Source: Escherichia phage PE37. From it: 64,000 nucleotides of DNA. The notes below the pieces were generated by a model. It ran no database searches. It saw nothing but the letters and a program-made list of their open reading frames with translations, and was not told the DNA's origin. Made by a program: the position numbers and the translations under genes. Location: sequence record NC_054929.1. One strand, given 5' to 3'. Below are positions 1 through 64,000 of the stretch, one piece after another; positions within the stretch are counted from its first letter, which is position 1, and each line of letters starts with the position of its first letter.

Positions 1-2
1 TA

Positions 3-454
<452 letters not shown>

Positions 455-455
<1 letters not shown>

Positions 456-652
456 TGGCGTGGCACCATGAAACTTGGTCTATTGTTATTGTAAATAGTG
501 GTTTAGTTGGTACTAGTAATGGGCAATTTTGTGTATTCACTAGTGAAATCAGAGCTTGGGAGGAATGCCTTAAATTAAGAGAAAAGAATCCTGATGTTGA
601 ACTAACAGTAAAGAAAACTAAACTGCCTTTACCATGGAAAACTTATGAATAA
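455..652 (+). CDS. hypothetical small protein (65 aa)
   Basis: ATG overlapping pseT stop (TAATG coupling); early-region small ORF. Confidence 0.5.
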
Positions 653-845
653 CATAGAAAAGATTTATCGTCTTTGTGATAAAATTGAAAAAGAAAAGAA
701 ATATCTATTTTGTTTATGGCCTATTGTTGATGGAAGAGTAGACTTAGATATTCTTGATTATGAAACAGAAGACTATGTAGATGGTTCAACTTTTGATAAT
801 GCGTTGGATGTTATTAATTGGCTTGAAGAAAGTTATATGAGGTGA
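645..845 (+). CDS. hypothetical small acidic protein (66 aa)
   Basis: ATG start, overlaps previous stop; coding-like composition. Confidence 0.5.
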   Translation: MNNIEKIYRLCDKIEKEKKYLFCLWPIVDGRVDLDILDYETEDYVDGSTFDNALDVINWLEESYMR

Positions 846-847
846 AT

Positions 848-1123
848 ATGTTTCCGACTTATTCTAAAATTGTAGAAGTAGTGTTTAGTCAAATTATCGC
901 TAATAATATGTTTGAAAAGCTTGATAACGCAGCCGAGCTTCGAATTCATGCTCAAGTGACTCATGTATTGAACACTTTGCTTCCAGACCAGGTGGATTCT
1001 GTTGCCATTACGCTGTATCCAGGTTCCGCGCATATCATTGTCGTATTCGGTCTTGATGCTGAGTTAGTTATCAAAGGCGATATTCGTTTTGAATCGCAGA
1101 CAGCAGAATTCAAAGCAATTTAA
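848..1123 (+). CDS. hypothetical protein (91 aa)
   Basis: Track start 842 is GTG; in-frame ATG at 848 preceded by GAGG. Confidence 0.5.
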   Translation: MFPTYSKIVEVVFSQIIANNMFEKLDNAAELRIHAQVTHVLNTLLPDQVDSVAITLYPGSAHIIVVFGLDAELVIKGDIRFESQTAEFKAI

Positions 1124-1125
1124 TA

Positions 1126-1164
1126 GTTTACTTTACGGTAGAGTTGTGATATTATAGCTCTACC
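1126..1164 (+). promoter_or_regulatory. early promoter with stem-loop (PeSL-like): GTTTAC-N18-TGaTATTAT, -10 inside 7-bp inverted repeat
   Basis: -35 at 1126-1131, -10 at 1150-1155; IR GGTAGAG (1137-1143) / CTCTACC (1158-1164). Confidence 0.65.
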
Positions 1165-1184
1165 AAACAAATGAGGAAAACAAA

Positions 1185-1424
1185 ATGCTGCTAAGTGAAA
1201 AACCGATTACTGTTAAAGAATTCCAAGAAAAAGTTAAGCTATTTGCACAGGAATTGGTAAATAAGGTTTCTGAACGATTTCCTGAAACATCGGTTCGTGT
1301 TATTACTGAAACTCCTCGTTCAGTATTAGTAATTGTGAATCCAGGTGATGGCGATCAAATATCGCATCTTAAATTAGATTTTGATGGATTAGTTGAAGCA
1401 CAAAGGGTGTATGGCGTACTATGA
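1185..1424 (+). CDS. hypothetical protein (79 aa)
   Basis: ATG after early promoter/stem-loop cassette; AGGA RBS. Confidence 0.55.
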   Translation: MLLSEKPITVKEFQEKVKLFAQELVNKVSERFPETSVRVITETPRSVLVIVNPGDGDQISHLKLDFDGLVEAQRVYGVL

Positions 1425-1759
1425 TGAATTTAACTGATATAATTGATAATTGTCTTGAAAATGATACTGGCGATCATAGAGCGCTTGACTCTGAAACAGC
1501 ACAGTTCATTAGAATAACTTTAATGAATGACACTCTAGTAAATAGTATTCATCCTTCTGTATATGATGCTATTATTGTGACGAAGTATCCAGTTGAGCTT
1601 CACAAAAAGATGGTTGGCGCAATTTTTATTGATAAGAAAAACCGCTTTAAAGATGGGCAGAATATAATTAGTTCTGTTATTAAAAGTATAACTAAACTTC
1701 GTCACGAAATTTATCGTGTTGAAACTGCTAAATCTGCTTATCTGGTGATTATGAAATGA
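1421..1759 (+). CDS. hypothetical protein (112 aa)
   Basis: ATGA overlap with upstream ORF. Confidence 0.55.
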   Translation: MMNLTDIIDNCLENDTGDHRALDSETAQFIRITLMNDTLVNSIHPSVYDAIIVTKYPVELHKKMVGAIFIDKKNRFKDGQNIISSVIKSITKLRHEIYRVETAKSAYLVIMK

Positions 1760-2337
1760 AAGCGAGTACAGTACTTCAAATTGCATATTTAGTATCGCAG
1801 GAATCAAAATGTTGCTCCTGGAAGGTAGGAGCAGTAATTGAAAAGAATGGACGTATTATTTCTACCGGATATAATGGTTCACCTGCTGGTGGGGTGAACT
1901 GTTGTGATTATGCTGCTGAGCAAGGTTGGTTGCTGAATAAGCCTAAACATACTATCATCCAAGGTCATAAGCCCGAATGTGTATCATTTGGTTCAACTGA
2001 TCGTTTTGTCTTGGCAAAAGAACACCGGAGCGCTCACTCTGAATGGTCGTCTAAAAATGAAATTCATGCTGAACTAAATGCGATTTTGTTTGCTGCGCGA
2101 AATGGTTCTTCAATTGAAGGTGCTACTATGTATGTAACACTTTCTCCTTGCCCAGATTGTGCAAAAGCGATAGCTCAATCTGGAATTAAAAAGCTGGTTT
2201 ATTGCGAAACATATGATAAAAATAAACCTGGCTGGGATGATATTCTGCGAAATGCAGGTATTGAAGTGTTTAATGTTCCTAAGAAAAACTTGAATAAGTT
2301 AAACTGGGAAAATATCAACGAATTCTGTGGTGAATAA
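1756..2337 (+). CDS. cd: dCMP deaminase
   Basis: 193 aa; zinc-binding HAE and PCxxC motifs (HAELNAI, PCPDCAKAI); ATGA overlap. Confidence 0.9.
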   Translation: MKASTVLQIAYLVSQESKCCSWKVGAVIEKNGRIISTGYNGSPAGGVNCCDYAAEQGWLLNKPKHTIIQGHKPECVSFGSTDRFVLAKEHRSAHSEWSSKNEIHAELNAILFAARNGSSIEGATMYVTLSPCPDCAKAIAQSGIKKLVYCETYDKNKPGWDDILRNAGIEVFNVPKKNLNKLNWENINEFCGE

Positions 2338-2573
2338 TGAAATTTCGTTTGGTACAACTCACAGCAATTAGTTCTTATTCCAACGAGAATATTTCATTTG
2401 CTGTAGAGTATAAGAAGTATTTTTTCTCTAAATGGAAGCAGTATTATAAGTCAAACTGGGTTTGTATTGATAGACCGCATAGTTGGAAATCTGATTTAGA
2501 AAAATGCCAAAAATTGCTTTCCACTCTTAAAGAACGTGGAACAACCCATATTAAAACTGTAATAGGTAAATAA
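2337..2573 (+). CDS. hypothetical protein (78 aa)
   Basis: TAATG overlap with cd stop. Confidence 0.5.
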   Translation: MKFRLVQLTAISSYSNENISFAVEYKKYFFSKWKQYYKSNWVCIDRPHSWKSDLEKCQKLLSTLKERGTTHIKTVIGK

Positions 2574-2882
2574 ATGAAACTGACGACTGAACAAAAAGTA
2601 GCAATTCGTGAAATTTTGAAAACTAAATTGTCCATGGGTATTTCAAACGTGGTTTTTGAAAAGTCTGATGGTACTATTCGTACCATGAAAGGTACTCGTG
2701 ATGCAGACTTTATGCCAACCATGCAAACTGGTAAATTGACTGAATCTGCCCGGAAAGAATCTACTGATATGATTCCAGTATTTGATGTTGAGCTTGGCGA
2801 GTGGCGAGGTTTTTCTATTGACAAATTGATTTCCGTTAATGGTATGAAAGTTGAGCATTTACTCCAATTTATTGGTAAATAA
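2574..2882 (+). CDS. hypothetical protein (102 aa)
   Basis: TAAATG junction with previous ORF. Confidence 0.55.
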   Translation: MKLTTEQKVAIREILKTKLSMGISNVVFEKSDGTIRTMKGTRDADFMPTMQTGKLTESARKESTDMIPVFDVELGEWRGFSIDKLISVNGMKVEHLLQFIGK

Positions 2883-2883
2883 A

Positions 2884-2908
2884 TGCTTTAAGAATTATTT
2901 GTTATTAT
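2884..2908 (+). promoter_or_regulatory. MotA-dependent middle promoter candidate (gene 31)
   Basis: MotA box TGCTTTA at 2884-2890, 12-nt spacer, TATTAT at 2903-2908. Confidence 0.55.
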
Positions 2909-2938
2909 TAATTCATCTGTTAACAAAAAGGAAAAACG

Positions 2939-3274
2939 ATGTCTGAAGTACAACAGCTACCAATTCGTGCTGTCGGTGAATATGTTATTTTAGTTTCTGA
3001 ACCCGCACAAGCCGGTGATGAAGAAGTTACAGAATCAGGACTTATTATCGGTAAACGTGTTCAAGGTGAAGTTCCTGAACTGTGTGTAGTTCACTCTGTC
3101 GGTCCTGATGTTCCTGAAGGTTTCTGCGAAGTTGGTGATTTGACTTCTCTTCCAGTTGGTCAAATTCGAAATGTTCCGCATCCTTTTGTAGCTCTGGGTC
3201 TTAAGCAGCCAAAAGAAATTAAACAAAAATTCGTTACTTGTCACTATAAAGCTATTCCGTGTCTTTATAAGTGA
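2939..3274 (+). CDS. 31: GroES-like co-chaperonin for capsid protein folding
   Basis: 111 aa; position after cd; AGGAAAAA RBS; preceded by MotA-type middle promoter. Confidence 0.85.
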
Positions 3275-3282
3275 TATAAATA
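3275..3282 (+). promoter_or_regulatory. late promoter motif TATAAATA
   Basis: exact 8-mer after gene 31 stop, about 140 nt upstream of rIII. Confidence 0.45.
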
Positions 3283-3421
3283 ATAATATGAATTGGGTGT
3301 CGGAATAATAAGTTAACCGAACAATTCTATGTGGTAGTCTACAACTGAGAGATCTGTCGAAAGAAGATGAAATTCAGAAGAACGTGACTACCGAGTTTTA
3401 ATCTCTAACGAGAATTTTTAA

Positions 3422-3670
3422 ATGATTAAACAATTACAACACGCTCTTGAACTGCAACGAAACGCATGGAATAATGGTCACGAAAACTATGGCGCTTCTA
3501 TTGATGTTGAAGCCGAAGCTCTTGAAATCCTGCGTTATTTCAAACATCTGAATCCTGCTCAAACTGCATTAGCTGCTGAGCTTCAGGAAAAAGATGAACT
3601 TAAGTATGCTAAGCCTCTGGCTTCTGCTGCACGAAAAGCAGTTCGTCACTTTGTGGTAACACTGAAGTAA
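3422..3670 (+). CDS. rIII: lysis-inhibition accessory protein rIII
   Basis: 82 aa; position after gene 31 as in T4. Confidence 0.8.
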   Translation: MIKQLQHALELQRNAWNNGHENYGASIDVEAEALEILRYFKHLNPAQTALAAELQEKDELKYAKPLASAARKAVRHFVVTLK

Positions 3671-3731
3671 TTTATTGGAGATTCACTGCCTTAGTGTGAG
3701 CTAAAATCGAGGAGCCATCGAACTGTCTGAT

Positions 3732-3757
3732 TAATGATTTGCGAATCATTATAGTTT
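3732..3757 (+). terminator. AT-rich hairpin after rIII (weak terminator candidate)
   Basis: 8-bp stem TAATGATT/AATCATTA with TGCG loop, then TAGTTTTAA. Confidence 0.3.
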
Positions 3758-3913
3758 TAAGACCCCGGCAGTTTTATGGTGTACCTCTTGAATGTGAATG
3801 ATGACGGGTTTATGGTTATCCTGTCGTTAAATATCCAAAACCTATGTTCCCCTTGAGGGCTTGCGCAGGCAATGCCAATAAGTCCTGCATTTTCATTTAA
3901 AAGAGAATTTATA

Positions 3914-4090
3914 ATGGCAAAACAAGCTAAAGCAAAGAAAGCAGTTGAAAAGAAAGTTGGTGATTCTAAACGCGCTGGCTACAAGCGTGGGTCGAACTCT
4001 CGTATCAATCAAACTGTTGAGAAGATCATGCGCCGAGCACGTGCGGTTCTTCGAGATGATGCTTCTCGTTTTGGTAAGCAGAAAGCATAA
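3914..4090 (+). CDS. hypothetical small basic protein (58 aa)
   Basis: ATG at 3914 has better SD spacing than the upstream ATG at 3872; Lys/Arg-rich; followed by terminator. Confidence 0.45.
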   Translation: MAKQAKAKKAVEKKVGDSKRAGYKRGSNSRINQTVEKIMRRARAVLRDDASRFGKQKA

Positions 4091-4094
4091 GTTA

Positions 4095-4124
4095 AGGACT
4101 CCTTCGGGAGTCCTTTTTTATTTT
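4095..4124 (+). terminator. intrinsic terminator
   Basis: AGGACTCC-TTCG-GGAGTCCT hairpin followed by TTTTTTATTTT. Confidence 0.75.
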
Positions 4125-4143
4125 CCAAAGATTGCATAAAGTT

Positions 4144-4186
4144 GTTTACAGTATGGTTCCTTTGTGATAGTATTATCTTACACAAA
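4144..4186 (+). promoter_or_regulatory. early promoter with stem-loop (PeSL-like)
   Basis: GTTTAC at 4144-4149, -10 TAGTAT at 4168-4173; IR TTTGTG (4161-4166) / CACAAA (4181-4186). Confidence 0.6.
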
Positions 4187-4200
4187 CAAAGGAGAATAAA

Positions 4201-4533
4201 ATGAAAACGATTAATCTGAACGCTGCAGTTAAGACTAAATGCTTCAATGGTAAATATGATGAAACTATGTGGTTCTTAATGGCAGTTGAAGGTGATATTA
4301 TTGAAGTAGAAACAACAGAAGGTATGGGAACAGATTTCACCTTTACAATTCAAGTTCATAATTTCTTTACTGGTTGGATTTATGAATTGAATACAGTAAT
4401 CGTTGGAAAAATTGAACAAAATGAATTAGGCGAATGGTATTATGTTACAGCTCGCCAACGTGCCGAACGTTTGATTGAGAAGATGAAAAAAGTTGGTAAA
4501 CTTGACATGAAGCACTGGAAAGTAGTAAAATAA
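4201..4533 (+). CDS. hypothetical protein (110 aa)
   Basis: follows early promoter cassette and GGAGAATAAA-ATG RBS. Confidence 0.55.
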   Translation: MKTINLNAAVKTKCFNGKYDETMWFLMAVEGDIIEVETTEGMGTDFTFTIQVHNFFTGWIYELNTVIVGKIEQNELGEWYYVTARQRAERLIEKMKKVGKLDMKHWKVVK

Positions 4534-4535
4534 TT

Positions 4536-4575
4536 GTTTACTTTGGTACAGGATATGATATTATATACCTGTACC
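4536..4575 (+). promoter_or_regulatory. early promoter with stem-loop (PeSL-like)
   Basis: GTTTAC at 4536-4541, TGaTATTAT -10 at 4559-4564; IR GGTACAGG (4545-4552) / CCTGTACC (4568-4575). Confidence 0.65.
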
Positions 4576-4601
4576 GCAATTAAACATCTCGGAGAATAAA
4601 A

Positions 4602-4967
4602 ATGAACTACATCAACTTTGAACGTAAATATGTTTCTAATGGTATTGCAGGTTCTATTGATACTATTTGCCTTTGGAAACATCAAAATGGATCAGTATGC
4701 GAAATTGAACAGTATATGACTCCTAACTACGTTTATATGCGATTTGAAAATGGCATCACGGTTTCAATCACAATGGAAGGTTCAAACTTCAAAATCGCTC
4801 TGGATGATGATTTTCGTCAACGCGATTTAGGGACCCATCCTTGCTGGAATGGCGCTAATCGTAAGCTTCTGGTTAAAACTTGGATTCGTCATATTTTGAG
4901 TAACAGAGCTAAACCTGAGCATCTTGAAGCAATCTTTGATGTAGTTCTCAACGAATTTGATATTTAA
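4602..4967 (+). CDS. hypothetical protein (121 aa)
   Basis: follows early promoter cassette and GGAGAATAAAA-ATG RBS. Confidence 0.55.
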   Translation: MNYINFERKYVSNGIAGSIDTICLWKHQNGSVCEIEQYMTPNYVYMRFENGITVSITMEGSNFKIALDDDFRQRDLGTHPCWNGANRKLLVKTWIRHILSNRAKPEHLEAIFDVVLNEFDI

Positions 4968-4976
4968 AAATAAATG

Positions 4977-4992
4977 AGGGGCTTCGGCCCCT
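4977..4992 (+). other. UUCG-tetraloop hairpin directly upstream of RBS (no U tract)
   Basis: AGGGGC-TTCG-GCCCCT, followed by TACTGAGGAAAATACT-ATG. Confidence 0.5.
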
Positions 4993-5008
4993 TACTGAGG
5001 AAAATACT

Positions 5009-5296
5009 ATGTTTATGACTACTTATTTTGATACCCGCAAAAATTTCTGTGAAGTTGTTTTCTCTAAGGCGCCTAAAGACCTTCCTGCTCATTTGCAACC
5101 TACCAGTGAATCGATTAAAAATTATGTTGATGTGGTTTGTCCTTTAGAATTCCGTACAGTAAATGGGCGTGATACTTTAGCTATCGCTAAACTTAATCGT
5201 GAAATTGACATTGACCCTTCAATTGCGCGTGAAATTAATATTTCTGATATTGGCGGCGGTAATGTTAAATCACACGGCTTTCAGATGAGGTTCTGA
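5009..5296 (+). CDS. hypothetical protein (95 aa)
   Basis: ATG after UUCG hairpin and GAGGAAAA RBS. Confidence 0.5.
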   Translation: MFMTTYFDTRKNFCEVVFSKAPKDLPAHLQPTSESIKNYVDVVCPLEFRTVNGRDTLAIAKLNREIDIDPSIAREINISDIGGGNVKSHGFQMRF

Positions 5297-5493
5297 TGAA
5301 ATTCTTTTTAGGTCAAACCGTTGAATTAAAGGGAGTTGGTATACCTGGATTAATTTCTAAGGTTCTACCTCCATTTAAATGGAGTGGTGTTCAAATAAAA
5401 GAGGCTTATATTGTTTCCTGGGTAGATGGAAATGAAGACCTTCGTATGGGTGATGAATTATCTCCTATTTACGGATTAAAGGAATTAGTATGA
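5296..5493 (+). CDS. hypothetical protein (65 aa)
   Basis: ATGA overlap. Confidence 0.45.
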   Translation: MKFFLGQTVELKGVGIPGLISKVLPPFKWSGVQIKEAYIVSWVDGNEDLRMGDELSPIYGLKELV

Positions 5494-5696
5494 ATATAAT
5501 TAATAAGATTTTTGGAATTCAGTACATTAAGGTCACATATAAAGTAACAGATAAAAATCCATATACTGATGAACATGAAGAACCACAAGTTAAGTCTATT
5601 ATATTAGAAAAGGACCCTAACTGGCCAGTTGAATTTCGTCTTCCTTGCTATGGTCATTGGGCTGATGTTGAAATTATAAGCATTGAAAATGCCTGA
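5490..5696 (+). CDS. hypothetical protein (68 aa)
   Basis: ATGA overlap. Confidence 0.45.
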   Translation: MNIINKIFGIQYIKVTYKVTDKNPYTDEHEEPQVKSIILEKDPNWPVEFRLPCYGHWADVEIISIENA

Positions 5697-6147
5697 GTTA
5701 GAGATTAGAAGCAATTTTAGATGGCCATCATGTGCATTAAGTAATTTCGCCCAATGGCCTTTCGTTATGGATGGCATTCAATTTGGAGGTCTCGAAGGAT
5801 TCCTCCAAGGGTGTAAGGTGAAAAATGTTGAACAACAACGTCGTATATTTGGGTTATCCGGGCTTGCCGCCCAACAAGCTGGAAGGTCTTATGCTAGAGC
5901 TCAGGACCATGGGACCCTCTTTTGGCTCGGAGTTCCATTTTCAAGATACTCTCCAGCGTGGAAAGAATTATACACAAATGCATATTTTGAAGCAGCGATT
6001 CAAAACAAGGGCTTTCGTGATGCATTACAAGCCTCGAAAGGAAAAGTTTTGAAGCACAGCATGGCTAGTGGTCTAACAAAAGATGATACAATACTAACCG
6101 AAGCTGAATTTATTGATGTGTTAAACCTATTAAGAGACTCTCTATGA
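5689..6147 (+). CDS. NADAR (YbiA-like) domain protein candidate
   Basis: Track start 5683 is TTG; ATG at 5689. N-terminal SNFAQWP...DG...E..LQ resembles the YbiA/NADAR motif as I recall it from E. coli YbiA. Confidence 0.5.
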   Translation: MPELEIRSNFRWPSCALSNFAQWPFVMDGIQFGGLEGFLQGCKVKNVEQQRRIFGLSGLAAQQAGRSYARAQDHGTLFWLGVPFSRYSPAWKELYTNAYFEAAIQNKGFRDALQASKGKVLKHSMASGLTKDDTILTEAEFIDVLNLLRDSL

Positions 6148-6986
6148 AGCCTACTATTTTAACTGATATTGATGGAGTATGTTTAAGCTGGCAATCAGGC
6201 CTTCCTTATTTTGCTCAGAAATATAATCTTCCGTTGGAACATATTTTAAAAATGATCCAAGATGAAAAATTTATTTCTCCTGGTAAACTTTTTAATTGTG
6301 ATGAAGAACTTGGCGTTAAGCTAATTGAAAAATACAATCGTTCAGATTTTATTCGTTACTTGTCTCCATATAAAGATGCCCTGTGTGTAATTAACAAATT
6401 AAAAGAAGATTATAATTTTGTAGCTGTTACAGCGCTGGGTGATTCTATTGACGCTCTGTTGAATCGTCAATTTAATTTGAATGCTCTTTTTCCTGGTGCC
6501 TTCTCAGAAGTAATGATGTGTGGTCATGATTCTTCAAAAGAAGAGTTGTTCAAAAAGGCAAAAGAGAAATATAACGTAATTTGTTATATTGACGATCTCG
6601 CTCACCACTGCGATCATGCGAGTGAAATATTAAATGTTCCAGTTTATTGGATGGCTCGAGGAGAGCGTGACAGTATTCCAAAAACTGCACAGCGAGTTTA
6701 TACATGGAATGATGTAGAGAATAAGCTTTTTCCATCGAAGGAAAATAAAGAAAGTTTTGATAGTGAAAAAGCTATAAAAGATGTAATTGAAAAGATGATT
6801 AAAAACGATTCTTTTCGTTGGAATACTACCTGGAGAACTCCTGGATTAAATCCATACCATCCATATTATACACATCCATATCATGTGCATCCATTTCATA
6901 CATGGAACTATATTAAACCTGGTGGCATAGAGTATTTGTATAATAGACCTACTAGTGGTGATAATATTTTCCAAGGAGCATTCTAA
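6144..6986 (+). CDS. HAD-superfamily hydrolase-like protein with His/Tyr/Pro-rich C-terminal segment
   Basis: N-terminal DIDGV motif (HAD motif I-like); 280 aa; ATGA overlap. Confidence 0.55.
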   Translation: MKPTILTDIDGVCLSWQSGLPYFAQKYNLPLEHILKMIQDEKFISPGKLFNCDEELGVKLIEKYNRSDFIRYLSPYKDALCVINKLKEDYNFVAVTALGDSIDALLNRQFNLNALFPGAFSEVMMCGHDSSKEELFKKAKEKYNVICYIDDLAHHCDHASEILNVPVYWMARGERDSIPKTAQRVYTWNDVENKLFPSKENKESFDSEKAIKDVIEKMIKNDSFRWNTTWRTPGLNPYHPYYTHPYHVHPFHTWNYIKPGGIEYLYNRPTSGDNIFQGAF

Positions 6987-7255
6987 TGTTTGTCGTTCAC
7001 ACTATTTATGAAAATGAAGGTAATACTACACGTGATTACGGTCACGTAAATCAATTTTTTAGATGCAATCCAGAATTTCGAGCTCAAAAAGACGAACGAA
7101 TTTTTAAAAAATGTGTAGAGCAAGGTTTCATTTACGTCAAGCACTGGATGCAAGGAAATAAAGTTAGAACAACGTACCACAGGTCTTTGACTGAGCTTAA
7201 TGATGAATTGATTTATAATAGAGCTGTAAACCAAACTCTAAAGGATGAACAATGA
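6986..7255 (+). CDS. hypothetical protein (89 aa)
   Basis: TAATG overlap. Confidence 0.5.
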   Translation: MFVVHTIYENEGNTTRDYGHVNQFFRCNPEFRAQKDERIFKKCVEQGFIYVKHWMQGNKVRTTYHRSLTELNDELIYNRAVNQTLKDEQ

Positions 7256-8718
7256 TTCTTAAAATTCTGAACGAAATAGCATCTATTGGTTCAACTAAGC
7301 AGAAGCAAGCAATTCTTGAAAAGAACAAAGATAATGAATTGCTTAAACGAGTATATCGTCTGACTTATTCTCGTGGGTTACAGTATTATATCAAGAAATG
7401 GCCTAAACCTGGTATTGCTACCCAGAGTTTTGGAATGCTGACCATTACCGATATGCTTGACTTCATTGAATTCACGTTAGCTACTCGGAAATTAACTGGC
7501 AATGCAGCAATTGAGGAATTAACTGGATATATCACCGATGGTAAAAAGGATGATGTTGAAGTTTTGCGTCGAGTTATGATGCGAGACCTTGAATGCGGTG
7601 CTTCAGTATCTATTGCAAACAAAGTTTGGCCAGGTTTAATTCCTGAACAACCTCAAATGCTGGCAAGTTCTTATGATGAAAAGGGCATTAGTAAGAATAT
7701 CAAATTTCCAGCCTTTGCACAGTTAAAAGCAGATGGAGCCCGGTGTTTTGCTGAAGTCCGAGGTGATGAATTAGATGATGTTCGTCTTTTATCACGAGCT
7801 GGTAATGAATATCTAGGATTAAACCTTCTCAAAGAAGAGTTAATCAAAATGACCGCTGAAGCTCGCCAGATTCATCCAGAAGGTGTGTTAATTGATGGCG
7901 AATTGGTAGTATACCATGAGCAAGTTGAAAAGGAGCCAGAAGGTCTAGATTTTCTTTTTGATGCTTATCCTGAAATTAGTAAAGCTAAAGAATTCGCTGA
8001 AGTAGCTGAATCACGTACTACTTCTAATGGAATAGCTAATAAATCTTTAAAGGGAACCATTTCTGAAAAAGAAGCACAATGCATGAAGTTTCAGGTCTGG
8101 GATTATGTTCCATTAGTAGAAATATACGGTCTTCCAGCATTTCGTTTGAAATATGATGTACGTTTTTCTAAACTAGAACAAATGACATCGGGATATGATA
8201 AAGTAATTTTAATTGAAAACCAGGTAGTAAATAACCTAGATGAAGCTAAGGTAATTTACAAAAAGTATATTGACCAAGGTCTTGAAGGTATTATTCTCAA
8301 AAATATCGATGGATTATGGGAAAATGCTCGTTCAAAAAATCTTTATAAATTTAAAGAAGTAATTGATGTTGATTTAAAAATTGTAGGAATTTATCCTCAC
8401 CGTAAAGACCCTACTAAAGCGGGTGGATTTATTCTTGAGTCAGAGTGTGGAAAAATTAAAGTAAATGCTGGTTCAGGCTTAAAAGATAAAGCCGGTGTAA
8501 AATCGCATGAACTTGACCGTACTCGCATTATGGAAAACCAAAATTATTATATTGGAAAAATTCTAGAGTGCGAATGCAACGGTTGGTTAAAATCTGATGG
8601 CCGCACTGATTACGTTAAATTATTTCTTCCAATTGCGATTCGTTTACGTGAAGATAAAACTAAAGCTAATACGTTCGAAGATGTATTTGGCGATTTTCAT
8701 GAGGTAACTGGTTTATGA
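7252..8718 (+). CDS. 30: ATP-dependent DNA ligase
   Basis: 488 aa; KADGAR adenylation motif; sequence matches my recollection of T4 DNA ligase. Confidence 0.95.
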   Translation: MILKILNEIASIGSTKQKQAILEKNKDNELLKRVYRLTYSRGLQYYIKKWPKPGIATQSFGMLTITDMLDFIEFTLATRKLTGNAAIEELTGYITDGKKDDVEVLRRVMMRDLECGASVSIANKVWPGLIPEQPQMLASSYDEKGISKNIKFPAFAQLKADGARCFAEVRGDELDDVRLLSRAGNEYLGLNLLKEELIKMTAEARQIHPEGVLIDGELVVYHEQVEKEPEGLDFLFDAYPEISKAKEFAEVAESRTTSNGIANKSLKGTISEKEAQCMKFQVWDYVPLVEIYGLPAFRLKYDVRFSKLEQMTSGYDKVILIENQVVNNLDEAKVIYKKYIDQGLEGIILKNIDGLWENARSKNLYKFKEVIDVDLKIVGIYPHRKDPTKAGGFILESECGKIKVNAGSGLKDKAGVKSHELDRTRIMENQNYYIGKILECECNGWLKSDGRTDYVKLFLPIAIRLREDKTKANTFEDVFGDFHEVTGL

Positions 8719-8903
8719 AAGCTTACTTAGAAACAATTGTCGTGGCTCAAAAAGAAGGTGGAGATGTTTCTACTTCTGTATCACAAATCATGATTGAATT
8801 TATAGATGCATATGCTTATAATAAATTCACAGAAACTTTTGATGCTTATGAAAAAGGTCCAAAGTTTGAAATATATCGTACTCTCTTACAAATAGATTAT
8901 TAA
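8715..8903 (+). CDS. hypothetical protein (62 aa)
   Basis: ATGA overlap with ligase; followed by terminator hairpin. Confidence 0.45.
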   Translation: MKAYLETIVVAQKEGGDVSTSVSQIMIEFIDAYAYNKFTETFDAYEKGPKFEIYRTLLQIDY

Positions 8904-8928
8904 AGGCCTTCGGGCCTTTAATTTTATA
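8903..8928 (+). terminator. intrinsic terminator
   Basis: AAGGCC-TTCG-GGCCTT hairpin followed by TAATTTTA. Confidence 0.65.
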
Positions 8929-8932
8929 AATA
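8925..8932 (+). promoter_or_regulatory. late promoter TATAAATA (alt)
   Basis: exact 8-mer 24 nt upstream of alt ATG, just after a terminator. Confidence 0.7.
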
Positions 8933-8955
8933 GAATAAACACTAGAGAGGATATG

Positions 8956-11049
8956 ATGGAACTCATTACAGAATTATTTGACGAAGATACTACTCTTCCG
9001 ATTACAAACTTAAATCCAAAGAAGAAAATACCACAAATTTTTTCAGTTCACGTTGATGATGCAATTGAACAACCAGGCTTTCGTTTATGTACCTATACAT
9101 CTGGAGGTGATACTAATCGCGATTTAAAGATGGGAGATAAAATGATGCATATTGTTCCTTTTACATTAACTGCTAAAGGTTCAATTGCTAAATTAAAAGG
9201 TCTGGGTCCAAGCCCGATTAATTATATCAATTCAGTTTTTACTGTTGCAATGCAAACAATGCGTCAATATAAAATTGATGCCTGTATGCTTCGTATTCTT
9301 AAGTCTAAAACTGCTGGCCAAGCTCGACAAATTCAAGTTATTGCTGATAGACTTATCCGTAGTCGTTCAGGTGGTAGATACGTCCTTCTTAAGGAACTCT
9401 GGGATTACGATAAAAAGTATGCATATATTCTTATACATCGCAAAAATGTATCACTAGAAGACATTCCAGGAGTTCCGGAAATTAGTACCGAGCTCTTTAC
9501 TAAAGTTGAATCGAAGGTCGGTGATGTTTATATCAATAAAGATACTGGAGCTCAAGTAACTAAAAATGAGGCAATTGCAGCATCTATTGCGCAAGAAAAT
9601 GATAAACGTTCTGACCAAGCTGTAATCGTTAAAGTTAAAATTTCACGTAGAGCAATTGCGCAAAGTCAATCATTGGAATCTTCTAGATTTGAAAGTGAAT
9701 TATTCCAGAAGTATGAATCTACCGCAGCTAATTTCAATAAACCTGCTACCGCTCCTTTAATTCCCGAAGCAGAAGAAATGAAGCTTGGAATTAATTCGTT
9801 AGCTTCTAAAACTAAGGCAGCAAAAATTATTGCTGAAGGAACTGCGAATGAACTTCACTATGACTATAAATTCTTTTCAAAAAGTGAGGTTGATGAAGTT
9901 TCAGAAAAAATTAAAGATGTAATTTTTAACGCAATCAAAAATGAACCAACTACTTCAATAAAATGTTTAGAGAAATACGCAGCAGCTGTTAATAAATTCT
10001 TTGAAGAATATAAAGATAATTGGCTTGATAAACATAATAAAACTCGTAAAGGGCAACCAGATGAAGTCTGGGGAGAAATAACTAAAAATGCATGGAATAC
10101 AGCAAAAACTAAATTCCTCAAACGAATGATTTATAGCTTTTCTGGAATTGGTGCTGGTCCAATGATTGATATTACTATTGCCCGTGATGGTTCTAAATAT
10201 ACTCCATCACAAAAGCGAGGTATTAGAGAATATTGTGGTTCAGGATATACAGACATTAATAATCTTCTTTTAGGTCGTTACAATCCAGAACGATATGATG
10301 TAATGAGTGAAAAAGAAATTGAATCTGCTATAAATAACTTAGATTCAGCTTTTGAAAATGGTGACCGTATACCAGAAGGCATTACAGTTTATCGTGCTCA
10401 AAGTATGACTGCTCCTATATATGAAGCGTTAGTTAAAAATAAAGTGTTCTATTTCAGAAATTTTGTATCTACTTCTTTAACTCCTATTATTTTTGGACGT
10501 TTTGGAATCACACATGCTGGTATTGGTCTTTTAGAACCAGAAGCTCGCAATGAATTAACAGTTGATAAAAATGAAGAAGGAATAACTATTAATCCAAACG
10601 AAATAAGAGCGTATAAAGAAAATCCTGAATACGTTAAAGTTCAAATAGGATGGGCAATTGATGGAGCTCATAAAGTTAATGTTGTATATCCAGGAAGTCT
10701 TGGAATAGCAACAGAAGCTGAAGTTATTCTACCGCGTGGATTGATGGTCAAAGTTAATAAAATAACTGATGCTTCTAATAATGACGGAACAACATCTAAT
10801 AATACAAAACTCATTCAAGCTGAAGTTATGACCACGGAAGAGCTCACCGAATCGGTAATCTATGATGGAGACCATTTAATGGAAACTGGTGAATTGGTTG
10901 CAATGACAGGTGATACTGAAATAGAAGACAGAGTTGACTTTGCATCATTTGTTTCATCAAATGTTAAACAGAAAGTCGAATCATCTCTTGGAATTATTGC
11001 GTCTTGCATAGATATTACAAACATGCCTTACAAGTTCGTTCAAGGATAA
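8956..11049 (+). CDS. alt: Alt ADP-ribosyltransferase (virion-packaged)
   Basis: N-terminus MELITELFD; R (YRAQ), STS and EAE motifs of the R-S-E ADP-ribosyltransferase fold; late promoter TATAAATA upstream. Confidence 0.9.
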   Translation: MELITELFDEDTTLPITNLNPKKKIPQIFSVHVDDAIEQPGFRLCTYTSGGDTNRDLKMGDKMMHIVPFTLTAKGSIAKLKGLGPSPINYINSVFTVAMQTMRQYKIDACMLRILKSKTAGQARQIQVIADRLIRSRSGGRYVLLKELWDYDKKYAYILIHRKNVSLEDIPGVPEISTELFTKVESKVGDVYINKDTGAQVTKNEAIAASIAQENDKRSDQAVIVKVKISRRAIAQSQSLESSRFESELFQKYESTAANFNKPATAPLIPEAEEMKLGINSLASKTKAAKIIAEGTANELHYDYKFFSKSEVDEVSEKIKDVIFNAIKNEPTTSIKCLEKYAAAVNKFFEEYKDNWLDKHNKTRKGQPDEVWGEITKNAWNTAKTKFLKRMIYSFSGIGAGPMIDITIARDGSKYTPSQKRGIREYCGSGYTDINNLLLGRYNPERYDVMSEKEIESAINNLDSAFENGDRIPEGITVYRAQSMTAPIYEALVKNKVFYFRNFVSTSLTPIIFGRFGITHAGIGLLEPEARNELTVDKNEEGITINPNEIRAYKENPEYVKVQIGWAIDGAHKVNVVYPGSLGIATEAEVILPRGLMVKVNKITDASNNDGTTSNNTKLIQAEVMTTEELTESVIYDGDHLMETGELVAMTGDTEIEDRVDFASFVSSNVKQKVESSLGIIASCIDITNMPYKFVQG

Positions 11050-11052
11050 ATC

Positions 11053-13110
11053 ATGGAACTTATTACAGAATTATTTGACGGCGCTTCGGCGCCGGTTGTT
11101 AACTTAAATCCTAAGCATAAAATACCACAAATTTTTGCTATTCAAGCCGGCGAAGAAAGCGTGCTTCCTGGATTTAGATTTTGTACATACACCTCTGGTG
11201 GTGATACGAATAAAAACGTTAAGCCAGGCGATAAAATGATGCATATCGTAATGATAGGTGTTAATGAGAAATTATCGTTAGTTAAGCTTAAAAACTTGGG
11301 TGGAAATCCAATTGGTGTCATTAATGCGGTTTTTGATACTGCTCTTCAAACAATGAAACAGTATAAAATTGATGCATGTTTATTCCGCGTACTAAAAAGT
11401 AAAACAAATGGCGCAGCTCGTCAAATGCAAGTTATTGCTGACCGTTTAGTACGTACTAAAGGAGCAGGTCGATATGTTCTTTTAAAGGAAATCTGGGATT
11501 ATGATAAAAAGTATGCATATATTATGGTTTACCGTAAAAATGCCAATTTAGAAGACATTCCAGGTGTACCTCCTATTTCAACTGAGTTATTCACAAAAGT
11601 TGAATCAAAGGTTGGTGATGTTTATGTAGACGTTAAAACAGGTAATGCTGTTCCTAAAGCTGTTGCTGTTGCCGCTTCTATTGCTTTAGAAAATGATAAG
11701 CGCACGGATCAAGCTGTTATTCAGAAAACTAAAATTAGTCGTCGATTAGCAGCACAAGCTCAATATTCTACTGTCGATGCTTCACTTCAGGGTGATAGCT
11801 TCGCCGCTAAGAAATATCAAGAGTTTGAATCTAAAGTTCCGGTATATAAAGCAGAAGGACCAATGAACTCTGGCGTTATTCAGATTGGTTCAAACTTCAG
11901 CAAAGGAGCTATCGGTGGTATGAGAAGTGCTTCTCGTTTTAAATCTAATGATTATGAACTAGAAAGTTTCCGAAATCATATTGCATTAGCCCATGCACGT
12001 TTACGCGATCCATCTATCAAGCTGCAGAGCGATACATCATATCAAGGTTCCCAGGAATATTTAAAGAATAAAGACTTCTTTAATTACAAAACTGATAAAA
12101 TTTTAAGCGATCTTGCTGATATTAATATTTCTAATAGTTTTGATGTTATTAAGAAAATTATCAATGATTTAGTTAAAGGTTCTAAAGCTACACCAGATGA
12201 AAAGACAGCTATTATTCAATTTGTAATGAATGGAATTTATAAATTAATTGATGAATCCGCTGCTCAGGCGTATGAATATGCAAGCACTGAAGTAACTCCA
12301 AAAGGATTAACTCAGGCTGAGTCCGATGTAATTGAAGATTATTGTGCAGATTCATATGTTGAAATGAACTCGTTCCTCTTGGGTAAACCAGATTCTACCC
12401 GTGAAGAATACATGGAACGAGCTATTAAACACATCGAGACAATGGATTCTGCCTTTGCCAAAGGATCAGTTCTTCCTCCAGGAACTACGCTTTATCGTGG
12501 ACAAGAAGTTACCTTTAAAACTTTACGTCATAATATTGAAAATAAAATGTTCTACTTCAAGAACTTCGTATCCACATCGCTTAAACCAAATATCTTCGGT
12601 GAGCATGGTAAAAACTATATGGCTCTAGATGATTCCGGTGCAGTATTTTCTGGTGAAGGAGAAGGTTCCGTTGATGCTGAAGATTTAATGCATATGGGTA
12701 GTCATTCTGCTTATGCGAATGAAGATGCTGAAACTAGCGTGGGTATGGTAATAAAAGGAGCTGAGCGAATTAAAGTTATCGTTCCAGGTCATTTATCAGG
12801 ATTTCCATCAGAAGCTGAAGTTATTCTACCGCGTGGAATTTTGCTGAAGATTAATAAAGTGAGTACTTACTTTATGAAAGAAACTGCTTATAACAAGTAT
12901 CTAATCGAAGGTACAATCGTTCCTCCTTCTGAACAATTAGAAGAATCAGTATATGATGGCGACCATCTAATGGAAACTGGTGAAGTTCGTCCAATGGCTG
13001 GATTTAATCAATTCCTTGTAGAAGAATCAAAAGAAGAGGAAAACGAAGTTTCTCAAATCTTAGCTTCTTTGGTTAACATCAACGGAATGTCTAAAAAGTT
13101 CAAGATGTAG
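11053..13110 (+). CDS. Alt-like ADP-ribosyltransferase paralog
   Basis: 685 aa; same MELITELFD N-terminus, conserved YRGQ/STS/EAEVILPRG motifs, divergent middle. Confidence 0.85.
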   Translation: MELITELFDGASAPVVNLNPKHKIPQIFAIQAGEESVLPGFRFCTYTSGGDTNKNVKPGDKMMHIVMIGVNEKLSLVKLKNLGGNPIGVINAVFDTALQTMKQYKIDACLFRVLKSKTNGAARQMQVIADRLVRTKGAGRYVLLKEIWDYDKKYAYIMVYRKNANLEDIPGVPPISTELFTKVESKVGDVYVDVKTGNAVPKAVAVAASIALENDKRTDQAVIQKTKISRRLAAQAQYSTVDASLQGDSFAAKKYQEFESKVPVYKAEGPMNSGVIQIGSNFSKGAIGGMRSASRFKSNDYELESFRNHIALAHARLRDPSIKLQSDTSYQGSQEYLKNKDFFNYKTDKILSDLADINISNSFDVIKKIINDLVKGSKATPDEKTAIIQFVMNGIYKLIDESAAQAYEYASTEVTPKGLTQAESDVIEDYCADSYVEMNSFLLGKPDSTREEYMERAIKHIETMDSAFAKGSVLPPGTTLYRGQEVTFKTLRHNIENKMFYFKNFVSTSLKPNIFGEHGKNYMALDDSGAVFSGEGEGSVDAEDLMHMGSHSAYANEDAETSVGMVIKGAERIKVIVPGHLSGFPSEAEVILPRGILLKINKVSTYFMKETAYNKYLIEGTIVPPSEQLEESVYDGDHLMETGEVRPMAGFNQFLVEESKEEENEVSQILASLVNINGMSKKFKM

Positions 13111-13162
13111 TTTACAAGGCCCTCATGTTGTGTTATAGTAGTCTTACTGACACAACATGAGG
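13110..13162 (+). promoter_or_regulatory. early promoter with stem-loop (PeSL-like), 12-bp perfect inverted repeat
   Basis: GTTTAC at 13110-13115, TGtTATAGT -10 at 13134-13139; IR CCTCATGTTGTG (13121-13132) / CACAACATGAGG (13151-13162). Confidence 0.65.
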
Positions 13163-13170
13163 AACACAAA

Positions 13171-13461
13171 ATGAAATCTTCTTTGCGCTTTTTAGGTCAA
13201 GAACTCGTCGTTGAAGGCGTTATTCCCGCTGATAACGCTTTCAATGAAGCAGTTTACGATGAATTTATCAAAATTTTTGGAACAGATAAAAAGTTCGGAA
13301 TTTTTCCTTCTGAAAATTTTTCAAAGCCAGAACAGACTGAAAGTATTTTTCAGGGTGTAGTAACAGGTAAATTTGAGTCAGAAGCTCCGGTAAAAATTGA
13401 AGTTTATATTGAAGAAACCTCTGTTGCTTCAGTTGCTGCTTTTATTTCATTCCGTAAATAA
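13171..13461 (+). CDS. hypothetical protein (96 aa)
   Basis: ATG after early promoter/stem-loop cassette; followed by bidirectional terminator. Confidence 0.5.
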   Translation: MKSSLRFLGQELVVEGVIPADNAFNEAVYDEFIKIFGTDKKFGIFPSENFSKPEQTESIFQGVVTGKFESEAPVKIEVYIEETSVASVAAFISFRK

Positions 13462-13467
13462 AAATAT

Positions 13468-13485
13468 GGGGACCGAAAGGTCCCC
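13468..13485. terminator. bidirectional terminator between convergent genes
   Basis: GGGGACC-GAAA-GGTCCCC; T-rich on both sides. Confidence 0.65.
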
Positions 13486-13489
13486 ATTG

Positions 13490-14455
13490 TTATATTGCTC
13501 CTAATATTTTACTTTGCGAATTGACAATTCCTGTCATAGTATTAATATTTGAAATGCTTCCTGCAGTTCCCCCTAATCTACTAAGTCGTGAAAGCGAATT
13601 AGATAGTCCAGTAACACCTCCACTATTTCCGAGAACGCTTTGAATACCATTTATAGTAGCAGATTCAAGCCATTCAAGGGCAGCTTGTCTATCAACTGCT
13701 CCAGCCTGCATGACTCTATAAGCGAAAGTAACATCAAATGTAGTTATTTGGTTATCTCCATCATATGATAACTCAGGAGCACTCACAGATATTGGAATAC
13801 AGCCAGTGAACATCACCGCAGTATGTGGTAATCCATTGCGAGAATGAAGATTGACCTGAATATCTGCCTCGACATCTTGCGGTAAAGCACGCAATCCAGT
13901 TACTGGGTCTTGAACAGCGTTAACCCAGTCTTGCATTGCACGATAGTTACAAGCTTCGGAATCCATTCTAAATGAAATAACCAAAGGGTCTAATTCTCTT
14001 CCAGTTATACGAATATTAGGAGAATTATAGTTCCAGTCAGTTTCATAGGATAATCTATTCTCTGGCATTTTTACAGAATATATCATCAATCCAGATGAGT
14101 TATATGCCATGTTAAAGAAGTCAATTAAATATGTACCAACTGTAAATGAGCCTAATAAACTTTGAACTGTACGTTGACTCATGGCACCAATAAGATATTT
14201 ACTAACCCCTGATTTTCTTATCAGTTTTTGTGTGCCAGCGGTAATTAGCGTGGTAATTCCCTGATTAATATCACCTTGAGTTAATCCCAACCAATCTGAA
14301 TTTAGACCCAAGTTATTATAAGCAAAGTTACTAATTGAGCTTATTAACGATGAGCTTTTAGTTGATGGAGTTGTAGCAAAAACACAGCTGAACATATTAT
14401 TACGTTGGAAGTCTGCGTTTATTGCTTGATTATTAAATTCCTCTAAAGAATACAT
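13490..14455 (-). CDS. 54: baseplate tail-tube initiator
   Basis: 321 aa; position and length as T4 gp54. Confidence 0.85.
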   Translation of the reverse strand: MYSLEEFNNQAINADFQRNNMFSCVFATTPSTKSSSLISSISNFAYNNLGLNSDWLGLTQGDINQGITTLITAGTQKLIRKSGVSKYLIGAMSQRTVQSLLGSFTVGTYLIDFFNMAYNSSGLMIYSVKMPENRLSYETDWNYNSPNIRITGRELDPLVISFRMDSEACNYRAMQDWVNAVQDPVTGLRALPQDVEADIQVNLHSRNGLPHTAVMFTGCIPISVSAPELSYDGDNQITTFDVTFAYRVMQAGAVDRQAALEWLESATINGIQSVLGNSGGVTGLSNSLSRLSRLGGTAGSISNINTMTGIVNSQSKILGAI

Positions 14456-15549
14456 TAGAAAGTCCCCGTATATAAAGAAGCACGGTTTAACGTAATAATC
14501 TCTCTCATAGTAATCTCGAGTGTAAAAGAACTTGGAAGGTTAGGAGCAATAGCTAATCCATTAAAGTTACCATTTGGTGTTTTATCAAATCTAATACTCT
14601 GTATTTGGCATGGACCGAATACTTCAGTCTTTCCATCAAATTTAGAAGTTGCACCAAAGTTTTTCACCATCCAAATTGTCGGGTTTGAAACTACAAGAAC
14701 GTTCGTTAAACTCGATGTCATTTTTTCAAATAACGTCTTGTTTTTAATCGCGTCTTCTGGCGTTAATGGTTCAATAAATGTAGAACGATACCACTCATCT
14801 AAATATCCTTTTATTTCAGCAGCATATTGAGATTTACCAGTTTCACCGTAAGAAAAATAGTTAAAATACTGATAGATATTAATAATAGCCATTAAATCTT
14901 CTGTTGAGCGTGGAGTCAAATCCCAGGTGAACACTTTTGTTCTATTTTCAGCACCGCCATACATACTTCTAGCTGTTGTATAGATCTGTTCATTATTATC
15001 AGCCATTATTCCTTGTGTTATACTTTCAAGCGCGCCAAATACTGCAGTTGAAGCCATATTACTTAATACGCCCGTAGCAGTTCCTCCGCCTTTTGTAATA
15101 AGACTATCTTGAACATCATTAAATCTATGTGATGACGTATCGACGTCAGATTTAGATCTAGGTAAAAGAATATTTGCAACAGGAACTTTACTTATTGTTC
15201 CTGAATTATTATCTGATATTAGTCCATTTGATAGTTTTGATACTGTATTACTGATAGTGTTTCTGGCTGTACGTAAAATACTCGAAGATGAAGAAGAGTA
15301 GTTAGATCTCATCGTTCTAAGACTTCCAGAATCCCTAGATGACATATTGTATGCAGTAAATAATAATCCATTCTTATATAGATCTGTTACCTGGAAGTCC
15401 CCTGTAGTGTCATTACCACTAGCACGCCCAGTTGGAAACTGGGCTGTGTATGTTTTAGTTCCTACTTCTGATTTAGTACTCTGTCCGGCTGAAATTGTTT
15501 CACCGGACTTTTTAATTAAATCAGCAGTTATTTCTTTAACAATTGCCAT
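14455..15549 (-). CDS. 48: baseplate tail-tube cap
   Basis: 364 aa; synteny; stop overlaps gp54 start. Confidence 0.85.
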   Translation of the reverse strand: MAIVKEITADLIKKSGETISAGQSTKSEVGTKTYTAQFPTGRASGNDTTGDFQVTDLYKNGLLFTAYNMSSRDSGSLRTMRSNYSSSSSSILRTARNTISNTVSKLSNGLISDNNSGTISKVPVANILLPRSKSDVDTSSHRFNDVQDSLITKGGGTATGVLSNMASTAVFGALESITQGIMADNNEQIYTTARSMYGGAENRTKVFTWDLTPRSTEDLMAIINIYQYFNYFSYGETGKSQYAAEIKGYLDEWYRSTFIEPLTPEDAIKNKTLFEKMTSSLTNVLVVSNPTIWMVKNFGATSKFDGKTEVFGPCQIQSIRFDKTPNGNFNGLAIAPNLPSSFTLEITMREIITLNRASLYTGTF

Positions 15550-15557
15550 ATTATTCC

Positions 15558-17330
15558 TTAATTAACTCCCGTCGCGCCAAATACACCAGGAGCAGTTGTG
15601 CTTGTGACAGGTGTCATATTATGAACGACAGTATTTTTCTTAATAACATTATTAGTATTATTGATTGAAGGAGATGCTTGTTGAACAGGAGCTTGTTGTG
15701 CTTTGTTCTTTTCAATCACCTGGACCTGTTTTGCTTCTGGCGATTTAGCAGAAGTTTCAGGTTTTGCTTCAGGTTGATTTTTCTTGAGCTCTTGATAAGT
15801 GGCATCAATTTTAGCAAATCTAGAAGCAAGTTCTTTTTTAACTGCTGGTGAATTATTTAAATCCGGATCATTCATTCGTTTTTTAAGGTCTTCATGAGCA
15901 GCTTCAATTGATTTAACTGTCGAGTCTTTGCTCATATCAGCTGAATCAGCGTATTTTTCAAAACGAATCATCGCAGCACGAGCTTCATTAGCTTTCATTA
16001 AAGCATTTTTTCTTTCTTCCGGTGAAAGTTGTTTTAATTTTTCTTCTTCTGCTGCACGTTCTTCGTCAGTAGTCAATGCTTCTTTATTATCTACACCACG
16101 AATCCAGTTAGATGCACGAGTTTTCCAATTCGCAATTTTGTCTAATCCTTTTGCTAATGGGCCAAGATCATCATTCATTCGTTTATCTTGATAATTTGCT
16201 ACTTTTTCTTGGTCTTCTTTATTAAGAGATGCTCCAGTAGAATTTTGAAAATTTTCTAATGCTCTTCCTTCTACTTCATCAGCAGTATCCTTCATGCCAG
16301 GAATAACTCGAAGAATTGCTGCAGATAATTTAGCCATACCTAATTGAATAAGCTCTCCTAAATTATAAAGAACACTTCCAAGCCCTTCAACAATAGCTAC
16401 TGTTAATCCGCCCCAATCTCCAGCTTCCCAGAACTTTTTAATTTCATCAATAGATTCAAAGATGCTTTGTAATAAAGGACCCCAAGTTCCTGTTTCGCTT
16501 GAGAAAGTTTTAAAATCAGTGCTAAATAAATCCCAGGCTTTTGAAAATTTATCTGACCAGTATTTAAAATGAACCATCAGCAGGTCTATTCCAATAACAA
16601 CAGCCATTATCAATGCAACCATTTTAGCAGCTTCAATAGCAGCACTGACGGTATACTTAAATAGCATGCTAGATATTTTATCAGTAATTGAAATAGATTT
16701 CTTAAATCCGAAATCAACTGTCTTTGTTAATTTATCTAAAGCTTGAGATAATTTTAAGTTAAATGCGTCTCTTTTTTGCTTCTCTTCTGGAGACTCTTGT
16801 TTTGGTTCAATTGGCTGAGGAGTAGGGAAAAAATCAGCATCAGGATCATTATTAACCGCTTCAGGAGCCGGTAATAAAGGACCCACAGATTCAGCTGTAT
16901 CATCCTCGACGACTTTAACAGGAATAGCATTTTCGACTACTGCTAAACTCGTTCCAGTTTGCTGAATTCCAGCTGTCTGAATTTTTTGTTCCAGTAAACT
17001 TGTTAATTTATCTAATTTGCTTCCGAGCGATTCACCGATTTCTTTATTAATATTGTTTCCAATTTCAACAGTTTCAGCAATTAACTCAGAACCAGCAGTA
17101 GTATCACTCACTGCGCTTTCTACATTGTCAATTGCTCCAATTATTTCATTCGATTTTTCTTCAACAGTTTGAGCAATTAATTCAGACGCAGCTTGAGCAT
17201 CATCCAATTTCGTAGATATATCGTTAAGTCCAGATAAAGTGTTAGAAGCGGATTTAGCCGCTTCCTGTGTTGGTTTATTATCTGAAATAACTTTTCTACG
17301 CATCGTTTGCATTTCTTGTGGCTTTTTCAT
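15558..17330 (-). CDS. 29: tail tape-measure / baseplate hub protein
   Basis: 590 aa; coiled-coil-rich; synteny. Confidence 0.85.
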   Translation of the reverse strand: MKKPQEMQTMRRKVISDNKPTQEAAKSASNTLSGLNDISTKLDDAQAASELIAQTVEEKSNEIIGAIDNVESAVSDTTAGSELIAETVEIGNNINKEIGESLGSKLDKLTSLLEQKIQTAGIQQTGTSLAVVENAIPVKVVEDDTAESVGPLLPAPEAVNNDPDADFFPTPQPIEPKQESPEEKQKRDAFNLKLSQALDKLTKTVDFGFKKSISITDKISSMLFKYTVSAAIEAAKMVALIMAVVIGIDLLMVHFKYWSDKFSKAWDLFSTDFKTFSSETGTWGPLLQSIFESIDEIKKFWEAGDWGGLTVAIVEGLGSVLYNLGELIQLGMAKLSAAILRVIPGMKDTADEVEGRALENFQNSTGASLNKEDQEKVANYQDKRMNDDLGPLAKGLDKIANWKTRASNWIRGVDNKEALTTDEERAAEEEKLKQLSPEERKNALMKANEARAAMIRFEKYADSADMSKDSTVKSIEAAHEDLKKRMNDPDLNNSPAVKKELASRFAKIDATYQELKKNQPEAKPETSAKSPEAKQVQVIEKNKAQQAPVQQASPSINNTNNVIKKNTVVHNMTPVTSTTAPGVFGATGVN

Positions 17331-17860
17331 TCAAATAATCCAATAATATTGCCAATTCCGGTTATTGGACCATTAGGGCCAGGAATTGCTAAAGTTGTAG
17401 AAATATCATTTGCCCATTTTAAAACAAATGCTGGCATCTCAAGAAAATTAATTTCTTTAACTTCATCGTTGACCTTAAGCAAGCATTTAGATAACATATC
17501 GCTCACCGTTAAAAATTGTTCAAATTTTCCAGGAGGTCTAAAATAAAATGTATTTCCTTGGTATTGAAATTCTAATCTTTGGCACACATAAACATCATTA
17601 ATGTCATAAGTATAACCATCTATTTCTTTACGAGATTTAATCTTTCCATTAAATTCCAATAAATGAATAGAAACGAAATCAACTTCTGCCGGTGATAAAT
17701 TCGGACAAATAGAATCAATAAGAAGTTTTAAATTTTCATCAGGACCTTTAACATCTTTTAAAATGTTATAATGTTTAAGACCCATTTTAGGAATAGAAAC
17801 TTCTTTATTGCTTATTGGAAGAACTACTTTCTTCAGTGGTAGTATCAGATTTAAATTCAT
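17327..17860 (-). CDS. 28: baseplate hub distal subunit
   Basis: 177 aa; synteny; N-terminus overlaps gp27 3' end. Confidence 0.8.
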
Positions 17861-18980
17861 TTTTAACCTTAACTGGGTCTATTGTTTCCAGTTTCGTTGC
17901 ATTAGTGAACATATATAGATGTGTTACTGAATTATTATTGGATAATTCATGGATAACTTCATCAACGTAAAATTCTGTTTTAAATTGGTTTTTACTATCA
18001 TTAAAAATAATTTTAACGCCAGGAGTCAAGTTAAAATTACCGACAGTAGAACATTTAGCATAGCCATCATATTGTGCCATAGTTTGAAGACGAATAGCTT
18101 CTTCATATCCATTTCTATAAGTCATTTCAGAATAAGCACCTGACCTTGACACTACAATAGAGTTTTCACCCTTTCCTGTAGTAATCATTGGCAATGAAGA
18201 ATCCAAAAACGAATGCGCATAGATAGTAGCGTTTTTCATTGGGTCACGTTTGTGAGGATTCGATTTAGTCAACCAAACGAAATCATATGCCAATGGATAT
18301 TTTAATTCTTGGATGAATTGACCTATTAAAGATGGCTCACCGACAATCATTGGATATGGTTCTTGATTTATCATCATATCATAGTCCATCATGTTAACTC
18401 CCATGATGTCTTGCCACACAAATACAAATTTGTCACTTCCTACAGCTAGAGCAACTTCTCTAACATATGACAAATAGTTTTCAAATGTACTAGTCCACGG
18501 AATATCAGGAACATAAGCATTTATAGCATTTATTGCTGGAGTTAATAACGTGCGATCCTGATAAATGACACCAAGCATTTCCTTTATAGATTCACCTGCA
18601 TCAGAGAAAAACGGTCTGCCAAATTTAAGATTTTCTATAGAATGAATAGTTCCCAATTCAATAGCAATGATGTTATCACCCTTTGAATCTACTGACACGG
18701 AAAAATGCTTACATCCATAAATTCGTGTTTTAACATTATTAATATCGTTTGCATTAGCTACAGAAATCTGAATTATTTCATTTCCATCCATTTTTGTATG
18801 AATGTTTTTAGAATCATAAAATTGTAGCATTCCTTCATTTCGACCATAAAGAGAGTCACGCATAGTTAATGTGGTAATAGTAGCAGCTAATTCAACAAAT
18901 CTATTATTACTCCAAGCGTCATAACTCTCAAATAATTTAACGCTGAGATTTGGATATCCAGGACGTTGTAACATACTCAT
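17805..18980 (-). CDS. 27: baseplate hub subunit
   Basis: 391 aa; synteny. Confidence 0.85.
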
Positions 18981-19729
18981 TGATGCTTATCCTTCTCAAT
19001 CAGTTTTAATACGAATCCGCGCTCGGCAGGAATCATTTTCATTATTGAATTTAAGCTATAATTACTTTTTACAAGCGTGTGATTAATTTGATAAAAAGTA
19101 AATATCTCATCTGGATTAACTAATAGCTTAAACACATCTACTATATCAGTGTATTTTTTAATGTACTTATCACAACACGACATGTGCAATGTTAAATTAA
19201 TAGGATTCATTGCATCGAGAATTTTTTCTAATGTTTCTATCTCGATGGCGTCAACAAGTTCTATTTGACTTGATTCACTAATTTCCTTCCAATCATACCA
19301 CATTTCATCTACTTGGACAGAATGAATATTTTCAGTAATCATCTTTGCTTTATTTTCATAAAACTCAGAAGGAAAATTTAATTTAATTTTAACATTAGCT
19401 ACATCAAAAATAGGTTCCTTTAATTCTTTTTGATATATTTCAAATGGAACTGTCTTTTCTTTTTTACATTTTGGACATATGAATGTGACTGGTACTTTAG
19501 TTTTACCTATTGACCCTACAAATACCTGCAAAAATATAAATGGTTGCCAAGTCTTTGGATAGTCTCCAAAATAATCAGCAATTAAATCAGCAATTACTTC
19601 TTTTTGTTCTTGTGGTGACCGATGTTCTATATCGTTTCGAACTAACAAAAAATCTCGATAATCTTCTACCGTAAATGGTTTAAAACGATGAACACCATCT
19701 GGTAATTTACAACGAATAATGTTTGCCAT
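18977..19729 (-). CDS. 51: baseplate hub assembly catalyst
   Basis: 250 aa; late promoter on minus strand at 19747-19754. Confidence 0.8.
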
Positions 19730-19746
19730 AGATGCTCCTTTTATTC

Positions 19747-19754
19747 TATTTATA
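19747..19754 (-). promoter_or_regulatory. late promoter TATAAATA (gene 51)
   Basis: exact 8-mer on minus strand 18 nt upstream of gene 51 ATG. Confidence 0.7.
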
Positions 19755-19758
19755 AATA
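19751..19758 (+). promoter_or_regulatory. late promoter TATAAATA (gene 26)
   Basis: exact 8-mer 22 nt upstream of gene 26 ATG; overlaps the divergent gene 51 promoter. Confidence 0.7.
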
Positions 19759-19779
19759 TGATAAATAAAGGAGCTAAAT

Positions 19780-20406
19780 ATGTATGAATACAAATTTGAT
19801 GTGAGAGTTGGTTCTAAAATAATCAACTGTCGCGCATTTACTCTTAAAGAATATCTAGAACTTATTACTGCTAAAAAGAATGGTTCAGTAGAAGAGATTG
19901 TTAAAAAGCTAATCAAAGACTGTACAAATGCAAAAGATTTAAACCGCCAAGAATCAGAACTATTACTGATTCATTTATGGGCGCATTCTCTTGGAGAAGT
20001 TAATCATGAAAACTCCTGGAAGTGCACCTGTGGAACTGAAATACCAACCCATATAAATCTATTACATACACAAATAGATGCACCAGAAGACCTCTGGTAT
20101 ACACTGGGTGACATTAAAATTAAATTCCATTACCCTAAAATTTTTGATGATAAAAATATAGCCCACATGATAGTATCATGTATAGAAACGATTCATGCTA
20201 ACGGTGAAAGCATTCCAGTTGAAGACTTAAATGAAAAAGAATTGGAAGATTTATATTCTATCATCACAGAGTCAGATATTGTAGCTATAAAAGATATGCT
20301 TTTAAAGCCTACTGTTTATTTGGCTGTTCCAATTAAGTGTCCAGAGTGTGGAAAAACTCACGCTCATGTAATAAGAGGACTCAAAGAATTCTTTGAGTTA
20401 CTATAA
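19780..20406 (+). CDS. 26: baseplate hub subunit
   Basis: 208 aa; divergent from gene 51; late promoter at 19751-19758. Confidence 0.8.
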
Positions 20407-20804
20407 TGGCAAATATTAATAAGCTTTATTCTGATATTGACCCAGAGATGAAAATGGATTGGAACAAAGACGTTTCAAGATCACTTGGATTAAGGTCAAT
20501 TAAAAATAGTCTTTTAGGAATTATTACAACAAGAAAAGGTTCAAGACCGTTTGACCCTGAATTTGGATGCGATTTATCTGACCAACTTTTTGAGAATATG
20601 ACTCCTCTTACTGCTGACACAGTTGAGCGTAATATCGAAAGCGCAGTAAGAAACTATGAGCCACGTATTGATAAATTAGCAGTTAATGTAATACCGGTTT
20701 ATGATGATTATACTCTGATAGTAGAAATACGCTTTTCGGTCATCGATAACCCTGATGATATTGAGCAGATAAAACTACAACTGGCTTCCAGTAATAGAGT
20801 ATAA
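20406..20804 (+). CDS. 25: baseplate wedge subunit (gpW/gp25 lysozyme-like fold)
   Basis: 132 aa; TAATG overlap with gene 26. Confidence 0.85.
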   Translation: MANINKLYSDIDPEMKMDWNKDVSRSLGLRSIKNSLLGIITTRKGSRPFDPEFGCDLSDQLFENMTPLTADTVERNIESAVRNYEPRIDKLAVNVIPVYDDYTLIVEIRFSVIDNPDDIEQIKLQLASSNRV

Positions 20805-20830
20805 TGCTTCACGTATAAACGTGGTATAAT
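20805..20830 (+). promoter_or_regulatory. MotA-dependent middle promoter candidate (uvsY)
   Basis: MotA box TGCTTCA at 20805-20811, 13-nt spacer, TATAAT at 20825-20830. Confidence 0.55.
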
Positions 20831-20870
20831 GAATCTAAGTCCATCCAATAACAATTGAATAGAGAACAAT

Positions 20871-21284
20871 ATGAGATTAGAAGATCTTCAAGAAGAATTG
20901 AAGAAAGATGTGTTTATAGATTCGACTAAATTACAGTATGAAGCAGCTAATAATGTGATGTTATATAGTAAATGGCTTAATAAGCATTCAAGTATTAAAA
21001 AGGAAATGCTTAGAATTGAAGCACAGAAAAAAGTTGCTCTTAAAGCTAAATTAGACTACTACTCGGGACGAGGAGATGGTGATGAATTTAGTATGGATCG
21101 TTACGAGAAATCAGAAATGAAAACAGTTCTATCGGCTGATAAGGATGTTTTAAAGGTTGATACCTCGTTACAGTATTGGGGGATTTTATTAGATTTCTGT
21201 AGCGGAGCTCTTGATGCTATCAAATCACGAGGATTTGCTATTAAGCATATTCAAGACATGCGGGCATTTGAGGCTGGAAAATAA
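20871..21284 (+). CDS. uvsY: recombination mediator UvsY
   Basis: 137 aa; MotA-box middle promoter upstream. Confidence 0.85.
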   Translation: MRLEDLQEELKKDVFIDSTKLQYEAANNVMLYSKWLNKHSSIKKEMLRIEAQKKVALKAKLDYYSGRGDGDEFSMDRYEKSEMKTVLSADKDVLKVDTSLQYWGILLDFCSGALDAIKSRGFAIKHIQDMRAFEAGK

Positions 21285-21508
21285 TGAGATATAACATTGA
21301 TGACGCTTTTAATTATGAAGAAGAATTTGAAACGGAAATTCAATTCTTAATGAAAAAGCATAATCTTAAGCGTCAGGATATTCGTATCCTGGCCGACCAC
21401 CCGTGTGGTGAAGATGTCCTTTATATTAAAGGAAAATTTGCCGGATATCTTGATGAATATTTTTATTCTAAAGATATGGGCATTGATATGCATATGAGAG
21501 TTGTATAA
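21284..21508 (+). CDS. hypothetical protein (74 aa)
   Basis: TAATG overlap with uvsY. Confidence 0.5.
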   Translation: MRYNIDDAFNYEEEFETEIQFLMKKHNLKRQDIRILADHPCGEDVLYIKGKFAGYLDEYFYSKDMGIDMHMRVV

Positions 21509-21511
21509 ATA
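21504..21511 (+). promoter_or_regulatory. late promoter TATAAATA (55-aa ORF)
   Basis: exact 8-mer 26 nt upstream of ATG at 21537. Confidence 0.6.
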
Positions 21512-21536
21512 GATATATAATTCAGAGGAGACAATC

Positions 21537-21704
21537 ATGTCAGATAAGATTTGTGTTGTCTGTAAAACTCCAATCGATTCTGCATTGGTTGTTGAAACAG
21601 ACAAAGGTCCTGTACATCCTGGGCCTTGCTATAATTACATTAAAGAACTACCAGTTTCAGAAAGTTCGGAAGAACAATTAAATGAAACACAACTTTTGCT
21701 ATAG
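21537..21704 (+). CDS. hypothetical small Cys-containing protein (55 aa)
   Basis: Not in ORF track (<60 aa); ATG with GAGGAG RBS, late promoter upstream, terminator downstream. Confidence 0.45.
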   Translation: MSDKICVVCKTPIDSALVVETDKGPVHPGPCYNYIKELPVSESSEEQLNETQLLL

Positions 21705-21727
21705 TGTGACCTTTAGTCTATAGTTTT

Positions 21728-21756
21728 GGCCCTTCCTTTTTGGTTGGGCCTTTTTT
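21728..21756 (+). terminator. intrinsic terminator candidate
   Basis: GGCCC...GGGCC stem followed by TTTTTT. Confidence 0.5.
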
Positions 21757-21759
21757 AAT

Positions 21760-21990
21760 TTAAAAGCTTTCTTCTACTTCATCGTCTGAATCTTCTAATT
21801 CAGCTCTTTTTCCTGCCAAAGCATCTCTCACAGAGATGTCATCAGTATCTTTTAATTCAGTTTCTTTAACTCTTTTCTTATAATAAGCTTCAAGTTCTTC
21901 TAGACCTTCTAATGTTTGACATGATGCAATTTTACCCATAAATTCATCAATAGAAGCTTCATAAAGAAATTGTTTAAATTCTAGTAACAT
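21760..21990 (-). CDS. uvsW.1: UvsW.1 small acidic protein
   Basis: Track start 22002 is TTG; ATG at 21990 with GGAG RBS gives 76 aa. Confidence 0.7.
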   Translation of the reverse strand: MLLEFKQFLYEASIDEFMGKIASCQTLEGLEELEAYYKKRVKETELKDTDDISVRDALAGKRAELEDSDDEVEESF

Positions 21991-22002
21991 CTTTTTCTCC
22001 AA

Positions 22003-22016
22003 AGGGCCGAAGCCCT
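22003..22016 (-). other. intercistronic GNRA-type hairpin between uvsW stop and uvsW.1 RBS
   Basis: AGGGC-CGAA-GCCCT abutting uvsW stop, followed on minus strand by GGAGAAAAAG-ATG. Confidence 0.45.
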
Positions 22017-23527
22017 TATAAATTAACTGTTTTCATTACGTAATTAAATTTTTCATCTGCGTAGCGCTGAATACGATCAATGCCGTGTTTTAAAAGATAG
22101 TTCAAATGAACGTATTTCTTTTTCGTATTAGCAGATTTTGGCTTGACGCCCGCGTCATCTATGAGGTCCCAGACTGTTGCGATTGTTTTAGAACCATGCT
22201 TACGTAATACACGACCGATTGTTTGTAATACAATGATTTTTGATTTAACACCGTGCGCTAAAACAACGTGATGCAGATTTTTAACTGAAATACCAGTAGA
22301 AAATACACCATAACTAGCTACTATAATTATTCCTTTACCGTTTTCAGCTAGGGTTTTCATTACGTTGCGTGTTTCGGTATCAACTTCCCCTGATACGTAA
22401 TAAACTTTATCGTATTCATTTTTAATTAAATCGAAAATAGCTTTACCGTGCGATACGTGTTTAAACATGACAAAAGCGTTTTCATCTTTTTGTGCAAGTT
22501 TAATAGCTAATTTAGCGATCCACTTATTTCTTTTACTGAGCCCAGTAATAATTTTTATTTCTTCTTGGTAAGTTTTTCCCTTTAATTTAGTAGTGAACTC
22601 ATCAGGATAGCGAAGAAAAATACTATTAATTTTTAACTCAGTTACTTGTCCATCTTCCATTAATTTAGAAGTCGTTACTGGCTTAAATATTTCACCAAAC
22701 ATTCCAACATACTGCATGATATTAGCTTTGCCATCGCGCAATGAACCGGACAAACCAAATTTAAACATACAGTTATTTAAACCTGATATGATAGATGAAA
22801 TACTTTTTCCTGTAGCAAGATGGCATTCATCATTCATCATCATTCCAAACTGTGAGAACCATTCTTTCGGTTGTTTTACTACAGTTTGCCATGTACCAAC
22901 AACGACTGGTGCATCATTTTTATATTTATCATCTTTTGATGCTCCACCACCGATTTTCTTTATCATTGCATGACTGAATAAACGATAGTCAACAAAGTCA
23001 TCAGCCATCTGAGTTGTCAGAGCAGTTGTTGGAACAATGATAAGAATTTTACCTTCATAATTTTCCAAATAATACCGCGCAAGCAAAGCTTGAATTAAAG
23101 ATTTACCAGCGGATGTTGGAAGATTAAGAATTCTACGACGATTAACTAATCCTTCGAACACTGCATCTTTTTGATACCAGTGTGGTTCAATTCTTTTATT
23201 TCCTGAATAGATTTCTAATTTAGAAAGCCATTCATCAAAATCTTTTCTTGATAATTCTTCTTTTTCGTTAATTTGTGGGTCAATCCAGGCTTTATAGCCA
23301 AAGTTATCACAGAACTTTTTAATTTGCCCGACTAAGCCGAATGGAAGAAGACGATTATAATCTAAAAGACGGATTCGTCCATCCCAGTTGCCATATCTGA
23401 AGCGAGGATTAAAACGATACCCATCAGCTTCAAAGCTAAAGAAATCACGGAGTTCATGAAATGTACTTTCTTCACAATCAATTCTCACGTGACTAAAATC
23501 ATAAAAATGTACTTTAATGTCAGTCAT
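22016..23527 (-). CDS. uvsW: UvsW SF2 DNA/RNA helicase
   Basis: 503 aa; Walker A PTSAGKS and DECH box; late promoter at 23557-23564. Confidence 0.9.
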   Translation of the reverse strand: MTDIKVHFYDFSHVRIDCEESTFHELRDFFSFEADGYRFNPRFRYGNWDGRIRLLDYNRLLPFGLVGQIKKFCDNFGYKAWIDPQINEKEELSRKDFDEWLSKLEIYSGNKRIEPHWYQKDAVFEGLVNRRRILNLPTSAGKSLIQALLARYYLENYEGKILIIVPTTALTTQMADDFVDYRLFSHAMIKKIGGGASKDDKYKNDAPVVVGTWQTVVKQPKEWFSQFGMMMNDECHLATGKSISSIISGLNNCMFKFGLSGSLRDGKANIMQYVGMFGEIFKPVTTSKLMEDGQVTELKINSIFLRYPDEFTTKLKGKTYQEEIKIITGLSKRNKWIAKLAIKLAQKDENAFVMFKHVSHGKAIFDLIKNEYDKVYYVSGEVDTETRNVMKTLAENGKGIIIVASYGVFSTGISVKNLHHVVLAHGVKSKIIVLQTIGRVLRKHGSKTIATVWDLIDDAGVKPKSANTKKKYVHLNYLLKHGIDRIQRYADEKFNYVMKTVNL

Positions 23528-23556
23528 GTCTAAATACCATGTAATAAATATATCTA

Positions 23557-23564
23557 TATTTATA
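23557..23564 (-). promoter_or_regulatory. late promoter TATAAATA (uvsW)
   Basis: exact 8-mer on minus strand 30 nt upstream of uvsW ATG. Confidence 0.65.
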
Positions 23565-23577
23565 CTGAGGAAATATT

Positions 23578-24258
23578 ATGATAGATAAAGATTATATTGC
23601 AGAGCTGAAGGCTCTTGATGATAACAAAGAAGCTAAAGCTAAATTAGCTGAATATGCTGAACAGTTTGGTATAAAGGTCAAAAAGAATAAATCTTTTGAT
23701 AATATCGTTGTTGATATTGAAGAAGCCCTCCAGAAGCTCGCTAGTGAACCTATGCCAGAGACTGATGGGTTATCTATTAAAGACTTAATTGATGCTGCTG
23801 ATGCCGCAGACGGATTAAAATATGACGATGAAGAAGTCAATCCAGAGGCAGCACTTCTGATTGATTCTCCGGTTAAATCTGACATTAAAATTGAAGTAGT
23901 AGAAACGGATAAAATTCCTGAAAATACCGATGTTTTGATTGAAGATACTCCTTTTGTTGAAGAAAAATTCGAGCAAGCTGTAGCTGAGATTATTGAATCT
24001 GAAAAGCCGTCTGTATTTACTCTTCCGGAAAACTTTAGTCCGAATCTTCAGCTGATTGGAAAAAATCCAGGATTCTGTACTGTTCCTTGGTGGATTTATC
24101 AGTGGATTGCTGAAACTCCGGATTGGAAATCTCACCCAACTAGTTTTGAACACGCGTCGGCACACCAAACTTTATTTAGCTTAATTTATTACATTAATCG
24201 CGACGGATCAGTTCTAATTCGTGAAACACGTAATTCTTCTTTCGTAACATTAAAATAA
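23578..24258 (+). CDS. inh: inhibitor of prohead protease
   Basis: 226 aa; position between uvsW and hoc. Confidence 0.75.
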   Translation: MIDKDYIAELKALDDNKEAKAKLAEYAEQFGIKVKKNKSFDNIVVDIEEALQKLASEPMPETDGLSIKDLIDAADAADGLKYDDEEVNPEAALLIDSPVKSDIKIEVVETDKIPENTDVLIEDTPFVEEKFEQAVAEIIESEKPSVFTLPENFSPNLQLIGKNPGFCTVPWWIYQWIAETPDWKSHPTSFEHASAHQTLFSLIYYINRDGSVLIRETRNSSFVTLK

Positions 24259-24267
24259 GGATAACTT

Positions 24268-25398
24268 ATGGCTTTTACAGTTGATATAACTCCTAAAACA
24301 CCTACTGGAGTTATAGATGAGACTAAGCAGTTTACTGCTACGCCCAGTGGTCAAACTGGAGATGGACCTATTACCTATGCTTGGACTGTTGATGATGCAC
24401 CGCAGGAAGAAACGTCTGCAACTTTTAGTTATGTACTAAAAGGTCCTGCTGGACAAAAGACTATTAAGGTAGTTGCAACAAATCCAGTTCCTGATTCTGA
24501 AGCTGAAACAGCTGAAATTAGTACAACTATCACAGTTCAAAATAAGACACAAACAACTACTTTAGCTGTAACTCCTGGTAGCCCTGATGCTGGAGTAATT
24601 GGAACCCCAGTTCAATTTACTGCTGCCTTAGCTTCTCAACCCGCTGGAGCGTCTGCTACGTATCAGTGGTATGTAGATGATTCACAAGTTGGTGGAGAAA
24701 CTAACTCTACATTTAGCTATACTCCAACTACAAGTGGAGTAAAAAGAATTAAATGCGTAGCTCAAGTAACAGCGACAGATTACGATACAAAAGAAGTTAC
24801 TTCTAATGAAGTATCATTAACAGTTAATAAGAAGACAATGAATCCACAGGTTACATTGACTCCTCCTTCTATTAACGTTCAGCAAGATGCTTCGGCTACA
24901 TTTACAGCTAATGTCACTGATGCTCCAGAAGAAGCGCAAATTGCGTATTCATGGAAGAAAGATTCTTCTCCTGTAGAAGGGTCAACTAATGTATATACCG
25001 TTGATACCTCATCTATTGGAAGTCAAACTATTGAAGTTACGGCAATTGTTACTGCTACTGACTATGATAGTAAAACTATTACAGCAGAAGGTCAAGTTCA
25101 AGTGACTGATAAAGTTGCTCCAGAGCCAGAAGGTGAATTGCCTTATGTTCATCCTCTTCCACATCGTACTTCAGCTTACATCTGGTGCGGTTGGTGGGTT
25201 ATGGATGAAATTCAAAAAATGACTGAAGAAGGTAAAGATTGGAAAACTGAAGATCCAGATAGTAAATACTACCTGCATCGTTACACTCTTCAGAAAATGA
25301 TGAAAGATTATCCAGAAGTTGATGTCCAAGAATCGCGTAATGGATACATCATTCATAAAACTGCTTTAGAAACTGGTATCATCTATACCTATCCATAA
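24268..25398 (+). CDS. hoc: Hoc outer capsid decoration protein (Ig-like repeats)
   Basis: 376 aa; repeated ~90-aa Thr/Val-rich modules; terminator downstream. Confidence 0.8.
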   Translation: MAFTVDITPKTPTGVIDETKQFTATPSGQTGDGPITYAWTVDDAPQEETSATFSYVLKGPAGQKTIKVVATNPVPDSEAETAEISTTITVQNKTQTTTLAVTPGSPDAGVIGTPVQFTAALASQPAGASATYQWYVDDSQVGGETNSTFSYTPTTSGVKRIKCVAQVTATDYDTKEVTSNEVSLTVNKKTMNPQVTLTPPSINVQQDASATFTANVTDAPEEAQIAYSWKKDSSPVEGSTNVYTVDTSSIGSQTIEVTAIVTATDYDSKTITAEGQVQVTDKVAPEPEGELPYVHPLPHRTSAYIWCGWWVMDEIQKMTEEGKDWKTEDPDSKYYLHRYTLQKMMKDYPEVDVQESRNGYIIHKTALETGIIYTYP

Positions 25399-25403
25399 TC
25401 ATA

Positions 25404-25430
25404 AGGGGCTTCGGCCCCTTTCTTCATTTT
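25404..25430 (+). terminator. intrinsic terminator after hoc
   Basis: AGGGGC-TTCG-GCCCCT followed by TTCTTCATTTT. Confidence 0.7.
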
Positions 25431-25487
25431 GAAAGCACACAAAACACACTCAGAAAATGATGTATATAATGGCACCAACTCGATAAC

Positions 25488-25703
25488 ATGAGATTGATTA
25501 TGAGAACTGAGGTTGTGGTGTTTACTCTTCATGAGTCTGGAAAGTCATTCATTGAAATTGCTCGTGAATTAAACTTACAGGCAAAAGAAGTGGCTGTATT
25601 ATGGGCTCGAGCTATGACTGCTAAGAATAAATTTGAAACTCGAGAAAAAGTTGTCTATAGAAAAAGACATATTAATAAAAAGGTGAAAAATGGAACAGTA
25701 TGA
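25488..25703 (+). CDS. hypothetical small protein with possible helix-turn-helix
   Basis: 71 aa; segment SGKSFIEIARELNLQAKEV looks HTH-like by eye; basic C-terminus. Confidence 0.45.
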   Translation: MRLIMRTEVVVFTLHESGKSFIEIARELNLQAKEVAVLWARAMTAKNKFETREKVVYRKRHINKKVKNGTV

Positions 25704-25968
25704 TCTTTATGAAAATGAATCTTTTGCTAATCAATTACGTGAAAAAGCACTTAAAAGTAAACAGTTTAAGCTAGAGTGTTTTATTAAAGATTTTTCGGAA
25801 CTTGCTAATAAAGCAGCTGAACAAGGTAAAACATATTTTAGTTATTATTGTACTGCTCGCGATAAATTGATTACTGAAGAAATTGGTGATTGGCTGAGAA
25901 AAGAAGGATTTAGCTTTAAAGTCAATAGTGATCAGCGTGATGGTGATTGGTTAGAAATTACATTTTGA
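25690..25968 (+). CDS. hypothetical protein (92 aa)
   Basis: ATG with AAGGTGA RBS. Confidence 0.5.
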   Translation: MEQYDLYENESFANQLREKALKSKQFKLECFIKDFSELANKAAEQGKTYFSYYCTARDKLITEEIGDWLRKEGFSFKVNSDQRDGDWLEITF

Positions 25969-25977
25969 GGATTAATT

Positions 25978-26982
25978 ATGTTTAAAAAGTATAGCAGTCT
26001 TGAAAATCATTACAATTCTAAATTCATTGAAAAACTTTACAGTTTAGGATTGACTGGTGGCGAATGGGTAGCTCGTGAAAAGATTCATGGCACAAATTTC
26101 TCGCTGATTATTGAGCGTGATAAAGTAACTTGTGCTAAACGCACTGGTCCTATTCTTCCTGCTGAAGATTTCTTTGGGTATGAAATTATTTTGAAGAATT
26201 ACGCTGATTCTATTAAAGCAGTACAAGATATTATGGAAACTTCGGCAGTTGTATCTTATCAAGTTTTCGGTGAATTCGCTGGACCTGGCATTCAGAAGAA
26301 TGTCGATTATGGTGATAAAGATTTTTATGTATTTGACATTATTGTTACTACCGAAAGTGGTGATGTAACTTATGTCGATGATTATATGATGGAATCATTT
26401 TGTAATACATTTAAATTTAAAATGGCTCCACTTTTGGGTCGTGGTAAATTTGAAGAACTTATTAAATTGCCAAATGATTTAGATTCTGTCGTCCAAGATT
26501 ATAATTTTACAGTAGACCATGCTGGATTAGTTGATGCAAATAAATGCGTTTGGAATGCTGAAGCAAAAGGCGAAGTATTTACCGCTGAAGGATATGTATT
26601 GAAACCTTGTTATCCTTCTTGGCTTCATAATGGAAATCGTGTAGCCATCAAATGCAAGAATTCCAAATTTAGTGAAAAGAAAAAGTCTGATAAGCCTATT
26701 AAAGCTAAAGTTGAACTATCAGAAGCTGATAACAAATTGGTGGGAATTTTAGCTTGCTACGTTACACTGAACCGAGTAAATAACGTTATTTCTAAAATTG
26801 GTGAAATTGGTCCGAAGGATTTTGGAAAGGTGATGGGACTAACTGTTCAAGATATTTTGGAAGAAACTTCTCGTGAAGGTATTACTTTAGCTCAAGCGGA
26901 TAATCCTTCTTTGATTAAGAAGGAATTAGTTAAAATGGTACAAGATGTACTTCGTCCGGCTTGGATTGAATTGGTAAGTTAA
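25978..26982 (+). CDS. rnlB: RNA ligase 2
   Basis: 334 aa; nucleotidyltransferase motif I KIHGTN. Confidence 0.85.
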
Positions 26983-26988
26983 ATAAAA

Positions 26989-27006
26989 AGGGACCTTTCG
27001 GTCCCT
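26989..27006. terminator. bidirectional terminator between rnlB and gene 24
   Basis: AGGGACC-TTTC-GGTCCCT; T-runs on both strands. Confidence 0.7.
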
Positions 27007-27011
27007 TTGTT

Positions 27012-28295
27012 TTATTCATCAACGATAATTTTTGGTAATTTAACACCTAATAAAACAGACAAATCTGAACGACCAGCCATTTTATCCATGTCTCCACCAT
27101 CAATTATTCTTGCTTCTTTTTCATCTTTTGCTACAGTGTAAGGATTTGCAGATAAAGCATATCTAACCAATAAACCGATAGATGGTTGTAAGCTTTCTGG
27201 ATCAACTACAACTTTAAATGCACCTACATGTTCAGGGTCATCTAAGTCAAGACCTTCTGTATACGGAGCATAGAAAATTGATCCAACAATTTCTTTTTCA
27301 CCGATATTTTCTACTACACCAACGATTACATAATCTAATGGACTGTTAGTATCGCAATAAAGCGGTAAACCATTAGCTAAGAACCCGTAGGCATTTTGTG
27401 AAAGATATTTGTCATCTTCTGGTTTATGTTTTAACCAACCTGATGCAGCAAGAATCGCAGCGGCACGAGCTGAAGCAACACAGAACGTTGCAGTATAAGT
27501 TGATTCTTTTTGGATATGCGAAACCATTTCACACACCATTCGGTATAATGAACGACCAGCTTCAGGTGCAGATGCATAACTCAAATCAATGAATCCGGTA
27601 TCAGTAATTCCTGTAACTTTATAGCGTTTTGATACTGTAATCAAAGACTGTAGAATATCTTTATTAATTTCATCTGCCATTTCAGTTGCAAGCAAATCTT
27701 CCAAGAAATTAGGAGCATCGAATCCATTTGCTTCTAAATCTTGTGCTAATTCAACTGTGATACCAGTTTTAAGTTTACGAGATTTAACCGCGGTTTGCCA
27801 TTTATTAATCTGGAATCTAGCATCAGCAATTTCGCTATCAGAGCTTTCAAATTTGCTCGTTGACGCTGCGTCAGAAAATAGACGAACCTTTAAAAGAACA
27901 ATTGCAATCTGAAGAGCTAATTCTAAATCGCTTTCTTCAATATCAGCAAATGGTGTATCTTCTAATACTTTATAAACGATATTATTATATTTGAATAAAT
28001 CGCCTTTATTGAGAGTTAATTTAGACTCTTCTGTTAATTCTGTGATTTGTTCTCGGTCTACATACCCAGCTTCGCCAGCGTAAGTAGCACCAGTTTTAAA
28101 CGTAAATTCATTATCTGGGTTAAGGTATTTGATACCATAAAAAGCAGCAACAGGTTGATTAGTTCTTTGCGTTGCTACAATGTCAGAATATATTAATTTA
28201 GTGGTAGCGCGAGTCAAAGCAACGAGATTTGGGCGACCGATTGAGTTGCTATTCGTTGTGGTTGATTCGCGCAGAAGTTCGTTGATTTTAGCCAT
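27012..28295 (-). CDS. 24: capsid vertex protein
   Basis: 427 aa; gp23 paralog; late promoter at 28323-28330. Confidence 0.9.
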   Translation of the reverse strand: MAKINELLRESTTTNSNSIGRPNLVALTRATTKLIYSDIVATQRTNQPVAAFYGIKYLNPDNEFTFKTGATYAGEAGYVDREQITELTEESKLTLNKGDLFKYNNIVYKVLEDTPFADIEESDLELALQIAIVLLKVRLFSDAASTSKFESSDSEIADARFQINKWQTAVKSRKLKTGITVELAQDLEANGFDAPNFLEDLLATEMADEINKDILQSLITVSKRYKVTGITDTGFIDLSYASAPEAGRSLYRMVCEMVSHIQKESTYTATFCVASARAAAILAASGWLKHKPEDDKYLSQNAYGFLANGLPLYCDTNSPLDYVIVGVVENIGEKEIVGSIFYAPYTEGLDLDDPEHVGAFKVVVDPESLQPSIGLLVRYALSANPYTVAKDEKEARIIDGGDMDKMAGRSDLSVLLGVKLPKIIVDE

Positions 28296-28322
28296 TGCGC
28301 TTTCCTTTTGGTTTATATGATT

Positions 28323-28330
28323 TATTTATA
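28323..28330 (-). promoter_or_regulatory. late promoter TATAAATA (gene 24)
   Basis: exact 8-mer on minus strand between gene 23 terminator and gene 24 ATG. Confidence 0.7.
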
Positions 28331-28346
28331 CCATAAAAACAACTAA

Positions 28347-28364
28347 AGGGACCCGAAGGTCCCT
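28347..28364 (-). terminator. terminator after gene 23
   Basis: AGGGACC-CGAA-GGTCCCT; T-rich tract on minus strand, then gene 24 late promoter. Confidence 0.7.
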
Positions 28365-28378
28365 TAAATCGTCAAAGA

Positions 28379-29944
28379 TTAGATACCTTTAACATATACA
28401 CGTCTAAAGTAAGCGTTTTTACCAAGGCTATTCAGAATAGAAGGCATACCGCTCTGGATGCGAGAAGCCGGAGCCTGAGCAGCGGATTCTGCAAATGGGT
28501 TGATACCGATACCGTAACGAGTTTTGAATCCCATTACCGGTTGGAAGTTCTTCGGATCGGAACCACGCAGCGGAGTCAGAGCTACATATGGAGCGTAGTA
28601 AATACCAGCATCCATTTCGTTCGGACCTTTATAACCTACAGTGAAATAATCCTGTTTAGCATACTGGTCGATATATACACGGTATTTACCACCCAGAACA
28701 CCAGCAAATACTGACTTGGTAGTATCAGTGTTAAAGCCGGTAGCCAGACCCTGTGCAGCATAAGAAATGCCGGTATCAACTGAAGCCAGAACGTTAACTA
28801 CGTTACGGGAAGCGATAATGAAGTTACCTTCACCACGACCGGTCTGACGAGCAATTTCAACTGCTTCTTTGTCAATCTGGAACAACAGAGCTTTAAAGGA
28901 TTCACCCGCCCAGCGAGCACCACGAATATCAATCGGATCCTGGAAGTCAAATACACCAGCTTTAGAACCCGGAGTCAGGGTCATACCAGATTTACCAACC
29001 TGAGCTGAGTAGTTAATCCAATCAACAACTTCACGGTTGATTTCCAGCATGATTTCGGTAGCCAGAATACCAGACAGTTCAGCATCAGCATCCATACCGT
29101 GAACAGCGCGGAGGTCTTGTGCTAATTCGATAGAGTAAGCAGCTTTCAGCTGACGAGATTTAGCTTCGATAACTTGTTTATCGATACGGAAGCCCATTTC
29201 ATTCCACGGGTTATCGGTAGAACCGTTAAAACCTTCCTGAAGTTCAGCGATAGAAGTAGCCATACCTTCAGCGATTTCTACCAGTACACCTGCTTCCATT
29301 TGTTTCTTAATTTCAGCATCTAATTTATCTGCATCAGTTGCGCTTGCACTAATTGTTACTTGAGCAGAAGCTTGCAGATACACAGTACCAGTGTCCTGGA
29401 AGAAGTGAGTATAGATATCACCTACTGTGGTTTGTGTGCTAGCAGCCAGAGCTGGGAATTTCTTAGCAGCACCCTGACCAGAGAACATTGCATCTGGACC
29501 ATACATTGGGTGGAATGCTTCTTTAGCGCCGGAAGCGATTGGATCTTTACCATATACTGCGCGCAGCGCGAATACCTGGCCAGTCGGGCTGTTCATCGGC
29601 TGAACACCGCAAATATCGAAAGCAATCAGGTTAGGAATAGCACGACGTACCATACCCATAACAGCTGGGCCAATCTGAGTTACTGCGCCAGAAGTCTGAC
29701 CCGCAGCGATGTTGGTAGCATTGTAACCGTGGTCACCACCGATTTCAGCTTCTGTTAAGAAAGAACCGAATGCCTGAGCAATTTTTTCGTCTTTATATTC
29801 CGGAGCTGTCTGGAAATCTTTTTCCTGGTTTTCAAAGATTTTAGCGATAATCGCTTGTTTGCTATTAGCAATTTCTGGTAAACCTTCACCTTCCAGTAAT
29901 GGCTTCCATTTGTTCAAAAGTTCAGCTTTAGTTTTGATAGTCAT
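28379..29944 (-). CDS. 23: major capsid protein
   Basis: 521 aa; sequence matches my recollection of T4 gp23 (MTIKTKAELLNKWKPLLEGEG...). Confidence 0.97.
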   Translation of the reverse strand: MTIKTKAELLNKWKPLLEGEGLPEIANSKQAIIAKIFENQEKDFQTAPEYKDEKIAQAFGSFLTEAEIGGDHGYNATNIAAGQTSGAVTQIGPAVMGMVRRAIPNLIAFDICGVQPMNSPTGQVFALRAVYGKDPIASGAKEAFHPMYGPDAMFSGQGAAKKFPALAASTQTTVGDIYTHFFQDTGTVYLQASAQVTISASATDADKLDAEIKKQMEAGVLVEIAEGMATSIAELQEGFNGSTDNPWNEMGFRIDKQVIEAKSRQLKAAYSIELAQDLRAVHGMDADAELSGILATEIMLEINREVVDWINYSAQVGKSGMTLTPGSKAGVFDFQDPIDIRGARWAGESFKALLFQIDKEAVEIARQTGRGEGNFIIASRNVVNVLASVDTGISYAAQGLATGFNTDTTKSVFAGVLGGKYRVYIDQYAKQDYFTVGYKGPNEMDAGIYYAPYVALTPLRGSDPKNFQPVMGFKTRYGIGINPFAESAAQAPASRIQSGMPSILNSLGKNAYFRRVYVKGI

Positions 29945-29962
29945 TTGTGTTAACCTTTAAAA

Positions 29963-30772
29963 TTAGAAACGAGATGCGACTTTCGCATATACACTTACAA
30001 TATCTTCTGCACCTTGCGCAGATTTATCTTCTACAGCTTCAGTGACGAAATTCAGTCCGGCTGCTTCAGTATCAGGAGTATTTATATTCTCAGTAATAGT
30101 GCTTTCATCTTTATTAGATTTCTTCACCATTTCTACGATAGCACTCAATTTGCTTGAGAATGCATCTGAATAATCAATACCTTCGACCAGAGCAGAGACT
30201 TTTTCTTTTTGAGACTCAGTCAGATCTTTAGTACTTTCGCTCAATGCCACTTCACGCTGCACATAATTGATATATGCGTCACGCTTATTGAGTTCTTCGA
30301 ACAGACGAGCTGATTCTTCTTTATGTTCTTGCAGTTCTTCTTCCATTTCAGCTACAACATCAACTGATTCTTCTGGAACAACAACGTTGTGTTCAACGAA
30401 GAGCTCTTTCAATCCACCAAGCATGGATTCAAACAGTTCGGCTTTGATACCTTTATCTACTGCTAATTTATTTTCAGTGAGCCATTCTTTTGCAAGATGG
30501 TCAAGGAATTTAGAAGCTTGCTCAGCGATTTTCTTCTCAGCTTTTTCTTCTGCTTCTTCTTTATTTTTTTCTACTTCTTCTTCTGCTTTTTCAGCAATTT
30601 TAGCGATATGAGATTCAGCTAATTTAACGGCGTGCTGCTTGACGGTAGCTTCGAATACAGTGCCGAAAGTTTCTTTTGCTTCCGGAGAAATATTAACTGA
30701 TTCGAAAATACTATCAAGAGCAACGGAAGCATCAATTTTCTGCGCTTCGGCAATCAGTTGTTCTTTAAGCAT
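29963..30772 (-). CDS. 22: prohead core scaffold protein
   Basis: 269 aa; Glu/Lys-rich coiled coil; late promoter at 30800-30807. Confidence 0.85.
   Translation of the reverse strand: MLKEQLIAEAQKIDASVALDSIFESVNISPEAKETFGTVFEATVKQHAVKLAESHIAKIAEKAEEEVEKNKEEAEEKAEKKIAEQASKFLDHLAKEWLTENKLAVDKGIKAELFESMLGGLKELFVEHNVVVPEESVDVVAEMEEELQEHKEESARLFEELNKRDAYINYVQREVALSESTKDLTESQKEKVSALVEGIDYSDAFSSKLSAIVEMVKKSNKDESTITENINTPDTEAAGLNFVTEAVEDKSAQGAEDIVSVYAKVASRF
30079..30086 (-). promoter_or_regulatory. late promoter candidate TATAAATA inside gene 22 3' region (gene 23)
   Basis: exact 8-mer on minus strand about 135 nt upstream of gene 23 ATG. Confidence 0.45.
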
Positions 30773-30799
30773 TTTGTAGTCCTGTTGTTTAGATAATAA

Positions 30800-30807
30800 T
30801 ATTTATA
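30800..30807 (-). promoter_or_regulatory. late promoter TATAAATA (gene 22)
   Basis: exact 8-mer on minus strand 28 nt upstream of gene 22 ATG, overlapping gene 21 stop. Confidence 0.7.
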
Positions 30808-31441
30808 ACGCTTTTTTCATGGCCTCTGCGAGAGCCATATAGGCGTCATCGGCACTTGTATCGGCTTCAGCCGTCTGTGATTCTGTAATTTCCTTAGGAG
30901 TTACCCATGCATCTGGAGCACTTGGACCCCATACTGCATCAACACCTACAGTTAATTTGAATCCTTCGTTTACGATACGATAACCTTTATTTGTGTCAGT
31001 CAATGAACCTAATCCACGAGAAGAAACTCCTGGAATCCATCCGGCACGAATATTAGCTGCTAATTTATCTCCAGGACCATGGTCACCTTCAATAACACGA
31101 GCTCGTCCGTATACGTCATTTCCTTTCCACCACATATCTTCTATAATGATAGCGGCTTGCATCGGGTCAACATTAGCGCGTGGAGGATGATTTAATTCTC
31201 CGAGAGCTTGTTTAGTTAAAACTTGCTCATTAATATAGTCTTTTACCGCTTTTTCTAATATACGTTTTGGATAAAGACGTTTATTTCTATTGACGACTTC
31301 TGCTTGCATGAATATTCCTTCGATGTATAAACCAGGTTTTAAACCTAAGTCTTTCCCATCATGGGATTCAAGCATTGGCACACCATCAATAATTTCGCCA
31401 GGTTGACCCCAAGTTTCAATTAGCAATTGGGGTTCATTCAT
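30803..31441 (-). CDS. 21: prohead core protein / prohead protease
   Basis: 212 aa; synteny between genes 22 and 68. Confidence 0.9.
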   Translation of the reverse strand: MNEPQLLIETWGQPGEIIDGVPMLESHDGKDLGLKPGLYIEGIFMQAEVVNRNKRLYPKRILEKAVKDYINEQVLTKQALGELNHPPRANVDPMQAAIIIEDMWWKGNDVYGRARVIEGDHGPGDKLAANIRAGWIPGVSSRGLGSLTDTNKGYRIVNEGFKLTVGVDAVWGPSAPDAWVTPKEITESQTAEADTSADDAYMALAEAMKKAL

Positions 31442-31866
31442 TAGCTTAATCCTAATGCTTTACGGCGTTTAAGAGCTTTTTTACGCTTACGCTGAGCACG
31501 AGATTGACCTGCTGGATTGGCAATCTTCGTTTTGGTAGCTTTACGAGCAATTTGTCTACGTTTTGCTTTAGACAACCCGGTAGTTTGAAATGCATTACGT
31601 TCGCGGGTTTTGCGATCTTTAGTGCGAGTAATTTCACCACGGGCAGAAACATGTTTAACAATAAATTCATTTAACGGCATATTTTCATTAATAGAAGCTA
31701 ATGCAACCGCTAAATCAGTTTCATCATCAAGCATATTCTCGATAATTTTATTTATATCGTCTTTATTTAAAGCAGAAGACAACTCGTCAAAGCGACCCTG
31801 TGCTTCAGGAATAAGTGCTTCGACATTCTCGAGAACTAATTCATGAGTTTCAGGGATTAGAATCAT
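31441..31866 (-). CDS. 68: prohead core protein
   Basis: 141 aa; synteny. Confidence 0.75.
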
Positions 31867-32100
31867 TATTCATCATCCTCGTCTTCGTCAGAGTCTTTGT
31901 CTTTTTGTCGTCTTTATCATCATCGCTATCTTCGTCGTCATCCTCGTCATCAGGTTCTTCACCCTCGATTAAGAAATTACGAGCGATAGTGATTTTTTCT
32001 TCTTTGATTAAATCAGTCGTTCTTGCAGCCATGGCTTCAGCAAATAATTTACGAGCGGCTACGAGGTCGTTTGATTTAATAGCTTCAATTAAACCTTCCA

Positions 32101-32101
<1 letters not shown>
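31850..32101 (-). CDS. 67: prohead core protein gp67 (3' end shows a frame anomaly)
   Basis: N-terminal 67 aa typical, then the acidic tract leaves the reading frame at an A5 run; see findings. Confidence 0.7.
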
Positions 32102-33726
<1,625 letters not shown>

Positions 33727-33735
33727 TTAAGCAGG

Positions 33736-33753
33736 ATGGGGATTTCTCCCCAT
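33736..33753 (-). terminator. hairpin after gene 19
   Basis: ATGGGGA-TTTC-TCCCCAT between gene 19 stop and gene 20 late promoter. Confidence 0.5.
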
Positions 33754-33758
33754 TCATT

Positions 33759-34250
33759 TTATTCCCAATAATCGAGAGCAAGAGTTACTTCAAATGTTTG
33801 GATTTCATTGTTTGAATCCCAATCTAATTGAAGTTCACCCACGTTAGTAGGCCACAGACCTTTAATTTCAATTTCTTTTGTTACTGTTTTAGCGTCACGA
33901 GCATATTGACGAACGATAGCGCTCTTTTTATACTCTGCAGGTTTTCCACCAGTAATTTCGTTTCCTTGTCCTGCAGCAATGCTTTGCCAATCAACAAACT
34001 TCTGGCGAGCATCATGAGCTTCATCGTTCATTACTGTAACAGTCCAGTCATCGAATGTACGATCACCTGCTACGTTAATTTTACGGTTCATAAATCCGAC
34101 TGGAATTTTTTCTACAATACCAGCTGGTAAAGCAGTGGCTTTACATTGAAACGTAAAATTTTGTCCAAGATAAGAAATTTCTACTTGGAATAAGTTAGGT
34201 CGCGCAAAATCACCAGATTCAAACGCTCGTGTTACATCATCTACAAACAT
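33759..34250 (-). CDS. 19: tail tube protein
   Basis: 163 aa; late promoter at 34265-34272. Confidence 0.9.
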   Translation of the reverse strand: MFVDDVTRAFESGDFARPNLFQVEISYLGQNFTFQCKATALPAGIVEKIPVGFMNRKINVAGDRTFDDWTVTVMNDEAHDARQKFVDWQSIAAGQGNEITGGKPAEYKKSAIVRQYARDAKTVTKEIEIKGLWPTNVGELQLDWDSNNEIQTFEVTLALDYWE

Positions 34251-34264
34251 ATTAGCCTCTGTAG

Positions 34265-34272
34265 TATTTATA
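34265..34272 (-). promoter_or_regulatory. late promoter TATAAATA (gene 19)
   Basis: exact 8-mer on minus strand 15 nt upstream of gene 19 ATG with GAGG RBS. Confidence 0.7.
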
Positions 34273-34323
34273 TCCCTATGTTTAACCTAGGGCATATAGA
34301 ATTAAAGAATTAAGGATATAGTG

Positions 34324-34331
34324 TATTTATA
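34324..34331 (-). promoter_or_regulatory. second late promoter motif after gene 18 hairpin
   Basis: exact 8-mer on minus strand immediately after hairpin 34333-34350. Confidence 0.5.
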
Positions 34332-34332
34332 T

Positions 34333-34350
34333 GGCCTGCCGAAACAGGCC
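34333..34350 (-). terminator. hairpin after gene 18
   Basis: GGCCTG-CCGAAA-CAGGCC between gene 18 stop and late promoter motifs. Confidence 0.5.
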
Positions 34351-34366
34351 TTTAGAATGCACCGTA

Positions 34367-36346
34367 TTAACCTGCAAGACCAGTTAACTCATCGAAATCT
34401 GCACCGGTAGCAGTTGCTACGAAGTTTAAGGTAATGTAGTTAATGCTTCTAGCCGGTTGGATGTAGAATGTTGCAACAAACTCATTTCTATCAATTACTG
34501 ACGGAGTGTTATTTGTTGTATCGCAAACTACACGATATTCATAAATTCCACCGAGAGCTTTAATTCCCTGTAAGTACTGGGCAGTTTCTGTGCGGAATGA
34601 TGAACGAGTAAACGCATTGTTTAATTCGAACAAACGATATTTTGAACTACGTCCGATATTCGTTTTCAACATATTAAACAGACGACGAACGTTAATACGA
34701 TCAAACGGAGAAGGAACAGAAGTAGCTGTTTTATCACCATACAATACGTAACCATCACCACCTGTACCAGTTACCGGGTTGATAGCTTCTTGGTATAAAC
34801 GGTCGCGCTGAGCCTGGCGAGTTTCAATAGCAAGTTTAATAACGTTAAGAATCTGGCCACGATTATAACCAGCTGGAGACATCCAAGTCTGAGAAACGTT
34901 ATCGGTTCTCGCGCATAAACCAGCAATATCAGCTGCTAATGGAACCCAACGATTCACATCATTATATTTGTCATACTGATATTTGTAGTTGCCATCGATT
35001 GCTGCATAGGTTGAACTGATATTAAAGTTATTATCAGTGTATGAACCTGCTGCAGTTCTCCAATTGACTAAGTTATCAACAGCACGAGTTACAGGAATTC
35101 CAACTACAGTTTCACGTGGTGGTGAGCACAATACTAAGCAATCTTGACGAGCATCCCCAATTGAAACGACGTGTTTTTGGACAGTAGATGCTGTTTCTAA
35201 AGATTCACCGGCACAAGAACCCGCAATAAACAGTTGAACGTCAACAGATTCGCGGTCAGCAAAGAAGTCCCAAGCTTCCATCAAATCTCCTGCTGTTACT
35301 TCAGCATTTGATGATAATCCACCAGACAGAGTTAAAATTCCAGAGAAGCCTTCTGGCCAGTTTTGTGCAGTTGCAAAAATATATTCTGAACCACCTTTTG
35401 CGAAAAAGTCATCGATATAGATGTTACTATCGTAAATATCTTTTTCACCACGCTTAGTTGAAAGAACAACGCTTTGAACAATAGCATCATTACGACGAAC
35501 TATAATAGCGTACTGTGAATCAGTTTGTGGTCCATATCCAAACACTGCTTTAGCAGTAGATGCACGAGTACCACCACCTGGATAAATTGGGAGTAATGCA
35601 GAAGCTCCTTTTGCATAGTCAGCTTTAGATACGATTTCAATTTCAATTTTATCGCCTAATTCGCCTGGATAAAGAGCTACTACTCCTGGAATTCCGTATT
35701 TTTCGAGATTTGCTTGAAAGTCAACCGCTGTCATAGCAGCTTCAGCATTTTCAATTTCAGCTAATAAAATACCAGAATCAGTAATAATTTTTCCGAGAGT
35801 TATTACTGCAGCTAAACCAGAGGAAGATGAAGAAATTTCCGCAGTCCAGTTAGAACCTAGTGTTGGATATTCACCGACTTCTTTCGCTTTAGCGATAATT
35901 TTTGCAGTAGGAATATTAATTTTCTTGATTTTTCCATCTGCGTCTACTTCAGTAATTTTACCTTCAGTTTCAATATCATCTGAAACATATTTGACCGTGA
36001 TTTTATCTCCAACTGCATAGTTACTACCTGGGGTAGAAATTGTGTATTCAATATTACCAGCAATCGGAGATGAGTTTTTAGCGGTATCTCTATCAACAGC
36101 ACGAACTACTCGTAAGTCATTTCCGTACTGCAAGAAATTCATCGCAGACATAAAATAGTCAGCAGTTTCAGCTGTTGGTTGACCAAAAGTATTAACTAAA
36201 TCTACTTCATTTGTAACCTGTTTAATCTGAAAAGCAGGACCCCACTGGAATTTACCGGCCAAAGCTGCTGTACCAGTAGAGTTATTAACCACGGTGCTTT
36301 GAACCGTAGTTTCTTTGAGCTCAATGCCCGGAGATAATAAAGTCAT
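34367..36346 (-). CDS. 18: tail sheath protein
   Basis: 659 aa; late promoter at 36375-36382. Confidence 0.9.
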   Translation of the reverse strand: MTLLSPGIELKETTVQSTVVNNSTGTAALAGKFQWGPAFQIKQVTNEVDLVNTFGQPTAETADYFMSAMNFLQYGNDLRVVRAVDRDTAKNSSPIAGNIEYTISTPGSNYAVGDKITVKYVSDDIETEGKITEVDADGKIKKINIPTAKIIAKAKEVGEYPTLGSNWTAEISSSSSGLAAVITLGKIITDSGILLAEIENAEAAMTAVDFQANLEKYGIPGVVALYPGELGDKIEIEIVSKADYAKGASALLPIYPGGGTRASTAKAVFGYGPQTDSQYAIIVRRNDAIVQSVVLSTKRGEKDIYDSNIYIDDFFAKGGSEYIFATAQNWPEGFSGILTLSGGLSSNAEVTAGDLMEAWDFFADRESVDVQLFIAGSCAGESLETASTVQKHVVSIGDARQDCLVLCSPPRETVVGIPVTRAVDNLVNWRTAAGSYTDNNFNISSTYAAIDGNYKYQYDKYNDVNRWVPLAADIAGLCARTDNVSQTWMSPAGYNRGQILNVIKLAIETRQAQRDRLYQEAINPVTGTGGDGYVLYGDKTATSVPSPFDRINVRRLFNMLKTNIGRSSKYRLFELNNAFTRSSFRTETAQYLQGIKALGGIYEYRVVCDTTNNTPSVIDRNEFVATFYIQPARSINYITLNFVATATGADFDELTGLAG

Positions 36347-36374
36347 TTTTAATCCTCTTTAATATGCTTTAATA

Positions 36375-39515
<3,141 letters not shown>

Positions 39516-39556
39516 GATTTCTCCTAATCTGGGCTTTAATTAGTTTATAATATTTA

Positions 39557-41258
<1,702 letters not shown>

Positions 41259-41271
41259 TTAAAATCCTTTA

Positions 41272-41285
41272 GGGCCTTGCGGCCC
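41272..41285 (-). terminator. hairpin after wac
   Basis: GGGCC-TTGC-GGCCC immediately after wac stop. Confidence 0.5.
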
Positions 41286-41289
41286 CATG

Positions 41290-42747
41290 TTATGCTGGTG
41301 ATAAAAAGGTAGAAAGCAATACCCATTCGCCGTCTTTACGAACGTAAGCTTGACCATCTTTTGGAGCTTCAGGAATATAACCAGCTTCTTGTAAAGTCTG
41401 GACATCCCTCTGCAATGAGGACACATTACCTTTAATACTACGAATCTCTTGATTAATTGAAGAAATGTTAGTCTCATTAGCTTTTATTGAATTAGTCAAT
41501 CCGCGTTCTTCGACAGTTGAACCATTCGGATTTGTTCCATTTACTAATTTATTTAGTGTTACAACTTGCCCTTTAATTCCGGAATTGTTATTACCAATTT
41601 CAACCTGTAAGTTTTGAACATCATTGTTAAGTCTATTAACAGAGGTTTCAACAGTTGAAACTCTATTTAAAAGAGACCCCGGAGGAGAAGGTTGACCTCC
41701 GTTAGAATCAGTTCCAACTATCTGATTTAGCCATGAAACGTTAGCTCTTAAACCGGACGAGGTGTTTTCACCTACAATTCCATTTAAAGATTCAATAGAA
41801 GTGGTATTATCTTTAATTTGACCTTTAATACTAGAAGGAATATCATCTGAACCAATCGATGTTTCAATGACAGTTAATCGCTGTTTAACGCCGCCACTTT
41901 TATTTAGTTCATCATTTAAAGCTGAAATTTCTTGACTATTGACATTGACATCTGTGATTATTGAAGTATTTCCTGGATATCCAATAGAAGTTTTGATAGA
42001 TTTAATTTCGGAACTAAGATTAATCTGCGATTGATCTAAATTATGCACACGTGAATATATGCTTTCACTAAATGAAGATGGTCTTTGTCCTAATTCCTGT
42101 CTAAGATTTCCTACTTCGATTGTAAGCGAACCTACATCAGATTCAATAAATTTTTCTTCCAAATCACTTAGACGTATTCCTTGGGAAGTTATAGCATCCG
42201 TATTATTAATGATACGATGCTTCATTCCTGTGCTGCTATTTCCTACAACAGGAAGACCATTAATATCTTGTCCAGCATATTGCCCTAATTCTCTTTTAAT
42301 CCATAACAAATCATTTCGAACTGTTCTATAAACTGAATTTGCGTGTTCATTAAATGGTCCTATATCAGAAAGAATGCGGTCAACAGTGGCATTTGTACCA
42401 TTTAATATATCAGTGTGTTCATTCGTAAGCGTCTTTAAATTTGATATGTCATTTTTATTAACGCTAATCTGTGATAGTGCTTCGATATCTCCAGATACAT
42501 CCAAAATGCCTTGAATTGTTTTAATATCTTCCTGTGATGTTTCAACGGCAGTTTTAAGAATTCCTATATTTTCATCAAGAACCTCAACATTTTTAAATAC
42601 GGACACAATTGGTCTATTCATTGATCCATCGTTTCCATACTTAGTACTAGCTCCTAGTATTTCTTCACCATTTTTAATCCATGAAATACGTTCCTGACCT
42701 TCGCCAGGAACGCTATCAACAAAAGGTAAATCTTTTAATTCAATCAT
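41290..42747 (-). CDS. wac: fibritin (whisker/collar)
   Basis: 485 aa; long heptad-repeat segments; synteny. Confidence 0.8.
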
Positions 42748-42756
42748 TTGTAATCC

Positions 42757-44307
42757 TTAGTAATGAATTTTAATAATATAGTTTAATGATATATTCCATG
42801 GTCTAGTTTCATAACCAATTAATCCTTCACGATTAAGTGTACCAAGGGCATCTCTCGGTCCACCTAATTCAAATCCATCATTAGTGAAGTATGAAGCATT
42901 ATCCCAGTCGGCATATTTTCTAGTTCCAAGATATCCTTGATAAACGGACGCGCCAAATGGAGCTTCATGTCTTTGGTATTCTCCCCAACCGCCAGCATGT
43001 TTATGGTATGACATCTGTTGTGCTTGAACACCGCCAACATGCATTCCGTCACATCCTACACCAAGTCTATCCTTCCCGTAACCATCTTGCCCTCGTTGAT
43101 TTAAAATATGACCACCAGTACCAGCTCCTCTGACGAAAAGACCTCGCATATCAGGAATGCCAGGATTATTCCAATCGCCACCAAATCTCGTTCCAACTGT
43201 GTTTCTATAATCAGGATATTGATCTCCTGACACAGTTCCACCATGGCACATAATCCAACCAGGAGGAGCTGAATCTCCAGCAAACATCATAATAGTTCCA
43301 ACTGGAACCCTTTCGGACGCATATCTTTCAGTGGCAACAGGTTGATCACCATTTTTCCACATACCGCCGCGCGACCAAATTCCATTTGCTGTAAGATGGT
43401 CTAAATTTAAAGAACCATTAATAGTTTGTCCACCGCGAGTATTAATTACATCTGCGTTCCATGCTAATGCTCCAGAGCTATCACCTTCAGGGGCAATACC
43501 GGCTTGCGTCGTTAATTTTACTACCCCACGCATAGAACCGGTAGCTCCTCGACCATTTAGTGTTTCACCTGTTACAGCAACATCTCCCAAATTACTGTTA
43601 ATTTCCGATTGCGTTCCTAAACGTATAACACCCTTATATTCTTGTGTTGCAACAGAATTCATAAAGGTATACGGGGAAATTGCATATCCTTCGCGAAGAG
43701 TTCCTTGACGAGTTTGAGCGACAGTTGATAACTGAACTACGCCTCTAACAGATTCTGATGCTGTGTCTTCTGAAGGAGCTATTTGCGAAATTAATTTTAT
43801 TGCAAGTTTTTGTGTTTTTAGCGGAGTCATTGCCGTAGTATCATCTACTCCAGCTAAAGCTGCAGGTGTAGATGATATTTTAATAACCCCGTTTGATGAC
43901 TCAGACGAATATCTATTTTGGAACACATCGTCAGTATGGTATTTCAGTTTTTGCGGCGTTATTGATGAATTATTATCTGAGCCTTCTAATGTTTCTTCAT
44001 TTGTTGAATAGCGCGTTAAACCATACTTAGTTTCAGTAGCATTTGGATACAATAATCTTGTTGCTAATGTAGCCGGTGTAACGATTTTAGAATTATTAGT
44101 TCCATCTAAAACCTCTTGCTCTGACGCAATCATTGCTATTCCTTTAACTTCCATAGTTGCATCAGGAATACCATTTACGCCGATATTACTTATTTTTGAT
44201 AATGCAGACTGCACTGTCGTGACAGTGTCAGGAAAATTCGATCCTGCAGGATCGAATTTAACGTATTTTGATTCATTTGATACGTGCTGATATGTATTGT
44301 TACTCAT
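42757..44307 (-). CDS. 12: short tail fibre protein
   Basis: 516 aa; synteny. Confidence 0.8.
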
Positions 44308-44963
44308 GCTATTCTCTCAAAATAATAAAATACCGTAGGTTGTGTGTGACTATCTAGCGTGACAGTTTGCGCACCTAATAATTGCCAAGTTCCGTATCCA
44401 GGTTTAGAAGGAGAAATTATTTCTTGTTTGAAAGTAATTCCTTTATCAGAGTATTGTTCTAAGATATGTTCTTGGTTATCTAAATACTTAACTTGTATTT
44501 TATTTCCTACGGTAGGATGGTCTTCAAATGAATCAATTGCAATAAATTTTGCAACCATTTCCTGCAGAGCTGTTCTAACGGCACTCGTGAATTCGATTGA
44601 AGTCATTCCGTTAGTAGCTTTAACTGGAATACCAAACATGTTAACAATAACTGGGTCACCTGGTTTGGCTGAAGTATCAGTAACAGTTCCTTCAAATGAC
44701 CAGTAGTCTGTTTGCTGCACGCCAGTAGGAGATACGCCACTTATATTAACTAATACAGCTCCAACCTGTTGCTCTGCCATATTTCTAACATCATTAATAG
44801 CAGATTCTACATTTGGGTCATAAAAACCTTTTGCTATTTGTGAAATTGTTACAGCGCCTACTGGCTGATTATTCATAACCGAAATATCATTTTTCTTAGT
44901 TCTAAAACCAAGAAAATCTGCTAAGCGGGAAATAACTCCCGCTTTATTATTAAGTAAACTCAT
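44304..44963 (-). CDS. 11: baseplate wedge / short-fibre attachment protein
   Basis: Track start 44981 is TTG; ATG at 44963 gives 219 aa and a TAATG junction with gene 10 stop. Confidence 0.8.
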
Positions 44964-46768
44964 TATGCAATCCTTATCCAACGGTATACAGTAATAGACG
45001 GTTGAATATTACTAATATTAGCAGGAGGAGTATGTGAAGAGTTTGTTGTTGCGTAGTCTTCACGATATTTTGTATATATAGGACCAGTTTCGTCTGGGTC
45101 ATATTGACAACCTCCAATAATAACTGATCCGTTTTCATCTTCAATTAAAACTTTTTCATCAGTTTTAGTCGCAGGAAGATTTGCGTTCTCAAGTGTCACT
45201 GATGTTGTTCCAACTGTTCCACCAGCAGTATGTGAAGGATTTCCGCTAGAATCTAAATCATTGTTGTTTAATGCAAAGTTTGGATCCGTAACATCATCAT
45301 TCCATCCTACTAAAACTTGTCCTTTACCAAATAATTTCCATGAACCAAATCCCATATAAGTTACTGGATTATTTGGGTTTATAGCATTTTCATAAATTGA
45401 ACCAATGGGATAAATGCTATCGAAAATAGATGATATTGAATTATACGTTCTAGTATAAGAATCAACTTTTTCAACATTTGGCCAACCGATTTTATCAAAA
45501 TCAGTTAAGGCTACATCACCAGTAACTTCAGTAGATGATCCTTTGCTAACATAGCGTTCATCAGTTAATTCAATAATGTCATCTTTTTCCAAAAGAGTTC
45601 CTAAATCATTATTGAACCACGTTATAACGATTATATCGCCTGATTCAAATTTTCTATCAAATAAAAGACTGATCGGTTTTCCATCTTCATATTCTATAGA
45701 ATAATCTGTGTTTGATTCTTTCCATTCACCGCCAAGAGATATACATCCTTCTTGCGTATCTGAATTAGCACCTTCACACAAAAACAGAGGATATCCGGCT
45801 GTTCCAGCTTGTTGTTGTAAAATTCCATTAAAACGAACTTCAAGAGAATTAGGATTAATAGGTTCTCCAGGAATTAATCCAAATGCAGAGAATGGAATTG
45901 ATTTCATTGTTGATAAATCAGTAACGTAAATACTTCCTTCTAAAGAAGTTTTTGACGTTAATTTTGAATCTAATACTTTTATTTGGCGTCTTGTATATGA
46001 ACTTCTCCATTGTGATACACCATCCATAAATGTTTCAATTTGAACAGTGTCACCAATATTACAAGGCTGTCTTAACCTAATATTAAATCCATCAAGAGGA
46101 ATCAATTCTCCTTCATTTTCCCCAGGAGAGCCAAAGTCACTGTTTTCACTAAATACATCGCCATAATATAATTCATTACCGCGGTGTTTTACTCGGATGT
46201 TATTAACATTATAGCTAGTTCCACGGAAAACATCTAAAAAGTCTGTTTGTCCTTGAACTTCGACTAAAAATTCTTTACGTGCTACATTACTAATATCTGA
46301 ACTAATAATTTTGTCAATTTGTTTGTTTTTGACATATTCCCAACGTCCTGGAGCACAATAAACTAATTCTAAATCGCTAAATTGAACATTAATTTCAACT
46401 GATGACGATGATCCTTTAATAGTATCACCAGAAGCGGCTACTAGAGTAACTGGATTAACATTCCATGTTGCAAATACATCCCTAGCTCTAATTACTTTAT
46501 TATAATCATTAACAGTTCCTTTAGGAAGTTGCAGTGTTACTCTTCCAGACGAAGTATTAATAGCGTATGATTTTCCCCATTCAGCTTTTAATGTTTGCCC
46601 AGATGAAGCATTATAAGTTTTCCAAGCACCGGCTGAATATGGAACATTACCATCACCAAGTTCATAATAAAGCTCATCAAAGTTTTCATTTATTTTTATA
46701 CCACCTTTACGCAGGTAGTCACCGGTACCATCATCTACAACATTACCGATATTAATATTTTGTTTCAT
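44963..46768 (-). CDS. 10: baseplate wedge subunit and tail pin
   Basis: 601 aa; synteny. Confidence 0.8.
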
Positions 46769-47634
46769 TATTGAGCCACCCCGATTTTCTGCGTAGCGAT
46801 AACTTTAACTGCTGCTCTCATACCGACAGTTGAAGAACTTATAGTCGCCGTTACGTAATTTTCTTTAATACTAAATGCAATATTAGCGATTTCGTCTTCT
46901 TCGGTTTCATTCCCAACTCGCATGACAGCATATTCAGAAGAAATGACCTCTGAATTAACAGTATCCACAAGAATATTTATTTCTGCTGTTTTAATTTTTC
47001 TTCCATCTACTGATTGGCACGTAACTAGCAATTTAGCCATATTGTATTCAGTGCGATGAAATAGTGGAATGTCAACTGATTCAGATGTAGAAATATTCCA
47101 TGTACCTTCAGCTGGTGATTCCTTTTGCCCAAACATACTTTCAATAGAATAATTCCAAACCGACGTAGAATTATCAGATGAAATACAACGTAAAGTAACT
47201 TTACTATATGGACTAGTTACTACTAAATTACCTGAAACGCCTTTAATTGAATCAATAGCTTGAATCGTTAAAGGATTAGTAACTGATATTGATCCATTCG
47301 AGTTAATAAATTCAACACAGTCGCCAAGTTCGCCTCTTTCAATGATAACTTTAACACCTACGGTAGAAGTATCAATATCATGTCTAGTGCCAACTTTTAC
47401 TGGAGTTGCGTACTCCGCGATAGAGTGTTTTTGATAATATCCAGTAGCATGGATAATTTGACCATCAGCTCCAGTGCCATTTGCTACTGCCATTTTACGT
47501 TGATCGCCAAACGCGTTATAAATTGCGTTAAAATCACTATTAATTTTATTACCACCGTCGAATAAGATATCACCAGTAGAAGCGTTACCAATTTCGCCGG
47601 TATCAATCAATTTCTTTGGTTCTTGAATGAACAT
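46768..47634 (-). CDS. 9: baseplate wedge / long-fibre socket protein
   Basis: 288 aa; late promoter at 47659-47666. Confidence 0.8.
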   Translation of the reverse strand: MFIQEPKKLIDTGEIGNASTGDILFDGGNKINSDFNAIYNAFGDQRKMAVANGTGADGQIIHATGYYQKHSIAEYATPVKVGTRHDIDTSTVGVKVIIERGELGDCVEFINSNGSISVTNPLTIQAIDSIKGVSGNLVVTSPYSKVTLRCISSDNSTSVWNYSIESMFGQKESPAEGTWNISTSESVDIPLFHRTEYNMAKLLVTCQSVDGRKIKTAEINILVDTVNSEVISSEYAVMRVGNETEEDEIANIAFSIKENYVTATISSSTVGMRAAVKVIATQKIGVAQ

Positions 47635-47658
47635 AGCGGTTTCCTTATGAGTTTATAG

Positions 47659-47666
47659 TATTTATA
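47659..47666 (-). promoter_or_regulatory. late promoter TATAAATA (gene 9)
   Basis: exact 8-mer on minus strand 25 nt upstream of gene 9 ATG. Confidence 0.7.
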
Positions 47667-47674
47667 AAGAAAAA

Positions 47675-47692
47675 GGGAGCCCATGGGCTCCC
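47675..47692. terminator. palindromic hairpin after gene 8
   Basis: GGGAGCCC-AT-GGGCTCCC; T-rich on minus side before gene 9 late promoter. Confidence 0.6.
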
Positions 47693-47697
47693 TTAAT

Positions 47698-48702
47698 TTA
47701 AAATGTAAACAGAATATTGATTTCTTCTGTCTGATCCATTGCCATAATAATAGGTGGCCTATTTTCCATATAAATCATTTCACCCGAATGCCTCATTAAA
47801 TCTTCAGGATCATAATAATCCTTTTCAGCTTTAACGTTTGGATCATTTGGATGAACTTTAGCTTCAAGAGGATTTGTAATTATCGATATTTGTCTAAATC
47901 CTTTATTTCCCGGCAATGCAGCTTCAGGAAAATAAACTGAATCTAAATATGCTTTAAAACGAATTGTATTAGCTTTAACACGATAAATTAACCCAAAATC
48001 ATCTTGCTGCCAAGTGAGATTATCTTCATACCCCCATCTAGTCGGGTCTTCTTTTAATTCCTCAGGCCAAGGAACTACAATATACTCATTCGTGCATCTA
48101 TTTATAGATACATCAGGCGGAATCTCAAAAAGATATTCCCATACATATCCATCGCCGGGTTCAATTGTTCCTTCAGCATCTCCTCGGCCTTCAGGAGGAG
48201 TCATTGACCTAGCAGAAGGAGTCCATTTTCCACCTAATTTAAGGCATTCATCCTTATCAGTTAAAGATGCTATTGAGCACATTCCAGTATCAGGAACATC
48301 TAAACAGCGATACACTAACCATCCCGCGCCTGATTCAGTAGCGTTGTAAGGAGCTGAGTTGCACACTACAATATCGTTAATTCTAAATGTGTATGGATCT
48401 GGATATCTAGTATCTCCCCAATCTCGACGAGGAATAACTGCATCAAGCATAGATGGAAGAACTTTTACTGTTCCCATCATATGAGTCCACATGTCAGTTA
48501 CACCTAATACAGAATCGGTAGGATAAGGTGGGGCAAAGCCCACCTCATTTTCATTTGATGACCACGGTTCTGATCTTCCAAATGTGATAAAGATAGTGTT
48601 TTTATCCGGACCACTTCCAATTGAATTATAAAAATTCAACATTTTTTCTGTTCTAAATTTTGAAGTAACTATCGCACGATAGATAACACTTGAATCATTC
48701 AT
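47698..48702 (-). CDS. 8: baseplate wedge subunit
   Basis: 334 aa; synteny. Confidence 0.8.
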   Translation of the reverse strand: MNDSSVIYRAIVTSKFRTEKMLNFYNSIGSGPDKNTIFITFGRSEPWSSNENEVGFAPPYPTDSVLGVTDMWTHMMGTVKVLPSMLDAVIPRRDWGDTRYPDPYTFRINDIVVCNSAPYNATESGAGWLVYRCLDVPDTGMCSIASLTDKDECLKLGGKWTPSARSMTPPEGRGDAEGTIEPGDGYVWEYLFEIPPDVSINRCTNEYIVVPWPEELKEDPTRWGYEDNLTWQQDDFGLIYRVKANTIRFKAYLDSVYFPEAALPGNKGFRQISIITNPLEAKVHPNDPNVKAEKDYYDPEDLMRHSGEMIYMENRPPIIMAMDQTEEINILFTF

Positions 48703-51700
48703 CTATTTTAACCTGTGTTGGATTTTCAGGGTCTCTTGGATTTCCTATATTATCTTTTAGACGTTTATTAACTAAATCTCTAAATTGTGCAAATGTTGTT
48801 CCAGATGCATCAAATAAAGGACTCATTAATTTACGTCGTTCAGACGGCAATTGACCTTGAAATATTGAATTGTTATTTTCAGCATTATAGTCATCAGGAA
48901 GAGGATATTCTACACCAGCCATTGGGCCAGGCTCATAAATTGCTTCGCCTGTTACCGAATCATGCTCAATTTCACCAGTTGGAGTCAATTTAGCTACTCT
49001 ATCAGCATATTCAGTAGGCAATCCAGAATCCCATTTATAGTTTTTGTATTTATTAATTATAGTCTCTGTGTGTTTAAGAGTTAAACCAACATTAATAAAC
49101 ATCGTTAAAAGTGTAATTGCTATAAATCCAAATCCTACTGGATGAACAAAACGAATAACGTCAGATTTCCAACGAGAAGAAGGTAAATTGGATTTAATTT
49201 TCATTACATAATATGATCGACTTCTATTAATATAGTCTATATTATTTTGAAGCAAATCCTTTCCTTTAACCCCACGAATAATTTCGCCTTCAAAACCTGG
49301 AAGTCTTTCTGCTTTAACTTCTTGTCCTGCTATTAAACGCCCCAAAAGATTATGTATAGTCACGGTCCATTGCAATTTACCATTAGAATAGCTTCTTTCT
49401 ATATAAGTAACATTACATCTTCCTGTAGCTGTATAAATCGTTTGTCCTACTAAATCTTCTGTAAGAGAATCAGATTGAATGATTACATCATATTCAGTAC
49501 CTGCTCCCGATTCAATTTCAATTTCAACTTCTTCATTATAAAGAACTTTAAAAAGAAATTTATATGATGCTTCAATTCCTTTAGTAGAATAAAAATCATA
49601 GCTACGTGATTCAAAAAATCTTGCAACAGCATCACGTTTGTCAGCATTTAAATAAATGTTTCTTTTATATATTTCTGACCATAAATATTCCCACGCATGC
49701 TCTTCTCGCGGATATTGGTTACGAATTAAATTTCGTAAATTGTTATACTGAGTTCCATATCCGTCAGAAAGATATTGAATATATGCTTCACAAAATGCCT
49801 CAAAATTAGAATCTTGTAACAAATAAGAATCAGGCATCATTGTGCCAATCAATGGTCTTAAATCAGGGTCAGCTAATCCATGTTCTTCTTCTGGTGACCA
49901 AGGAGTTTCGCGCTCTTGGTTTTGTAAAAATGCTTTTAAAAATACTTCAGTTGGCTTCCAAATAATTTCTACTGTATCTCTCACACGATAGTTAAAATCA
50001 TAATAAGAAATTATTTCGCCAGAAGATTTGTAGAAAAGCATCCCAGATGCATATTTTTTAAATCCGGTGAATTTAACATTTGGCATTACTATAGTGCAAT
50101 CGCCATCATCCCAGTATTCATGAACTAATCTATCTGGTGATGTTTCCGGAATATTTTCTATAACTTTAGTGTATTTTAAATCAGCATAAACTACTACAGC
50201 TTTATCAGAGTTGTTTATCCAACAACGAGTGTTAGATTTTTTAGACCAATTAAAGAACGGTTCTGCATAGTATTTCATCGGTTGAGGAGTAAAAGTCTCC
50301 CAATCAGATTTTTCATCCGCTATAAACGCCATCATATGATAATGTTTATCAGCTAACCATTCGCGAGGAAATTCATATTTAACAGCACCGATTAACTGGT
50401 ATTTTACAGCAGTTTTAGGGTCATTAACAACGTTATCACTTAAAAATTTAAAATTACTCGAAGACAGAGAAACTAATTTACCATCAGTTGACATGTTTGC
50501 GTATCCAGGTTGAATACGTCTTCTTTCTTCTTCGGTATTACCGAAAACTCTTTTCCATGTTTTCGTGTCTTGATTTAAAACATATATTCCTTTATCAGCG
50601 GAATCAATTATTTTTGATGTTCTAGGATTAGCATTTAATGTTTCAACTTCACCAATAATAAGAGCAAAAACTTTATCACCGATAGAATCCATTTTATAGC
50701 ATACAGCTTTAGGATTTCCAGTTATAGTCATTGTATCAGGTTCAAAAAGTCTTTCCGAGTATGTTGGTGATAACGGGTCAGAATCTATAGGTGCATTACT
50801 CGTTTTTATATATCTAACTTTATCTCTGGCAACAACATAGATATAATCATCCGTACAAGTAATGGCTTCAGCTATACGATATACATTCGCTGGTAAAGTC
50901 GCATAAGTAGCGAAGATTTCAACATCGAATCCTAAATGAAGTTGGTCTCCTAATTTAGCAAATGTTATATCCTGCGAACTGAATCTGACATCATCTGCTG
51001 ACCATCTAACATCAGTAGATTTGCGACCATAGAAAATCTTGTCGTATCCTAGAACGTATGTTGTGTTTGCAGATTGGTAATATACAGTCTTAGATAAAGG
51101 ATATCCTACACGGTCATTGAAGAGCTTTACAGCTTTCCAAGTTTGTCCTTTATCATTTGATACTTTAACTACGGGTTGATAGCGCTCAAAAAGATATAGA
51201 ATCCCTTCTGATTCCATCAAATAAACTCGGTTAATATCCTTACATACTTGCTGAATAGAACCTTGTATTTCATGATACTCGTTTTCACCAATAATAAAAT
51301 TACTGATTGATGAGACATCAGCATACGATGGGCTGAACTGAAATGATTCATTCATTAACGCAGCCATTATTGTGTCATTATTGAAATTGACATAATTAGA
51401 ATTATTAAGAGTGAACTTTTCCTGAATGAATTTATTAGCTAATTGCATTTCAATCATATTTTGAAATGTGTAAGCATTCGTAGCAAAAGTTTCAAACTCT
51501 TCGGTATAAATCCAATCAGACTGCTCAAAATCTTGCGCAGCCGTAGATACTCTAATAACATATGATGTCAGTGGATCAGCATCATCAAAAAAGAAACTAT
51601 TATTTGCTGTATATCCTAAATTAATCCAACGATATTGATTACTCGGGAGATTTTCCCCCGAGTTTGTTTTTGTCTCAGCGATTTCTACAAAATAGTAGAA

Positions 51701-51793
51701 ATTAGCACCAACGTCATCCCAGCGTACTTGCACCTGATTTGCGGATAACTTGGAAATTCTGAGACTAGTGACTGAAGGTGCTTTTACTGTCAT
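48695..51793 (-). CDS. 7: baseplate wedge initiator
   Basis: 1032 aa; synteny. Confidence 0.85.
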   Translation of the reverse strand: MTVKAPSVTSLRISKLSANQVQVRWDDVGANFYYFVEIAETKTNSGENLPSNQYRWINLGYTANNSFFFDDADPLTSYVIRVSTAAQDFEQSDWIYTEEFETFATNAYTFQNMIEMQLANKFIQEKFTLNNSNYVNFNNDTIMAALMNESFQFSPSYADVSSISNFIIGENEYHEIQGSIQQVCKDINRVYLMESEGILYLFERYQPVVKVSNDKGQTWKAVKLFNDRVGYPLSKTVYYQSANTTYVLGYDKIFYGRKSTDVRWSADDVRFSSQDITFAKLGDQLHLGFDVEIFATYATLPANVYRIAEAITCTDDYIYVVARDKVRYIKTSNAPIDSDPLSPTYSERLFEPDTMTITGNPKAVCYKMDSIGDKVFALIIGEVETLNANPRTSKIIDSADKGIYVLNQDTKTWKRVFGNTEEERRRIQPGYANMSTDGKLVSLSSSNFKFLSDNVVNDPKTAVKYQLIGAVKYEFPREWLADKHYHMMAFIADEKSDWETFTPQPMKYYAEPFFNWSKKSNTRCWINNSDKAVVVYADLKYTKVIENIPETSPDRLVHEYWDDGDCTIVMPNVKFTGFKKYASGMLFYKSSGEIISYYDFNYRVRDTVEIIWKPTEVFLKAFLQNQERETPWSPEEEHGLADPDLRPLIGTMMPDSYLLQDSNFEAFCEAYIQYLSDGYGTQYNNLRNLIRNQYPREEHAWEYLWSEIYKRNIYLNADKRDAVARFFESRSYDFYSTKGIEASYKFLFKVLYNEEVEIEIESGAGTEYDVIIQSDSLTEDLVGQTIYTATGRCNVTYIERSYSNGKLQWTVTIHNLLGRLIAGQEVKAERLPGFEGEIIRGVKGKDLLQNNIDYINRSRSYYVMKIKSNLPSSRWKSDVIRFVHPVGFGFIAITLLTMFINVGLTLKHTETIINKYKNYKWDSGLPTEYADRVAKLTPTGEIEHDSVTGEAIYEPGPMAGVEYPLPDDYNAENNNSIFQGQLPSERRKLMSPLFDASGTTFAQFRDLVNKRLKDNIGNPRDPENPTQVKIDE

Positions 51794-53772
51794 TGTGATA
51801 TAGGCTCCAAATCGATAGTTAAGTATTGTGGACGTAAGTCATTTTCAAATACAATCAGTGAACCATCGCGAGTAAAGATAACATCATCGGTTGGGTCAGA
51901 ATATAATTCAATAGTCTGAACTTCAAATTTTTCAGATGTTAAATTAATTTTAGCGATATTCCAATAAATCATGTCAGCTGGATAATTTATTTCACCGATA
52001 ACATAGTATTTGTCGCGTCCATCAGAATTTGCTAATTTGTTAAAATCGTTGCCTGTATACGGCTGAATGTTTTCATTTTCTGTAACATCGCCAGAAGCAA
52101 ATGGACCAATAATAACTTTACCAATTCCTTTAGAATCTCGGTCTGTTGATACTATACGAACGTCATATAATACATCTTCTTCTAAACCAGTATCAGGATT
52201 TACAACCTTTCGTCCAGAATTAAATGAAAACGTATTAGATTCCATAGAACGGTCTTTTATTTGATTATTGTATTTAATACCTGCTTCAGGAGTTTTATAG
52301 AAGTTTTGTACTTCACGAACAATTTGAATTGTCGCTGATGAACCAATGATAGAATGATCTGCATCATCTACATATGTCAACATCTTAGACTTGGCAAAAG
52401 ACGAGTTAAAAATTTCTACATCTTCGGTATAATAACGATCAATTTTATCAATTATTTGACCTTCGAGCCACTGTTCGGATTCTTGCAGCTTATTTAAAGC
52501 ATATGTGACTTTTAAATTAGTCTTAATAAAAAGATAATTAGGAGAAATAATTGATGGCGTAATAGGAGCTAAATTATAGTCTTTGAGATAATTTTTAATA
52601 TCTTCACGTTGTACAGTAGTTAAATACAATCCTGATTTAGGTTTAGCAGCAATAAATGCATAACCAGGTTTAGTAGAATCAGTGAAAGTCTGAACGGCTT
52701 GAATAATAGAACCAAATCTTTCTGAGACAAATGTATCATAATCTGTCGCAGTTACACATCGCTGCTGAGTTTCACGCTTAATAGTACCCAATTCACGAAT
52801 ACGTTCAATATCTTCTGGATCACCGCCGCCATCTGCTCCGACAAAATCTGGGTCGTCGTTTGGATTTTCATTAATATTGATGACAGTTATATTTGTTAAT
52901 GTATCTGCATATGAAAATCCGACTGCGCCATTCGCATCTGCACCGTTAGTACTGATGTACTCAATAACAATCGTAGAGTTCTGGGTAGGTTTAAGACCTC
53001 CGATATAATTAGCGGTCAAAGCTCCTTCAGAAGCATTAACAGAAATTTCACCTTCGCCAAAATAAAATTCAGTATTTCCATCAATAGTTTCACGCATGTA
53101 GTAAATTGTTGATGTAGAACCAGCATGAACCATTGACTTTCTTGTCCAGTTAATCCATTCTGCTCCATCAACATACAGCTTAACTTGGTTTCTATCAATA
53201 TTTTTATCATAAATGATAATAGGTGTTAATTTATCATAAATGATTTCAGTTCTTACTATACGTCCCTGGGCCAATTTTAAACGTGGAAAATATTGGTTAT
53301 TTTTATCACGAATAGCAATAACGTCTTCGGTAGAAACGAAGTTATATGGATTAACAGAAGTATCTTTTGCATATGCTAAAAAGCGAGTTCCGCGAGGAAT
53401 AGTAATGTAATTCCTATTCAATGCGTCGGTGCATGTTAACATAATTTCGGTCTGCGCAGCGGATTTTGAAGTAGGTAAATATCCGTTATCTTGTGCAGCT
53501 TGAACAACTGAACTTCGTAAGTTAGCAGTACGCATAAAGCTTTCATACACAGCAGCATTACCAAACTGCTGAATGTACAATGTATTATAAGCCAAAAGGT
53601 CACACAGAACGTTTAATCTTGAGCCTTCAAAATCATAATCCAAAAATTCATTTTGGCCATTAAGCCATTCAATGAGGTTTTGTTTTATTTCAGCAAACGT
53701 ACCCCCGACGAATATCTCGGGAATAGCATTTGCTGTTCTTGTTAATTGATAATTTACAGGGGTATTTGCCAT
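51790..53772 (-). CDS. 6: baseplate wedge subunit
   Basis: 660 aa; ATGA overlap with gene 7. Confidence 0.85.
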   Translation of the reverse strand: MANTPVNYQLTRTANAIPEIFVGGTFAEIKQNLIEWLNGQNEFLDYDFEGSRLNVLCDLLAYNTLYIQQFGNAAVYESFMRTANLRSSVVQAAQDNGYLPTSKSAAQTEIMLTCTDALNRNYITIPRGTRFLAYAKDTSVNPYNFVSTEDVIAIRDKNNQYFPRLKLAQGRIVRTEIIYDKLTPIIIYDKNIDRNQVKLYVDGAEWINWTRKSMVHAGSTSTIYYMRETIDGNTEFYFGEGEISVNASEGALTANYIGGLKPTQNSTIVIEYISTNGADANGAVGFSYADTLTNITVININENPNDDPDFVGADGGGDPEDIERIRELGTIKRETQQRCVTATDYDTFVSERFGSIIQAVQTFTDSTKPGYAFIAAKPKSGLYLTTVQREDIKNYLKDYNLAPITPSIISPNYLFIKTNLKVTYALNKLQESEQWLEGQIIDKIDRYYTEDVEIFNSSFAKSKMLTYVDDADHSIIGSSATIQIVREVQNFYKTPEAGIKYNNQIKDRSMESNTFSFNSGRKVVNPDTGLEEDVLYDVRIVSTDRDSKGIGKVIIGPFASGDVTENENIQPYTGNDFNKLANSDGRDKYYVIGEINYPADMIYWNIAKINLTSEKFEVQTIELYSDPTDDVIFTRDGSLIVFENDLRPQYLTIDLEPISQ

Positions 53773-53780
53773 TTTAAATC

Positions 53781-54074
53781 CTATTTAATGAATACTTTAG
53801 ATGATGCCTGAGCCACAGTATCACCGCATGATATTGGATCAGCCATTTGAACAGCTTTCTTTCCAGTGACATATACCTTAGAAGTTCTAGGTTGTGTCAC
53901 TCCGCCATGTGTTTCATATGGCTTTTTAATTTCTGTATGTTCTGTAATTGGATCGCCTGCTACTAGAACAGCAATTCCTCCAGTGAATACTTTACTTTGT
54001 GTAGCATTCACAACTGTTGGAGGCCACGCTTCATGGCCAGCAGTAACACACTTATCATAACTTAATCCTGACAT
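53781..54074 (-). CDS. 5.4: PAAR-repeat spike-tip protein
   Basis: 97 aa; Gly/Val-rich repeats; position downstream of gene 5. Confidence 0.8.
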
Positions 54075-54629
54075 TTATGGCCTCTCATACACGTAGCTTC
54101 TCAGTTTATTAGCCCAACGACTCCAATTTCCAACTATAGTTTTAGTATAATTTTTAACGAGAGTTTTTCTTACTGGAGCAGGAGGATCTGTTGGTTCAGT
54201 AGTATCAGAAGATGACCTAGAATTACTGCCAGAACCCCCAGATTCACTTTGTTCTTGGTAGTCATATATTAATGTTACTTCATAAGTGAATGTCTTCTGG
54301 AGATTTTGAGGAGCTTTCCACAAATACAACTGAGTATCAGAATCAGTAGGAAGTTCTTCCCATGAAGCAGCAGTTTTAAATTCATCGCCTAAACGATATT
54401 TCAACGCGTCATTTCCGAAACCAAATACAGATTCATATGTTCCATATAAACGATTTTCTTCTACTAAAACCCCAGGAGTTTCTTCGTAACTAGTTATATT
54501 TATAGATACTAACGTTTCACCCGTTTCTAATTGAGCGGTAAAGGTGACGTCGATAGAAGAACCTTCCATGGATTCTCCTAAATCAGCGCTCATTGGAAGT
54601 ATATTAGCCAATGTCAATCCTCGATCCAT
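54075..54629 (-). CDS. hypothetical protein (gp5.1-like by position)
   Basis: Track start 54632 is TTG; ATG at 54629; overlaps gene 5 3' end. Confidence 0.6.
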
Positions 54630-56331
54630 CAATTGTGTATTGACCAGATGAAATAGAACTCATGGATGCCATTTTTTCTGTCCAATCACCACCGACATCC
54701 CAATCAACTGTCCCGGCAACTTTCCAAGAAAGATTTCCATTTACTGTGTTAGTTTGATTTCCTTCAACTAAAGTGGTAGCATCTCCTTTAACTGTAATGT
54801 CAGCATTGCCTTCAACTACAATAGTAACATTACCTTTGACTAGGATAGTTCCATTACCTTCAACCGTCTTAGTTTCATCGCCACGTACAAATATTGTATT
54901 GCTTCCATCTATTTGGTGAAGACGATTATCCATGTTGTAATAAATTTCTGATCCACCGACGTTAGTCTTTTTATCACCGGCTACCAAAAAATTACCATCA
55001 GCGTTGGTTATATCATACAAATTATCAACAGTTTTTCTTGTTCTTCTCCCTGACGGTGATACTTCTTCATAAGTTCCAGTTGGATGAACTAATCTATATC
55101 GTTCTTGCCCAGGGGTATCATCAAATTCCTGAATATGTCCACTTTCAGTTTCCATTGTATGCACATAAGGATATTCGCCTTTATATGAAGAAACAGGTTC
55201 TTTAAATAAAATTCTTGAATCATTCGGAATAGGAGGGTCAGCAGGGTCAGAAGATTTAGCTACAGTCGCAGCCATTGCCGATAAAGACCTAGCTGGAGTT
55301 TTCACTTCAACACCATATGATTCTAAATTCCCTGTAAGAATAATCATGGTAACACGGGATGCACGACCTTTTGTTTGTTGATACCACAATGAATCACGAC
55401 CGGCTTTATATGCTTTTTCCCAATCTCCTGCTAACATAGCAGTTAACATTGTGTTAAATTTAGCTACACCACCAACACCCATCTGAAATGCCATATTTTC
55501 TAATGCCATTTGACGAGAACGGTTGACAGCTTGCCAGACTGGTCCTACTTTAGAATGTGATTTAATGTCCCGTTGCATATCAGCCAAATCACGCTCAAAT
55601 AAAGTCGTCGCTTCTTCCATTGTAATAGAACCTGGGTTTCCAGTAATTTCACGACCAACTTGTTTTGATAAAACTTTATTAATTTGAGCCATATCACGAA
55701 CTGGCTGCTTCATGATAAGATGACCAATACCAATTGTCGGATATCCTTCGGTATCCCAATAAACTTTTAATCTTAATCCTTCATCACGGCGAAGCATTTC
55801 AGCCATTGACATATTTGGATTATCATCGGTTGGAATCTCTGATAGTGGTCTATCATCGGGATTTATTGCGGTGTCTAAGTTACTATCTTGAATAACGTTG
55901 GAAGAGGAATCATATCCTACTTCTCCACCTTGGTTTAGTACGTTAGTATCATTTCCTAAACGTCTAGGATACTGCCCAGTTGGGTCAGAAAATCCTTCAA
56001 GTCTATTCGGTTTTTCGCGAACTATTCCACCATACGTGCCAAGGACAATTCCGTTAGTTTTCCATTTGTCTAAAAAATGACCATAAACTCTAGTTCCTTC
56101 TACCGGTCCAGTAACAGAACCTCCAATTCCTGACATTGCTGCAGAAGTTATAGGTTGAATAACTGACATCCATGGTAATTTTTCAGTTGGAATACCCATT
56201 ACATCACCTTGTGCTCTTTGCGGTGGATGCAGGCCAACAACACGAACACGAACACGACCTAATTTTAATGGGTCCATTCTATCTTCAACAACACCAACAA
56301 ACCAATTAAGGTTATTACTTATCATTTCCAT
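54604..56331 (-). CDS. 5: baseplate central spike with tail lysozyme domain
   Basis: 575 aa; T4-lysozyme-like segment EGLRLKVYWDTEGYPTIGIGH; C-terminal beta-helix repeats. Confidence 0.92.
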   Translation of the reverse strand: MEMISNNLNWFVGVVEDRMDPLKLGRVRVRVVGLHPPQRAQGDVMGIPTEKLPWMSVIQPITSAAMSGIGGSVTGPVEGTRVYGHFLDKWKTNGIVLGTYGGIVREKPNRLEGFSDPTGQYPRRLGNDTNVLNQGGEVGYDSSSNVIQDSNLDTAINPDDRPLSEIPTDDNPNMSMAEMLRRDEGLRLKVYWDTEGYPTIGIGHLIMKQPVRDMAQINKVLSKQVGREITGNPGSITMEEATTLFERDLADMQRDIKSHSKVGPVWQAVNRSRQMALENMAFQMGVGGVAKFNTMLTAMLAGDWEKAYKAGRDSLWYQQTKGRASRVTMIILTGNLESYGVEVKTPARSLSAMAATVAKSSDPADPPIPNDSRILFKEPVSSYKGEYPYVHTMETESGHIQEFDDTPGQERYRLVHPTGTYEEVSPSGRRTRKTVDNLYDITNADGNFLVAGDKKTNVGGSEIYYNMDNRLHQIDGSNTIFVRGDETKTVEGNGTILVKGNVTIVVEGNADITVKGDATTLVEGNQTNTVNGNLSWKVAGTVDWDVGGDWTEKMASMSSISSGQYTIDGSRIDIG

Positions 56332-56905
56332 AAGATTTCTCCATTATACGTATAAGGTCGTTCATAAATGAATTGATGTCTGATTTTGCTATTATTTTTA
56401 TTTGACGAAGTTTTTCATTTTCAAGAACAGCAGCTTCATACGTATCGACCGCAGCAAGTGCTCCTTCATATTGAGGATATTTTCTAGCTTTATCGCCTTT
56501 ATCATACCAAACATATGGATTATCATCGTATGATACTAAATTATAAAATTTTTCACCGTTTTCATTCACATGATATACTATTTGGTCTCCACCTACGTTT
56601 TTGTATTTTTGTATAGATGCTTGATAAGCAGCTTCTTGCGAAGTAATCCATCCATAATATGGGTCATAACTATCATTACACATCAATAAAACCCAATACA
56701 ACTGTGGATTTCCATATATAGTATTTGCTAATTCTTCCGGGCGTGGTGAACCTTTAATATAATAAGTACGTAAGCGGTATCCCGCAAGAGCACGTTTGAA
56801 ATAGTCTTTATAGTTTCTAAAAATATCTGTCATAGGAATAGTCGGCGCGTTTTTATTCACCGTTTTGGCCGCATATTCAATCGGATCAAAAAATGTAAAG
56901 AGCAT
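56315..56905 (-). CDS. 53: baseplate wedge subunit
   Basis: 196 aa; late promoter at 56934-56941. Confidence 0.8.
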   Translation of the reverse strand: MLFTFFDPIEYAAKTVNKNAPTIPMTDIFRNYKDYFKRALAGYRLRTYYIKGSPRPEELANTIYGNPQLYWVLLMCNDSYDPYYGWITSQEAAYQASIQKYKNVGGDQIVYHVNENGEKFYNLVSYDDNPYVWYDKGDKARKYPQYEGALAAVDTYEAAVLENEKLRQIKIIAKSDINSFMNDLIRIMEKSYGNDK

Positions 56906-56918
56906 GGGCCCTCCTGTT

Positions 56919-56926
56919 TATAAATA
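56919..56926 (+). promoter_or_regulatory. late promoter TATAAATA (gene 4)
   Basis: exact 8-mer 27 nt upstream of gene 4 ATG. Confidence 0.7.
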
Positions 56927-56933
56927 TATTATC

Positions 56934-56941
56934 TATTTATA
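56934..56941 (-). promoter_or_regulatory. late promoter TATAAATA (gene 53)
   Basis: exact 8-mer on minus strand 29 nt upstream of gene 53 ATG; crosses the gene 4 promoter. Confidence 0.7.
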
Positions 56942-56952
56942 AGGAGAATCCA

Positions 56953-57405
56953 ATGGCATATTCTGGAAAATGGGTTCCTAAAAATATATCAAAGTATAGA
57001 GGTGACCCTAAAAAAATTACGTATAGATCAAATTGGGAAAAATTCTTTTTTGAATGGTTAGATAAAAATCCAGAAATTATTGCATGGGGTAGTGAAACAG
57101 CAGTAATTCCTTATTTTTGTAATGCAGAAGGGAAAAAACGTAGATACTTCATGGATATTTGGATGAAAGATTCTTCTGGACAAGAATTTTTTATTGAAAT
57201 AAAACCTAAAAAAGAAACACAACCACCAGTTAAACCAGCACATCTAACAACCGCAGCGAAGAAAAGATTTATGAATGAAATTTATACCTGGTCTGTGAAC
57301 ACTGATAAATGGAAAGCAGCACAATCTTTAGCTGAAAAGCGTGGAATAAAATTTAGAATTCTAACAGAAGATGGATTACGAGCTCTTGGCTTTAAGGGGG
57401 CATAA
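56953..57405 (+). CDS. 4: head completion protein
   Basis: 150 aa; AAGGAG RBS; late promoter at 56919-56926. Confidence 0.8.
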
Positions 57406-58229
57406 TGGCTATTTTTCAAATAATTAATGAAAGCACTCCCCAAGTTCCAAAGGTTAAGCAATCATTAAACGAAAAGAAATGGATTCAAATAGGTCTTGAA
57501 TATAAAAAGGCCAAAGCAAAAGGAATGACAGGAAAGCAATTTGCTGAAGAAAGAGGAATTAAATATTCTACGTTTACTTCGGCAATGTCAAAATATGCTT
57601 CAGGAATTAAAACGGCTGAAAAGATTCAAAAGCTTGAATCAAAACCAATGAATAAACTCAATAAGCAAGAAAGACAACTGCTTATGATAAATTCATTCAG
57701 GCAAACATTGCGTGATAAAATTCGTAATGAAGGTGCAGCAATTAATAATAAAACCAGAAAGTGGTTTGCTGAAACTATTAAGCAGGTAAAAGGACATAAA
57801 GTTGTTCGCCCGCAGCCGGGACGAATATATGCTTTTGCTTACGATGCTAAACACAAGGAAACTCTTCCTTACTGGGATAAATTTCCTTTGATAATTTACC
57901 TTGGTTTAGGTAAGCATAATTTAATGTACGGATTAAACTTGCACTATATTCCACCTAAAGCTCGTCAGCAATTTCTAGAAGAGCTTTTAAAGCAATATGC
58001 AAATACACCTACTATTACTAATAAAACGAAATTAAAAATTGATTGGAGTCAAGTGAAAGGATTTAGGGGTGCAGACCAAATGATTAAGGCATATATACCT
58101 GGTAATATTATGGGTAGCCTTGTTGAAATCGCCCCGAAAGACTGGGCGAACGTTGTGTTAATGCCACTTCAGCAGTTCGTTTCAAAAGGAAAACGTTTCT
58201 CTGCAAACAAAGTCTGGTCAAATATCTAA
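57405..58229 (+). CDS. 2: DNA end-protector protein
   Basis: 274 aa; TAATG overlap with gene 4. Confidence 0.8.
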
Positions 58230-58335
58230 TTCTATTATCTTCCATTCTTTTCTATTGTTTGTTCTAATTGGAATTGAATGGAAGGGACTTAGACCCATTA
58301 TACCACCAACATTTATGAAGCATTATGAGGAATAT

Positions 58336-58866
58336 ATGTCGCAAGCACTACAACAAATTTTTAACCAAGCAAATACAACTAACTTTGTAGTATCAATACC
58401 GCATAGTAATACTACATCTGCTTTTACTTTAAATGCTCAGTCAGTTCCTATTCCGGGAATTAGGATACCTGTTACTGATACCGTGACTGGGCCGTTTGGA
58501 CTAGGCCGAGCACAACGTCCAGGTGTTACATTTGAGTATGATCCACTCATTGTGAGATTTATAGTTGATGAAGAACTTAAGTCGTGGATAGGAATGTATG
58601 AATGGATGCTAGGAACTAGCAACTATCTTACAGGTGAAAATACTGCCCAAAAAACAGGTCCTGAGTACATTACGCTTTACATCTTAGATAATAGCAAAAC
58701 TGAAATCGTGATGTCAATAAATTTTTATAAGCCTTGGGTTTCTGACCTATCTGAAGTAGAATTTAGCTATACGGAAGATTCAGACCCGGCTTTAGTATGT
58801 ACTGCAACGATTCCTTACACCTATTTTCAAGTAGAAAAAGATGGAAAAATTATAGCAGAAGTTTAA
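58336..58866 (+). CDS. 3: tail completion / sheath stabiliser protein
   Basis: Track start 58255 is TTG; ATG at 58336 with GAGG RBS gives 176 aa. Confidence 0.8.
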   Translation: MSQALQQIFNQANTTNFVVSIPHSNTTSAFTLNAQSVPIPGIRIPVTDTVTGPFGLGRAQRPGVTFEYDPLIVRFIVDEELKSWIGMYEWMLGTSNYLTGENTAQKTGPEYITLYILDNSKTEIVMSINFYKPWVSDLSEVEFSYTEDSDPALVCTATIPYTYFQVEKDGKIIAEV

Positions 58867-58890
58867 TGCTTCAGTTTTGTGTGTTATAAT
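58867..58890 (+). promoter_or_regulatory. MotA-dependent middle promoter candidate (gene 1)
   Basis: MotA box TGCTTCA at 58867-58873, 11-nt spacer, TATAAT at 58885-58890. Confidence 0.5.
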
Positions 58891-58915
58891 CTTAATTAAA
58901 TTTGAGGAGAAACAC

Positions 58916-59640
58916 ATGAAACTAATCTTTTTAAGCGGTGTAAAGCGTAGTGGAAAAGATACTACTGCTGATTTTATCATGAGCAATTATTCTGCAGTTA
59001 AATACCAACTTGCTGGTCCTATTAAGGATGCATTGGCTTATGCATGGGGAGTATTTGCAGCAAACACTGACTATCCTTGCTTAACTCGTAAAGAGTTTGA
59101 AGGAATTGACTATGATCGTGAGACTAATTTAAATCTGACTAAATTAGAAGTAATCACGATTATGGAACAAGCATTTTGCTATCTTAATGGTAAAAGCCCA
59201 ATTAAGGGTGTGTTTGTTTTTGATGACGAAGGACAAGAATCAGTTAATTCCGTAGCATTTAACAAGATTATTGACGTTATAAATAATATTGAAGATCAAT
59301 GGTCAGTCCGTCGTCTGATGCAAGCCCTAGGTACGGATTTGATTGTTAATAACTTCGACCGCATGTACTGGGTAAAATTATTTGCTTTAGATTATCTTGA
59401 TAAATTTAACTCAGGTTATGATTATTATATCGTTCCTGATACTCGTCAAGATCATGAAATGGATGCGGCTAGGGCGATGGGTGCTACAGTAATTCATGTA
59501 GTTCGTCCTGGTCAAAAATCCAATGATACACATATTACAGAAGCTGGATTGCCAATTCGTGATGGCGATTTAGTAATTACAAACGATGGTTCTCTTGAAG
59601 AACTTTTTTCTAAAATTAAAAATACACTAAAGGTACTATA

Positions 59641-59641
<1 letters not shown>
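58916..59641 (+). CDS. 1: deoxynucleoside monophosphate kinase
   Basis: Track start 58877 is TTG; ATG at 58916 with GAGGAG RBS gives 241 aa; P-loop GVKRSGKDT. Confidence 0.85.
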
Positions 59642-60338
<697 letters not shown>

Positions 60339-60350
60339 TTTCATAAAGTT

Positions 60351-60389
60351 GTTTACATACTGATGAGGTAGTGATACTATTACCTCATC
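60351..60389 (+). promoter_or_regulatory. early promoter with stem-loop (PeSL-like)
   Basis: GTTTAC at 60351-60356, TGaTACTAT -10 at 60375-60380; IR GATGAGGTA (60362-60370) / TACCTCATC (60381-60389). Confidence 0.65.
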
Positions 60390-60410
60390 AAAATTAATTA
60401 GGAAAATAAA

Positions 60411-60695
60411 ATGAAAACTTATCAAGAATTCACTTCAACGACTAACGCTTCTACTTTGACTGAAGCGACCCTTACTTCTGAAGTTATTAAAGCAAACAAA
60501 GGACGTGAAGGTAAACCGATGATTAGCCTGGTTGATGGCGAAGAAATCAAAGGTACTGTTTACCTAGGTGATGGGTGGTCTGCTAAAAAGGATGGTGCTA
60601 CAATCGTTATCTCTCCTGCTGAAGAAACTGCTTTGTTTAAAGCCAAGCATATTTCAGTAGCTCAGCTTAAAATTATTGCTAAAAATCTTTTGTAA
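60411..60695 (+). CDS. internal-protein candidate with capsid targeting signal
   Basis: N-terminus MKTYQEF...LTE-A matches CTS and prohead-protease L-x-E site pattern of T4 internal proteins. Confidence 0.6.
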   Translation: MKTYQEFTSTTNASTLTEATLTSEVIKANKGREGKPMISLVDGEEIKGTVYLGDGWSAKKDGATIVISPAEETALFKAKHISVAQLKIIAKNLL

Positions 60696-60713
60696 TAAAT
60701 TTTTCACAAAGTT

Positions 60714-60751
60714 GTTTACATAGGGTTTTAGTTGTGATACTATTACCCTAT
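60714..60751 (+). promoter_or_regulatory. early promoter with stem-loop (PeSL-like)
   Basis: GTTTAC at 60714-60719, TGaTACTAT -10 at 60738-60743; IR ATAGGGT (60720-60726) / ACCCTAT (60745-60751). Confidence 0.65.
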
Positions 60752-60771
60752 CAACTACTGAGGAGAATAAA

Positions 60772-60957
60772 ATGAAACGCTGTGAATTAATTCGAAATGT
60801 TGCTATTGCAATTTCTGCTTCCGCTTTTAGTTTTTCAATGTTTGTTGGATTTATATGCGGATTATTGACTACAGCAGAAAATGTTTTTTCACTTGTAGTA
60901 GCATTTTTAATTAGTTTAATTGCTATCGTTATGGATAAAATTTCTAAAGGTGAATAG
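60772..60957 (+). CDS. small two-helix membrane protein (61 aa)
   Basis: two hydrophobic stretches of about 20 aa; follows early promoter cassette. Confidence 0.5.
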   Translation: MKRCELIRNVAIAISASAFSFSMFVGFICGLLTTAENVFSLVVAFLISLIAIVMDKISKGE

Positions 60958-60958
60958 A

Positions 60959-61339
60959 ATGTATAAAGTGTACGCGGATTATCAGGCTAATCCATCTGAA
61001 AAGCCAGATTGCCAAATTGGATGGGCTCATGATACCCTGCTTGAAGCAGTAGATGCTGCTCAAAAATTAGGATATAAATATGTAGAGATTGTTCAACCGA
61101 CAGGAAAAGTTATTACTCTTGAAGAGTTCAATAATATTAAACCGAACTTTTTACTTTTTGCAGGTGATAATTATTATCCTCGCGGTGGATATGCTGATTT
61201 AATCGCGAAAGCCGCTACCGAAGATGAACTCCGTGACATTATCAAAGAAAATGAGAACAAACCAATGTATGGTTCTAATCGCTTTGATTGGTGGCAAATC
61301 GTAAATGCCCACACTCATACTATTGTTGATGAAGGCTGA
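60959..61339 (+). CDS. hypothetical protein (126 aa)
   Basis: ATG at 60959 immediately after previous stop; track start 60920 overlaps upstream gene. Confidence 0.5.
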   Translation: MYKVYADYQANPSEKPDCQIGWAHDTLLEAVDAAQKLGYKYVEIVQPTGKVITLEEFNNIKPNFLLFAGDNYYPRGGYADLIAKAATEDELRDIIKENENKPMYGSNRFDWWQIVNAHTHTIVDEG

Positions 61340-61341
61340 TA

Positions 61342-61629
61342 ATGATTCTTTATGCGAAAGTATCGTCCATTGAAAATGGATATAAATATGATCAAGACGC
61401 GGCTAAAGCCTTGATTGATGATTATGGCGTTTTAACATGTTTTGAAGTTGAAAAGGTTTACATTGACCGTTCATCTTCTCAAGTTAAATTAGTAAAGGAA
61501 GACCGTAAATTTAATACAGTAAATTTTGATTTCTTTATTGAAACGGAAAAAGGTCCTCTTGAATATGATATTTTCAAGAATCCTTTGGGTCTTGAATGCA
61601 TCGTAAATATGTATTATCATAAATGGTAA
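61342..61629 (+). CDS. hypothetical protein (95 aa)
   Basis: ATG 3 nt after previous stop. Confidence 0.5.
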   Translation: MILYAKVSSIENGYKYDQDAAKALIDDYGVLTCFEVEKVYIDRSSSQVKLVKEDRKFNTVNFDFFIETEKGPLEYDIFKNPLGLECIVNMYYHKW

Positions 61630-61632
61630 ATA

Positions 61633-61657
61633 TGCTTTAAGAATTATTTGTTATTAT
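61633..61657 (+). promoter_or_regulatory. MotA-dependent middle promoter candidate (tRNA cluster)
   Basis: MotA box TGCTTTA at 61633-61639, 12-nt spacer, TATTAT at 61652-61657; 29 nt identical to the gene 31 promoter copy. Confidence 0.55.
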
Positions 61658-61726
61658 TAACTCATATCGCATTGATTAATACCCTCTATCATCAAGGGTT
61701 CTTTCCTGAGAGCCTTTGTTAATAAT

Positions 61727-61799
61727 TGGGAATTAGCCAAGTTGGTAAGGCACTGGATTTTGATTCCAGGATGCAAAGGTTCGAGTCCTTTATTCCCAG
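61727..61799 (+). tRNA. tRNA-Gln (anticodon UUG)
   Basis: cloverleaf by eye: acceptor TGGGAAT/ATTCCCA, anticodon stem CTGGA/TCCAG, loop TTTTGAT, T-loop TTCGAGT. Confidence 0.85.
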
Positions 61800-61800
61800 C

Positions 61801-61887
61801 GCGAGAATGGTCAAATTGGTAAAGGCACAGCACTTAAAATGCTGCGGAATGATTTCCTTGTGGGTTCGAGTCCCACTTCTCGCACCA
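61801..61887 (+). tRNA. tRNA-Leu (anticodon UAA), type II with long variable arm
   Basis: acceptor GCGAGAA/TTCTCGC, anticodon loop CTTAAAA, T-loop TTCGAGT, encoded CCA. Confidence 0.85.
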
Positions 61888-61892
61888 AATTT

Positions 61893-61966
<74 letters not shown>

Positions 61967-61976
61967 ATTTAATTTA

Positions 61977-62050
61977 CTCCGTGTAGCTCAGTTTGGTAGA
62001 GCGCCTGATTTGGGATCAGGAGGTCCAAGGTTCAAATCCTTGTATGGAGA
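61977..62050 (+). tRNA. tRNA-Pro (anticodon UGG)
   Basis: anticodon stem CCTGA/TCAGG, loop TTTGGGA, T-loop TTCAAAT; acceptor has G-U pairs; no encoded CCA. Confidence 0.8.
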
Positions 62051-62052
62051 CT

Positions 62053-62142
62053 GGAGGCGTGGCAGAGTGGTTTAATGCACCGGTCTTGAAAACCGGCAGT
62101 CGCTCCGGCGACTCATAGGTTCAAATCCTATCGCCTCCGCCA
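62053..62142 (+). tRNA. tRNA-Ser (anticodon UGA), type II
   Basis: acceptor GGAGGCG/CGCCTCC, anticodon stem CCGGT/ACCGG, loop CTTGAAA, long variable arm, encoded CCA. Confidence 0.85.
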
Positions 62143-62147
62143 GTTTT

Positions 62148-62223
62148 GCTGATTTAGCTCAGTAGGTAGAGCAACTCACTTGTAATGAGAAGGTCGGCGG
62201 TTCGATTCCGTCAATCAGCACCA
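62148..62223 (+). tRNA. tRNA-Thr (anticodon UGU)
   Basis: acceptor GCTGATT/AATCAGC, anticodon loop CTTGTAA, T-loop TTCGATT, encoded CCA. Confidence 0.85.
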
Positions 62224-62224
62224 A

Positions 62225-62299
62225 GGCCCTGTAGCTGGAAGGTTCAAGCAAGCGACTCATAATCGCCAGATGGTGGTTCAATTCCACCCAGGGCCACCA
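62225..62299 (+). tRNA. tRNA with CAU anticodon (Met or lysidine-type Ile)
   Basis: acceptor GGCCCTG/CAGGGCC, anticodon loop CTCATAA, T-loop TTCAATT, encoded CCA. Confidence 0.8.
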
Positions 62300-62308
62300 A
62301 ATTAATTT

Positions 62309-62395
62309 GGGGAGTTATCCCGTAGAGGTAGCGGTGTGGACTGTAAATCCATTGTCATTGCGACTCGGGTGGTTCGACTCCATCACTCCCCACCA
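62309..62395 (+). tRNA. tRNA-Tyr (anticodon GUA), type II
   Basis: acceptor GGGGAGT/ACTCCCC, anticodon loop CTGTAAA, variable-arm hairpin, T-loop TTCGACT, encoded CCA; D-arm atypical. Confidence 0.75.
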
Positions 62396-62399
62396 ATTT

Positions 62400-62474
62400 G
62401 GATGTGTAGCTCAATGGCAGAGCGATCGCCTGTTAAGCGATTGGTTATAGGTTCGAATCCTATCACGTCCGCCA
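62400..62474 (+). tRNA. tRNA-Asn (anticodon GUU)
   Basis: acceptor GGATGTG/CACGTCC, D-stem GCTC/GAGC, anticodon stem ATCGC/GCGAT, loop CTGTTAA, T-loop TTCGAAT, encoded CCA. Confidence 0.88.
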
Positions 62475-62478
62475 AATC

Positions 62479-62554
62479 CGAGGCATAGCTCAGAAGGAAG
62501 AGCAAGGACCTTCTAAGTCCTAGGTCGTAGGTTCGATCCCTACTGCCTCGACCA
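62479..62554 (+). tRNA. tRNA-Arg (anticodon UCU)
   Basis: acceptor CGAGGCA/TGCCTCG, D-stem GCTC/GAGC, anticodon stem AGGAC/GTCCT, loop CTTCTAA, T-loop TTCGATC, encoded CCA. Confidence 0.88.
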
Positions 62555-62570
62555 ATTAAGTGAGGAAAAT

Positions 62571-62921
62571 ATGAAAGGTAATGTTTATTTAGTAGTTCAT
62601 GATTTAACATTTTATTTTAATCACAATGACACGGTTATTTCTGAACGTGTAATTAATTTGCTTTATCAACACGCGGATTATGTTTATGTCGAAAACGAAT
62701 ATGGTCATTGGCAATTTCTCAAAAATCGTTCATTTGGCTTAGATGGTTACGAATACTTTGAACGTAAAGACCTTTTAGATAAAATTTCGTTATCTACACA
62801 ATATCAAAATCATAAGTCTTTACATAAATGTCGGCTAATTCGAAATGCTGAATCTGCTTATGAAGCAATTGATTTATGGCGTTTACGCCGTGAACAAATT
62901 GATGCTTTAAAAGAATATTAA
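62571..62921 (+). CDS. hypothetical protein (116 aa) inside the tRNA transcription unit
   Basis: ATG 17 nt after tRNA-Arg 3' end with GAGGAAAA RBS. Confidence 0.5.
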   Translation: MKGNVYLVVHDLTFYFNHNDTVISERVINLLYQHADYVYVENEYGHWQFLKNRSFGLDGYEYFERKDLLDKISLSTQYQNHKSLHKCRLIRNAESAYEAIDLWRLRREQIDALKEY

Positions 62922-63089
62922 GAAACCGGGTCGCTACCGGTAAGTCGTCGGACTGATGTTCCCTGTTTAAGGACTGGCATTAATAAATCTTTATGTTTTG
63001 TTAATGTCCTCTTATATCACAGCAGAAACGGCGCACCGAATTATCGATTCGAGGAAATATCTTTGCCGTAAGCCGAGTAGCGTTTTTGA

Positions 63090-63184
63090 CGGAACGTTCG
63101 GATATGGTCGAGATATGGCCTTTTAAAAATATTGAGTAGCGTCAACTGCTTAATAACCGGGTTCGAATCCCGGCGTTTCGTACA
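63090..63184 (+). ncRNA. tRNA-like stable RNA candidate
   Basis: 7-bp acceptor-like helix (63090-63096 with 63174-63180) closing a canonical T-arm (CCGGG-TTCGAAT-CCCGG, 63157-63173); no clean D or anticodon arm; terminator at 63236-63260. Confidence 0.35.
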
Positions 63185-63235
63185 AACACTTGCCTTAGCA
63201 GGTGGAACCCCGACAAGGTTGCCGCAAGGCTTAGA

Positions 63236-63260
63236 CCCGACCGAAAGGTTGGGGCTTTTT
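63236..63260 (+). terminator. intrinsic terminator closing the tRNA/stable-RNA unit
   Basis: CCCGACC-GAAA-GGTTGGG followed by GCTTTTT. Confidence 0.7.
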
Positions 63261-63262
63261 GG

Positions 63263-63270
63263 TATAAATA
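63263..63270 (+). promoter_or_regulatory. late promoter TATAAATA (CTS protein at 63311)
   Basis: exact 8-mer directly after terminator, 41 nt upstream of ATG. Confidence 0.6.
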
Positions 63271-63310
63271 TAGTAGTATATTAAATCCACGAATTAAAAC
63301 AGGAAATAAG

Positions 63311-63784
63311 ATGAAATCATATACTCAATTTTTAAATGAAGCGGTGTTAAATGAAGCATCTAGCACCGAAATTCAAGCTGTCGCAAAAGCAGCCATTGCA
63401 GCGGGTAAATATTCTTACAAAGATGCTTCTGATGAATCGCGATTCCAGTTTGCACGCGACATGAAAGCGGAAGGATTTACGGGAAATGCAGTTAGTATGG
63501 CCTGGAAAAGTTTAGTTGCTACTGGCGCTGCTTTTGCAAAGGCTTCGGGTAAACCTGCTCCTAAAGCAGATCCTAAAGTCGCACAAGAGAAAAATATTGT
63601 TAAAGGAATTATCTCCAAATATGAAGCTATCCTTAAAGAGCTTTTAGTAATCAAAACTGAAGGCCAAAAACTAGCTCGTGCTTATAGTTTCAAAGATAAC
63701 CCACATGCTCACTCTCTTGAGTATGTTGAAGACATCCAAAAAATTATTAAAGACCGCATTTGGTCTGCTAAACAAATCAAATAA
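63311..63784 (+). CDS. internal-protein candidate with capsid targeting signal
   Basis: N-terminus MKSYTQFLNEAVLNEA (CTS-like with L-x-E sites); late promoter at 63263-63270; terminator downstream. Confidence 0.55.
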   Translation: MKSYTQFLNEAVLNEASSTEIQAVAKAAIAAGKYSYKDASDESRFQFARDMKAEGFTGNAVSMAWKSLVATGAAFAKASGKPAPKADPKVAQEKNIVKGIISKYEAILKELLVIKTEGQKLARAYSFKDNPHAHSLEYVEDIQKIIKDRIWSAKQIK

Positions 63785-63792
63785 CATTCTTA

Positions 63793-63819
63793 GCCCCGAC
63801 CAAAAGGTTGGGGCTTTTT
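63793..63819 (+). terminator. intrinsic terminator (near-duplicate of the 63236 terminator)
   Basis: GCCCCGACC-AAAA-GGTTGGGGC followed by TTTTT. Confidence 0.7.
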
Positions 63820-63953
63820 GGTATCTAGGCCTTTCCAGGCCTCTCTAGACATCATTTAGTTTCTACCCTTTATAATATATTATCCTATCCTTTGATTTCC
63901 CCTCCCTGCCCTAGAATTCCCCAAAACTTTTTAAAAATTTTTTTCACAAAACG

Positions 63954-63983
63954 GTTTACATCCTTGTCCTTCCATGGTACTAT
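63954..63983 (+). promoter_or_regulatory. early promoter (same consensus; stem-loop not resolvable, window ends)
   Basis: GTTTAC at 63954-63959, TGgTACTAT -10 at 63978-63983; same upstream TTTCACAAA and downstream ATCAACTACTG as the 60714 copy. Confidence 0.55.
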
Positions 63984-64000
63984 ACAACTATCAACTACTG

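Follow-up and report, generated by a model that had tools for sequence, protein, structure and literature searches.

The window analysed here, a stretch of 64,000 nucleotides from Escherichia phage PE37 (NC_054929.1), is Tequatrovirus DNA and matches the T4 region pseT-cd-31-rIII-30. Early promoters precede the genes cd.2, 30.8 and 30.7 (sites 1, 2 and 3; all features described here lie on the + strand), and at each an inverted repeat brackets the -10 element. The original prediction of these three repeats was exact in coordinates and complementarity, with TGn and the -10 hexamer lying in each loop. The site 1 promoter (1126-1155), known in T4 as Pe133295, consists of -35 GTTTAC (1126-1131), TG (1147-1148) and -10 TATTAT (1150-1155). 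Its hairpin (1137-1164) begins 14 nt past the cd.3 stop codon (1121-1123) and has outer arms GGTAGAG (1137-1143) and CTCTACC (1158-1164) around a loop of 14 nt; in RNA the stem grows to 12 bp (1137-1148/1153-1164) with an AUAU loop. A Shine-Dalgarno (SD) sequence GAGG (1173-1176) and an ATG (1185) follow. The site 1 segment folds at -18.9 kcal/mol (z -3.1) and the promoter's own transcript at -0.8 kcal/mol. Of 418 phage records, 404 carry this hairpin with at least 99% identity.

At site 2 (4144-4173) the promoter comprises -35 GTTTAC (4144-4149), TG (4165-4166) and -10 TAGTAT (4168-4173), with a predicted +1 at A4180, and a canonical intrinsic terminator with a GC-rich stem and a T-run lies just 5' of it, after 30.9 (4094-4123). 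The 6-bp register noted first (TTTGTG 4161-4166/CACAAA 4181-4186, loop 14) is mutually exclusive with a better stem spanning 4157-4194, in which UUCCUUUGU (4157-4165) pairs with ACAAAGGAG (4186-4194) through eight Watson-Crick pairs and one G.U. This stem buries the SD GGAG (4191-4194). The leader GGAGAATAAAA conforms to the consensus for RegB sites, and the start codon ATG follows at 4201. Folding reaches -18.9 kcal/mol (z -3.5) compared with 0 kcal/mol for the own transcript, and the probability that the SD is unpaired is 0.00 in read-through RNA versus 0.99 in the own RNA. The site 3 promoter (4536-4564) has -35 GTTTAC (4536-4541), TG (4556-4557) and -10 TATTAT (4559-4564), with a predicted +1 at G4571. 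Its hairpin (4545-4575; outer arms GGTACAGG 4545-4552 and CCTGTACC 4568-4575, loop 15) begins 12 nt past the 30.8 stop codon, forms a stem of about 16 pairs in RNA (-20.1 kcal/mol, z -4.45) and leaves the SD GGAG (4591-4594) free ahead of the ATG at 4602. A near-consensus promoter is also present 5' of site 3, at 4502-4531. The common layout had been given as GTTTAC-N17/18-TGnTAYTAT. GTTTAC does occur at 1126, 4144 and 4536, but 17/18 does not describe the distance between GTTTAC and TG; it is the hexamer-to-hexamer spacing, at 18, 18 and 17. TAYTAT holds at sites 1 and 3, while site 2 reads TGaTAGTAT, placing TAGTAT at the proper spacing. Likewise, the ribosome binding site GGAGAATAAA is shared by sites 2 and 3, but ATG-AAA occurs at site 2 only, site 3 having ATG-AAC.

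Further members lie elsewhere in the window. The strongest fold belongs to the element at 13110-13162 (GTTTAC at 13110, -10 TATAGT 13134-13139), whose 13-bp arms (13121-13133/13150-13162) give -28.1 kcal/mol (z -4.2) and include the SD GAGG within the right arm. T4 carries this cassette too, ahead of alt.-3 and ahead of alc, where two of the pairs are G.U. In the T4 57B promoter region (60351-60390), -10 TACTAT (60375-60380) is enclosed by 10-bp arms (60361-60370/60381-60390; z -3.7). The weakest member (z -1.5), in the T4 ipI promoter region (60714-60757), carries -10 TACTAT (60738-60743) between the 7-bp arms ATAGGGT (60720-60726) and ACCCTAT (60745-60751), with alternative arms at 60729-60734/60752-60757.

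We surveyed 109 T4-like early regions (2.07 Mb) that contain 223 promoter families, using one representative of each, and compared them with non-cognate promoter halves, flank shuffles, spacer shuffles and all window positions. In the window, six of the seven strict early promoters have the -10 bracketed by an inverted repeat of 6 bp or longer, compared with 4.7% of all window positions. Perfect -10-enclosing repeats of at least 7 bp were found in 17.9% of the 223 families versus 2.2% of non-cognate halves (p = 2.6e-24). The enrichment is also present in T4 and across the 109 sequences, and the centres of the repeats cluster sharply on the -10. Taken individually, the repeats are modestly unlikely under flank shuffling (P = 0.017, 0.09 and 0.006 for sites 1, 2 and 3). 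Late promoters showed the repeat in 1 of 57 families, which equals the non-cognate level, and middle promoters in 2 of 24 (8.3% versus 1.7% non-cognate, from few families). A helix encloses the -10 of about one in four strong early promoters, and roughly 70-75% of early promoters lack one, so the helix is not essential for promoter function. Hairpin-enclosed early promoters are real, clade-wide and more widespread than the three sites noted first.

Several observations bear out the earlier proposal that selection acts on pairing. Complementarity between cognate spacer and leader lies far above that of non-cognate combinations, and the arms upstream of 30.7 are kept at 14 loci, a single C-to-U substitution giving G.U, while loop and leader diverge. 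Overall, 14% of arm columns vary, against 18% in the loop and 21% in the flank. The wider covariation test that had been suggested gave a clear signal in a denV-type cassette family (0.194 versus 0.062 in shuffles, reached by 0 of 500). Here, perfect compensatory changes occur at two adjacent pairs (AU10/UA9 and GC12/UA6/CG1), with no unpaired combination and all 19 sequences paired. At the three sites themselves, covariation in the strict sense exists between different promoters but not between orthologues, which are nearly invariant. Quasi-palindrome templated mutation is classically studied in T4. The helices could be functionless by-products of such mutation, or of an early consensus that is itself partly palindromic, riding on mobile cassettes: the extended -10, TGTG-R-TAYWAT, is partly self-complementary in RNA, and most early promoters work without a helix. 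We regard this as very improbable, since non-cognate halves that keep the consensus reach only 2.2%, arms are conserved where loop and leader diverge, compensatory changes leave 19/19 sequences paired, and the distribution of terminators described below would not be expected of a mutational by-product.

The left arm had been placed upstream of the likely transcription start, and this was borne out. The name of Pe133295 in the T4 record sets the +1 of site 1 at an A, the fifth nucleotide of the right arm (window 1162), and none of the 63 helix-bearing families has a predicted +1 outside the loop and right arm. Because the start site lies inside the hairpin, only RNA read through from upstream can fold it. 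Read-through RNAs of the sites fold at -17 to -28 kcal/mol while the own transcripts are unstructured. Across families, read-through segments average -14.95 kcal/mol, compared with -10.3 kcal/mol after spacer shuffling and -10.85 kcal/mol with a non-cognate upstream half, and z is below -2 in 45% of families. A 5'-UTR hairpin that stabilises the proximal mRNA or controls its translation would fit the closeness to SD and start codon; it is effectively refuted by the start position in all 63 families, by Pe133295 and by own-transcript energies of 0 to -0.8 kcal/mol.

A role in read-through RNA or in DNA had both been considered, and our data favour the former, though not decisively. A perfect repeat can pair just as well on either strand, and in DNA too, and antisense z is nearly as low as sense z (-1.76 versus -2.09). 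As the sense-minus-antisense energy difference equals the random-window value, the choice between RNA and DNA rests mainly on terminator exclusivity, SD-containing arms and DNA loop sizes. Non-Watson-Crick positions tend to be G.U on the sense strand (22:9), and the excess of G.U over A.C under a symmetric filter is not significant (12:7, p 0.18). A DNA element could tune -10 opening as a cruciform or hairpin, act as a recombination hot spot for cassette exchange and mini-circles, or form a loop-inversion switch. A DNA event at this very structure is on record: in X03007, a T4 fragment cloned in 1985, the 14-nt loop of site 1 is exactly inverted between the arms. One cassette stands before at least five different genes, and the cd.2 cassette is missing in 4/5 loci. 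In RB49, a mini-circle crossover mapped to the loop of a promoter-early stem-loop, or PeSL (Arbiol 2010, PMC2839356). The inverted loop, however, appears in 1 of 418 records only; that record is a plasmid clone, and cloning would select against a strong early promoter. DNA folds reach just -5 to -8 kcal/mol with loops of 12-14 nt, a size unfavourable for cruciform extrusion, and the differing stem sequences make a sequence-specific protein unlikely. Recombination requires homology rather than pairing and would not select compensatory changes; nor would promoter opening or recombination predict SD-made arms or the near-absence of helices beside upstream terminators. We therefore consider a DNA-level function unlikely and favour, without regarding it as proven, an RNA level of action.

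Hairpin promoters adjoin the upstream stop codon at a median of 2 nt, and a canonical upstream terminator accompanies 3 of 80 helix promoters versus 70 of 328 others (p = 7e-5). This exclusivity persisted when a single promoter was drawn from each family, repeated 200 times (1.7% versus 17.6%), the sole exception being the SD-occluding site 2 family. Such a pattern, together with the position directly past the stop codon, is that of a functional substitute, and the hairpins might be true terminators or attenuators that stop upstream polymerase and leave each small ORF to its own promoter, as first proposed for PeSL stem-loops. Like Rho-independent terminators, they are RNA hairpins at gene ends. 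They differ in larger outer loops, in stems of about 41% GC and in U-tracts, which were found in 0 of 109 enclosing helices versus 40% of helices upstream of the -35. The tails are A-rich, with a mean of 1.7 T in 8 nt, and a terminator scan did not pick up sites 1, 2 or 3. E. coli RNA polymerase would not be expected to terminate at a hairpin that lacks a U-tract. An RB49 PeSL stem-loop cut downstream lacZ expression as strongly as rrnB T1 (PMC2839356); the T-even stems are AT-richer than the GGGG/CCCC stem tested there, and T4 delayed-early expression relies on read-through of early units (PMC2988021). Termination proper thus appears improbable to us, and the hairpins probably mark transcript boundaries rather than serve as classical terminators. 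The two readings overlap, differing solely in the origin of the 3' ends, which is termination in the one and processing with protection in the other.

The SD is buried in 34% of read-through RNAs, a share that is 2.8% for own RNAs and 20% after spacer shuffling. For 14 of the 63 helix-bearing families, among them site 2, the 13110 element and the denV cassette, the SD/RegB site itself forms the right arm. The spacers are enriched in SD-like tetramers to the same degree as in anti-SD ones, and SD occlusion is therefore not the general role. These 14 families resemble T4 e, soc, 49 and I-TevI, where long upstream transcripts fold a hairpin with the SD in its 3' arm, and RNA from the proximal promoter starts inside the hairpin and, lacking the 5' arm, leaves the SD accessible (PMC3014915, which also gives the RegB consensus and shielding by structure). 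The likeness covers site 2, 13110 and the denV-type cassette; sites 1 and 3 leave the SD unburied. The known cases, moreover, are late (gp55) promoters with delayed expression, whereas here the promoter is an early sigma-70 one.

We lean towards regarding these elements as T-even analogues of the PeSL cassettes that serve read-through transcripts as RNA boundary elements and replace a separate terminator. We infer both this level of action and the molecular role. The cassette packs the stop codon of the upstream gene, a sigma-70 early promoter of great strength, SD and ATG into about 60-75 nt, so that variation is left only to the spacer of the promoter and to the first nucleotides past the -10. 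Both stretches have been shaped into hairpin arms, and the -10 therefore falls in the loop. The own mRNA, starting in the loop or right arm, lacks the left arm and stays unstructured, and the hairpin forms in read-through RNA only. There it reaches a stable 12-16 bp, as G.U and A-U pairs lengthen the outer arms, the UGUG of the extended -10 pairing with the 3' half of the hexamer. In the majority class (sites 1 and 3), where the hairpin lies a few nt past the upstream stop and a free SD follows some 8 nt further on, its most likely role is to define or shield the 3' end of the upstream mRNA and/or to attenuate read-through. Protection might consist of a block to exonucleases once RegB or RNase E has cut in the A-rich leader. 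Intercistronic stabiliser hairpins and REP-like 3' barriers occur in polycistronic bacterial mRNAs and are similar in being stable stem-loops without a U-tract directly past a stop codon, followed by an A/U-rich single-stranded stretch. They differ in not being overlaid on a promoter, and stabilisation by the present hairpins is putative. In the SD-arm class, folding suggests that the downstream ORF would be translatable and RegB-cleavable only on RNA from its own early promoter, by the logic of e, soc, 49 and I-TevI applied to an early promoter.

PeSL promoter/stem-loop cassettes are already described, and the T-even set is a clear clade-wide example. In the reports on RB49/phi1, PST/T4 and nt-1/KVP40 (PMC2839356, PMC4122927), the layout matches that of the elements in the window, a likeness proposed from the outset: an AT-rich upstream region, a -35/-10 early promoter, a stem-loop, an SD and a start codon. 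The published elements also occur in many copies between small ORFs of hyperplastic regions, are tied to indels and cassette exchange, which agrees with the presence/absence polymorphism seen here, and have variable stem sequences that tolerate G-T pairs; one published subclass has a stem-loop overlapping the -10. There are also differences. RB49 elements combine TTGACA/TATAAT with short GGGG...CCCC stems, and Arbiol 2010 (PMC2839356) describes the T-even elements as analogues, not homologues. The relevant 2014 legend (PMC4122927) puts the PST/T4 stem-loops 'just upstream' of the promoter, whereas here the whole TGn/-10 mostly lies in the loop, and the published role is that of a terminator or attenuator, whereas the T-even helices lack a U-tract. 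Some of the present stems may already be drawn in the published figures. Repeated cassettes also offer stretches of homology on which the modular shuffling postulated for PeSLs could act, and where an early promoter is combined with an SD-containing arm, the predicted effect is that translation would be confined to the first minutes.

The window shares 97-98% identity with many Tequatrovirus genomes, among them EC121 and PST, and its + strand corresponds to the early strand of T4. The genes run from pseT (1-455) through cd.5-cd.3, cd.2 (start 1185), cd.1, cd (1756-2337), 31.2, 31.1, 31, rIII, 30.9, 30.8 (start 4201) and 30.7 (start 4602) onwards to gp30, the DNA ligase gene (7252-8718). Three early promoters with hairpins lie in the intergenic regions cd.3/cd.2 (site 1, 1126-1164), 30.9/30.8 (site 2, 4144-4194) and 30.8/30.7 (site 3, 4536-4575). 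The inverted repeats that the original prediction had placed around their -10 elements are exact at all three sites (7, 6 and 8 bp), and the loops of 14, 14 and 15 nt hold the TGn and the -10 hexamer. The common promoter pattern proposed at the same time, GTTTAC-N17/18-TGnTAYTAT, holds in part. The promoters are present on the + strand at 1126, 4144 and 4536, but N17/18 is the spacing between the hexamers (18, 18 and 17 nt) and TAYTAT does not apply to site 2, where the properly spaced -10 reads TAGTAT. All three fit GTTTAC-N17/18-TGnTAnTAT and represent sigma-70-type early promoters with properly spaced -35 and -10 elements.

Taken singly, the repeats are only mildly improbable (flank-shuffle P = 0.017, 0.09 and 0.006 for sites 1, 2 and 3). 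RNA folding z-scores at the sites range from -3.1 to -4.45, and site 2 can form a second, stronger stem (4157-4165/4186-4194) which spans the Shine-Dalgarno (SD) sequence. Upstream stop codons at 1121-1123 (site 1) and 4531-4533 (site 3) lie 2 nt ahead of the -35, and the 12 nt upstream are A/T-rich. The promoters are followed by an SD sequence and a start codon (GAGG 1173/ATG 1185, GGAG 4191/ATG 4201 and GGAG 4591/ATG 4602 for sites 1, 2 and 3). A near-consensus sigma-70 promoter, TTGACA-18-TAAAAT (11/12), is located at 4502-4531 inside the 3' end of 30.8 and 5 nt upstream of the site-3 GTTTAC; RNA begun at ~4538 from this promoter would carry the whole site-3 hairpin at its 5' end. An Rfam search gave nothing in the region and matched tRNAs alone, elsewhere. 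Ten tRNA genes are clustered at 61727-62551 (+), one of them barely over threshold at 30.2 bits; table 1 of PMC4122927 gives 8 for T4 and 9 for PST. On either side of rIII lies an unusually long non-coding gap (3275-3421 and 3671-3871). A late-promoter motif, TATAAATA, occurs near 3286 in the first of them; the second, of 201 nt and shared with T4, shows no folding beyond that of shuffled sequence (z -1.6).

A scan of the window for strict early promoters (GTTTAC-N17/18-TGn-TAnnnT) identified seven complete + strand promoters, and in six of them an inverted repeat of at least 6 bp brackets the -10 (hereafter an enclosing repeat; background 4.7% of all window positions). The additional hairpin promoters are found on the + strand at 13110 (13-bp repeat), 60351 (10-bp repeat) and 60714 (7-bp repeat). 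The T4 genome has 35 strict sites; enclosing repeats reach 6 bp or more at 11 of them (background 7.4%) and 8 bp or more at 7 (background 0.9%). We extended the analysis to 105 IMG/VR early-region loci around gp30, Tk, gp52 and Dda with protein identities of 47%-100%. The 2.07 Mb searched contained 408 unique strict promoters, which form 223 families of similar sequences. With one representative per family, perfect enclosing repeats of at least 7 bp were present in 17.9% of promoters vs 2.2% of non-cognate controls, which combine the left half of one promoter with the right half of another (p 2.6e-24); for repeats of 8 bp or more the values were 12.6% vs 0.5% (p 3.5e-30). This control preserves the promoter consensus. 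Repeats of 7 bp or more are mostly centred no more than a few nucleotides from the -10, with left arms filling the spacer and right arms starting 1-5 nt past the hexamer; a minor separate cluster of repeats lies upstream of the -35. Late promoters (TATAAATA) on the same strand had enclosing helices at the non-cognate level and none above background, while middle promoters had them in 2/24 families, a number of families too small to judge.

The position of the transcription start defines which RNAs contain the hairpin. The site-1 promoter is an annotated early promoter, named Pe133295 in the T4 GenBank record. T4 position 133295 is the seventh nucleotide past the hexamer and the fifth of the right arm (A1162 of the window). 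When this rule was applied to the 63 helix-bearing families, the predicted +1 fell into the right arm in 43 and into the loop in 20, and is thus inside the hairpin in all of them, so that the RNA of the proximal promoter lacks the 5' arm. Such own mRNAs are nearly unstructured (0 to -0.8 kcal/mol), while RNAs entering from upstream fold with -17 to -28 kcal/mol (z -3.1 to -4.5). In the RNA fold, the UGUG of the extended -10 pairs (G.U, A-U) with the 3' half of the hexamer and lengthens the outer arms to stems of 12-16 bp with tetraloops. With DNA parameters the outer arms alone pair, with -5 to -8 kcal/mol and loops of 12-14 nt.

Judging from the sequence comparisons, the helix with the -10 in its loop is under selection for pairing. 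Modelled segments of read-through RNA, the transcript entering from upstream, had a mean folding energy of -14.95 kcal/mol vs -10.30 kcal/mol with a shuffled spacer (p ~1e-24) and -10.85 kcal/mol with a non-cognate upstream half (p ~1e-19), and the shuffle z-score was below -2 in 45% of families. The clearest case is the denV-type cassette (GTTTAC-a-TCTCC-nn-TAG...TACTAT...CTA-nn-GGAGA), which is located ahead of at least five different genes and whose central two pairs occur as TG/CA, AT/AT, AG/CT and TC/GA. Among 19 aligned sequences, pair 17/49 is AU in 10 and UA in 9, and pair 18/48 is GC in 12, UA in 6 and CG in 1, with neither position unpaired in any sequence. The covariation score was 0.194 vs 0.062 for shuffled alignments, of which 0/500 reached 0.194, and slid registers gave at most 0.046. 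Searches with the small proteins returned few loci of close relatives (14 and 5), and at sites 1-3 themselves the evidence from orthologues is conservation. Across relatives the arms of site 3 are unchanged despite a diverged loop and leader, the lone arm change being a C to U that yields G.U. A relative of the site-1 cassette has identical flanks and a different stem (AGGGTTA/TAACCCT).

The cassettes also vary as units. Cd.2 proteins of five IMG/VR relatives are 99-100% identical, and a presence/absence polymorphism falls exactly at the site-1 cassette; in four of these five loci (L019 and L021-L023) the cassette is missing and other coding sequence abuts the cd.2 start. Another hairpin-promoter cassette, GTTTACaagtccctcgtgttgtgtTATAGT...acataacatgagg, precedes the two T4 genes alt.-3 and alc (T4 123093 and 136336) and has a copy in the window at 13110. 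The window copy differs from those of T4 at two stem positions, both of which change from G.U to Watson-Crick pairs. A second big family of early promoters has the common leader TACTATacaactatcaactactgatacgg...ggagaataaaatg (T4 27080, 55384, 70696, 163673, 167086 and others; window 63954). It is usually without an enclosing helix, and some members with other spacers have one. That helix-bearing and helix-free members share this leader suggests recombinant cassettes.

We considered that the hairpins might be canonical rho-independent terminators. A U-tract (at least five T within the next 8 nt) follows 0/109 enclosing helices vs 40% of helices upstream of the -35, and a terminator scan called a classical terminator at 4094-4115 and none at sites 1-3. 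This explanation was therefore rejected. The stems of the enclosing helices have a GC content of ~41%. Among unique promoters, a canonical upstream terminator was present at 3/80 helix promoters vs 70/328 others (p 7e-5). When one promoter per family was resampled, the values were 1.7% vs 17.6%, and the difference was significant in 200/200 resamplings. The sole exceptions to this exclusivity belong to the site-2 family, which is of the SD-occluding type. Between the upstream stop codon and the -35 of hairpin promoters the median distance is 2 nt. The helix has no terminator features, yet it appears to replace terminators. This exclusivity is expected of a role on read-through RNA but not of one in promoter opening or recombination that acts on DNA alone. 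The helix might either stand in for the terminator, or a terminator located upstream might leave no RNA as a substrate. For the majority class, to which sites 1 and 3 belong, we infer a putative role as a boundary, in 3'-protection or in attenuation.

Besides the terminator exclusivity, arms made of the SD and inner pairs that need G.U point towards the sense-strand RNA. G.U and A.C at non-Watson-Crick positions occurred 22:9 in distinct helices and 12:7 (p 0.18) with a symmetric mismatch filter; an earlier family-based count of 14:12 was contaminated by families that merged non-homologous spacers. The z-scores of sense- and antisense-strand folds differ (p 7e-4). In raw energy, however, the two strands are no further apart than in random windows, and the comparison was dropped as independent evidence for RNA. 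Because of this and the modest filtered G.U excess, action at the RNA level is favoured rather than shown. A DNA-level event at this structure is on record in X03007 (X03007.1), a T4 pseT fragment cloned in 1985, in which the 14-nt loop of site 1 is flipped exactly between the 7-bp arms, an inversion that destroys the promoter. This entry accounts for a T4 misc_feature (133300-133313, 'inverted complement of previously reported sequence'), which equals the site-1 loop at window 1144-1157. The flipped loop occurs in 1/418 phage records, X03007 itself, which is a plasmid clone; a natural loop-inversion polymorphism at site 1 was not found. Plasmids are described to counter-select strong early promoters (PMC2839356), and the inversion was probably selected during cloning or is a sequencing artefact.

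We wondered whether the hairpin controls access to the SD. The SD lies within the right arm in 14/63 helix families, and its unpaired probability in read-through vs own RNA, the transcript begun at the enclosed promoter, is 0.00 vs 0.99 at site 2, 0.23 vs 0.77 at site 1 and 0.89 vs 0.56 at site 3. Overall, 34% of read-through RNAs have a buried SD, whereas spacer shuffles give 20% and own RNAs 2.8%. The majority class, with sites 1 and 3, has a free SD ~8 nt downstream. Spacers are enriched in SD-like tetramers as much as in anti-SD tetramers, and swaps of the upstream half barely alter SD accessibility. Given this equal enrichment and the 14/63 families, SD occlusion was rejected as the general role. 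The leader GGAGAATAAAA(ATG) is repeated at 4191-4201 (site 2), 4591-4602 (site 3) and 60761-60771 and fits the strong RegB/S1 site consensus GG*AGRAYARAA, at which structure shields from RegB (PMC3014915). Early mRNAs with this leader are likely to be RegB targets. The same SD logic is known from T4 e, soc, 49 and I-TevI, in which the hairpin encloses a late promoter (PMC3014915). As in these genes, the proximal start is inside the hairpin and the 5' arm is missing (predicted for 63/63 families). Unlike their late TATAAATA, gp55-dependent promoters, the enclosed promoters described here are of the early sigma-70 type.

A tentative and, in our view, rather doubtful reading that includes both class-specific effects is that the hairpin senses transcript origin, such that read-through and promoter-proximal RNAs of one gene are handled differently. 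If true, translation and RegB cleavage in the SD class (30.8, alt.-3/alc and denV-type) would be limited to RNA from the brief firing of the own early promoter. The SD class would then be the early-promoter counterpart of the late e/soc/49 switch and add a post-transcriptional layer to the distinction between immediate-early and delayed-early genes. In the other class, processed 3' ends would be set for each mini-operon at no extra sequence cost.

How do these elements relate to promoter-early stem-loop (PeSL) cassettes? PeSLs as defined in RB49 and phi1 consist of an AT-rich region, a sigma-70 promoter, a stem-loop and an SD/ATG, and the definition includes five subclasses by stem-loop position, one of them 'overlapping the -10' (Arbiol 2010, PMC2839356). 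The same source reports a test of the terminator/attenuator role on one GC-rich RB49 PeSL stem-loop, proposes a role in cassette exchange and regards T-even IP-locus elements (Repoila 1994) as analogues that are built from T4 early promoters and have weaker stem-loops rich in AT. In PST, which is ~97% identical to the window, PeSLs are catalogued with stem-loops placed 'just upstream' of the promoter (Comeau 2014, PMC4122927). The T4 reviews PMC3014915 and PMC2988021 are silent on hairpins at early promoters, and the latter notes 'additional regions of consensus' of these promoters without explaining them. Like PeSLs, the cassettes comprise an early sigma-70 promoter, an AT-rich upstream stretch by a stop codon, a stem-loop and an SD with a small-ORF start, and they are repeated elements of hyperplastic regions tied to ORF insertion, deletion and exchange. 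The attribution to PeSLs in the original prediction was thus right. Unlike the PeSLs of RB49 and phi1 (TTGACA/TATAAT, GGGG...CCCC), the promoters are GTTTAC/TAYWAT, the stems have ~41% GC and the sequence is unrelated. The elements are therefore a T-even analogue and not a homologue of PeSLs, and their kind is already known. Our data confirm the underlying observation, support its interpretation and refine the mechanism at a level short of experimental proof. They add to the PeSL concept that the -10-in-loop geometry is dominant in T4-type phages and was not found at late promoters, which published figures may partly depict. Selection on pairing, apparent terminator replacement without terminator features and the SD/RegB-occluding subclass are likewise added, and these too may partly be contained in published figures.

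As the class of these elements has already been published, the gain is incremental. Few known promoters are as strong as the early promoters of T4, whose sequences have been compared in alignments for decades. In about a quarter of T4-like early promoters the -10 is surrounded by a selected helix that is invisible to the promoter's own RNA. In the PeSL concept, 'promoter plus terminator' thus gives way to a promoter embedded in a read-through-specific RNA structure, and promoter-overlapping hairpins explain cloning and sequencing artefacts, probably among them the inverted loop of the T4 pseT sequence from 1985. Testable predictions follow on the insulation of densely packed early mini-operons and on how some immediate-early genes, among them 30.8, alc/alt.-3 and denV, could be confined to the RNA of their own promoter.

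Follow-up and report, generated by a model that had tools for sequence, protein, structure and literature searches.

AdfN (gp30.3) and its neighbour gp30.2, a HAD-fold hydrolase, in the 30.x cluster of Escherichia phage PE37

The gp30.3 proteins make up the phage subfamily of NADAR proteins, and have a histidine in the last strand where YbiA-type proteins have a glutamate and DarT-linked proteins an aspartate (PMC11543638, PMC11125620). That gp30.3 is a NADAR protein was predicted in 2012 (de Souza and Aravind, as cited in PMC11543638 and PMC11125620). In 2024, T4 gp30.3 was found to hydrolyse guanine-ADP-ribose in vitro, but not thymine-ADP-ribose (PMC11125620), and in 2025 gene 30.3 was renamed adfN (Johannesman et al., Nat Commun 2025, PMC11825919). 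According to the latter work, T4 and T2 form no plaques on DarTG1 hosts when they are without adfN, and AdfN is both necessary and sufficient for the resistance of these phages to DarTG1. Purified T4 AdfN frees DarT1-modified DNA of ADP-ribose; an E36A substitution leaves the protein inactive in vitro, and K43A weakens it. T4 AdfN makes no two-hybrid contact with DarT1, and DarTG2 is unaffected by it. Phage RB69, whose own allele is 15 residues short, is rescued by ectopic AdfN; its frameshift allele loses a C-terminal helix that is needed for full AdfN activity, and the loss of the helix correlates with DarTG1 sensitivity (all PMC11825919). AdfN is therefore already known, with its prediction (2012), biochemistry (2024) and in vivo role (2025) all published.

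The published account explains the action of AdfN in vivo only in part, because, in cells that are not infected, T4 AdfN cannot take the place of the antitoxin DarG1, and because phages T5 and Bas25 are poorly rescued by it (both PMC11825919, PMC11125620). It is inferred in PMC11825919 that AdfN(T4) may require an additional T-even protein. In T4 transposon sequencing that was published later, 30.3 has a log2 fold change of -7.25 on DarTG1 (adjusted p 0), while adfN is dispensable on hosts without DarTG1, where 27 of its 28 sites tolerate insertions.

Here we describe adfN and the gene that follows it in Escherichia phage PE37 (NC_054929.1), within a stretch of 64,000 nucleotides that we refer to as the window. 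The window belongs to a T4-like phage (Tequatrovirus). The 1.9-kb stretch around adfN is matched by 679 phage records, about 400 of them at 95-99% identity, and nearly all of the matching records are Escherichia, Shigella or Yersinia T4-like phages. On the + strand, the order of genes is 30.9 ... 30.4, 30.3, 30.2, 30.1, DNA ligase gene 30, alt.1 and alt, which is the order of the 30.x genes in T4 and corresponds to T4 coordinates 125-131 kb read on the opposite strand. The initial annotation had placed two adjacent open reading frames, at 5689-6147 and 6144-6986, in the 30.x cluster; both are present on the + strand at these coordinates, and the order from 30.4 to alt agrees with the T4 annotation. 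The genes that concern us here are as follows.

5490..5696, + strand: gene 30.4, 68 aa (ORF, phrog_2042, T4 annotation)
5689..6147, + strand: gene 30.3 = adfN, encoding a predicted phage-type NADAR ADP-ribosylglycohydrolase of 152 aa
6144..6986, + strand: gene 30.2, encoding a predicted HAD-superfamily hydrolase of 280 aa (ORF, phrog_420, E 2e-92)
6986-7255, + strand: gene 30.1
7252-8718, + strand: DNA ligase gene 30
8953-11049, + strand: alt, encoding the Alt ADP-ribosyltransferase of 698 aa

The adfN frame runs from an ATG at 5689 to a TGA at 6145-6147. Its start overlaps the stop codon of 30.4 (ATGCCTGA), and its own stop codon overlaps the start of 30.2 in the sequence ATGA at 6144-6147. 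Such stop/start overlaps are found at every junction of the cluster, including 30.4/30.3, 30.2/30.1 and 30.1/30. When positions 3500-9000 were scanned for promoters and terminators, the number of sites was no higher than in shuffled sequence. The best + strand promoter match (4502-4531; 11 of 12 positions of a sigma-70-type site) lies just upstream of 30.7, and a strong hairpin terminator on the same strand (4094-4115; a stem of 9 bp and then a T-run) is situated behind the 30.9-like ORF. These two elements probably mark the start of a transcription unit that includes adfN, and the scan weakly favours co-transcription of the region. The alt gene follows adfN at a distance of 2.8 kb and is transcribed the same way, so that a writer and an eraser of ADP-ribose share one early region.

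A 75-aa ORF (5825-6052, + strand) is situated within adfN in the +1 frame, and corresponds to the annotated T4 gene 30.3', described in the T4 annotation as "internal translation in a different reading frame". With its T4 counterpart it shares 93% identity, as compared to 98% for the main frame. The frame is open in most T-even relatives, but its conservation as a gene is doubtful because the ATG is lost in one of the loci (L007) and an internal stop is present in another (L017); we have not treated it as a gene.

The product of adfN carries the sequence ALSNFAQWPFVMDGIQFGGLEGFLQGCK, and the motif SNFAQWP...DG...E, on which the initial annotation had based a likeness to the YbiA/NADAR family, corresponds to S18-P24, D28-G29 and E36. 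The protein matches the Pfam model Phage_30_3 (PF08010) over the whole of the profile (positions 1-138 of 138) with an E-value of 5e-70 and 234.1 bits, against a cut-off of 36, and it shares 149 of 152 residues (98%) with T4 gp30.3 in a full-length alignment. The three substitutions (S2P, R74H and I125M) affect none of the catalytic residues. As a single query, the window protein gives no match to the Pfam NADAR model at E-values up to 1, chance matches alone in the PDB (E 0.7-1.1), and nothing relevant in NCBIfam. It therefore takes a family profile, or a comparison of folds, to make the link to NADAR. We collected 103 homologues of gp30.3 and aligned 55 of them for a family profile and for conservation. 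The resulting profile matches E. coli YbiA (PDB 2b3w) with an E-value of 0.0039, placing E36 and K43 opposite YbiA E48 and K55, and 22 of the 55 family members individually match Pfam NADAR (PF08719; best E 1.5e-7). Several of the homologues carry the JGI label "YbiA (DUF1768 family)". The YbiA string that the initial annotation gave for comparison, FSNFAAWPIKVDG, is correct; it represents residues 29-41 of PDB chain 2b3w, and it aligns at this site.

The fold agrees with this assignment. An AlphaFold2 model of gp30.3 (pLDDT 92.7, pTM 0.88) was used for a Foldseek search, in which the three solved NADAR structures take the top ranks, with YbiA as the best. The E-x2-F-x-Q-x2-K helix of the NADAR superfamily keeps its catalytic glutamate and lysine in gp30.3, and the following elements can be assigned.

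5794..5796, + strand: codon GAA of E36, the catalytic glutamate; invariant in 55 homologues, and aligned with YbiA E48
5815..5817, + strand: codon AAG of K43, the catalytic lysine; at least 90% conserved, and aligned with YbiA K55
6055..6057, + strand: codon CAC of H123, in the last beta-strand, which marks the phage NADAR subfamily; invariant
6100..6141, + strand: C-terminal helix, residues 138-151 (from the model and the full-length alignment to T4)

H123 is located within strand 120-123 of the model, and the C-terminal helix is intact in the window protein, whose ORF extends to residue 152. The C-terminal half had been described as shorter and less similar than would be expected for NADAR. 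This is accounted for by the histidine variant that is specific to the phage subfamily; there is no truncation of the domain. Sequence bridging, fold and catalytic residues thus support the identification of the ORF at 5689-6147 as a NADAR-superfamily protein. The motif claim is upheld by both the family profile, through YbiA, and the fold; a search of the Pfam NADAR model fails with the single sequence, and succeeds with the 22 relatives.

The second frame, 6144-6986, encodes gp30.2, which starts with MKPTILTDIDGV and is 95% identical to T4 gp30.2. It belongs to phrog_420, a family that is unannotated for function. The DIDGV motif that had been noted in this neighbour is present, and conservation scored on an alignment of 56 homologues distinguishes four HAD motifs and a C-terminal tail.

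6165..6179, + strand: HAD motif I, D8-I-D10-G-V12 (predicted nucleophile and general acid/base Asp); D8, D10 and G11 invariant
6429..6431, + strand: HAD motif II threonine, T96, where strand 91-96 ends; conservation at least 90%
6537..6539, + strand: HAD motif III lysine, K132; invariant
6591..6596, + strand: HAD motif IV, D150-D151 (predicted Mg2+ ligands), where strand 145-150 ends; conservation at least 90%
6825..6983, + strand: disordered C-terminal tail, rich in His, Pro and Tyr; pLDDT below 50 at residues 228-231 and 243-280

In the structural model, residues 1-200 have pLDDT above 90 and form a Rossmann-like core that bears a cap domain. A Foldseek search yields 100 PDB matches at E-values up to 1e-3, with a probability of 1.00 to HAD hydrolases; the best 50 of these 100 are nearly all HAD-superfamily members, and one is a designed enzyme (3u13). 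Among the matches listed, the E-value is best and the rmsd lowest for the deoxyribonucleotidases cdN and mdN, the top hit being cdN (2jao), and the TM scores of gp30.2 against deoxyribonucleotidases are 0.62-0.70 when normalised on the target. The family profile matches mouse 5'(3')-deoxyribonucleotidase (2jao) with an E-value of 0.014, over residues 4-101 only, and motif I aligns with the DMDGV of this enzyme. No Pfam or NCBIfam HAD model matches gp30.2 at E-values up to 1. Searched with the single sequence and by profile, the curated models gave sub-threshold matches only to thiamine pyrophosphokinase, which we put down to chance. In the library of papers that we searched, none mentions gp30.2, and a broader search on 30.2, T4 and HAD returned nothing relevant.

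Motifs, profile match and Foldseek results support gp30.2 as a genuine HAD-fold hydrolase that has all four catalytic motifs and finds its nearest relatives in the 5'(3')-deoxyribonucleotidases, and the suggestion that it is phosphatase- or nucleotidase-like holds for the fold and the catalytic machinery. It would be a Mg2+-dependent HAD phosphohydrolase with a helical cap. Since it has this cap, and a fold that is closest to 5'(3')-deoxyribonucleotidases, we infer that the phosphate it removes most likely comes from a nucleotide or a sugar phosphate. The tail (residues 228-280; NPYHPYYTHPYHVHPFHTWNY) differs from that of T4 by a 2-aa insertion plus additional His residues, and is variable, or missing altogether, in many homologues. 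Its last residues are GGIEYLYNRPT, and the pattern GIEYL..[RQ]PT recurs at the C-terminus of distant gp30.2 homologues whose linkers are otherwise unrelated. The tail may serve for docking or bind metal, and the GIEYL..PT peptide might tether gp30.2 to another phage or host protein. The enzyme is ordinary-looking and we found nothing that points to an unusual role, and we consider it unlikely that it is a nucleotide-directed enzyme with a new function, such as the breakdown of a host immune signal derived from a nucleotide, or keeping an unwanted dNMP out of the phage DNA.

Taken together, we are confident that gene 30.3 encodes the anti-DarTG1 glycohydrolase AdfN, and that 30.2 encodes a separate HAD phosphohydrolase that is not a partner of AdfN. 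For the window protein, both the activity as an enzyme and the effect against DarTG1 are carried over, by near-identity, from experiments on the 98%-identical T4 protein, and the published mechanism would apply to this allele because it is full length and has all of the residues known to be functional. The initial annotation had proposed the removal of ADP-ribose from guanine in DNA, reversing a DarT-type toxin, and precisely this has been demonstrated for the T4 protein (PMC11825919, PMC11125620). In a host with the DarTG1 toxin-antitoxin defence, infection releases DarT1, which uses NAD+ to attach ADP-ribose to guanines of the phage DNA and so blocks replication. AdfN, produced early in infection, would hydrolyse the N-glycosidic guanine-ADP-ribose bond through E36, K43 and H123, yielding free ADP-ribose and DNA that can again be replicated. 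It would neither bind the toxin nor act on the thymine-ADP-ribose made by DarT2.

Two other readings concern the substrate of AdfN. According to one, the protein acts mainly on soluble ADP-ribose-derived molecules and not on DNA, the candidates being immune signals, products that arise on the side during RNA repair, or the ADP-ribosylation for which the phage enzymes Alt, ModA and ModB are responsible. Iyer et al. 2022 (PMC9503650) argued for this from the gene context of phage NADARs, namely that they are expressed early, alongside the ADP-ribosyltransferases of the phage, and that genes for NAD+ salvage are found in their neighbourhoods, and the nearness of alt to adfN, as well as that of distant AdfN homologues to Nudix, Thg1 and PRPP-synthetase genes, is in keeping with it. 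However, the T4 experiments show hydrolysis of guanine-ADP-ribose on DNA and a DarTG1 phenotype that is specific and complete, and adfN tolerates insertions at almost all sites on DarTG1-free hosts (27 of 28); a mainly soluble substrate is most improbable, although a secondary one beside DNA is possible. The other reading, that gp30.3 is a YbiA-type N-glycosidase with a metabolic role on intermediates of the riboflavin pathway, can draw on an activity that has been assigned to YbiA-family members (as cited in PMC9503650 and PMC11125620) and on YbiA being the best Foldseek and sequence match of gp30.3. Yet the last-strand glutamate that defines the YbiA family is a histidine in gp30.3, the neighbourhood is without riboflavin genes, and the retention of the gene is accounted for by the DarTG1 phenotype, so that we regard this reading as barely conceivable.

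The remaining alternative concerns the pairing of the two genes. Because PMC11825919 suggests that another T-even protein is needed, we examined 30.2 as a source of the additional factor; gp30.2 and gp30.3 might be a two-enzyme module, in which the HAD enzyme either processes the released ADP-ribose or is itself the T-even factor without which AdfN would not be fully active in vivo. In addition to that suggestion, the two genes have overlapping stop and start codons (ATGA, 6144-6147), lie side by side in Tequatrovirus- and Mosigvirus-like loci, and have near-identical distributions in the phage collection by tblastn (1509 versus 1438 records, in the same host genera). The co-occurrence at the level of genomes is uninformative, however, because 30.2 and 30.3 are both near-core across Straboviridae, and the ATGA overlap is nothing special, because overlapping codons are the local norm at all junctions of the cluster. 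Nor is the adjacency general. When a gp30.2 HMM was run against 86 loci with an AdfN-family gene, about 60 of the 86 were without a 30.2 homologue within 10 kb, and in a handful of loci a homologue was found 0.7-1.2 kb from the AdfN-family gene; direct adjacency was confined to T4- and Mosigvirus-like loci. Klebsiella phage KPV15 (Jiaodavirus) has both genes, but a whole-genome scan places them 57 kb apart, with 30.2 beside the ligase gene and the adfN homologue among tRNA genes (L089 27434-32142 and 27915-28364; 77.4-82.1 kb in the record). Since adfN of KPV15 has left the 30.x cluster for a tRNA array, the gene is mobile within Straboviridae genomes. We consider the published T4 transposon sequencing on DarTG1 to be decisive: 30.2 has a log2 fold change of -0.12 (p 0.61, 71 sites), with only 30.3 and 30.4 reaching significance, and gp30.2 is therefore not required for AdfN function. 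On the transposon data, KPV15, the locus scan and the local norm of overlap, we reject a coupling of 30.2 and 30.3. A two-enzyme module is very unlikely and largely refuted, the adjacency of the genes represents synteny and not functional coupling, and a role of gp30.2 in DarTG1 counter-defence is excluded. The conserved position of 30.2 is beside the ligase gene.

The depletion of 30.4 in the same published T4 data on DarTG1 is mild (log2 fold change -1.79, adjusted p 0.014). The simplest explanation is a polar or translational-coupling effect on adfN, since the stop codon of 30.4 overlaps the adfN start; a real contribution of the 68-aa gp30.4 to DarTG1 resistance is possible.

Members of the AdfN family are also encoded on large metagenomic contigs that differ in gene content from the T4 30.x cluster (L004 9115-11294; L001 1-22 and 3819-4316). 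There, only a few kb separate them from Nudix, Thg1-like, PRPP-synthetase-like and GGDEF genes, which fits the NAD/ADP-ribose contexts described by Iyer et al. 2022 (PMC9503650). For annotation, nearly all of the approximately 1500 phage records that carry the gene still list homologues of gp30.3 as "hypothetical protein"; these can be given the name AdfN and described as a NADAR glycohydrolase for guanine-ADP-ribose that counters DarTG1. The remaining interest of the locus lies in the role of gp30.2, a HAD enzyme, conserved and dispensable, next to the ligase gene.

Compared to known systems, the window protein is virtually that of T4 (gp30.3, NP_049816), with the same position in the 30.x cluster, the same E36, K43 and H123, and an intact C-terminal helix; the three substitutions S2P, R74H and I125M are the only differences, and none is at a residue known to be functional. 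DarG1 and the NADAR antitoxins associated with DarT1 (the BC4488 subfamily, the G. lovleyi NADAR of PDB 8bat, and the E. coli C7 NADAR) differ in having an aspartate in the last strand in place of the histidine of window AdfN (PMC11543638, PMC11125620). They also carry extensions (219 aa, versus 152 aa in the window) and are encoded beside DarT1, which they detoxify in uninfected cells, whereas T4 AdfN does not (PMC11825919, PMC11125620). E. coli YbiA (2b3w) and the Phytophthora NADAR (8bau) have a glutamate in the last strand, and share no more than 18-20% identity with gp30.3; YbiA belongs to a LexA-controlled operon and gives no protection against DarT1 in vivo (PMC11125620). For gp30.2, the closest structures are the mammalian deoxyribonucleotidases cdN (2jao/2i7d) and mdN (1mh9), which share the HAD core, the helical cap after motif I and the DxDGV...(F/W).SGL pattern. 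The identity to these enzymes is only about 17%, and gp30.2 does not match the Pfam NT5C model. An invariant W16 is present in gp30.2 where cdN has a Phe (in the DGVLADF motif), and, unlike cdN and mdN, gp30.2 adds a C-terminal helix (residues 200-220) that is followed by the disordered tail (about 228-280).

Follow-up and report, generated by a model that had tools for sequence, protein, structure and literature searches.

The alt locus and its genes

The stretch of DNA analysed here, called the window below, comprises 64,000 nt from Escherichia phage PE37 (NC_054929.1). It carries two intact genes, alt and alt.-2, on the + strand, separated by 3 nt and arranged in the order DNA ligase/alt.1, alt, alt.-2, alt.-3/gp54 of the Tequatrovirus locus. 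As in the T4 Alt family, the genes lie between gene 30/alt.1 and alt.-3/gene 54 and have a late promoter upstream. The preliminary description, which was made from the sequence alone, had reported two adjacent full-length Alt-type open reading frames (ORFs), and this was borne out: the products of 697 and 685 aa match phrog_802 end to end (7e-273 for Alt, 1e-255 for Alt.-2) and Pfam PF03496 well above the cut-off of 23.4 bits (3.8e-37 and 128 bits; 5.9e-20 and 71.9 bits). The features are as follows (all on the + strand).

8902..8919, +: terminator-like element after alt.1: GC-rich hairpin AAAGGCC-TTCG-GGCCTTT and, behind it, a T-rich run
8925..8932, +: T4-type late promoter TATAAATA; the alt start lies 24 nt downstream
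8956..11049, +: alt, T2/RB32-type allele encoding 697 aa; the N domain is followed by a helical centre, the ART domain and a C-terminal propeptide
8956..9669, +: N-terminal domain of alt (aa 1-238), containing the propeptide MELITE
8965-8973, +: alt gp21 cleavage motif ITE-6, within propeptide MELITE
9670..10086, +: alt central segment, predicted all-helical, similarity to the alt.-2 centre undetectable
10087..10836, +: alt ART domain, PF03496, aa 378-627, by profile match and motifs
10329..10336, +: second TATAAATA, inside alt, putative promoter, 717 nt upstream of alt.-2
10390-10401 and 10468-10476, +: alt catalytic motifs YRAQ (aa 479-482) and STS (aa 505-507)
10714-10740, +: alt EAEVILPRG (aa 587-595)
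10843..11046, +: LTE motif of alt at aa 630-632, the counterpart of T4 LTE-619, plus 65-aa C-terminal propeptide starting SVIYDGDHLMETGE
11042..11046, +: Shine-Dalgarno sequence AAGGA for alt.-2, within the last alt codons (alt stop 11047-11049, alt.-2 ATG 11053)
11053..13110, +: alt.-2 ("Alt2"), 685 aa, full-length second paralogue, by ORF and family match
11053..11769, +: alt.-2 N-terminal domain, aa 1-239, with ITE-6 motif at 11062-11070
11770..12297, +: alt.-2 central segment, predicted helical, homologous to the centres of second ART genes elsewhere and not to the alt centre
12298..12912, +: alt.-2 ART domain, PF03496, aa 416-620
12493-12504 and 12571-12579, +: alt.-2 catalytic motifs YRGQ (aa 481-484) and STS (aa 507-509)
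12811-12837, +: alt.-2 EAEVILPRG (aa 587-595)
12937..13107, +: LEE motif of alt.-2 at aa 629-631, which aligns with T4 LTE-619, plus 54-aa C-terminal tail starting SVYDGDHLMETGE

The pair is real but not new; it is the ordinary, already annotated alt/alt.-2 ("Alt2") pair of T-even phages. At the nucleotide level, the locus shares 97% identity with that of RB32, RB14 and RB51, whose two genes are annotated as alt and alt.-2; in other records the second gene appears as "Alt2", the label used for the BASEL phages, or as "Alt-like RNA polymerase ADP-ribosyltransferase". In 2006, T4 alt.-1 and alt.-2 were already named as paralogues of alt (Nolan 2006; PMC1524935). The novelty implied at first was not upheld, as the arrangement is conserved and annotated in hundreds of genomes, and the finding in its original form adds nothing beyond existing annotation. 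Baseplate genes adjoin the pair.

Transcription and translation signals

The alt ORF can start at 8953 (698 aa) or at 8956 (697 aa), and 8956 is the better choice: the ATG there has the GAGG of 8947-8950 at a distance of 5 nt, the other ATG at just 2 nt. The stem of the hairpin behind alt.1 was also listed on the - strand in the scan. The annotation of phage Lutter has a terminator in the corresponding position and a promoter at the same place as 8925-8932, and the terminator upstream of alt was reported to be kept in five of six genomes (Nolan 2006; PMC1524935). The late promoter had been assigned to the first copy only; the promoter itself stands, but the restriction needs qualifying, given the second TATAAATA within alt. 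This internal copy is present in RB32, T2, WilhelmHis and AndreasVesalius, is absent in T4, Lutter and L008, and could drive a separate alt.-2 transcript. No promoter directly adjoining alt.-2 was seen, and its co-transcription with alt is presumed. The 3-nt spacing, which recurs in RB32, T2, dhaeg and L008, and the Shine-Dalgarno sequence belonging to alt.-2 itself fit a bicistronic reading.

Shared and divergent parts of the two proteins

Over their full length, Alt and Alt.-2 are 42% identical (BLASTP, E=4e-161). The N-terminal domain (aa 1-238) shows 68% identity, with 53-80% per 30-residue block, so that the shared N terminus is confirmed but its first estimate of about 215 aa was slightly short. 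Identity is 17-35% in the centre (approximately aa 239-460); when the two centres alone were compared, no similarity was detectable (BLASTP E=12, hhalign probability 1%), and they had rightly been called unrelated at the sequence level. Both are nevertheless predicted to be all-helical and are of similar length. The C-terminal tails are 43% identical. In the structural models, pLDDT is below 50 from aa 652 onwards in Alt and for aa 630-685 in Alt.-2, where disorder begins exactly at aa 630.

An alignment of 17 family members showed no variation in R, S-x-S and E-x-E. These motifs are present in the right order in both window proteins and are intact, as noted originally, and E-x-E could be aligned with its counterparts in CdtA (GEYEV) and iota toxin. 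The ART fold was recognized, and judged by sequence both genes encode an Alt/VIP2-type R-S-ExE arginine ADP-ribosyltransferase domain. The R-S-E toxins C3, VIP2, iota-Ia and Vis differ in that they are without the helical centre and the 238-aa N domain, which occurs in T4-like phages only; the phage Alt proteins have gp21-cleaved propeptides where the toxins have a secretion signal or a domain binding the B component. Across 69 clusters, the N domain is found almost exclusively as the N-terminal part of Alt-like proteins, and Pfam PF26846 (Tevenvirinae_ADPRT) is recorded on close, 98%-identical homologues. It was suggested earlier that the central region sets target specificity, which is plausible; since the ART domains are just 33-37% identical, specificity could equally reside in them.

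Known relatives and distribution

T4 Alt, a NAD+--arginine ADP-ribosyltransferase, is present in the head in about 40 copies and is injected with the DNA; these properties are known for this Alt only (PMC5512222, PMC9026906). The biochemistry of ADP-ribosylation of RNA polymerase alpha by Alt was likewise done on the T4 allele only (PMC1524935, PMC5512222). The window Alt resembles T4 Alt (682 aa) in locus, architecture, R-S-ExE motifs, ITE-6 and LTE motifs and late promoter position, and its N domain and C-terminal tail are 100% and 97% identical to those of T4, whereas the centre is only 31% and the ART domain 66% identical and E-x-E takes the form EAE where T4 has EME. It is 72% identical in amino acids to the T4-type Alt, while its gene is 97% identical in nucleotides to alt of RB32, RB14 and T2. 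In a nucleotide search, the T2-type alt module was found in 316 records and the T4-type in 175. On comparison with gene 1 of Dhakavirus, identities of 64% (centre), 82% (ART domain) and 46% (N domain) were obtained; by sequence, the window alt module is nearer to this gene than to T4 alt.

The window Alt.-2 is 99.6% identical to that of RB14 and 98.2% to that of RB32, at 100% coverage. More broadly, alt.-2 of RB14, RB32, RB51, T2 and the BASEL Tequatroviruses shares its length of 685 aa, position and 3-nt spacing at 98-99.6% amino acid identity, and apart from a nucleotide divergence of about 3%, nearly all of it synonymous, nothing of substance separates them. Of about 500 phage records that matched, about 400 contained a full-length alt.-2. 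Some four fifths of the T4 relatives sequenced so far have both genes; in T4 itself, most of the second has been lost. As stated in the preliminary description, a 682-aa Alt is followed by small ORFs in T4: these ORFs, alt.-1 (61 aa) and alt.-2 (67 aa), have the same origin as the intact window alt.-2 and are its remnants, about 1.69 kb having been deleted internally and the reading frame shifted. Nucleotides 1-347 of the remnant are 95.7% identical to nt 1-348 of the window gene, and its final 20 nt match the 3' end; aa 1-56 of the window Alt.-2 are matched by PHROG 23015 and aa 62-117 by PHROG 15247. The T4-type deletion junction was found in 91 records (T4 and 90 others). T4, the source of all Alt knowledge, has a minority alt allele and a deleted alt.-2.

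The tandem pair is also present in L008, dhaeg and CF1. Dhakavirus (dhaeg genes 62 and 63) and Moonvirus (CF1) have the same order of ligase, alt.1, ART, ART, alt.-3 and gp54, and their centres and ART domains are orthologous by position to those of the window; gene 1 of Moonvirus represents a third module type. The alt.-2 centre is 43% identical to that of the second ART gene of Dhakavirus and 59% to that of L008. Judged by its sequence distribution over Tequatrovirus, Dhakavirus and Moonvirus, the pair is old.

Mosaic history

The N domains of Dhakavirus and Moonvirus are 42-46% identical to those of the window. In domain trees, which were built from 10 sequences only, N domains cluster by phage lineage and not by gene (bootstrap 94-100%), whereas centres and ART domains cluster by gene position (bootstrap 100%). 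On this evidence, the N domain either underwent homogenisation in the distant past or is resident in the lineage, and the enzyme modules move as cassettes. Gene conversion, invoked in the preliminary description as a recent event, is consequently retained in an older form only; the clustering of N domains could partly reflect co-evolution with lineage-specific head proteins instead.

Natural single-gene alt::alt.-2 chimeras were mapped at three loci, with clean single crossovers at nt 150-159, 453-475 and 546-558; two of these three, as well as P0007, come from metagenome or read-archive assemblies. The crossover of the SCS4 chimera falls within a 21-nt stretch of the N domain that is identical in both window genes (11503-11523 = 9409-9429). 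The shared N domain still permits unequal crossing-over, which has given rise to single chimeras and, in a separate event, to the 1.7-kb deletion allele of T4. The existence of such chimeras suggests that both types of enzyme module are compatible with the N domain, and this could help in engineering protein delivery by T4-type heads.

Processing, packaging and proposed role

It was reported that T4 Alt is cleaved at ITE-6 and LTE-619 by the prohead protease gp21 (PMC5694885). Both motifs, ITE-6 and an L-x-E about 55-65 residues from the C terminus, align with the T4 sites in both window proteins. Owing to this conservation, Alt.-2 is probably packaged in the head and injected as well; since the motifs are short, conservation of L-x-E is ambiguous and could reflect something else.

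The account that we consider probable is that of a conserved T-even alt/alt.-2 locus encoding two late, packaged, gp21-trimmed and injected enzymes with different targets. Alt and Alt.-2 would be made late from one bicistronic mRNA starting at promoter 8925-8932, and would enter the prohead core via the shared N domain and/or the propeptides. There, gp21 would cut both proteins behind ITE-6 and behind the L-x-E near aa 631, leaving mature forms of about 69-70 kDa. Injected with the DNA, they would then ADP-ribosylate arginines on different sets of host proteins, different targets being inferred from the differing sequences of their centres and ART surfaces. The patchy identity of the pair has three sources, namely constraint on shared functions (propeptides, N domain and NAD-site motifs), ancient homogenisation or lineage-residency of the N domain, and cassette-like exchange of the centre and ART module. 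For most T-even phages, injection of two different ADP-ribosyltransferases is probable.

A more specific version is tentatively put forward, at somewhat less than even chance. Alt.-2 would be a second injected "warhead" that T4 has lost, a module of the Dhakavirus/Moonvirus type directed at targets unlike those of Alt, possibly a defence system; the locus would serve as a cassette site in which a lineage-matched N-terminal delivery domain is kept uniform between both genes by conversion and the centre and ART module is swapped across genera via conserved flanks. In a recent preprint, the type I Mokosh defence was countered by T4 Alt and not by the Bas37 Alt variant, so that Alt alleles are not interchangeable against it (10.1101/2025.11.20.689424). 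This difference makes Alt2 and the exchangeable modules reasonable candidates for host-range or anti-defence functions.

It is unlikely that Alt.-2 is active but neither packaged nor injected, acting instead late in the producing cell, on phage proteins, or only as a partner of Alt. ModA and ModB set a precedent as T4-type ARTs that act without packaging (PMC5512222), the C-terminal tails of the two proteins have diverged, and no proteomic or other experimental evidence for expression, packaging, cleavage or enzymatic activity of Alt.-2 was found in the literature. Against this, Alt.-2 carries the N domain typical of Alt-like proteins, shares with Alt both gp21 motifs and the conserved start of the C-propeptide, and is presumably co-transcribed behind a late promoter beside baseplate genes; moreover, chimeras with an alt N domain on an alt.-2 body are maintained as the sole Alt-type gene of their locus.

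Selection and age of the pair

Both genes are under strong purifying selection. For alt.-2, dN/dS was 0.007-0.047 (five phages) over all three regions at dS 0.1-0.2, and for alt it was 0.03-0.076. These values, together with intact copies in hundreds of records, retention by position across three genera and invariance of all catalytic residues, make it improbable that alt.-2 is a redundant or decaying duplicate without a function of its own, heading towards the T4 state. What speaks for decay is that T4 and the 90 other records with the deletion remnant are viable, that chimeric single-gene phages exist, that the second gene of CF1 is split into two ORFs and that alt itself is non-essential in T4 (PMC9026906).

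A recent tandem duplication or conversion in the window genome had been suggested from an exact 29-nt identity, taken in that reading as a conversion tract. The identity exists (alt 10712-10740), but its second copy lies at 12809-12837, one base from the 12810-12838 given originally, and it encodes the invariant catalytic EAEVILPRG block. The stretch is near-identical between both gene lineages in RB32, T2 and Lutter too, shortened in RB32 and T2 by one or two changes (CGC GGG / CGC GGA in alt vs CGT GGA in alt.-2), and is hence not specific to the window genome. Along the same diagonal there are further exact matches, 17-21 nt long, synonymous difference is slightly lower within the genome (pS 0.63) than between paralogues of different genomes (0.72), and the two genes do recombine in nature. 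However, no more than 9 identical codons occur in succession (permutation p=0.063), which is within chance, the same-codon fraction among identical residues is 0.56 vs 0.51 expected, and dS between alt and alt.-2 is 1.0-1.4 and saturated in every segment. A recent event is thus largely refuted and very improbable. In the divergent relative L008, orthologues are much closer than paralogues, its N domains being 89-93% identical to their positional orthologues vs 65-68% to their own neighbours.

Organization of the locus

The alt/alt.-2 pair is an already known and annotated arrangement within a T-even (Tequatrovirus) phage segment, organized as follows:

7252-8718, + strand, gene 30, DNA ligase
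8715-8903, + strand, alt.1
8902-8919, + strand, GC hairpin
8925-8932, + strand, late promoter motif TATAAATA
8956-11049, + strand, alt, 697 aa
11053-13110, + strand, alt.-2 ("Alt2"), 685 aa
13171-13461, + strand, alt.-3, 96 aa, DUF5498, directly 3' of alt.-2
beyond alt.-3, - strand, baseplate genes 54 and 48

At 97% identity, the 4.8-kb locus matches those of RB32, RB33, RB14, RB51, RB68 and others, and in a nucleotide search of a phage collection 343 records covered at least 80% of it. In RB32 the genes are named alt and alt.-2, accompanied by a "similar to alt" note; both are "Alt-like RNA polymerase ADP-ribosyltransferase" in RefSeq, and the BASEL collection labels the second "ADP-ribosyltransferase Alt2", which in WilhelmHis is gene bas35_0031. 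Of 498 records with a match to the second gene, about 400 have it at full length, including phage T2, and the protein of the window is 99.6% identical to that of RB14. Paralogous duplications of alt had been listed for T4 (alt.-1 and alt.-2) by Nolan et al. 2006, who also reported a full-length alt duplicate in phage 44RR (PMC1524935). The best nucleotide identity of the locus to any record of the phage collection searched is just 97%, with proteins at 98-99.6%, the differences being almost all synonymous.

Behind the 682-aa alt of T4 lie two small ORFs, 61 and 67 aa long. Their sequence aligns with nt 1-348 of the window alt.-2 (95.7%), passes straight into the final 20 nt of that gene and is frameshifted, so that T4 alt.-2 has lost about 1.69 kb from its interior; the PHROG families of the small ORFs likewise hit the N-terminal part of the window Alt.-2 protein. 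Since this deletion junction is common to 91 records, as against about 400 with full-length alt.-2, T4 represents the minority state.

Expression signals

A late promoter motif does precede alt at 8925-8932, as had been described from the sequence. Three nucleotides separate the alt stop from the alt.-2 start, and alt.-2 has its own AAGGA. No dedicated alt.-2 promoter was found in the 3-nt gap, and a sigma-70 pattern scan returned background (21 found, 20 expected). Antisense to alt and alt.-2, the ORF scan gave no ORF longer than 85 aa. The further claim that only the first copy has an obvious late promoter holds in part, as a second TATAAATA lies within alt at 10329-10336, where it occupies codons for A-I-N-N. 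This internal motif is kept in the four other Tequatroviruses with full alt.-2 that were examined (RB32, T2, WilhelmHis and AndreasVesalius) and is missing from T4 and Lutter, both with deleted alt.-2, and from L008, the contig of a divergent relative; the sample is small and its phages are not independent. The motif may mark a secondary late start or may be there by coincidence.

Comparison of the two enzymes

Alt and Alt.-2 align end to end at 42% identity (BLASTP, E=4e-161). Identity is 68% over residues 1-238, drops to 17-35% over residues ~239-460 and recovers in islands of 40-57% in the ADP-ribosyltransferase (ART) domains. Two short blocks, EAEVILPRG and YDGDHLMETGE, are near-identical. 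Pfam PF03496 matches both proteins, and the Y-R, S-T-S and E-x-E motifs are present in both and invariant across an alignment of 17 homologues. The preliminary description was thus right that both copies are intact Alt-type enzymes and that their middles diverge. A search for remote similarity between the centres detected nothing, either by BLASTP of the centres alone (E=12) or by profile-profile comparison of two sub-alignments (hhalign, probability 1%, E=0.05). A sequence search of solved structures gave no match for Alt.-2, and for Alt weak matches only, to binary-toxin ART domains.

Age of the duplication and selection

The preliminary description suggested recent duplication or gene conversion on the basis of an identical 29-nt stretch in both copies. 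The exact match exists at 10712-10740, its second copy lying at 12809-12837, one base from the position first noted, but the proposed origin was not borne out. Synonymous divergence between alt and alt.-2 is saturated (dS 1.4 for the N domain, 1.0-1.1 for the other regions). The tandem pair is also retained in L008, whose N domains are 89% and 93% identical to their positional orthologues, as against 65-68% to the neighbouring copy. The 29-nt run spans nine invariant catalytic codons. At conserved residues, the fraction with the same codon in both genes was 0.56, compared with 0.51 expected from codon usage, and when codon identity was shuffled within amino-acid classes, a run of nine identical codons arose in 6% of permutations (p=0.063), which is within chance. 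In RB32 and T2 the stretch differs by one or two bases and is therefore not specific to the window genome. On these grounds a conversion tract was rejected.

Among five phages, dN/dS was 0.007-0.047 for alt.-2 and 0.03-0.076 for alt, and was low in all three regions. Judged by this test of selection, both genes are functional.

Modular evolution of the locus

Domain-wise phylogeny, proposed in the preliminary description, was carried out as bootstrapped trees of ten sequences, in which the N, centre and ART domains gave mutually incompatible topologies. In the N-domain tree the grouping follows lineage: every Tequatrovirus sequence, first or second copy, falls in one group (94% bootstrap), and both Dhakavirus copies cluster with Mosigvirus (100%). 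For the centre and ART domains the grouping follows the gene, with all alt.-2-type copies together (100%) and all alt-type copies together (100%). The gene order ligase, alt.1, ART, ART, alt.-3 is shared by the Dhakavirus phage dhaeg and by Citrobacter phage CF1 (Moonvirus), and one Mosigvirus has a single ART gene at the locus. In CF1 (L012 3501-5623) the annotation divides the second ART gene into two overlapping ORFs, 392 and 315 aa long; this reflects a frameshift or else a "split" Alt of the kind named in Acinetobacter phages.

The enzyme module of the window alt pairs with Dhakavirus gene 1 (centre 64%, ART 82%, 100% bootstrap), although the N domains of the two are only 46% identical. 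T4 alt shows the opposite pattern: its N domain is 100% identical to that of the window alt and the C tail is near-identical, whereas the centre is 31% and the ART domain 66% identical (74% at the nucleotide level). The centres of the window alt (8956-11049) and T4 alt (L002 1949-3997) are unalignable at the nucleotide level. By sequence, then, the window alt is not the T4 allele, and its module is closer to Dhakavirus gene 1; experimental results obtained with T4 Alt may not carry over to it. The two Tequatrovirus alleles share 807 nt at the 5' end (95%) and ~330 nt at the 3' end (88-91%), though not the part in between, and by nucleotide search the window type occurs in 316 records and the T4 type in 175. 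The phage collection has Alt homologues in about 1,200 records, at 1,832 matching places. The simplest reading is that there are two ancient types of enzyme module, that the N domain has been homogenised between paralogues within lineages or is lineage-resident, and that modules would have been exchanged via recombination in the conserved flanks.

Recombination between alt and alt.-2 is directly visible. Phage SCS4 and the assembled contigs L006 and L007 each have just one gene in the interval from alt.1 to alt.-3. Its informative sites are those of alt up to a clean switch, at nt 453-475, 546-558 and 150-159 in the three loci, and those of alt.-2 beyond it; in SCS4 the switch coincides with a 21-nt identical stretch encoding DKKYAYI. 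Two of these three mapped loci are metagenome or read-archive assemblies, but a collapse during assembly is improbable, since no identical run longer than 29 bases is shared by the two copies in the window. A fourth chimeric protein, P0007, switches near aa 222.

Proposed processing, packaging and function

In T4, Alt belongs to the prohead core and is injected together with the DNA in about 40 copies (PMC9026906; PMC5512222), and it is cut by the prohead protease gp21 after ITE-6 and LTE-619 (PMC5694885). The T4 LTE at 617-619 aligns with LTE 630-632 of the window Alt and LEE 629-631 of Alt.-2, and in all three proteins S-V-(I)-Y-D-G-D-H-L-M-E-T-G-E follows L-x-E. The AF2 model of Alt.-2 (pLDDT 77, pTM 0.70) consists of an alpha/beta N domain, a helical centre and the ART domain, with confidence lost exactly from residue 630; the Alt model has the same layout. 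It is proposed that alt.-2 is probably co-transcribed with alt from the late promoter, and that its product would be incorporated into the head, trimmed to a mature form of ~69 kDa spanning aa 7-631 and injected, and would ADP-ribosylate arginines of targets unlike those of Alt. A search for literature on Alt2 function or virion proteomics found Nolan et al. 2006 alone, and no paper testing Alt.-2. The only functional hint of relevance comes from a preprint, according to which Mokosh type I defence is counteracted by T4 Alt and not by the Bas37 Alt variant (10.1101/2025.11.20.689424). The remaining value of the locus lies in its clear-cut modular mosaic and in what Alt2 may do.

The N domain was found in 69 clusters among 1.84 billion representative proteins, most of them Alt-like proteins of 600-710 aa, and in every one of the matches listed it starts within ~50 residues of the protein N terminus. 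Of eight unusual N-domain proteins scanned, four had a Pfam ART domain above threshold. A role as a general delivery module for other effectors was rejected, as nearly all clusters are ART proteins, with one ambiguous exception, P0184. This distant protein (541 aa) has an Alt-like N domain but neither matches an ART profile nor shows R-S-E motifs; P0183 (485 aa), likewise distant and with an Alt-like N domain, has a shortened ART-like end in which Y-K-N replaces Y-R-G. The two may represent non-ART or degenerate cargo on an Alt-like N domain.

The alt.-2/alt.-3 spacer

The spacer (13111-13173) contains a T4-early-like promoter, TTTACA-17-TATAGT (13111-13139), within a hairpin that is strong (13121-13162; -25.1 kcal/mol, z=-3.6) and conserved. 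The alt.-3 Shine-Dalgarno GAGG (13159-13162) falls in its 3' arm, and the stem is kept in RB32, T4, T2, Lutter and BASEL phages, partly via G-U pairs. Late mRNA reading through from alt/alt.-2 would mask the alt.-3 ribosome site, whereas a transcript begun at the spacer promoter would be without the 5' arm and would leave it open. In T4, mutations lengthening the C terminus of alt.-3 escape the CmdTAC defence system (PMC11618068).

Follow-up and report, generated by a model that had tools for sequence, protein, structure and literature searches.

A T4-type early promoter between alt2 and alt.-3 of Escherichia phage PE37, with an RNA hairpin that may insulate translation

The window analyzed here, a stretch of 64,000 nucleotides from Escherichia phage PE37 (NC_054929.1; genus Tequatrovirus), carries an early sigma-70 promoter immediately downstream of a pair of alt genes, and the spacer and leader of this promoter contain the two arms of an inverted repeat. 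On balance, we consider it probable that this element combines the early promoter of alt.-3 with an RNA hairpin acting as a translational insulator. In the mechanism we propose, the spacer would code for an anti-Shine-Dalgarno arm, CCTCATGTTGTGT, and the leader for its partner, ACACAACATGAGG, which contains the Shine-Dalgarno sequence (SD). RNA begun near A13146 would start past the 5' arm, leaving the SD free, and Alt.-3 would be made early, whereas RNA arriving from upstream, mainly late alt mRNA from the promoter TATAAATA at 8925, would bring both arms. In such read-through RNA the SD would be buried within an 18-bp hairpin, and alt.-3 would go untranslated from the late message. A 54-bp copy of the element located before alc would act likewise.

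Early promoter and hairpin of alt.-3

The features of the locus to which the analysis refers are listed below.

8925 to 8932, plus strand: late promoter TATAAATA of the T4 type, 5' of alt and preceded by a terminator-like hairpin (8899-8922)
8953 to 11049, plus strand: alt, 698 aa, RNA polymerase ADP-ribosyltransferase
11053 to 13110, plus strand: alt2, 685 aa, a full-length Alt paralogue, with stop codon TAG at 13108-13110
13091 to 13109, plus strand: UP-element-like A-rich stretch CTAAAAAGTTCAAGATGTA, within the 3' end of alt2
13110 to 13116, plus strand: -35 element GTTTACA of the T4 early type, with the sigma-70 hexamer TTTACA at 13111-13116
13121 to 13133, plus strand: hairpin 5' arm CCTCATGTTGTGT, wholly within the 17-bp promoter spacer (13117-13133)
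13131 to 13139, plus strand: extended -10 element TGtTATAGT, with the -10 hexamer at 13134-13139
13137 to 13148, plus strand: inner 4-bp stem AGUA / UACU with loop GUCU, from fold prediction, containing the predicted start A13146
13150 to 13162, plus strand: hairpin 3' arm ACACAACATGAGG, the last four bases of which (GAGG, 13159-13162) are the SD of alt.-3
13171 to 13461, plus strand: alt.-3, 96 aa, a conserved protein without assigned function, ATG at 13171
13466 to 13487, both directions: bidirectional intrinsic terminator ATGGGGACC-GAAA-GGTCCCCAT, from the terminator scan and an inverted-repeat search

The terminator at 13466-13487 closes the alt/alt2/alt.-3 unit as well as the convergent gene 54 unit; the terminator scan called no terminator between the alt start and 13466, and a motif search found no TATAAATA from 10337 to 19746. 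In RB51, alt2 bears the name 'alt.-2'. The alt.-3 gene is dispensable, and mutants with a C-terminal extension of alt.-3 escape CmdTAC defence.

The promoter consists of GTTTACA, a 17-bp spacer and TGtTATAGT, with the TG at -15/-14. The pattern GTTTAC-N18-TAnnnT is found six times in the window, always on the plus strand, compared to an expectation of 0.78, and the site at alt.-3 has been annotated independently by another group as T4-early-promoter-like (record OL960580). The -35 element, which is invariant as GTTTACA, the 17-bp spacing, the extended -10, the sequence ATGAGGA and the 8-nt gap to the ATG are all conserved in nine genera. UP elements are carried by T4 early promoters. On the basis of sigma-70 geometry, transcription is predicted to start at A13146, 7 nt past the -10, which corresponds to about position 123,057 of T4. 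Time-resolved omics data for T4 place alt.-3 in the early class both as RNA and as protein, alt.-1 and alt.-2 in the RNA-middle class, and alt among genes that are RNA-middle and protein-late; since the class changes from RNA-middle to early at this point, an early promoter is needed between the alt genes and alt.-3. The DksA RNA-seq paper makes no mention of alt or alc. Promoters of other classes were considered for the loop and rejected, as no late TATAAATA is present and no MotA box of a middle promoter was seen by eye.

An earlier note had described a perfect 12-bp stem enclosing TGtTATAGT and preceding a 96-aa ORF. Its arms, CCTCATGTTGTG (13121-13132) and CACAACATGAGG (13151-13162), were confirmed, as was the ORF at 13171-13461, and TGtTATAGT is indeed enclosed by the repeat, its TG falling within the 5' arm and its TATAGT in the loop. 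The perfect repeat is, however, 13 bp long (13121-13133 and 13150-13162), with arms 16 nt apart. Nor does the stem begin at the alt2 stop codon, as had been stated: it starts 11 nt past the TAG, and it is the -35 element that begins there instead, G13110 being common to the stop codon and to GTTTACA. The earlier description also overlooked the SD of the ORF, GAGG, which closes the 3' arm and lies 8 nt from the ATG; CCTCATG in the 5' arm is the corresponding anti-SD. In RNA, the helix is lengthened by a U13134.G13149 pair and by the inner stem (13137-13140 / 13145-13148). The predicted hairpin has an energy of -25.1 kcal/mol (z = -5.3), and none of 200 shuffled sequences was equally stable. The bare repeat, by itself, is only mildly unusual: perfect repeats of at least 13 bp with a loop of 3-40 nt are expected 0.13 times per 64 kb, and one was observed. 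No Rfam covariance model matched positions 13110-13170, even at E <= 1. The possibility that the hairpin is an intrinsic terminator was rejected, given a tail, AACACAAA, that contains no U, a loop of 16 nt (or, alternatively, an inner stem), and its absence from the terminator list.

Predicted occlusion of the ribosome-binding site

Because the 5' arm sits inside the spacer, the transcript of the alt.-3 promoter itself cannot contain it; late alt read-through RNA includes both arms. The predicted cost of opening the region from SD-2 to AUG+2 is 14.6-16.1 kcal/mol in read-through RNA (about 15.6 in the window) and 3.7-4.7 kcal/mol in promoter-initiated RNA. These energies were calculated for the window, T4 and fPS-90, and start sites 5-8 nt after the -10 all give the same contrast. 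In read-through RNA, the predicted probability that the SD is unpaired is about 0.000. From these models, we infer that the hairpin would form in vivo and would depress translation of alt.-3 from read-through RNA. Counting against insulation, weak pairing of the SD persists in promoter-initiated RNA (about 4.7 kcal/mol in the window). A further observation that counts against it concerns T4, where the remnant ORF alt.-2 ends within the loop, so that ribosomes translating it would open the stem.

A second copy before alc and the genome-wide pattern

A 54-bp block whose ends are the G of GTTTACA and GAGGA is found again before alc, about 15.8 kb away, with 51-53 of the 54 positions identical. 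The alc copy is present in essentially every Tequatrovirus; we found 990 copies of the block in 500 records, with both copies fixed at the same two loci throughout the genus. The flanks of the two copies are unrelated on both sides, and the right-hand limit of the block falls where the stem ends on its 3' side. Since there are two sharply bounded 54-bp copies per genome, the cassette has been copied at least once. At alc, the helix is extended by locus-specific bases. Comparison of the two copies yielded no clear signal of concerted evolution (53/54 identical in T4, 51/54 in HEMP5). In T4, RnlA is late as a protein and Alc is early/early. The earlier suggestion of a cassette is borne out in that this is a discrete regulatory cassette with a 54-bp copy before alc; a link to the alt pair or to its copy number is not.

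The genome-wide test was run on the sister genome HEMP5, which is unannotated, with promoters defined by pattern. Strong hairpins are associated with 12 of 32 early promoters in this genome (permutation P < 5e-5). Duplexes between cognate spacers and leaders average -10.2 kcal/mol, compared to -6.8 kcal/mol for non-cognate combinations, and none of 20,000 permutations reached as low a value; the 18 nt located 5' of the -35 showed no cognate pairing effect. Anti-SD 4-mers are found in nine of the 32 spacers against a background of 7.7% (P = 5e-4). For each of the 12 strong hairpins, sense RNA folds more stably than antisense RNA. Their 3' arm falls on the SD in seven cases and off it in the remaining five, and because the latter leave the SD untouched, SD occlusion cannot be the sole function of such stems.

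These data raise the possibility, which we put forward tentatively and consider more doubtful than probable, that T4-type early promoters are systematically self-insulating cassettes in which the untranscribed spacer codes for an anti-leader. Such an anti-leader would take the form of a direct anti-SD arm at alt.-3 and alc, of a helix right after the -10 at other promoters, and of the spacer hairpin ACA-AGGA-UGU at the orthologous alt.-3 promoter in other genera. An early gene would then be translated only from RNA begun at its own promoter, with no protein made from the read-through RNA that prevails later.

Conservation and variation of the stem

The perfect Watson-Crick stem of the window is a rare variant. 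The majority form in Tequatrovirus, including T4 and T2, has G.T at two positions, and no record in the phage collection matched the 59-mer of the window at >=99% identity, the best match being 57/59. The corresponding two G.U pairs function on plus-sense RNA only. Variants were drawn from IMG/VR (five loci) and metagenome contigs (five loci), and further sequences were sampled from the phage collection. Over 20 distinct Tequatrovirus sequences, 98.5% of the cells are paired, and double-sided compensatory changes number zero among these sequences, in a covariation test that has no power and uninformative shuffle controls. Stem and loop are about equally variable (8/26 and 5/16 variable sites, respectively), and pair-breaking changes occur in five isolates, among them L005, LF73P3 (two changes), SA21RB and HEMP5. 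These alignments do not demonstrate that purifying selection acts on the stem.

Across genera, ATGAGGA at the 3' arm is kept, and the long SD-covering helix is not conserved beyond Tequatrovirus. In six other genera, the difference between read-through and own-promoter RNA is just 1-4 kcal/mol, and a small hairpin within the spacer is found instead. A helix of unrelated sequence and the same geometry, formed by the spacer with the AUG and the first codons, is present in Kanagawavirus IME523 (14.7 versus 1.5-3.9 kcal/mol); it is not shared with the Karamvirus relatives. Conservation of alt.-3 SD occlusion across genera was, on these figures, rejected, the effect being large only in Tequatrovirus and in IME523. 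As a separate observation, the spacer hairpin at the orthologous alt.-3 promoter of other genera, ACA-AGGA-UGU (ACAAGGAUGU), matches the CsrA SELEX consensus core.

The alt pair and loss of alt2

From its position next to a duplicated gene, the stem-loop had been judged compatible with a part in cassette shuffling or recombination, which breaks of homology at the stem would bear out. In orthologous comparisons, homology instead runs unbroken through the stem-loop in all of about 500 relatives, and the order of alt stop codon, promoter and alt.-3 is kept in nine genera regardless of whether one or two alt genes are present. The pair itself is not a recent duplication, as Alt and Alt2 are old paralogues with 41.6% amino acid identity, and there is no comparable element at the alt/alt2 boundary. 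Two independent losses of alt2 were identified, both with endpoints inside coding sequence, at short repeats and off the stem: the T4-type loss occurred between 9-bp direct repeats, CTAAAAAGT, at 11392-11400 and 13091-13099, and the 'sutha'-type loss by a homeologous alt/alt2 crossover near 11037-11046 / 12983-12994. Both types leave the promoter, the hairpin and alt.-3 intact. A stem-loop serving as the breakpoint of the alt duplication is not supported.

Alternative explanations

If the hairpin were a transcription attenuator or terminator directed against read-through from alt and alt2, alt.-3 would be transcribed only from its own promoter. The location of the hairpin directly 3' of the alt2 stop codon is compatible with this role, the sense-strand G.U pairs indicate action as RNA, and attenuation would cover the five of 12 HEMP5 hairpins whose 3' arm lies off the SD; moreover, a promoter-early stem-loop (PeSL) of phage RB49, placed between a promoter and lacZ, cut expression about as strongly as rrnB T1. 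Nevertheless, we regard attenuation as unlikely, although it deserves serious consideration. A U-tract is lacking: the sequence that continues from the stem, AACACAAAAUG, is free of U over its first 8 nt, and the scan that called 13466-13487 did not call the hairpin. The stems, in contrast to those of GGGG...CCCC type assayed in RB49, are not rich in GC, and both the coincidence of arm and SD in 7/12 hairpins and the enrichment of anti-SD words are left unexplained. Another alternative is an element acting at the DNA level that controls the promoter, for instance in early-promoter shut-off, be it a cruciform or the operator of a dimeric DNA-binding protein. Such a role would account for a dyad symmetry centred on the -10, and how T4 shuts off its early promoters is unexplained, but as DNA the majority form is mismatched (G.T) at two positions, 12/12 strong hairpins favour sense RNA, and the arm sequences differ at every promoter, which provides no common recognition sequence. 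Cruciform extrusion is also disfavoured by a loop of 16 nt, and altogether we give a DNA-level role very little credence.

It is also conceivable that selection acts on the promoter and the ribosome-binding site only and that the stem is a harmless by-product of the cassette with no function of its own. Promoter and ribosome-binding site alone are conserved across genera, compensatory covariation is absent, variability is no lower in the stem than in the loop, with broken pairs in several isolates, and a perfect 13-bp repeat in 64 kb is not extremely improbable. The excess of cognate pairing, which none of 20,000 permutations matched, the 12:0 bias for sense RNA, the enrichment of anti-SD words and the unrelated helix of the same geometry in IME523 argue for selection, however, and make a functionless stem rather improbable. 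We assign a marginally lower likelihood, again a small one, to the cassette being mainly a portable patch of homology for the insertion, deletion and exchange of neighbouring genes. Two copies per genome with sharp boundaries of homology would suit this purpose, both recombination between PeSLs and mini-circles have been shown for RB49/phi1, and less than 50 bp of homology suffices for recombination in T4. Yet the alt2/alt.-3 junction is among the most stable examined (nine genera, about 500 genomes), both alt2 losses used other sequences, the two copies are fixed genus-wide, and exchange between them as direct copies would remove about 15.8 kb, the DNA ligase gene included. Recombination, furthermore, gives no cause for the G.U asymmetry or for the coincidence of arm and SD.

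Implications

Alt.-3 and Alc are early proteins related to host takeover or anti-defence, and their genes lie directly 3' of those for Alt and RnlA, which are needed late. Tying translation to the choice of start site, as in the insulator mechanism favoured here, would explain how Alt.-3 and Alc are made early only, with neither a terminator nor a repressor. If early promoters are indeed self-insulating in a systematic way, PeSL stem-loops would have to be seen as translational insulators instead of terminators or recombination sites, and early protein synthesis could be shut off without the help of any factor. Should the genome-wide pattern hold (about 40% of early promoters), it would amount to a simple design rule for early genes of T4-like phages and for phage expression cassettes.

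Relation to known systems

By its structure, the hairpin-promoter element fits the PeSL cassettes described in T4-type phages (Arbiol et al. 2010, PMC2839356; Comeau et al. 2014, PMC4122927). These were conceived as mobile regulatory cassettes, and their authors assign to the stem-loop a terminator-like function, measured for one RB49 stem-loop. The 2014 paper locates the stems 'just upstream of the promoter', which would speak against counting the hairpin as a PeSL stem-loop, but that objection is overturned by the 2010 definition, which recognizes five positional subclasses of stems, most often overlapping the -10 or lying between it and the -35 (PMC2839356). Like a PeSL, the element is intergenic, begins at the upstream stop codon, lies within an A/T-rich stretch, carries a stem-loop with G-T pairs of the subclass 'overlapping the -10 box', has an SD and ATG at its 3' end and is repeated within the genome; its promoter, a strong early one of the sigma-70 type, fits the PST/T4 consensus TTTACW-N17-TAYWAT at 11/12 positions. 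It differs in that its stem lacks a terminator tail and is of another type than GGGG/CCCC, and in that the 3' arm is the SD, a feature not discussed in the PeSL papers (the 2010 text does not contain the word 'translation'). Its location is also different, namely the conserved core junction of alt and gene 54 and not a hyperplastic region, with no association with indels. Promoter-containing repeats at the internal-protein loci of T-even phages (Repoila et al. 1994, as cited in Arbiol et al. 2010, PMC2839356) are, as summarized there, similar in being repeated blocks with T4 early promoters that flank small early genes; those genes are highly polymorphic, whereas the ones described here are conserved.

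The leader hairpins that sequester the ribosome-binding sites of T4 e, soc, 49 and I-TevI (Uzan and Miller 2010, PMC3014915) offer the closest parallel to the regulation proposed for alt.-3. As in those genes, the SD is predicted to lie in a helix on a long RNA initiated upstream, a promoter is predicted to give rise to a transcript that lacks the 5' half of the helix and frees translation, and synthesis of the protein would be limited in time with no trans-acting factor involved. The polarity is reversed: the known promoters are late (TATAAATA) and the hairpins silence early read-through, whereas the promoter of alt.-3 is of the early sigma-70 type and its hairpin, as predicted from sequence alone, would silence middle and late read-through, with the promoter spacer itself providing the 5' arm.

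Gene context and the early promoter before alt.-3

The sequence belongs to a Tequatrovirus of the RB51/RB68/AR1 kind (97–98% identity over 12600-13700; 498 phage records match), and in it genes 54, 48 and 29 converge from the opposite strand toward the following series:

7252-8718, + strand: DNA ligase gene 30
+ strand: alt.1
8953-11049, + strand: alt
11053-13110, + strand: alt2, a full-length second Alt paralogue
13171-13461, + strand: alt.-3, 96 aa
13466-13487: bidirectional terminator

At 8899-8932, a terminator-like hairpin, TTAAAGGCC-TTCG-GGCCTTTAA, runs directly into a late promoter, TATAAATA (8925-8932), 21 nt 5' of the alt ATG; this junction sets late alt apart from the early ligase unit. 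Wild-type T4 Alt.-3 is dispensable and without known function, and C-terminal extensions of it, made by stop read-through toward the 13466-13487 terminator, lead to escape from CmdTAC defence (PMC11618068).

Homologues of alt.-3 are found in 835 phage records, from which nine genera were compared (Tequatrovirus, Dhakavirus, Mosigvirus, Marfavirus together with a near-identical unclassified Klebsiella phage, Karamvirus, Kanagawavirus, Gelderlandvirus, Kagamiyamavirus and an unclassified Citrobacter straboviridae phage). The gap from the stop of the last alt gene to alt.-3 is 56-60 bp throughout, bar one Karamvirus record whose annotated start lies 18 nt further 3' and whose sequence aligns like that of the other genera. 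Within the gap, little or nothing changes from genus to genus in GTTTACA, the 17-bp spacing, TGnTAnnnT or ATGAGGA-8 nt-ATG, except that Karamvirus has a different Shine-Dalgarno (SD) sequence, a shifted GAGGAGA with a 5-nt gap. The -35 GTTTACA, the T4 early-promoter form, begins here at G13110, the final base of the alt2 stop codon, and the extended -10 TGtTATAGT follows 17 bp 3' of it. The pattern GTTTAC-N18-TAnnnT has six sites in the window where 0.78 would be expected, and all six are on the + strand; one GenBank submitter gave the orthologous site the label T4-early-promoter-like. Time-resolved T4 data on transcripts and proteins place alt.-3 as RNA-early and protein-early, the adjoining alt.-1 and alt.-2 as RNA-middle, and alt as RNA-middle and protein-late (PMC9697503, supplements). 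On the basis of cross-genus conservation and this timing, an early promoter in the alt2/alt.-3 gap, with a predicted start site, is well supported.

A hairpin around the -10 and its predicted effect on translation

The perfect inverted repeat that the earlier note had described around this -10 is present, although it comprises 13 rather than 12 bp (13121-13133 and 13150-13162, 13/13 complementary, 16-nt gap). Folding as RNA adds a U.G pair and, further in, a stem of 4 bp (-25.1 kcal/mol, z = -5.3). It is the sole perfect repeat of such size in the window, with 0.13 expected per 64 kb, a rarity that is not by itself decisive. The promoter spacer holds the whole 5' arm, the loop contains the -10 together with A13146, the predicted start, and the 3' arm terminates in GAGG, 8 nt 5' of the alt.-3 ATG. 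Structurally, the element satisfies the published definition of promoter-early stem-loop (PeSL) cassettes (Arbiol 2010, PMC2839356), the source for the T4/PST promoter consensus being Comeau 2014 (PMC4122927); it is a real, well-positioned structure, namely a PeSL-type T4 early promoter.

Since the 5' arm lies inside the spacer, it is absent from every transcript of the alt.-3 promoter; transcripts started upstream would carry both arms. From the late promoter to 13466, the terminator scan found no strong-stemmed terminator-like site, the sole + strand call being a weak 5-bp stem within alt. The predicted cost of opening SD-2 to AUG+2 is 15.6 kcal/mol in read-through RNA versus 4.7 kcal/mol in promoter-initiated RNA, with similar costs in T4 and fPS-90 and independently of the exact start site. 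The ribosomal helicase acts at position +11, from which a ribosome stopping at 13108-13110 should reach only ~13116, so that alt2 translation should leave the stem unmelted. The most probable reading, held with moderate confidence, is that the stem hides the ribosome-binding site of alt.-3 in a manner that depends on where transcription starts.

Hairpins at other early promoters

Other T4-type early promoters lie at 1126-1175, 4144-4203, 60351-60400, 60714-60760 and 63954, the last being excluded as cut by the window end. In all four examinable cases the -10 is bracketed by an inverted repeat with its 5' arm in the spacer, and the arm sequences differ at each. At the 4144 promoter, the downstream ORF, with its start at 4201, has the SD AAAGGAG, and this SD forms the 3' arm (opening 10.3 vs 0.5 kcal/mol). 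A strong PeSL-style terminator is located just 5' of this promoter.

A genome-wide test was run on HEMP5, a close relative with a complete genome, using a strict promoter pattern that gave 32 matches, all on the early strand; two promoter pairs are paralogous, and the effective sample is therefore slightly below 32. The mean spacer/leader duplex energy was -10.2 kcal/mol for cognate and -6.8 for non-cognate combinations, a cognate mean reached in 0 of 20,000 permutations, and for 11 of the 32 promoters the cognate leader ranked first among all 32. The 18 nt 5' of the -35, tested as a control, gave no cognate duplex effect. Nine of the 32 spacers contain anti-SD words, the background rate being 7.7% (P = 5e-4). 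Strong hairpins (<= -11 kcal/mol) number 12, with the 3' arm on the SD in seven and directly after the -10 in five.

On the HEMP5 reverse strand, 99419 and 151876 mark a near-identical early-promoter cassette pair, AAGACTGTTCCTCyGTGG-TACTAT-...ACGGAGGAACA, in which the spacer provides a perfect anti-SD to the leader of the same promoter (-23 to -24 kcal/mol). The leader form ACAACTATCAACT...GGATTTGGAGAATAAAATG is common to several other HEMP5 promoters and, together with this pair, indicates that cassette families are common in that genome.

Variation among relatives and a second copy at alc

Of the stem cells in 22 Tequatrovirus sequences, 20 of them distinct, 98.5% are paired; four stem pairs alternate between Watson-Crick and G.U, the variants recurring, and the four broken cells each occur in one sequence, with a fifth in HEMP5. 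The perfect stem of the window is a rare variant (closest database match 57/59), and the commonest form has two G.U pairs, tolerable only in + sense RNA.

The long helix was not found in the genera examined outside Tequatrovirus, most of which have a small hairpin within the spacer with differing stem sequences (relative loci L008, L014, L009, L010, L011, L013, L029 and L030). These hairpins are of 4-6 bp, ~45 nt 5' of the ATG (CCACA/UGUGG, CAUCC/GGAUG, CACA/UGUG), and their loops contain GGA. The VR5/EcS1 form, ACAAGGAUGU, fits the 10-nt core of the CsrA SELEX consensus RUACARGGAUGU (PMC4347634), and two exact copies on the HEMP5 early strand (reverse strand 102390 and 146867; 0.2 expected) both lie within early-promoter spacers; judged by this match, the spacer hairpin could be a CsrA site restricted to read-through RNA. 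In Kanagawavirus IME523, an Enterobacter phage (locus L012, 2468-2530), the spacer GCUCGAAUGAACGUGUU pairs with the alt.-3 AUG and first codons (opening 14.7 vs 1.5-3.9 kcal/mol), a helix unlike the Tequatrovirus hairpin in sequence but alike in geometry, and not present in the two Karamvirus relatives examined.

The cassette has a second copy in the interval separating rnlA from alc, where its 54 bp begin at the G of GTTTACA, end with GAGGA and match the alt.-3 copy at 51-53 of 54 positions, inside unrelated flanks:

T4 136276-136339 (locus L036, 1777-1840): alc copy
HEMP5 15448-15501, reverse strand: alc copy

The earlier note was right to regard the element as a cassette. The cassette was found in 990 places in 500 records, from which we judge the alc copy to be present in essentially all Tequatrovirus; it would sit ~2.2 kb 5' of the window start. 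At alc the helix is lengthened toward the AUG by locus-specific bases. RnlA is a late protein, whereas Alc is RNA-early and protein-early; both copies thus stand where a gene needed late is followed by an early-only gene.

Discussion

The PeSL authors proposed functions in termination and recombination (Arbiol 2010; Comeau 2014). An attenuator, in line with the former, seems doubtful to us here, and a recombination module quite improbable. The proposed association with the alt pair did not hold, alt and alt2 being 41.6% identical with no promoter-hairpin element at their boundary; nor does homology break at the stem-loop, being continuous across it in every relative. Some 95 records, T4 included, lack most of alt2, nearly all by one common junction (window 11400 joined to 13091) with 9-bp direct repeats CTAAAAAGT (11392-11400 and 13091-13099) as exact endpoints; this classic short-repeat deletion cut alt2 down to alt.-1/alt.-2 in the T4 type. 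A second, independent route to loss of the pair is seen in phage 'sutha' (locus L027, 1490-1530), which has a single chimeric alt from a homeologous crossover at the alt/alt2 3' ends (AAGTTCGTyCAA; window ~11037-11046 / ~12983-12994). Both events left promoter, hairpin and alt.-3 intact.

That the hairpin has no function at all is improbable in our view. Stem and loop are equally polymorphic in the Tequatrovirus set, and double-sided compensation is absent from its 20 distinct members, the genus being too shallow to prove selection. A role at the DNA level is scarcely credible: in all 12 strong HEMP5 hairpins the sense RNA is stabler than the antisense, and 20 of their 159 pairs are G.U, which argues against it.

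The proposed masking of the ribosome-binding site and the genome-wide regularity can both be tested and, within the literature accessible, have not been described. The PeSL authors do not discuss translation (Arbiol 2010; Comeau 2014). T4 e, soc, 49 and I-TevI are established cases of start-site-dependent masking (PMC3014915). The alt.-3 element would share their logic but, unlike them, is an early promoter, with late read-through as the transcript to be silenced.

Follow-up and report, generated by a model that had tools for sequence, protein, structure and literature searches.

Gene 67 of Escherichia phage PE37 probably carries a tolerated one-base deletion at an A-run that is also shortened in other T4-type phages

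Gene 67 and its neighbors in the head-gene block

The window analyzed in the present study is a stretch of 64,000 nucleotides of Escherichia phage PE37 (NC_054929.1). It contains a T4-type block of head genes on the minus strand, in which gene 67, encoding the prohead core protein gp67, is located between portal gene 20 and genes 68, 21, and 22, as in T4, RB51, AR1, and wV7. The features of this region are listed below in window coordinates.

29963-30772, minus strand: scaffold gene 22, part of the T4-type head-gene block
30803-31441, minus strand: protease gene 21, part of the same block
31441-31866, minus strand: gene 68, prohead core protein, 141 aa, intact, with length and start codon as in RB51, AR1, T4, and wV7
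31850-31900, minus strand: out-of-frame tail of 16 residues and TGA stop, extending 17 nt into gene 68 and lying outside the Pfam GP67 match
31850-32101, minus strand: gene 67, prohead core protein gp67 in its A5 allele, 83 aa; an ORF with a PF17634 match, 100% identical to the PE37 'prohead core protein'
31864-31868, minus strand: TAATG stop/start junction between the putative ancestral frame of gene 67 and gene 68, the same as in T4
31866-31901, minus strand: putative ancestral frame, still intact in the DNA, with 11 residues followed by TAA, equal to the C-terminus of allele P0006
31876-31880, minus strand: GAGGA, read directly, a candidate Shine-Dalgarno-like sequence 9 nt upstream of the gene 68 ATG
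31901-31907, minus strand: C AAA AAG, read from the sequence, containing zero-frame codons 66 and 67 (both Lys) and the A_AAG tetramer
31902-31906, minus strand: A5 mononucleotide run (TTTTT on the plus strand), putative site of a one-base deletion; A6 in T4 and nearly all relatives
31964-31972, minus strand: Leu-Ile-Glu, residues 44-46, fitting the gp21 protease motif L/I-X-E; a predicted cleavage site
31993-31998, minus strand: second A6 run of gene 67 (gene positions 104-109), intact in the window and used as an internal control
32101-33687, minus strand: portal gene 20, part of the T4-type head-gene block

As annotated, gene 67 overlaps the start of gene 68 by 17 nt (31850-31866), with the gene 68 ATG at 31866-31864. 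This overlap had been described in an earlier note on the sequence, and a re-reading agreed with it; the minus-strand AAAAA run that the note placed at plus positions 31902-31906 was likewise recovered, as TTTTT on the plus strand. The junctions between genes 20 and 67 (32099-32103) and between genes 68 and 21 (31439-31443) are both TAATG stop/start overlaps. In relatives with A6, genes 20, 67, 68, and 21 are chained by three identical TAATG junctions, two of which are kept in the window. The 16 residues of the shifted tail have a charge of +2 versus -8 for the 11 residues they replace, and the net charge of the gp67 tail changes by approximately 10 units upon deletion, from -20 to -10.

Two minor observations concern the neighbors. 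The portal ORF (32101-33687, minus strand) begins at a TTG in the mechanical ORF list, giving 528 aa, and relatives annotate 524 aa; translation probably starts at an ATG located four codons after the listed TTG. Family PF26830 was matched on homologues of gene 68 at other loci.

The ancestral frame of the gp67 tail

Gp67 of T4 (PIP, the internal-peptide precursor; NP_049783; PF17634) shares with gp67 of the window the gene itself, its position between genes 20 and 68, 46 conserved N-terminal residues that include L-I-E motifs, and an Asp- and Glu-rich acidic tail. However, the T4 gene has A6, encodes 80 aa with an acidic end, and stops at a TAATG junction, whereas that of the window has A5, encodes 83 aa of which the last 16 are neutral to basic, and overlaps gene 68 by 17 nt. 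The run is A6 in RB51, AR1, ESh32, BECP11, wV7, T4, and the IMG/VR locus L017. At this site, A6 versus A5 is the sole difference between the window and the nearest genomes (RB51, AR1, ESh32, BECP11, and wV7).

The insertion of one A at the run yields a gp67 of 78 aa whose TAA (31868-31866) merges with the ATG of gene 68 into TAATG. This reproduced the proposal of the earlier note that an additional A would continue the acidic tract and end exactly at the gene 68 start (31866); moreover, the repaired protein is identical to P0006, a database allele present on 13 contigs (RB68/RB51 type). The Pfam family GP67 (PF17634, cut-off 27 bits) matched the annotated protein of 83 aa with 126 bits over residues 1-68 and profile positions 1-70 of 80, versus 138.7 bits for the repaired protein of 78 aa, which matched end to end (residues 1-78, profile 1-80 of 80). 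A full-length match that includes the acidic C-terminus was obtained with the added A only and not with the annotated frame. Among the 120 best homologs in a collection of 5.8 billion proteins, 114 had the acidic end, 2 were partial, and 4 had the shifted tail; no protein of the A4 or A7 type was present among them. The view that the annotated frame departs from the ancestral acidic frame at the A-run was also borne out by the alignment with T4 gp67 and nearly all homologs.

Based on T4, the nearest genomes, 114 of the 120 homologs, the full Pfam match of the repaired frame, and the neighboring TAATG junctions, we conclude that, as judged by sequence comparison, A6 is the ancestral state, from which the A5 of the window is derived by the loss of one base. 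The acidic resemblance of the other frame is not due to chance because the repaired protein is identical to P0006 and matches Pfam end to end, the difference from the nearest genomes is A6 versus A5 only, and TAATG is present at the neighboring junctions. The openness of the shifted frame was considered as a meaningful signal and rejected, since GAN GAN codons read one base later give ANG, which is never a stop. The earlier note had proposed that orthologs ending in a basic, TKTLTKTR-like tail would speak for the annotated frame. A few records do contain such orthologs; however, they carry the same derived deletion and, thus, provide no evidence that this frame is ancestral.

The source record of phage HY03 (KR269718) calls its gp67 ortholog a 'putative long tail fiber distal subunit'. 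The name is clearly wrong, and it has been passed on as the label of P0048, the largest gp67 cluster.

Phages that carry the A5 run

The A5 run followed by the same shifted tail was found in NiC89 (LC620505; protein BCT70269), for which it is also present in the Logan assembly of run DRR277906, as well as in vB_EcoM_G9062 (MK373779) and FelixPlatter (MZ501065). It was also found in a 73,964-bp Logan contig of run SRR19902444 and in a 2,685-bp Logan contig of run ERR4622923 (L009). The allele is not confined to one assembly or platform, being present in NiC89, G9062, FelixPlatter (Illumina), and the Logan assemblies of three runs. In the deposited records of NiC89, G9062, and FelixPlatter, the tail TKTLT[K/M]TRMMNN... 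is annotated at face value in a protein of 83 or 84 aa. The deletion in these three phages is identical to that of PE37, but their acidic-tract haplotypes and genomes are different, and the exact protein of 83 aa occurs in the PE37 record only. This protein gave no hit when the contig index was queried for exact copies, and its identity to that of PE37 emerged from the homology search. The change at the site is exactly one repeat unit, A6 to A5, and nothing else.

The neighboring genes are of canonical length in the carriers, except in the ERR4622923 contig. This contig has a gp21 of 228 aa (normally 212) and a gp22 split into pieces of 102 and 153 aa, which suggests an error-prone or mixed assembly, and it was therefore given little weight as evidence for A5. 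The SRR19902444 contig contains an additional ORF of 216 aa (L006, 94-744) between sheath gene 18 and tube gene 19, which has no Pfam match and is absent from the other loci. Its presence is the probable reason for the bulk of the 182 indel columns and for the reduced identity (approximately 92.6%); a mobile insert, for example, a homing endonuclease, is one possibility.

Identity among the carriers is 92-98% over 6.2 kb, and they resemble A6 phages at least as closely as they resemble one another; for example, the identity of NiC89 is 98.24% to wV7 and 98.22% to PE37. The best genome match in the phage collection was 97.2% over 24 kb. A5 occurs on at least three upstream acidic-tract haplotypes, and, once repaired, three of the four A5 protein alleles are exactly a common A6 allele: that of PE37 becomes P0006 (13 contigs), that of NiC89 becomes P0007 (9 contigs), and that of G9062 and FelixPlatter becomes P0048 (268 contigs). 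No exact A6 twin was found for the SRR19902444 allele. The IMG/VR locus L017 is of the G9062 type in its local sequence, but has A6. Isolates with G-series names similar to that of G9062 (G10400, G29, G4500, G4507, and D5505) also have A6; their names and neighboring accession numbers suggest a common origin with G9062.

Among deposited relatives, the frequency of A5 is approximately 0.5-2%; more than 95% of relatives have A6 and a single ORF. Run lengths were counted in haplotype groups with at least 99% identity to the query, out of approximately 790 deposited records. In the commonest group, the tail run had lost a base in 3 of 123 records (2 phages), while the second A6 run of gene 67 had lost a base in none of the 123; in another group, A5 was present in 1 of 22 records. 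IMG/VR was scanned with A4, A5, A6, and A7 versions of an 18-21-nt pattern, and the only gene 67 matches were L017 and L019, both with A6, the remainder being unrelated loci. A 28-nt A5 pattern was absent from scans of metagenomes and GTDB genomes; A5 alone was scanned for, and, thus, this result gives no frequency.

Considering the different phages, the three or more haplotypes, the exact A6 twins, and the A6 locus L017, the simplest reading is that A5 arose in several independent one-step events from A6 on common backgrounds; this reading is drawn from comparisons of sequences.

Origin, decoding, and tolerance of the deletion

We consider it likely that gene 67 of PE37 bears a genuine and recurrent slipped-strand deletion, A6 to A5, at a mononucleotide hot spot, and that the phage tolerates it. 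Slipped-strand (Streisinger-type) frameshift hot spots at A-runs are classical in the rII and lysozyme genes of T4. The gene 67 site resembles them in its one-unit change, its run of six As, its T4-type genome, and the recurrence at the same site. However, the T4 hot spots were defined by laboratory mutation rates, whereas recurrence in gene 67 is deduced from natural isolates. As far as its type is concerned, the event would be an ordinary slipped-strand deletion and one more case of a familiar class.

A homopolymer miscall or assembly error in the PE37 record, with a true A6, a normal gp67 of 78 aa, and the 83-aa annotation as an artefact, appears unlikely, but deserves more weight than any other alternative below. 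A single base in a mononucleotide run is the classic type of error, the repaired gene is a common allele that fits Pfam from end to end, and the closest relatives of the window all have A6. Furthermore, the exact protein of the PE37 record has no independent read-based assembly on record. However, in a comparison of the 64 kb of the window with wV7, the gene 67 run was the single place where an unpaired indel changes the frame of a coding ORF, even though the window contains 367 A/T runs of at least 5 and 53 of at least 6; the other indels were compensating pairs in divergent stretches or were located between genes. The second A6 run also argues against an error. A one-base loss in this run would truncate gp67 at approximately 43 aa. 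Random miscalls should strike both A6 runs alike, and selection on real mutations should not; therefore, the contrast between the two runs, although the numbers are small, favors a real mutation. At an Illumina depth of 50-100x, a consensus error in a run of 5 or 6 bases is unlikely. The A6 of the isolates with G-series names, the putative sisters of G9062, is a further argument against an error. At least four further distinct phages, obtained in other laboratories, show the same change; these cases comprise read-based Logan assemblies and FelixPlatter, which was sequenced on an Illumina NextSeq at 50-100x (PMC8594841). A real deletion may instead have occurred once, with an old A5 allele spreading among Tequatroviruses by recombination rather than recurring at a hot spot. 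T4-type phages are mosaic, and all carriers share the 15 bases 5' and the 21 bases 3' of the run; in NiC89, the first difference is at the 22nd base 3' (GAT for GAA). G9062 and FelixPlatter show no difference in gene 67 or in the 750-bp alignment, but differ by 2.4% over 6 kb. However, exact A6 twins exist for three of the four A5 protein alleles, and the allele is rare and scattered. Since the A5 alleles differ 22 nt from the run (GAA/GAT) and just upstream of it, a single origin would require several very short exchanges, and we regard it as very improbable.

It is similarly improbable that the deletion is compensated rather than tolerated, with A5 partly decoded by -1 slippage on AAA-AAG or by stuttering of RNA polymerase, to give the wild-type gp67 of 78 aa. 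The zero frame reads C AAA AAG, and a -1 slip would restore both the exact protein of the A6 type and the TAATG junction. The tetramer A_AAG is the most shift-prone in E. coli, through the re-pairing of Lys-tRNA from AAG to AAA (PMC4066793, PMC5009743), and low-level compensatory frameshifting at run indels has been documented, for example, in herpesvirus thymidine kinase (PMC5009743). With a strong 3' stimulator, A_AAG supports up to 5.6% frameshifting; however, without a stimulator, tetramers as a group reach approximately 0.15% versus a background of 0.11% (Sharma et al. 2014, PMC4066793). No stimulatory RNA structure was found 3' of the run, where folds of 81 and 161 nt were no better than those of shuffled sequences (z of -0.32 and +0.19), and no GGAGG-like sequence was visible by eye upstream. 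An A5 run is too short for appreciable transcriptional slippage. The gene resembles dnaX and IS elements with -1 frameshifting (A_AAG, A_AAA_AAG) in its in-frame AAA-AAG and the defined trans-frame product of a slip (PMC4066793, PMC5009743). However, in contrast to these systems, it has neither a slippery P-site triplet (the P-site part, C AA, offers no cognate re-pairing) nor a detectable stimulatory structure, and its two-frame arrangement is not conserved. Approximately 340 copies of gp67 are needed per prohead (PMC9958956), such that a sub-percent rescue would supply few molecules. The data give no support to slippage by design, whether ribosomal or transcriptional, and fewer than approximately 2% of relatives have the arrangement. 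Another idea is that the A6/A5 run is a reversible, hypermutable switch of the gp67 tail charge (approximately -20 versus -10) and of coupling to gene 68. In a subpopulation, such a switch could alter the determination of head size or the composition of the core, perhaps with low-level -1 slippage on AAA-AAG as a buffer that restores wild-type gp67; we give this idea hardly more credit than compensation. Accordingly, among the three causes offered in the earlier note, genuine mutation fits best because it recurs in other phages, slippage by design is unlikely for want of a structure and of conservation, and a sequencing error is retained as an unlikely explanation for the PE37 record.

Under the preferred reading, a genuine deletion that the phage tolerates, one A would have been lost by slipped-strand mispairing during replication at the hot-spot run. 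Translation would then move one base forward after Lys67, exchanging the last 11 of the 32 acidic-tail residues for 16 unrelated residues, and the stop at the TAATG junction would be replaced by a TGA located 17 nt into gene 68. Several properties may explain the tolerance of this change. Residues 1-67 would be untouched, comprising the 46 conserved N-terminal residues and 21 residues of the acidic tract. The altered tail lies beyond an L-I-E motif and would probably be cut by gp21 and discarded during head maturation. The candidate ribosome-binding site and the start codon of gene 68 would be kept, and gp68 is dispensable in T4; among core proteins, gp68 is listed as dispensable and gp67 is not (PMC9958956).

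The gp21 protease cuts after L/I-X-E and degrades gp67, and small peptides derived from gp67 leave the head (PMC9026906, PMC9958956). Gp67 of the window has three such motifs: LIE at 4-6, IKE at 32-34, and LIE at 44-46. The positions of these motifs suggest that gp21 probably frees the acidic tail (residue 47 onward) as a separate fragment from the helical N-terminal part. In the A5 allele, gene 67 ribosomes stop 14 nt past the gene 68 ATG instead of on it, and this later stop may weaken the coupling between genes 67 and 68. T4 gene 67 has been described as essential. PE37, a lytic phage of bovine intestinal origin, has served in biocontrol experiments, and FelixPlatter is a lytic phage used experimentally (PMC8594841); both are viable, such that a real allele would require the shifted gp67 to function. 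On the other hand, the rarity of A5, with only approximately 0.5-2% of deposited relatives and no match in the metagenome and GTDB scans, suggests a slight cost, such that the allele would be mildly deleterious rather than neutral. We speculate that this rarity fits a mutation-selection balance together with single-plaque bottlenecks.

The gp67 proteins of 83 aa in PE37, NiC89, G9062, and FelixPlatter should be flagged as frameshift variants of the 78-79-aa protein and not as distinct orthologs. A real allele would mean that a plaque-forming phage can do without the 11 terminal residues of the acidic tail in an essential T4-type scaffold protein and without the exact TAATG coupling, and that one A6 run of gene 67 recurrently mutates with surviving variants, while the other never varies. 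The allele would then represent a natural deletion experiment on the gp67 tail, of modest value and without a new mechanism. No paper discussing the A5 allele was found in the literature, which was searched on related subjects rather than on the allele itself.

Other parts of the window were noted in the comparison with wV7. At 41286, the window has one additional C in a C-run (GCGGCCCCATG), in a gap between wac (fibritin) and gene 13 that is non-coding according to the wV7 annotation. Indels at 1168, 3798-3853, and 4970, including a 44-nt deletion at 3798, are outside any ORF of at least 60 aa; they probably represent variation between genes, close to the cd/pseT end of the window. The tandem plus-strand ORFs at 8953-11049 (698 aa) and 11053-13110 (685 aa) are the counterparts of a pair of neighboring Alt-like ADP-ribosyltransferase genes in the wV7 annotation. 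Each cross-matches the wV7 counterpart of the other with approximately 68% nucleotide identity, which suggests a tandem pair of paralogs.
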